Source: Eledone cirrhosa (lineage: Eukaryota). Taken from it: DNA of 64,000 bases. A program made the translations under genes and the position numbers. Of the stretch, positions 1 to 64,000 are shown in pieces (the first letter of the stretch is position 1; each line of letters opens with the position of its first letter). The notes beneath the pieces are model-generated. The model ran no database searches. It saw only the letters and a list, made by a program, of their open reading frames with translations, and had not been told where the DNA came from. The stretch lies in contig OZ024745.1 in the NCBI GenBank assembly GCA_964016885.1, forward strand, positions 106,702,001-106,766,000, given 5' to 3'.

Positions 1-43770: not shown

Positions 43771-44218
43771 TGATAATATTGTAGGCGGCGAATTGGCAGA
43801 ATCGTTAAGACGTCGGACAGAATGCTTTGCGGCATTCGTCTCACCCCATTGCGCCCTCTGAATTCAAATCTAGCAGGGGTCAGTTTTGCCTTTCATCCTT
43901 TCGAGGTCGATAAAATAAAGTACCAGTTGTTTCTTCCTCTACAGAAAAATATAGGCTGTGTTCAGACCTGGAGAGGCTTGGGCTCCGCCAGGTTTAAAAG
44001 TGCCCTAGACACGCCGTATGACGGCGTCTCTACGACTCCATAAGGAGTTATGGGATCTTTTATGTCATAACATTACCAAGAAATACTGCTAGCGTATCAC
44101 TAATCTATGTGCTTGAATCTACGTAGGTAAATCTCTGTACCTATCATTACAAAAACAAACTAATTTCAATCATATTTTATACATGCTGCATCTATTTGTA
44201 ATCATCATTATACTGCAA

Positions 44219-44703
44219 CTAGCAGAAAAAACACCCTTCGGGTGGTTTTTCTGATAACATTTGTAGTGCGCATATTGATATTATACGCAAATATATATGC
44301 TTGTAGATATGATACATCAAATAAATCATAATTGACAATATCCTCAGAAATTGAAGAAAGACTGTGTTACACTCTCTTCTGTAATCAGTAAAGTAATCAA
44401 TGATACATTTTAAAAAGACACTATTATATATAAACTGCATTATGAGAAAATTAGCGACGGAAATATATGTATGTTTCTTTAAGCGATCGCTAACCGGAAG
44501 TGTTGACAACTGAAAATTTTAAAGAAGTGAATCTTTAAATAAGCAATAAAATATATTTATTCAAGAGTTACGAAATTTAGTAGATAAATTATGTAATATT
44601 CATTCATTATTTATTCAAAGTACTCCAACTTATTTTACAAACGGGGTAAAAAAATATATATACTGAACGCAGTCCCGCACTCCTTTCTTTATTATAGTTA
44701 AGA
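44219..44703 (-). mobile_element. Non-autonomous Helitron, copy 2
   Basis: Reverse complement starts A|TCTTAACTATAATAAAG and ends hairpin-CTAG|T. Confidence 0.85.
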
Positions 44704-45019
44704 TTGCATTGTCAGTGTAATGCCAATAAAATTGATAATGATCTTACATATTATATCTACATTAATTCAAATGCATTTCATAGATGTGTGGTCTGCGTGC
44801 AACAATGCTAAATTAAGAGAAAATGACTTAATAAAATAAGCAACAGCAAAAACAAAATATATTACAATTATCAATAGTTCAGCGAAGTAATGGATTATAA
44901 GGTTAACACCATCAAACACTGTATAACCTCAATACGTGTTGTTAGGATTTAAACATTACAGATAGAGGAAAAAAGCGATATATGATGTAAGAAAGCGATA
45001 GAGTGAGAAGGGGAATGAG

Positions 45020-45114
<95 letters not shown>

Positions 45115-45240
45115 GAATGAATGGTTTTGGAAAATGATTATCTTGACAAAATACACTGTAAATAAGTCATGGACGTATTTGAGCCTGTATTAAAGCGAAT
45201 TATATATGTATCTATAAGTATCTATCTATCTATCTATCTA

Positions 45241-45273
<33 letters not shown>

Positions 45274-45599
45274 GGGGGGGCGTATGTGAAAAATAAAAAT
45301 ATAATAATTAAGTGCAACCCGCCCACACATATTTGCTCATGGTTCTCACCAGTTAGCACATGGTCTTCTTGTAGATCTATCGTGCGATGTGAACACCCTT
45401 CCATTTCTCTCCCTTTTATGTGACCAGGATTTTCCCTGTGCATCTTAAACACCTTTTATTGGGGTAGATCCTTCCTTTTCCTGTCCTTTTATCTTGTTGA
45501 CGACCACAACCGCTTGCTCCTCTACCACCACGTCAACCACCACCAATAAATCACCACAATAACTACTACTTTTTTCAAACGTTATTTCTTCATCATCAA

Positions 45600-45790
45600 G
45601 GGCGATGGATTGGCAGTATCGGTAGAGGGTCGGACGCCATGCTTTGACGCATAGAGTTACGGCCCTTGTCATTCTGAGTTCAAATCCCGCCGAGGTTAAC
45701 TTTGCCTTTCATCCTTACGGGGTCGATAAAATAAAGTACCAGTAATACACTGGGTAATTGCTGGCCTTGTGCCAAAAGTAGAAACAGTTA
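45600..45790 (+). mobile_element. SINE family A with TSD
   Basis: TSD GTTATTTCTTCATCATCA. Confidence 0.92.
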
Positions 45791-45794
45791 TTTC

Positions 45795-45843
<49 letters not shown>

Positions 45844-46337
45844 CAACCGTATCATTCTGTCATGTTTAGAAGTGAGGTCTGGAAAGAGCTGTCTTGGATG
45901 ATATTATCGTTGTTTGTCCACCACGCTCACTTTTTCTCTGCCTCCACATAGCAAATGACATTTAAGCAGTAATTAAATGTAACACCTGAGATGTCTGCTC
46001 TGTGCCTTCATTCTCATTAATGGCTTTCCATTCTAAACTCACGATAAGATACATCTTAACGATCGCTCTGTGGTCTTCTGAAATAATTTGAATCTGCATA
46101 TCAATAAGAAAGTACCTTGCCACTCACAACCTAGCCTTACTGTGTCGTACATCTGACCATAGATCAGAGACAGTGTAAACATCAATACCGTGACTTTTGT
46201 ATTCCACCATCCCATAATTCGGAAAATGAATCTGTTGATGAATGTTTGCTGCGCTAACTCATTCTATTACCGCTTACATTCTATTACAGCTTACCTTTGT
46301 TGTAAGCCTCATTGTTGTCTTGTTGATGTTGTTGTTG

Positions 46338-46369
<32 letters not shown>

Positions 46370-46439
46370 GGTGGTGGTGTTGGTGTTGTTTGTTGTTGTT
46401 GTTGGTAGTGGTAGTGGGGGTGTTGATGTTGTTGTTGTT

Positions 46440-46775
46440 CTTCTTTTTCTTCTTTTTCTTCTTCTTCTTCTTCTTCTTCTTCTTCTTCTTCTTCTTCTTC
46501 TTCTTCTTCTTCTTCTCCCACTTATTTCTGAGAGGGTCGTGGGGTCAGAGTGCTCAAACACTCCTTCCTGGGAGTCCTGTCAGAAGCAACCGTCTCCAAC
46601 AGATCCGGCTGGATCCCCAAGCGAGACCAGCCAAGTTCATGGATGTTATCCAACCATCTTGCTCGGGCTCTACCCCTGGGTCTCCTGTTGGTTGGTTGGT
46701 TGGTTTTGCCCGTAAAATCTGTCCAGCAATTCTTTTCTGAGACATTCTAACGACATGCCCATAGTATCGGAGCTG
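46440..46775 (-). mobile_element. RTE LINE 3' fragment with (GAA)n tail
   Basis: QLRYYGHVVRMSQKRIA..RPRGRARARWLDNI on the minus strand. Confidence 0.7.
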
Positions 46776-47644
46776 TGGTCTCTCAATTCGGAGAAGTTGT
46801 TTGCTTTTGTGAAATTAAAATCTTTTTTTTTTTTTATATACTGCAAATTTCTGTATCAGGTTATTTAAATATAATTGTTTCTACTTTTGGCACAAGGCCA
46901 GCAATTACTCAGTGTATTACTGGTGCTTTATTTTATCGACCCCATAAGGATGAAAGGCTGATCATAACCAATGTCACAAGTTGCCGAAATTGTGTTACAA
47001 ATGTACCAATGAATTCAGTGACAATGTCACAGCCAATGACCCTGATTTGTGTGCTGACGTGTGTTACAGTATCACTGTCACGGGACATCTGTATGATTTT
47101 GAGCGTTCCATCAACTATTGATTGGTCAATACATCGATTAGAACTTGCCTTGTGTGTTCTTTGAGAAAACATTGAAAACTTTCCTCCCGCTCATCGTGAA
47201 GCAGAAGCATCTTACTCTTCCTTTGTAAGGAGAGTAAGGAGGCACACGCTTTTGTGACCCACCACTGCCAGATTTCTTTCTCTGAATGGAACTTTTTAAT
47301 TTCAAAGTTGTTTTCTGTGTAAATGATTGATAAGTAACTTTGAGAGTGAATGAGAAAATGTTTAAATCAAAATTGTGACAGTTTTCGCTCAGAAAGAAAT
47401 TTTTCTCTCCATATTCCGTAAATATGCATATTTGTTTAAAGTTATTAGATTTGTTCGTTACTTATTTCTGTGAAGTTGCCTTTATTTCCAATTTTTTTCT
47501 TTGAATGAGCAGATTTCTAAATTCTTAGAAGTTTCTTTGTAAGAGAATAAATTTTAAAATTCATTTTATGTAGTTGTTTTTTGAGAAAATACAGCACTAT
47601 ATGAAAACATCTCAACAGATTAGAAATCAATAATAATAATAATG

Positions 47645-47703
<59 letters not shown>

Positions 47704-47705
<2 letters not shown>

Positions 47706-48205
47706 TAGAGAAGTGGTATGAGCATAAGCCAGAGTCGGTGATAGAAAACGATCAGGTGAAGGTGCTGTGGGATTTTAGGATACAGACGGACAAGAAACTG
47801 GAACACAATAGACCTGACCTGGTGGTTTTGGACAAAGAAAAAAGATCGTGCCTGATTGTGGATGTGGCCTGCCCATTCGACACGAGAGTGCAAGAGAAGG
47901 AGAGGGAAAAAATTAACCGATACCAGGACTTAAAGTGGGAGGTAAAAAGGATTTGGAACTGCCATGAAGTCAAAGTGGTCCCGATTGTCATAGGCGCACT
48001 AGGTACTATCTCAAAAAGTTTCCAGGGATGGTTAAAGAAAATTGGCCCCTTCACGCTTTTTGGAACGCTTCAAAGGGCATGCTTGCTGGGAACAGCAAGA
48101 ACCCTCCGATACGTCCTGAATATCTGAGGCTGCAGGTAGTGGCTTGATATTCATTTCAACAAACTTTCCAGTTAACTAACATCAATGACTGAGACTCAAA
48201 GAACA
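47704..48205 (+). mobile_element. R4/Dong-type non-LTR retrotransposon 3' end (restriction-like endonuclease) in (TAA)n
   Basis: WYEHKP..LWDFRIQTD..NRPDLVV..IVDVACPFD..EKINRYQDL..VPIVIGALG; (TAA)n on both flanks. Confidence 0.9.
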
Positions 48206-48230
48206 ATAATAATAATAATAATAATAATAA

Positions 48231-49252
48231 TGGTTTCTTTATTGGCCACAAGGGCTAACATGAAGAAAAAAATTACAGACGGCACAGAACGGTACAGGAC
48301 GATACAAAGTGGGTTTTGGCCGTGTAAAAAAGATTATAACAAGAAGATAGAAATATAAAAAAATTCAAACAACAAAAATTCCCCAATAAGGAGGGAACTT
48401 CCGAGGGTCACTCGTGGCGAAAACCACACAAAAGACCACATACTCAGAGCGGCCCCGTTCACTCGGACCAGACTCGTCACTTTCACCCACCTTTCAACAA
48501 ACTTACTAGAAGACAGCACTTGCCTCTCCACCCTGATTTTCCTCTTCAAGTGAAACTTGAAAAAGCTAATCAGGGACTGGCCGGAGAGGAAAGTGTCCGT
48601 CTTCAACCCTTTCAACCTTGTCCACCACACAATCTCTTTCGCCATAGACACCAGGCAGATGAAAACTGCTTGCCCTTCCTCCTCTTTAAAGAAGGATGGC
48701 GGGGCTATCTGCACACTGGACTCAGTCGATAACCGGATCCGTCCTACACGCGACAGCAGCTGTTCGATATAGCTCCACAAGTCAGCTATCCTCGGGCACT
48801 GAACGAGTGCGTACAGGACGATTTCGTCACCCTGCGCACATCTTGGACAGGCTCAGCTGACAGCACCTCCGTGCCTGTAGAGCTTATCCCGAACCGGCAA
48901 CGCTCCCCGGTAGCACTGCCAGGCCAGGGATTTCTGAAAGTTGTCCATAGGCTCCGGTCTGAAAATTCTCTTGAAGAGGGCGAACAGCTGATCGTCTTCG
49001 ACGCCCGAGGTCTCTCCGAGAACGTCGTCGTTTTTCCCCTCCACTAGCCCTCTATAGAACGCTAAGGTGGATGTTCTACCAATATCAATGCCCAGCTGGT
49101 AGAGGGTGGTCAGCGCTTGGAGACATTCCAGCTTCCAAGCGCTATCCCTCGGTCTTTTTCTGATCCAGGACTGCAGCTCCGTCAAGGAGACGAGCTGGGG
49201 AAAAGCGTGTCTGGCAAACGACGACAACACCTGTTCACCGTCAAGGAAGCAA
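48231..49252 (-). mobile_element. Tx1/L1-type LINE 3' fragment
   Basis: WQCYRGALPVRDKL followed by degenerate zinc knuckle CPRC..E...YALVQCP; (ATT)n tail. Confidence 0.75.
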
Positions 49253-49261
49253 GTAATAATA

Positions 49262-49545
49262 ATAATTGTTTCTACTTTAGGCACAAGGCCAGCAATTACC
49301 CAGTGCATTACTGGTACTTTATTTTATCGACCCTGTAAGGATGAAAGGCAAAGTCAACCTCGGCGGGATTTGAACTCAGATCGTAATGGTAATAATAATT
49401 GTTTCTATTTTAGGCACAAGGCCAGCAATTTGAAGGGGAGAGGAGTCGATTAAATCGATCTCAGTTAATGGTACTTTATTTTATCGACCCTTTGTTTTAT
49501 CGAAGGATTAAAGGTAAAAACTAACCTTTGGCGGAATTTACCCGA
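49262..49545 (-). mobile_element. Two adjacent SINE family A fragments
   Basis: Match to consensus. Confidence 0.8.
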
Positions 49546-50276
49546 TGTTATAATATTTCACACACCAAAAATAACTCAAACAATTGCTAACACAACATAC
49601 TCCTAAACAACATCATCATTGCCATCATCATCATTATGATCGTCACCTTCGAAGCAAGACCCTTATAATCATGTCAATAATTAACAGGATAAAAATACAA
49701 ATAATCTGTCGAATTACCCTCATTCAGCAATCCAGTAAGTGATCAAGAGTTAAATCCTAATTCCGATATTTTGAGGATTATCATCACCACCACCTGAAGT
49801 AATTTTAATGACAAAGACTATACAGTTATCGGCGGAGAAAACAATCAGAAATAATAGCATTATTTGTGTTGTTCATTGAAGGCTGACTTATGAGCAATGA
49901 TTGGTTAGAAAAAATACGACGAGACTGTAATCTCGTTTAGTGAGAATAACGTTAAGAAAGATGGTGATATATAAGAGTATATACGGAGGTATTTACAACA
50001 GGATTTTAAAAGTGTTAAACATGAATTCGGAAGAATAATAGCAACAAATAAGTAGACTATTGAAGAAATGGACAGGTAAAAGTAATAGAATTATTTTCTA
50101 ATTACATACAGGTATATACAGTTACAAAATAAGAGTATGCATCATGTAATACTGATTATGTATATATATATATATATATATACAAAGAGAGAGAGAGAAA
50201 GAGAGAGGGAGTGATGCATATGTATACATACATGCAAATACATTTTATATATAAATAGACACACACATATATATAT

Positions 50277-50321
<45 letters not shown>

Positions 50322-50569
50322 TACACATGTGTACACATAAACATATACATATAGACATGCATACGCATACACAATTACACAAACACATATACTCTTCCTA
50401 TCTTTTGACTAAAATCATAAATAACGTCTTTTTTTCCTGTGTTGCTTCCATGTACAAACATTTCTGTGCTAAACGTATTTCTCAGTTTATTTTTGTTATA
50501 ATGTAATAGTTTATTATATGAAATGAAAGGATTCAAAAAGGCACTCAATTCATGCGTGAATATTGACGT

Positions 50570-51790
50570 TCGAACGAGTGTACTCCACTACCAACTAACT
50601 TACCCTCCATTTCTGAGTCCCGGCCGACGGGATGGCTATGTATTGCCCCGGATAATGGCAAAGGAGACGCGCTGGAACAACTACTCTACCTCACGTGGCT
50701 CACACATGCGGGCGGACAAATTCTGCTCCGATAGCAGTGAGTAGTGATATTGTCCGGGGAGCCAAGAACGCCGGATATCACTGCTATAGGCTCTACGGCA
50801 AATTTATCCGAGAGTGGTTGACACTAGGACAGTTTTGCCCTCTTCGCCGTGGCGGGCAGCAGAGCCTGGGTTGGTAGCCGAACGCACCAGGTTGCCACTT
50901 GAGTAGATGTCACTGCATGTGGCATCCCAGATGAGGGGCCCACCCCAACGGAACGGGAAAGTTGTTATGCCGTCAGGCCTTTTGCCGTCCCCTCGGTTCA
51001 GCCATATAATGGTTCGAGCAAGGAAGAGAAACCTGCGCCGTCCAGGTCATGCTTTATGATCTCGTTGAGATCAGCATGGCCTTTGAGGCGGCCAGCACTG
51101 TAACGGCAGGAAAGTAGGTGAAGACCGAAAGGATCCACAATGGTACTGCAGCGACATATGCGAAGCTCACAAACGTAGAGGCTGAGCCTTAAGGAAACAC
51201 CAATACACAAGCAGCCACTGTCCAGCTGAGTTTCAGTAGCCAGTGAGGGAGCTCCATTGAGCCAGGCACCACTGTGAGTTTGGGATGCCGAACGGAAACA
51301 TGCCAGAAGGTGCTGATCGAGCCGACGCAAAGCCCATGTGAAATCAGGCTGCAAAAGATGGCGTCCCATATATTTTGTGGGGACTGGACGCCTACAGAGG
51401 GGAGAGAAGGATGTACGTTGGCAGAGTGGAAGCCAAGTTAGTTTCATGTCGTGTAAGCCACCTTGTGCTGCTCGATCACAGAGGATTCACTTGTGTTGTA
51501 GAGAATTCTATTCATGAGGACATGGCAAAAGTTCACCGACGAAGGAAAGCAGGCAGTGCCAGTGGGACCGAAAACCCGGGCCGCCATATTTGAAGAGTAA
51601 CGTGGCCTGCTGCCAACCGGTGTCGTCAAACCTGACGTAACGTATCTCCTCACCAGCATATCGGATGCAGACGTTGAGATCTATGAGGAGAGATGCTTGG
51701 CTGTAACAGTGGACACTGGCGGAAGGTGTATAACAGCTTCGGCATGGCGAAGAAGAACTTCAACAGAAAGAGTGCCGGTGGGCGTCAGTG
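50570..51790 (-). mobile_element. CRE-like non-LTR retrotransposon 3' fragment (RLE type)
   Basis: SGAWLNGAP..CRC..HLLSC..GR..H..LNEII, then GDGKRPDGITTFP..LIWDATC in another frame. Confidence 0.8.
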
Positions 51791-53655
51791 AGTTTCAGTT
51801 TACTAGTCATGGATTCTAGCTGGCGTGTTTTAATCCCCGTTAAAAGATGTTTTGTACGTTTATGTATATCTTCCTGTTATCTTGCTGTTCAAAATGCTGT
51901 TTTGCCAGTAGACTCCTGTATATGTATATTACGTTCGTTTTGTAGTCATGATTTTGTTATCCTGATCCCTATGTATCTTTCTGAGGAGCTAAATCATTCA
52001 CAGCTGTTAACACATTGGAAATAGACTAAGAGCACGAAATCTCATTGATTCACTTTGAGGGGTGGTTAAAGAGATAGTATTGAGGCTTATGTTTAATCGC
52101 TCTTTTCCTGTGTGAGTGAGAGGGGTATATATTGAGAGAATGGTTAAATATACAAAGGTGAGTAACATACAAAAGCTAAGAAGCATATAAGTTAAAAGAA
52201 TAAATTTGTCTTGTACATGTATATCGTATATTTGAAAGAGATTAGAGAAAATGAAATAATATATAAATTTTTATTGAGGAGTAAACTCGGATTGAAATTT
52301 GAAGATGTGTTTACATTTTTGTCTTGTGGAGATAAAGTAAATAAAGAGTGATTGTCTAACGGGATTCAAACCAAAATCTCTTTCACTGACGCCACATTAT
52401 ATTTACTGTTATAAAACCATTATATAACACAACTGAGCTTATCTATTTTTTCGTGGTTTGAACGGTTTATTTTCTGTTCATCTTCAAGTGCCATATTAGC
52501 GCCCAGTTTGAATCATATTTTCCAACAATGTTTTTGTTTAGATTCTACCTTTTGATATTATTTACCCCAAAAATCGAAATTCGACTAGGAAATCTTTTCC
52601 TCGTTAATCTGACACGCCATATAGTCACTTTCGATTATTTCGTTTAGGGCATTTCATAGAAAGCTTACTTCAACAAAATTATTTGTGTAACCTTGTAGAT
52701 GTAAGATTCCAAACGAAACTAATGTGTGTAAGTTTTATTTTTAAAAAAGACAGTAAGTAAATTAATACTTTGTCTCTGGCGGTATAAAATATCATTTATC
52801 AATTCCGTATTTTTAAACCAGAATTTTTCAGTGATTGCTAACTTAAAATCACAAAATACTGAAATACTGCGTTTTAGTGTTTTGTTTTTACTTAGATGTT
52901 TCCATTTTCAAACATTATATATTGCATCTATCTTCCTTTAGATGTAAAAAATAATCAGATATCAAAACTAATGCTTTCGCAAAAATACTAATACCAATAA
53001 TAATTGACTACACCAAAATTTGTTTTCAAAAATTGGCTTTTGAAATAAAAAATAAAATCCTGTTTTCACTACTACTTACAAGTTCAGTTTCAACCTTGCT
53101 TGACTTTGTCTTTAATTTGCCTGTCTGTGATCAGTAAAATCTGTAAAAGTCATATGGACGCAAGTTTGGACGAGGGTTAAAGAAGAATATTGTTGCATAA
53201 AGGTGAATGATGTAATATTGTTCTTGTAACTTTTGAGTTCAAATTACACATGCGTCTACATTGTTTTTCATTTATCTAGGATCGAGTAAATAAGCAACAG
53301 TAAAAGAAATGAGTATTGATTTATTATTGATACTGTGCCAGCGATTGTGGAGGATAGCTAAAGGTTACTGAATCAGACGAATTTGCTGTAGTTGATTTCG
53401 ATTGGTACCAAAAAACAGCAGCTAAATACGATCATATAAAAGAATGAACATCATAAAAGTTGTCTTTGCCAATAGAGTTGTTTTATGAAAAAGTATGCAC
53501 ACGCACCTCCAATATCTCCAAGAAGGCAATATAATTTCATGTATACATTTTATAAATAAAGTTTTCGAATTATAGTTCAAAAGCGTTTAAACCTAGGTAG
53601 TGCAATGCCTTCTTTTTATTTTTCGGCATAGTGTATCCAACATTACATTATCAAA

Positions 53656-53841
53656 GGTGGATTGGCAGTATCGGTAGAGGGTCGGACGCCATGCTTTGTC
53701 GCATAGAGTTACGGCCCTTGCCATTCTGATTTCAAATCCCGCCAAGGTTAACTTTGCCTTTCATCCTTACGGGCTCGATAATATAAAGTACTAGTAATAC
53801 ACTGGGTATTTTGCTGGCCTTGTGCCAAAGTAGAAACAATT
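53656..53841 (+). mobile_element. SINE family A with TSD
   Basis: TSD ATTACATTATCAAAGGTG. Confidence 0.92.
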
Positions 53842-54819
53842 ACATTATCAAAGGTGTCCTTCCTTTTTAAAGATAATAGTGTGCGATTGGAAGCAAGTTA
53901 AACGGTAATGCTAACCTCGGTAGAGTTTGAACATTAAAGAGAAAGGATGTAAGAAATATGGCACCACATTGTTCAAGTACTTTTGCAAGCGTATCTGTGA
54001 TCATATGTGTTTGCGACAATAGATTCCTAACATTGATACAAGGCCAGATATCCAGGGAGGCGAGGAAAGTCAATTTAATACAGCTCTATATTTAACTGTG
54101 GCCTAAATTTTCGACACTGGACAGAAGAAAAATAAAATGACATTAGCTGGATTTGAACTATGAACTAAATACCGCAATCTATTTTATTCTGCCATATATC
54201 ACCTATCATCTTATAAGTGCGATAATATTTATGAGAATAAAACCTTGGTCCGAATTACTTTCAAAATTAATTTCCTTCTTAATTTCTTTCTCTTTGTTTT
54301 TCAGATTGAACACCTCGTGCATACTTACATATCAGCCAACTCAAATGCAAGCAGAGAAAACATAAAAACAGCTGCGAAACCTCTCGCTACGGATACAAGA
54401 CATTTGGATTCCAATAAAGAAAAAGTATTTTATCAAGGCAGCCTTTTTGTTTAGAGGTTGTGTTTACAGTGTAGTATATGGCTGTAATGGCTGCAGATAT
54501 AAACACGACCCAAATAGTAGATGCATATAAACAAATCCACGCTTGCGTACATATAGAGAAAATCGTATAACTAAACACATGTGGCCTTTACTCGAATTCA
54601 TACGAATCTACATCTACGCAAATTCGTATACATACAAGCATACGCATTTACATACATATGTATACACATACATTCACAGAAACCCGATACAGATTTAGAT
54701 GCGTATTGAATGATGTAAACACACGTTGGCGAATAGACATATAATCACAAACGTGATAAATGCGATAAAACTACCGCTCAGTTTCTATTTTTATCGCTTG
54801 CCAAATCAAAGTAATAATA

Positions 54820-55410
54820 ATGGATGTTGAAAACAGTAAATCACCTGGAACAGCGTTCGGCCGACTAAAAACAACAGCCACAATAATTCTCCAGGCATTC
54901 CTGCTCCTTTTACTTGTAATACTTGGACTACTATTAATATCTGTCCGCATTGTATCAACCCTCTTTCTAATATTTGTACGATTATTTGCAAGCATTGTAA
55001 AAGGAATACAGAAGCCTTTCGGATTTGTTTTACAAACCTTCAGAAGCGTACTAAACGCTATAACTTCACCTGTACAGTCGATAACAGTGTTGCTCAAACT
55101 TATTATAATGGGCTTTGTGATTGCTTTCGGATTCATTGTAGAAATGATCCGCATTGGAAACAGAATAATCATCACATCAATTAATTGTGTTTTCATCATA
55201 TTGAAAGTGGTACTAGGAACCTTGTTGGTAGCTCTAACTGTGTCAGGGTGCGCCCTATCTGTTATAGTCTATTACGTAACTGTTATTTATATGTTGTTTG
55301 TAAGGTTCTGTTGGTTTGCTATGTTTATTGTTCTTGTTAACTATGCAACAACTCCGCCTGAATTAGGTATTTGGGAACAGGTTTTCATGGCTGTGCTGTC
55401 GTTTTTCTGA
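54820..55410 (+). CDS. Putative intronless 196-aa multi-pass membrane protein of unknown family
   Basis: 591-bp open frame in non-repetitive AT-rich DNA, ATAATGG start context, consistent hydrophobic and amphipathic pattern, no TE motif. Confidence 0.55.
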   Translation: MDVENSKSPGTAFGRLKTTATIILQAFLLLLLVILGLLLISVRIVSTLFLIFVRLFASIVKGIQKPFGFVLQTFRSVLNAITSPVQSITVLLKLIIMGFVIAFGFIVEMIRIGNRIIITSINCVFIILKVVLGTLLVALTVSGCALSVIVYYVTVIYMLFVRFCWFAMFIVLVNYATTPPELGIWEQVFMAVLSFF

Positions 55411-55467
55411 ACTTGATATTCTCACTTATAACACCACGAGGTTTTTTGTACATGCAAGCACACATAC

Positions 55468-55523
<56 letters not shown>

Positions 55524-55649
55524 AATGTGAAGACTAAAATCCGAAGAGGGTTCGATAAGGATAATATAAGATCCCGTTAAGGGTGAAAACAGCGATTCTT
55601 TGCTTAAACTTTAATATGTTTTTTTAATATATATATATATATATATATC

Positions 55650-56045
55650 ATCATCATCATCATCATCATCATTTTTACGTCCATTTCCCTGCTTGCAAAG
55701 GTGGGACGGGAACTGATTCTGGCTTGATTTCTACAGCTTGATGCCCTTCCTAACACCAACCTCATTTACAGTGAGTGCTGGATGCCTTTTTTCCCGTGGA
55801 GCCTACACGTCCGCCTTACAGTGTGGGCTGGGTGCTTTTTTGCCTTGGCACCTCCACGACCACTTTGCAGTGGAATGATAGGGACCCCAGTCCCTATCAT
55901 CTCATTTCTACAGCTGAGTAAACTGGAACAATGTGAAATAAAGTGTCTTGCTCACGGAAACAACACATCACCCGGTCTGAGAATTGAACTCACAACCTTT
56001 CGATTGCAAGGCCAATGCTCAAACCACTAAGCCATGTGCCTCCAT
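55650..56045 (-). mobile_element. tRNA-derived SINE related to family B, with RTE-type tail and (GAT)n end
   Basis: Head TGGCTTAGTGG..GAGTTCAATTC, GAGCAAGACACTTTATTTCAC core; tail matches 35510-35552. Confidence 0.75.
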
Positions 56046-56130
56046 CAGTATATATATATATGAGAGAGAGAGAAAGCGAGAGAGAGAGTCTGAGTAATAA
56101 TATATTACTATAGATTCTATTTGTCACCTT

Positions 56131-56270
56131 AATAATTGTTTCTACTTTTGGCACAAGGCCAGCAATTACCCAGTACATTACTGGTACTTTATTTTATCGA
56201 CGCCGTAAGGATGAAGGACAAAGTTAACCTCGGTGGGATTTGAACCCAAACCATAAAGGGCCGTAACTCT
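56131..56270 (-). mobile_element. SINE family A, truncated
   Basis: Match to consensus. Confidence 0.85.
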
Positions 56271-56280
56271 TTGGTGCAAA

Positions 56281-56312
<32 letters not shown>

Positions 56313-56341
56313 CATATATACATATATATATACATATATAT

Positions 56342-56558
56342 AGTGAAGACGTGTGGCTGAGTGGTTAGAGAATTGGATTCGCAATCGTAAGGTTGTGAGT
56401 TCGTTTCCTGGACCAGATGATGCGTTATGTCCTTGAGCAAGACACTTTATTTCACGTTGCTCCTTCTACCTGGACTTGCGACCGATAGATAGTATTAGCA
56501 ATTGGAAAGACCAACGGAAACATTGTTCCCTCGGTCCGAATTGACGAAAGTCGATCGT
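56342..56558 (+). mobile_element. SINE family B, full length, in (TA)n
   Basis: A and B boxes, core and terminal hairpin. Confidence 0.9.
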
Positions 56559-56567
56559 CTTTTCTTC

Positions 56568-56624
<57 letters not shown>

Positions 56625-57286
56625 CATATATATATATGTATATATGGTGGCTGCCAACTCGTTTTCGAGTACGACCACTACTTTATATCCATGTAGGAGA
56701 GCTCCTACCGATGCGCTAAACGAATGTAACTTTAGTCCAGCCAGCGACTTGAAAACTCTGGTACAAACACTACACCTGTGACAATTATTGACACATAGTG
56801 CTAGGCCCATGGTACCATGTGACGACAAGTGCAGAGAGATCTCCAGATACAAAGCAATGCCTGTGCCGTGAAGCTTTTATAGTGAGCAAAGGAACTGCAC
56901 AAAGCCAGTCCCACTCGCTTAACCAAGATGATATTTACCAAAAAGAAGAACAAGTCAACATCATTGGATACCATCAGGGTTGCAGGTGTTATATCAGAGT
57001 TTTCCTTCTCCTAGAATTCTGCCTTGACAAAGGCTAAGGGGTCATCTCTCCCAGTGATTTTGGATGGCCATTGACTCTTAAGAGCTCCTTTGCCCTTTGA
57101 CAGGTTTTGTTTTTAGTCCTGCAGGATGTCCAAAGTCACCCTCCTCACCAAGAAACCTTGGTGGGGTTGCCAGTTTAGTCGCCAACGACCCGACCATGAG
57201 ACAGGTTGTACTGGGATACATGTTACCAGTAGCACCAACTGGTGACCTGACATGTATATGTATATATATATGTGTATATATGTATA

Positions 57287-57320
<34 letters not shown>

Positions 57321-57333
57321 CATATATATAATA

Positions 57334-57391
<58 letters not shown>

Positions 57392-57406
57392 ATACATATA
57401 TATACA

Positions 57407-57442
<36 letters not shown>

Positions 57443-57509
57443 CATATATATAATATATATAAATATATACATATATATGTATATATATAAATATATACAT
57501 ATATATGTA

Positions 57510-57580
<71 letters not shown>

Positions 57581-57582
57581 AC

Positions 57583-57630
<48 letters not shown>

Positions 57631-57634
<4 letters not shown>

Positions 57635-58353
57635 AAAACAAGATGAAATCGAAAATGCAACTGGAGTTTTATTTAAAAAAAATATATATTTATTTGGTTC
57701 CTTTACCAGTTTGGCAGTTCTTCTGCTTTTCAAAAGTAGAGTTGAGATGGAGGGTCTGTGGTTTTTCTTACATCTGGTTGGTCTCTGCGTGTTACTTGTT
57801 TTATATGGAAAAAAGTGGCTCAAAACGCCAAGTTTTTAGAGAAGTAATTTGATTGGTTGGTCAATAAGTATAATAAATTTCGCGCCAGTTCGCGTTACAA
57901 ATTCTTCAAACAAGGGGTGGGGCTCAGGTTGTATTTTCATATATGAGTGTTTGAATTTCTTTTTACTTACTCATATATGAAAAAACAACCTGAGCCCCAC
58001 CCCTTGTTTGAAGAACTTTGTAACGCGAACTGGCGCGAAATTTATTATAATTATTGACCAACCAATCAAATTACTTCTCTAAAAAGCTGGCGTTTCGAGC
58101 CTCTTTTTTCCATATAAAACAAGTAACATTCAAAGACCAATCAGATGTGAGAAAAACCACAGACCCTCCATCTCAACTCTACTTTTGAAAAGCAGAAGAA
58201 CTGCGAAACCGGTAAAGGAACCAAATAAATATATATATATTTTTTTAAATAAGACTCCAGTTGCATTTTCGATTTCATCTTTTTTTCTTTATACTTTCAC
58301 TCGTGTAGGACACCTCGGTTATTTTTCATTTTGTAAAAAAACCCTCACTTTCT
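57631..58353. mobile_element. Long palindromic insert (arms ~320 bp, ~20-bp spacer) with variant hammerhead and tail, in (TA)n
   Basis: 57631-57948 is the near reverse complement of 57969-58290; tail 58294-58353. Confidence 0.85.
58182..58217 (+). ncRNA. Variant minimal hammerhead (UUGAAAA core)
   Basis: CTT-TTGAAAA-GCAG(AAGAA)CTGC-GAAA-CCGG-TA-AAG then AATAAA; mirror copy has GAAA changed to CAAA. Confidence 0.6.
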
Positions 58354-58369
58354 AATATATATATATATA

Positions 58370-60290
58370 ACTTTGATAGGTTTCGGCCAGTATTGGCCCA
58401 GGCCATGTCTAACTTAATAGCTCCACTTGGAGAAGTCTTAGAAATCAGTGTTTACGGAGGCATATCCGGGTGTAGGAGGCTTATCCGGGATTTCTTGAAG
58501 GAATGTATCCAAAGACTTCTTGAACTTGATGGGGTCTGTTTCTGCTTTGATGTGTTTTGGTGTAATCTTAAAGAGTGCAGGGCCAATTGAGGTGAATTAA
58601 GTGTGCCGTATTGTTGTTATGAGATGCGAGTGAGATTTTTGTCGTGGGCGGATAGCACGGATGTACATTAATGGTGATGCCAACATCATTTGGGCAAAGC
58701 TGATGGAATATTTTCCACATCATGCAGATAAAGTAGCGCTCACGGCGAAATAAAGTGTCGCTCATGGCGAAATATAGAGAATAAAGGTTGATCTTTTCTA
58801 ATCGACTCCAATATCAAGGCCTGTCATGCCATTCATCTTTTTTTTAATTGACATTTGGGTGCTTCAACTTTTATGATATTTTGTTTCGTGCGTGGAGACC
58901 ACAGTGTACAACAGTATTCAAGGTGGGGTCGGGCAAAAGTGGAGTAGAGAAGGATAACAGTGTGGATATCTCTCGACTGGAAAGTTCTGAGAATCCAGGA
59001 ACATATTCTGCGGGGGCCATATCAACTTTGCTGTTTATATGAGTGGCCCAGCTTATGTTGTTGTCCACAATTACTCCCAGGTCTCTGATGTTATTGGATG
59101 CCACTAGAGTTTCACCAGAAGGAAGAGACTATGGTAGTTTCAGGGCATCCTTTTTTCCAAAGTGGATTAATTCAAACTTATCCTCATTCAACAGCATATT
59201 ATTCTTTTCTGCCCATTGGATAACAGCCAGTAGGTCTGACTGAAGTCAGTCGGGTCACCCACCTCATTGATGACCCTTTGGAGCTTGGAATCATCTGCGA
59301 AGATTCTTATGTTGCTGTGCTTGATGATGTCAGTAATGTCATTAATGTAGATGATGAAAAGAAGTGGGCCCAACACAGTGCTTTGTGGGACGCCACTGCT
59401 GACTTTGGCAGGGCTTGATTTTACTCCTTCGACTACAACATGGTGGGTTCTGTCTGTCAGGAAACATTTGATCTACTGTAGTAACCTTCCAGAGACACCA
59501 ACATGGGATAGATTTTTCAGTAGAATCTTATGATCAACCCTGTCAAAGCCTTGTTGAAATCAAGGTAGATGACATCAGTGTTGGAGCCCTCTCCCAAGGC
59601 TCTCAAAACATCGTCAAAGTGATTTAGGAGCTGCGTTAGGCAGTCCCTTTCATTATGGAACCCATGCTGGTTGGAGTTCAGCAGGCCGTTGCTTTCAAGA
59701 AAGTGGGTTATTCGTGATCTCACCACCCTCTCAAATACCTTGATAATATGAGAGGTGAGTGAGATCGGACGGTAGTTCACTGCAAGGGACTTATTTCCCT
59801 TTTTGAAGACTGGGCCAACGGACTGGAACAGAAAGTTTTCAGGAATATAGCCAGTGTCCAGTGAGTTCCTCCACAGATTAGCAAGAGGAGATGCAAGTTG
59901 GTGTCGACATACCTTCAGGACACACGCAGGGAACCTGTCGGGGCCTACTGCTGAATTGTGTTTAATTTCGTTTATTGCCGCTAAGACATCAGTGGCGCCA
60001 AACGTTATGTCTGATATAGTGTGTTGGGATTAACATCACTGATACAGCCCAGATCGGCCATATCATGATTGCTGAAAACAGACCAGTATTGTTTCTGCAG
60101 TATCTCGCCCATGGTTTTGGCATTGTCTTGGAGTGTGCTATTTTCATCAACTAGAGGGCCAACAGTGGAGACGGTGACCTTGTATTTTTTAGCAAATGAA
60201 ATGAACCCTTTCGGGTTGAGTTTGATTTTCTCAATGGCCCACCTCTCTTCAGCTTTTCTCTGGTTATTGATGATGGTCATCATGCATTGC
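58370..60290 (-). mobile_element. CR1-group LINE RT pseudogene
   Basis: NYRPISLTSHIIKVFE, NQHGF, YLDFNKA, SGVPQ.TVLGPLLFIIYINDI, FADD, RDLGV; many frameshifts. Confidence 0.92.
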
Positions 60291-60770
60291 TGGAGGTTAT
60301 ATTTTTTTTACTCAAGCAGGGCGATAGCCATCGAATGTGTGTGTTGCTATTGGCAGTATTTTACTGTGTTAATTTTTTTGTTTGTTCTTTTTATTTTTCT
60401 GATAATTGTTTTTCTGTTTCGGGGGATACTGCACTTGGTTTTGTTCACAGGTGTTGGTGGGGTGTGTTTTATACATATATTTGTGAGTGTCTACAAAGAT
60501 CTGCGAAGATGTTTTATATATACATATAGATATATGTTTATATATATATATATATATATATATATTTCGTTTCTGAGTTTGTTTAGCAAGATTCTTTATC
60601 TGAAAACGTGTGTTGATATTATTATGCTTTGGGAGGGTCATGTTGTCAATAAGAAACACAAGCACCAGTTGCTTTCACTCCAATTTCTTATAAATTAAAT
60701 TTATAAATTTAAGAATTTATAAATTTCCAGTTGGTTGGTTGGTTCCATAACCGGAGGGTTATATATATAT

Positions 60771-60962
60771 ATAGGAAAAGTATGACCCCGACGGCAGAGC
60801 TCAAGCCGTTTCGACGACTATTTCTGTCCAGAAATAGCCGTCGAAACGCCTTGAGCTCTTCCGTCGGGGTCATACTTTTTCCTATTTCCCACTCTACTAC
60901 CCTATGTATTGAGTACTCTGGTGCATTATGATCCATCTGGTTACTTACCACAATTCCTTTGT
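60771..60962. mobile_element. Palindromic insert (60771-60885, 2-nt spacer) plus tail, in (TA)n
   Basis: Arms ~56 bp; tail carries ACTC-N16-GAGTACT. Confidence 0.75.
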
Positions 60963-61008
60963 TATATATATATTTCATATAGATATATGTATATATATAT
61001 ATATATAG

Positions 61009-61047
<39 letters not shown>

Positions 61048-61072
61048 TATATGTATATATATATATATATAG

Positions 61073-61153
<81 letters not shown>

Positions 61154-61274
61154 TATATACATATTAAAACAAACCCTAAGGCCTTCTTTAAATTTGCAAA
61201 AGACACTGCCTCGGTACACTGCAAGATTGGACCACTCTACCATTAACCGAGAATCCCCAAGACATATATATATA

Positions 61275-61666
61275 TACATTCTTAGCTAGTATGATGACAA
61301 GTAAGTATGTTTAAAAACAGCGAGCAAGTTTGAAATTAGAAAATAGAAGCTTTCACCGTATTTTTTTTACTAAAGAAATGTTAGCCTGATAGTGGGGTTT
61401 AGAACCCTCAGAGAAATACTTGCTAAGAATGTAGCTTCTAATTTGAATTGAAGGAGATTGGTGATGTGTTGGTGTAATGGTAGCACAGTGGTCTGGATAA
61501 CCAATGATGTGGGTTCGACTCCCATGTACGTAAATGCTCATCTTTTTCCATTTCTCTGAGGGTTCTAAACCCCACTATCAGGCTAAAATTTCTTTAGTCA
61601 AAAAATGCGGTGAAAGCTTCTATTTTCTAATTTGAAACTTGCTCGCTGTTTCAAAACATACTTACT
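61275..61666. mobile_element. Inverted-repeat insert (arms 61300-61417 and 61550-61666) enclosing a tRNA-like segment
   Basis: A-box TGGTGTAATGG and B-box GGTTCGACTCC at about 61470-61522; TA repeats on both flanks. Confidence 0.75.
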
Positions 61667-61952
61667 ATATATATATATGTATAATAAAATATATATTTTG
61701 ATTATGAGAATATTTTTCATTTATTAATATTTTGAATAATACATATATATATATATACATAATATATATATAACTACAAAGTAATGACGAGTAAAAACTT
61801 GCCTGGGGAACACTGCTCTAACACCGGCTAGAGTTATCTCCCTTGACCTACTGCAAAATCAATAGATGTTTTTTACGAAGAATGAACTGTGATGTGAACT
61901 TATCTCTAAAACCCATTCTGGGTCATGTAAGGAGCGCTTTTTAGTTTTTTAT

Positions 61953-61992
61953 GCCCTTGAGAAGCCCATTCGGGCGAAACGTACGTAGGTGC
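61953..61992 (+). ncRNA. Variant minimal hammerhead (UUGAGAA core)
   Basis: GCCC-TTGAGAA-GCCC(ATTC)GGGC-GAAA-CGTACG-TA-GG, then AATAAA about 10 nt later; helix I short. Confidence 0.65.
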
Positions 61993-63186
61993 TGTTTTAA
62001 ATAAACATGTTTTAACGGTTTGTTCTCCTTTATTTACTTCTCCACACACACACACACATATATATATATATACATATATGTATATAAAAACAATTTAGTA
62101 TACATGTACATTTTATTGTATTAATAACATAAATTATATTGAAATAACAAAGGTATCATTGTTTATAAATGTTCAAAATGCTTGCCATTAGCAATTTGAT
62201 CTGGGTTAGCTTCCGCTAACTAAAAACTAAAAGAACCTTCGTGTTTGCTATACATCTGTTAGAAATATCAGCCACAGGTCCAACAGATCAGGCTCGGCTG
62301 TCTTTAAAATTGAAAAATACATTACAACCAAGAATGGGCTCCTATGTGGGCCTTCGTCAGGTTATAATTAATGGTAAAATGACTCTCAAATTACACTACG
62401 ATTAAGATAATATACTGAAAAATATGGGTCTCAGATTATTGCGTTATGTACCTGGAAAAGGGACGGGTTGATCTTAGCTGATGTCCCTTTCACCATATGT
62501 ATGTTCCATAATATATTATGCTAGGCTGGAGCCAAATAACAGCAATTAAAACGCATGTATGCTGTTAATGAATATATTAGCAGTAACAGCTAAAGTTTCA
62601 AATAAATCAAAAACTATCGTATTCATGAAATGATAGCATATCACTGCTCATAGCTTAATCAGAGCTTGCCTAAACTTAACCAACAACAGCTATGCGTATT
62701 CTGAGCGTGTGATGAATCCTCTAAGCCAGGGATACTTAACGCTTCATCTCTCATATACACCAACCACTTGTATTTCACTAAATACCTCCTTACATTCTTG
62801 CTGAAATGTATACTTCATAAATGCTAGCCCATTTCCCTGCTTGGTCGTTATCTTTTAGAGTCGACTCTATAAGTTTGATCATTTTTATAAAGAATTTTTA
62901 TCATATTTCCTTATCTGTTATGCTTGATTTGGAACATTAGCTATCCTAAATCCATGAATATATTAATGTTTTAAGGCATTCATTGTGTTCGATAAGCAGA
63001 AGCGCGAAAATTTAAGATACAGAGGATTAAAACATTAGCAAGGATTAAAGAAAATGTCGTATGTATGTATGTATGGTGGGGGGAGGGGTGTCTACACGTG
63101 TTGTGTGTGTGGAAATATATTTTCTTATACCACTATCAATAAATCCATATTTATAGAGTGTTTGTTTCTATTATTTATGCAAAAAA

Positions 63187-64000
63187 GGCGGTGGATTGGC
63201 AGTATTGGTAGAGCATCGGACAACATACTTTCAGTCATGTAGTTTCGGTCCTTTACGGTTGGAGTTCAAATCCCATCGATGTTAGCTTTGCCTTTCATCC
63301 TTATGGAGTCGATGAAATAAAGTACCAGTCATGCACTGGGGTCGATTTAATCGACTTTCCCCTCCCCAAAATTGATGGACTTGAGCCTAAATCAGAAACC
63401 ATTATTTTGGCAGTGGATTGGCAGTATCGGTAGAGGGTCGGACGCCATGCTTTCCAGCATAGTTACGTCCCTTTACGATCTGAGTTCAAATCCCGCCGAG
63501 GTTGACTTTGCCTTTCATCCTTACGGGGTCGATAAAATAAAGTACCAGTAATGCACTGGGTAATTGCTGGCCTTTTGCCTAAAGTAGAAACAATTATTTT
63601 GGCAGTATCGGTAGAAGGTCGGACGCCATGCTTTGATGCATAGAGTTACGCCCCTTTCAATTCTGAGTTCAAATCTCACCGAGGTTAACTTTGCCTTTCA
63701 TCCTTACGGGGTCGATAAAATGAAGTACCCGTAATGTACTGGATAATTGCTGGCCTTGTGCCAAAAGTAGAAACAATTATTTATACAAAAAAAAAAAAAG
63801 AGGTAGATTGACAGTATCGGTTGGGGGTAGGACAACATAGTTTGAGGCATGTAGTTATGACCCTTTAGGGTCTGAGTTCAAATCCTGCCGAGGTTAGCTT
63901 TGCATTTCATCATTACGAGGTTGATAAAATGAAGTACCAGTAACTCACTTCGGTCGATTTAATTGACTTTCCCCATCCAGTCAAATTGCTGGCCTTGTGA
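63187..64000 (+). mobile_element. Head-to-tail cluster of four SINE family A copies
   Basis: Starts at about 63187, 63409, 63599 and 63801. Confidence 0.9.

Follow-up and report, generated by a model that had tools for sequence, protein, structure and literature searches.

In the Naiads and other EN+ Penelope-like elements (PLEs), an inverted, 5'-truncated copy adjoins the 5' end of the element, a tail of 30-40 bp is present, often at one end only, and the (TA)n targets leave no discernible target-site duplication (TSD) (Craig et al. 2021, PMC8557442). The octopus Naiads and Hydra-1_Obim are tabulated as (TA)n-targeting in the supplement of that paper, which also describes the cephalopod Naiads as long-inactive remnants, a point that counts against the PLE reading offered below. 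In vitro, PLE protein cuts both strands of AT-rich DNA and starts reverse transcription at two positions within the RNA; the tail corresponds to the sequence that separates them, and hammerhead cleavage is dispensable (Frangieh et al. 2024, PMC11167929). Mobilisation in trans has also been documented, along with pLTRs in inverted orientation and a tail of 31 bp (PMC3846280). A second group, the animal non-LTR retrozymes, consists of non-coding units of 170-400 nt that are proposed to depend on PLEs and have a type I hammerhead as their defining feature (Cervera and de la Pena 2020, PMC7229834; Li et al. 2026, 10.64898/2026.07.22.740005; PMC4209133). Short non-autonomous Penelope elements are mentioned without detail in butterflies (PMC6685494).

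The locus described here lies toward the end of a 64-kb window, that is, the whole 64,000-nt stretch of Eledone cirrhosa DNA that was analysed. It resembles the Naiad and Hydra elements in its inverted 5'-truncated copy, its tail at one end and its (TA)n target with indiscernible TSD; the Naiads too are missing the canonical hammerhead, and both the Naiad and Hydra clades are present in Octopus. Unlike them it has no ORF, its tail is 25 nt rather than 30-40, and it carries a tRNA-like gene. With the retrozymes it shares a non-coding unit in the range of 170-400 nt, an implied head-to-tail permutation and a proposed PLE dependence, but the type I hammerhead is absent here, and the available text of the retrozyme accounts mentions no tRNA module. 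We put at about 0.66 the probability that the locus is an aged copy of a high-copy, non-coding, ribozyme-less, tRNA-bearing repeat of 258 nt, likely mobilised in trans by a TA-targeting PLE of the Naiad/Hydra type.

Anatomy of the element

The element is a non-coding palindrome of about 390 bases without an ORF (Table 1), and its fold as a whole reaches z = -23, with none of 100 shuffles equally stable. The arms (61300-61417 and 61550-61666) are complementary in 111 of 118 columns (94%), and both ARAGORN and Rfam call a tRNA between them; inverted arms around a spacer with A and B boxes, as the first-pass annotation had described, are thus confirmed. Its observation that the left tail repeats the start of the spacer also holds: the reverse complement of 61275-61292 agrees with 61416-61433 at 17 of 18 positions, the best match in 3000 dinucleotide shuffles of the spacer is at most 14 of 18, and the 64-kb window holds no further site with three or fewer mismatches. 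Read on the minus strand, the left half runs from the arm through a 7-nt link into 18 nt like 61416-61433. Because the one-sided tail repeats the spacer start in reverse, a head-to-tail unit is implied, and the right half (61416-61666, 251 nt) together with the link sets its length at 258 nt, close to the earlier estimate of about 255 nt.

Table 1. Features of the element and its target tracts (positions in the 64-kb window)
Feature	Position	Strand	Basis
Left (TA)n target tract	61264..61276		Sequence; final TA common to the tract and the tail end
One-sided tail, 25 nt (7-nt link and first 16-18 nt of the next unit)	61275..61299	-	17/18 match to 61416-61433; depth at 61297
Left arm, inverted and 5'-truncated copy of the unit's 3' part	61300..61417	-	111/118 against the right arm
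2-nt microhomology (AT) at the fold-back junction	61416..61417		AT common to the left arm and the unit sequence in the tail
Leader, 47 nt, 5' of the tRNA	61416..61462	+	Family sequence; 5 of 16 listed contig pieces start at 61415-61418
tRNA-like cloverleaf, GGA at the anticodon position	61463..61533	+	Rfam 39.5 bits, ARAGORN, stem pairs
T5 run, Pol III terminator-like	61543..61547	+	Starts 10 nt past the tRNA; terminator role presumed
Most abundant family segment, containing a 5-bp hairpin (61560-61572)	61533..61590	+	Depth peak in four of four runs; fold
Right arm, the unit's 3' part, tailless end in (TA)n	61550..61666	+	Arm complementarity
3' half of a minimal-hammerhead-like core, without the 5' half	61611..61619	+	Chance level
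Right (TA)n target tract	61666..61678		Sequence

No TA tract separates the two halves, which meet at the common AT at 61416-61417. As both ends of the element run into (TA)n, a TSD is indiscernible rather than absent, which corrects the earlier statement that none is visible. No poly(A) or simple-repeat tail was seen on the element, and the window contains no second copy of it. Two scans of both strands of the element agree with the first reading that no canonical hammerhead is visible. Three candidates for structured RNA were set aside: the half hammerhead core in the right arm is a chance motif (6 in the window against 5.94 in shuffles), an antisense three-way look-alike at 61345-61425 folds no better than shuffles, and Rfam miRNA matches near the locus fall below the gathering score and reflect hairpins or TA repeats.

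The repeat family and its tRNA-like module

Five of the eight listed public runs, from two studies, contain part of the stretch, and four of these were aligned at 80% likeness to a reference of 61200-61600, of which 61290-61600 was covered. X5 (share 0.06) was left aside, and no run is recorded as RNA, which has no bearing on expression. Two consist of contigs (X1, and X4 from another organism) and two of RAD reads (X6 and X7). The family was matched by 3440 of 16.5 M contigs in X1, 937 of 17.6 M contigs in X4, 2978 of 12.5 M reads in X6 and 2536 of 12.8 M reads in X7; a single-copy locus, an outcome weighed in the first-pass annotation, is ruled out by these 937-3440 contigs and roughly 2500-3000 reads per run. 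The largest likeness class is 90-95% in each run, tied in X4 with the class under 90%. Given even RAD sampling and a genome of 2.8 Gb, the size of the O. vulgaris assembly (PMC13282606), the depth corresponds to about 500 to 3000 copy-equivalents; given the bias of RAD sampling, this figure indicates no more than the order of magnitude. A metagenome scan with a 27-nt pattern returned 0 loci. The structural variants described below are those among the 15 of 119 joints, 24 of 676 loose ends and 16 of 4712 pieces that were listed.

Some of the arm ends, about half of them in the RAD runs, continue into the tail, which thus belongs to the family sequence. At 61297, a position beyond the clip point of a TA-flanked end, the depth relative to 61313 is 148/325 in X6 and 161/311 in X7 (46-52%), whereas in the contigs only 20% and 23% of the arm-end depth continues into the tail. 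The fold-back junction of this copy is not a fixed feature either: none of the 16 listed pieces bridges 61417/61418, and of the five that start at 61415-61418, four carry 19-394 extra letters that do not fit the arm. A different fold-back joint, 61417→61533, is present in both X1 and X4, and 18 of the 24 X4 letters within it read as the reverse complement of the spacer end, so that deletion of the present palindrome cannot have made them. Another fold-back, at 61523/61527, recurs in all four runs, with four starts in each RAD run, though it could be a RAD ligation artefact as it lies on a CATG site. A third, at 61526/61546, is represented by 46 and 56 reads in X6 and X7, with one start only, and the joints 61401→61558 and 61361→61537 fit fold-back or internal deletion alike. 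Opposite-strand joints with one side in the left arm, at 61342, 61365, 61367, 61371, 61408 and 61416 were dropped as fold-back evidence, since ordinary copies yield them on a partly redundant reference.

The 5' extent of the copies differs as well. Depth over the leader in X1 is 16-20k against 128-175k over 61480-61521, and the step falls at the 5' boundary of the tRNA, from 20k (61438-61451) to 128k (61480-61493) in X1 and from 1.2k to 3.3k in X4; many other copies may start near the tRNA. In X7, 114 reads have AT-rich loose letters before 61460 (agreement 0.64). Across X1 and X4 the depth rises from the leader through the tRNA to 61536-61577 and is lower on the distal arm, where subfamilies differ. 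Truncation next to target-like sequence is seen in eight X1 contigs (agreement 0.95), in which the arm is cut at about 61383 and followed by (TA)n; the TA-containing loose ends in X1 are two, of 7 and 8 contigs. In X6 and X7 the depth also falls, and loose ends occur, at 61334/61337, at 61440 and at 61590; these positions were rejected as element boundaries, as they lie on AATT sites and are restriction artefacts. Among the joints and pieces listed, both the fold-back point and the 5' truncation vary from copy to copy; no direct tandem and no joint from the unit's end to its start occurs among them, over the 61290-61600 covered.

The tRNA-like module is called by ARAGORN at 61462-61534 with anticodon GGA, and by Rfam (RF00005) at 61463-61533 with 39.5 bits against a gathering score of 29, the sole gathering-level Rfam match in the 64 kb. 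It includes segments that, on the usual consensus, we take to be the A box (61470-61480) and the B box (61513-61521). In this copy 19 of the 21 stem pairs of the cloverleaf are standard, and its variable arm is short. At the level of the family the acceptor stem is complete and all four tRNA stems are kept: 96% of the RAD reads have at 61532 a letter that completes the first acceptor pair, and at 61468, 61483 and 61488 there are variants that restore Watson-Crick pairing where this copy has a wobble or a mismatch. Positions 61490 and 61502 shift together in X4 (30% each, unphased), which we infer to be compensation. The anticodon-loop positions 61497-61498 vary in about 29% of the X4 depth, and a common family variant at 61567 falls in the loop of the 61560-61572 hairpin. 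This copy differs from the rest of the family at six positions or more and is therefore aged.

Decoding by this module is unlikely, and it probably serves the transcription or processing of the unit RNA instead. A run of T is a terminator-like signal for Pol III, and besides the T5 run the unit has a T4 run at 61623-61626. As T5 follows an internal and complete tRNA, transcription by Pol III would mostly end short of the arm and yield an RNA of pre-tRNA size; both runs argue against efficient Pol III read-through, and a full-length template would need either such read-through or Pol II. The first-pass annotation had described a Pol III head and a candidate SINE. The tRNA is not the 5' end of the unit, as 47 nt (61416-61462) come before it, and the SINE label fits poorly even if the boxes are used, because the tRNA is internal and complete and T5 comes next.

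Proposed mobilisation, alternative explanations and neighbouring repeats

What is observed is the anatomy, the high copy number, the partial tail and the variable fold-back; how the enzymes acted, that the template was a tandem or a circle, and what the tRNA does are inferred. The tail and the 47-nt leader imply that the template was longer than one unit, or a circle. An RNA of this kind, arising by read-through of a head-to-tail master locus or as a circle, would be bound by the PLE protein, whose GIY-YIG nuclease would nick both strands of a (TA)n tract. Reverse transcription would then begin at two internal points of the RNA, separated by 25 nt, so that one end carries a tail and the other does not. 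The resulting cDNAs of 251 and 143 nt, primed from opposite target strands, would be joined head-to-head through the 2-nt microhomology to produce the palindrome. At this one locus the right half falls 7 nt short of a complete unit, and a circular template would account for the difference. A small AC-rich stem-loop over the presumed start sites is not distinguished from shuffled sequence (z -1.1, 34 of 200 shuffles as good). Of the idea originally put forward, a non-autonomous tRNA-derived element that uses PLE machinery, the core is favoured by the high copy number, the partial tail, the varying fold-back and the PLE-signature layout; the label of a SINE with a head is weakened.

A further suggestion, which we consider rather unlikely, is that in these octopod ribozyme-less retrozymes the tRNA mimic replaces the hammerhead, acting both as a Pol III promoter and as an RNase P/Z site at which multimers would be cut into units. 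The retention of the four stems while the anticodon loop drifts, and the depth step at the 5' boundary of the tRNA, fit this suggestion.

A MITE or foldback DNA transposon targeting TA, with 117-bp TIRs and a captured tRNA gene or SINE, is an alternative that we regard as improbable. The tail would then be a subterminal asymmetry and the variants deletion products, and the long TIR-like arms with their TA flanks, together with the joints 61401→61558 and 61361→61537, which are compatible with internal deletions, can be read in this way. Many active TIR families and MITEs are present in the O. vulgaris annotation (PMC13282606), and microsatellite-associated MITEs have been reported in plants (PMC8449440). 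However, the ends are asymmetric, none of the 16 listed pieces crosses the junction, an arm that extends into the spacer (61417→61533, 61523/61527) cannot come from deletion, and the repetition of the spacer start by the tail (17/18) is left unexplained. The fixed-TIR MITE named as a competing outcome in the first-pass annotation is accordingly disfavoured by the asymmetric ends and the other fold-back points among the listed joints.

It is also quite unlikely that the locus represents an ordinary LINE-dependent tRNA SINE, inserted twice head-to-head in a TA tract or rearranged there by a later fold-back. Such an origin would be in keeping with a tRNA bearing A and B boxes, with the climb in depth across its 5' boundary in X1 and X4 and the AT-rich loose letters before 61460 in X7, and with a window that has many LINE RT fragments and further tRNA SINEs. 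Against it, there is no TA spacer between the halves, and the family sequence begins 47 nt before the tRNA; T5 comes directly past the tRNA, no poly(A) or simple-repeat tail is present, and the terminus is redundant with the spacer start; and fold-backs recur in other copies and in other families. The element has no match to the LINE fragments in the window. The layout of DIRS-type (tyrosine-recombinase) elements comprises terminal repeats in inverted orientation, an extension at the 3' end and, next to the right repeat, an internal region of complementarity. Here the final 18 nt of the extension can pair with 61416-61433, which adjoins an arm. A non-autonomous element of this type read on the minus strand is nevertheless hardly tenable and already largely excluded, since the sequence beyond 61433 lacks the second half, which should pair with the other terminus, and the structure varies among copies.

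Comparison of the 3' end with autonomous PLE ends, as the first-pass annotation had proposed, gave no match in the published Naiad/Chlamys/Hydra consensus set: 11 short motifs of the element (and 6 of neighbouring repeats) have 0 matches in that supplement, where line breaks may mask some, and by eye the element bears no convincing resemblance to Naiad_Obim, Naiad_Ovul or Hydra-1_Obim at their 3' ends (Naiad_Omin is incomplete, and the Esco and Adux ends were compared in part). A Naiad 3'-end motif is absent from the 64-kb window, and Pfam finds no GIY-YIG family among its 118 ORFs; the three RVT_1 matches are LINE-like by eye.

TA tracts, SINEs and LINE fragments abound in the window. At 38024-38231 there is a TA-flanked fold-back with a type I hammerhead and a one-sided extension of about 68 nt, which also has a partial copy (37627-37716). 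Its hammerheads, at 37653 (+) and 38086 (-), have the form CTGAnGAT...TGAA that is tabulated for Hydra PLEs, and it is likely to be a PLE 3' end. A hairpin with 51-bp arms and a one-sided extension of about 78 nt lies between TA tracts at 60773-60962. The two extensions have an exact 10-mer in common, but the motif common to these tails carries little weight (3 occurrences at one mismatch, against 3.37 expected). These two fold-backs make PLE-style insertion independently visible in this genome.

Other repeats are recorded here as separate observations. At 61780-62040 a minimal-hammerhead-like variant (about 61955-61990) is followed by AATAAA and (CA)n, and looks like another PLE end. A TA-associated family (32252-32460, 32724-33000, 35741-35915, 37295-37458) has a hammerhead-like CTGATGA...GAAA with a long stem II (35846 and 32830, both minus strand). 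A palindrome of about 650 bp (57632-58289, 91%) has a 20-nt loop and a TA tract on the left only. A second tRNA-headed SINE family (56342-56570, 30052-30274, 28438-28666, 1673-1885; 89% mean column identity) ends at or near TA tracts in all four copies, three of which start exactly at the head; its 3' part has GAAAC and then a TTGACGA core, in the order of published Naiad ends, and it is possibly another PLE-linked SINE. An abundant tRNA-derived SINE of about 190 nt occurs as a four-copy run at the window end (63181-63999) and at about 15 other sites, and its central part presumably resembles the Deu/Nin domain. LINE remnants (26351-27940 -, 59191-60029 -, 47624-48127 +) comprise a 529-aa RT ORF (RVT_1, E 5e-31), RT fragments and, flanked by (AAT)n tracts, an ORF that has a restriction-like nuclease motif and that we take to be R4/Dong-like. 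There are two homogeneous minisatellites, at 11797-14366 (24 x 107 nt, 97%) and 41150-43775 (58 x 45 nt, 95%). A hydrophobic, single-exon ORF of 196 aa (54820-55407 +) matches no Pfam family; its relatives are 2 among 1120 candidates, an uncharacterised Octopus bimaculoides protein at 68% identity and another at 64%, the former being the only one with a named species and, as a single protein, in keeping with an octopod host; an atlas search gave no usable match.

Relation to known systems

SINEs are defined as dependants of LINEs, and TRIMp3 as dependants of LTR elements; a tRNA-bearing PLE dependant, if true, would fill a third slot, the pairing of a tRNA-like gene with PLE mobilisation being uncommon. 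A 258-nt unit with end points 25 nt apart might also offer a minimal cis-substrate for how PLE tails and fold-backs form, a question that the literature calls unresolved. Copies such as this one would be labelled as MITEs or unclassified SINEs and would give false tRNA calls in octopus genomes. The O. vulgaris annotation contains 893 unclassified recently active SINE families (PMC13282606), and the octopod family may be among them. The openly available full texts covered give no account of a PLE dependant that bears a tRNA, and the family may already be in Repbase or Dfam under another label.

Three described systems approach this arrangement from different sides. In the SINE-like SM-alpha/Sj-alpha repeats of schistosomes a Pol III promoter lies inside a tandem unit, and single copies rely on an upstream copy; they differ in having an active hammerhead, and the available text does not describe (TA)n fold-back and tail insertions for them (PMC6765202). 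The non-autonomous Chlamys elements (MRC1) likewise depend on PLEs and do not code for protein, have pLTRs, occur as head-to-tail copies and come from a clade that lacks canonical hammerheads, but they belong to green algae, have 3' sequence in common with their autonomous partner, and come with no mention of a tRNA module in the accessible part of the account (PMC8557442). The TRIMp3 elements Cassandra, Helenus and Ajax carry a Pol III promoter like that of a small-RNA gene within the terminal repeat and not at the 5' end; they are, however, LTR elements with a PBS, a PPT and a TSD of 4-5 bp, in which the tRNA or 5S fold is reported to be lost, whereas the cloverleaf is complete here (Kojima 2024, PMC10886601). 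The element stands closer to a ribozyme-less retrozyme, or to a PLE counterpart of Cassandra and Helenus, than to a SINE composed of head, body and tail.
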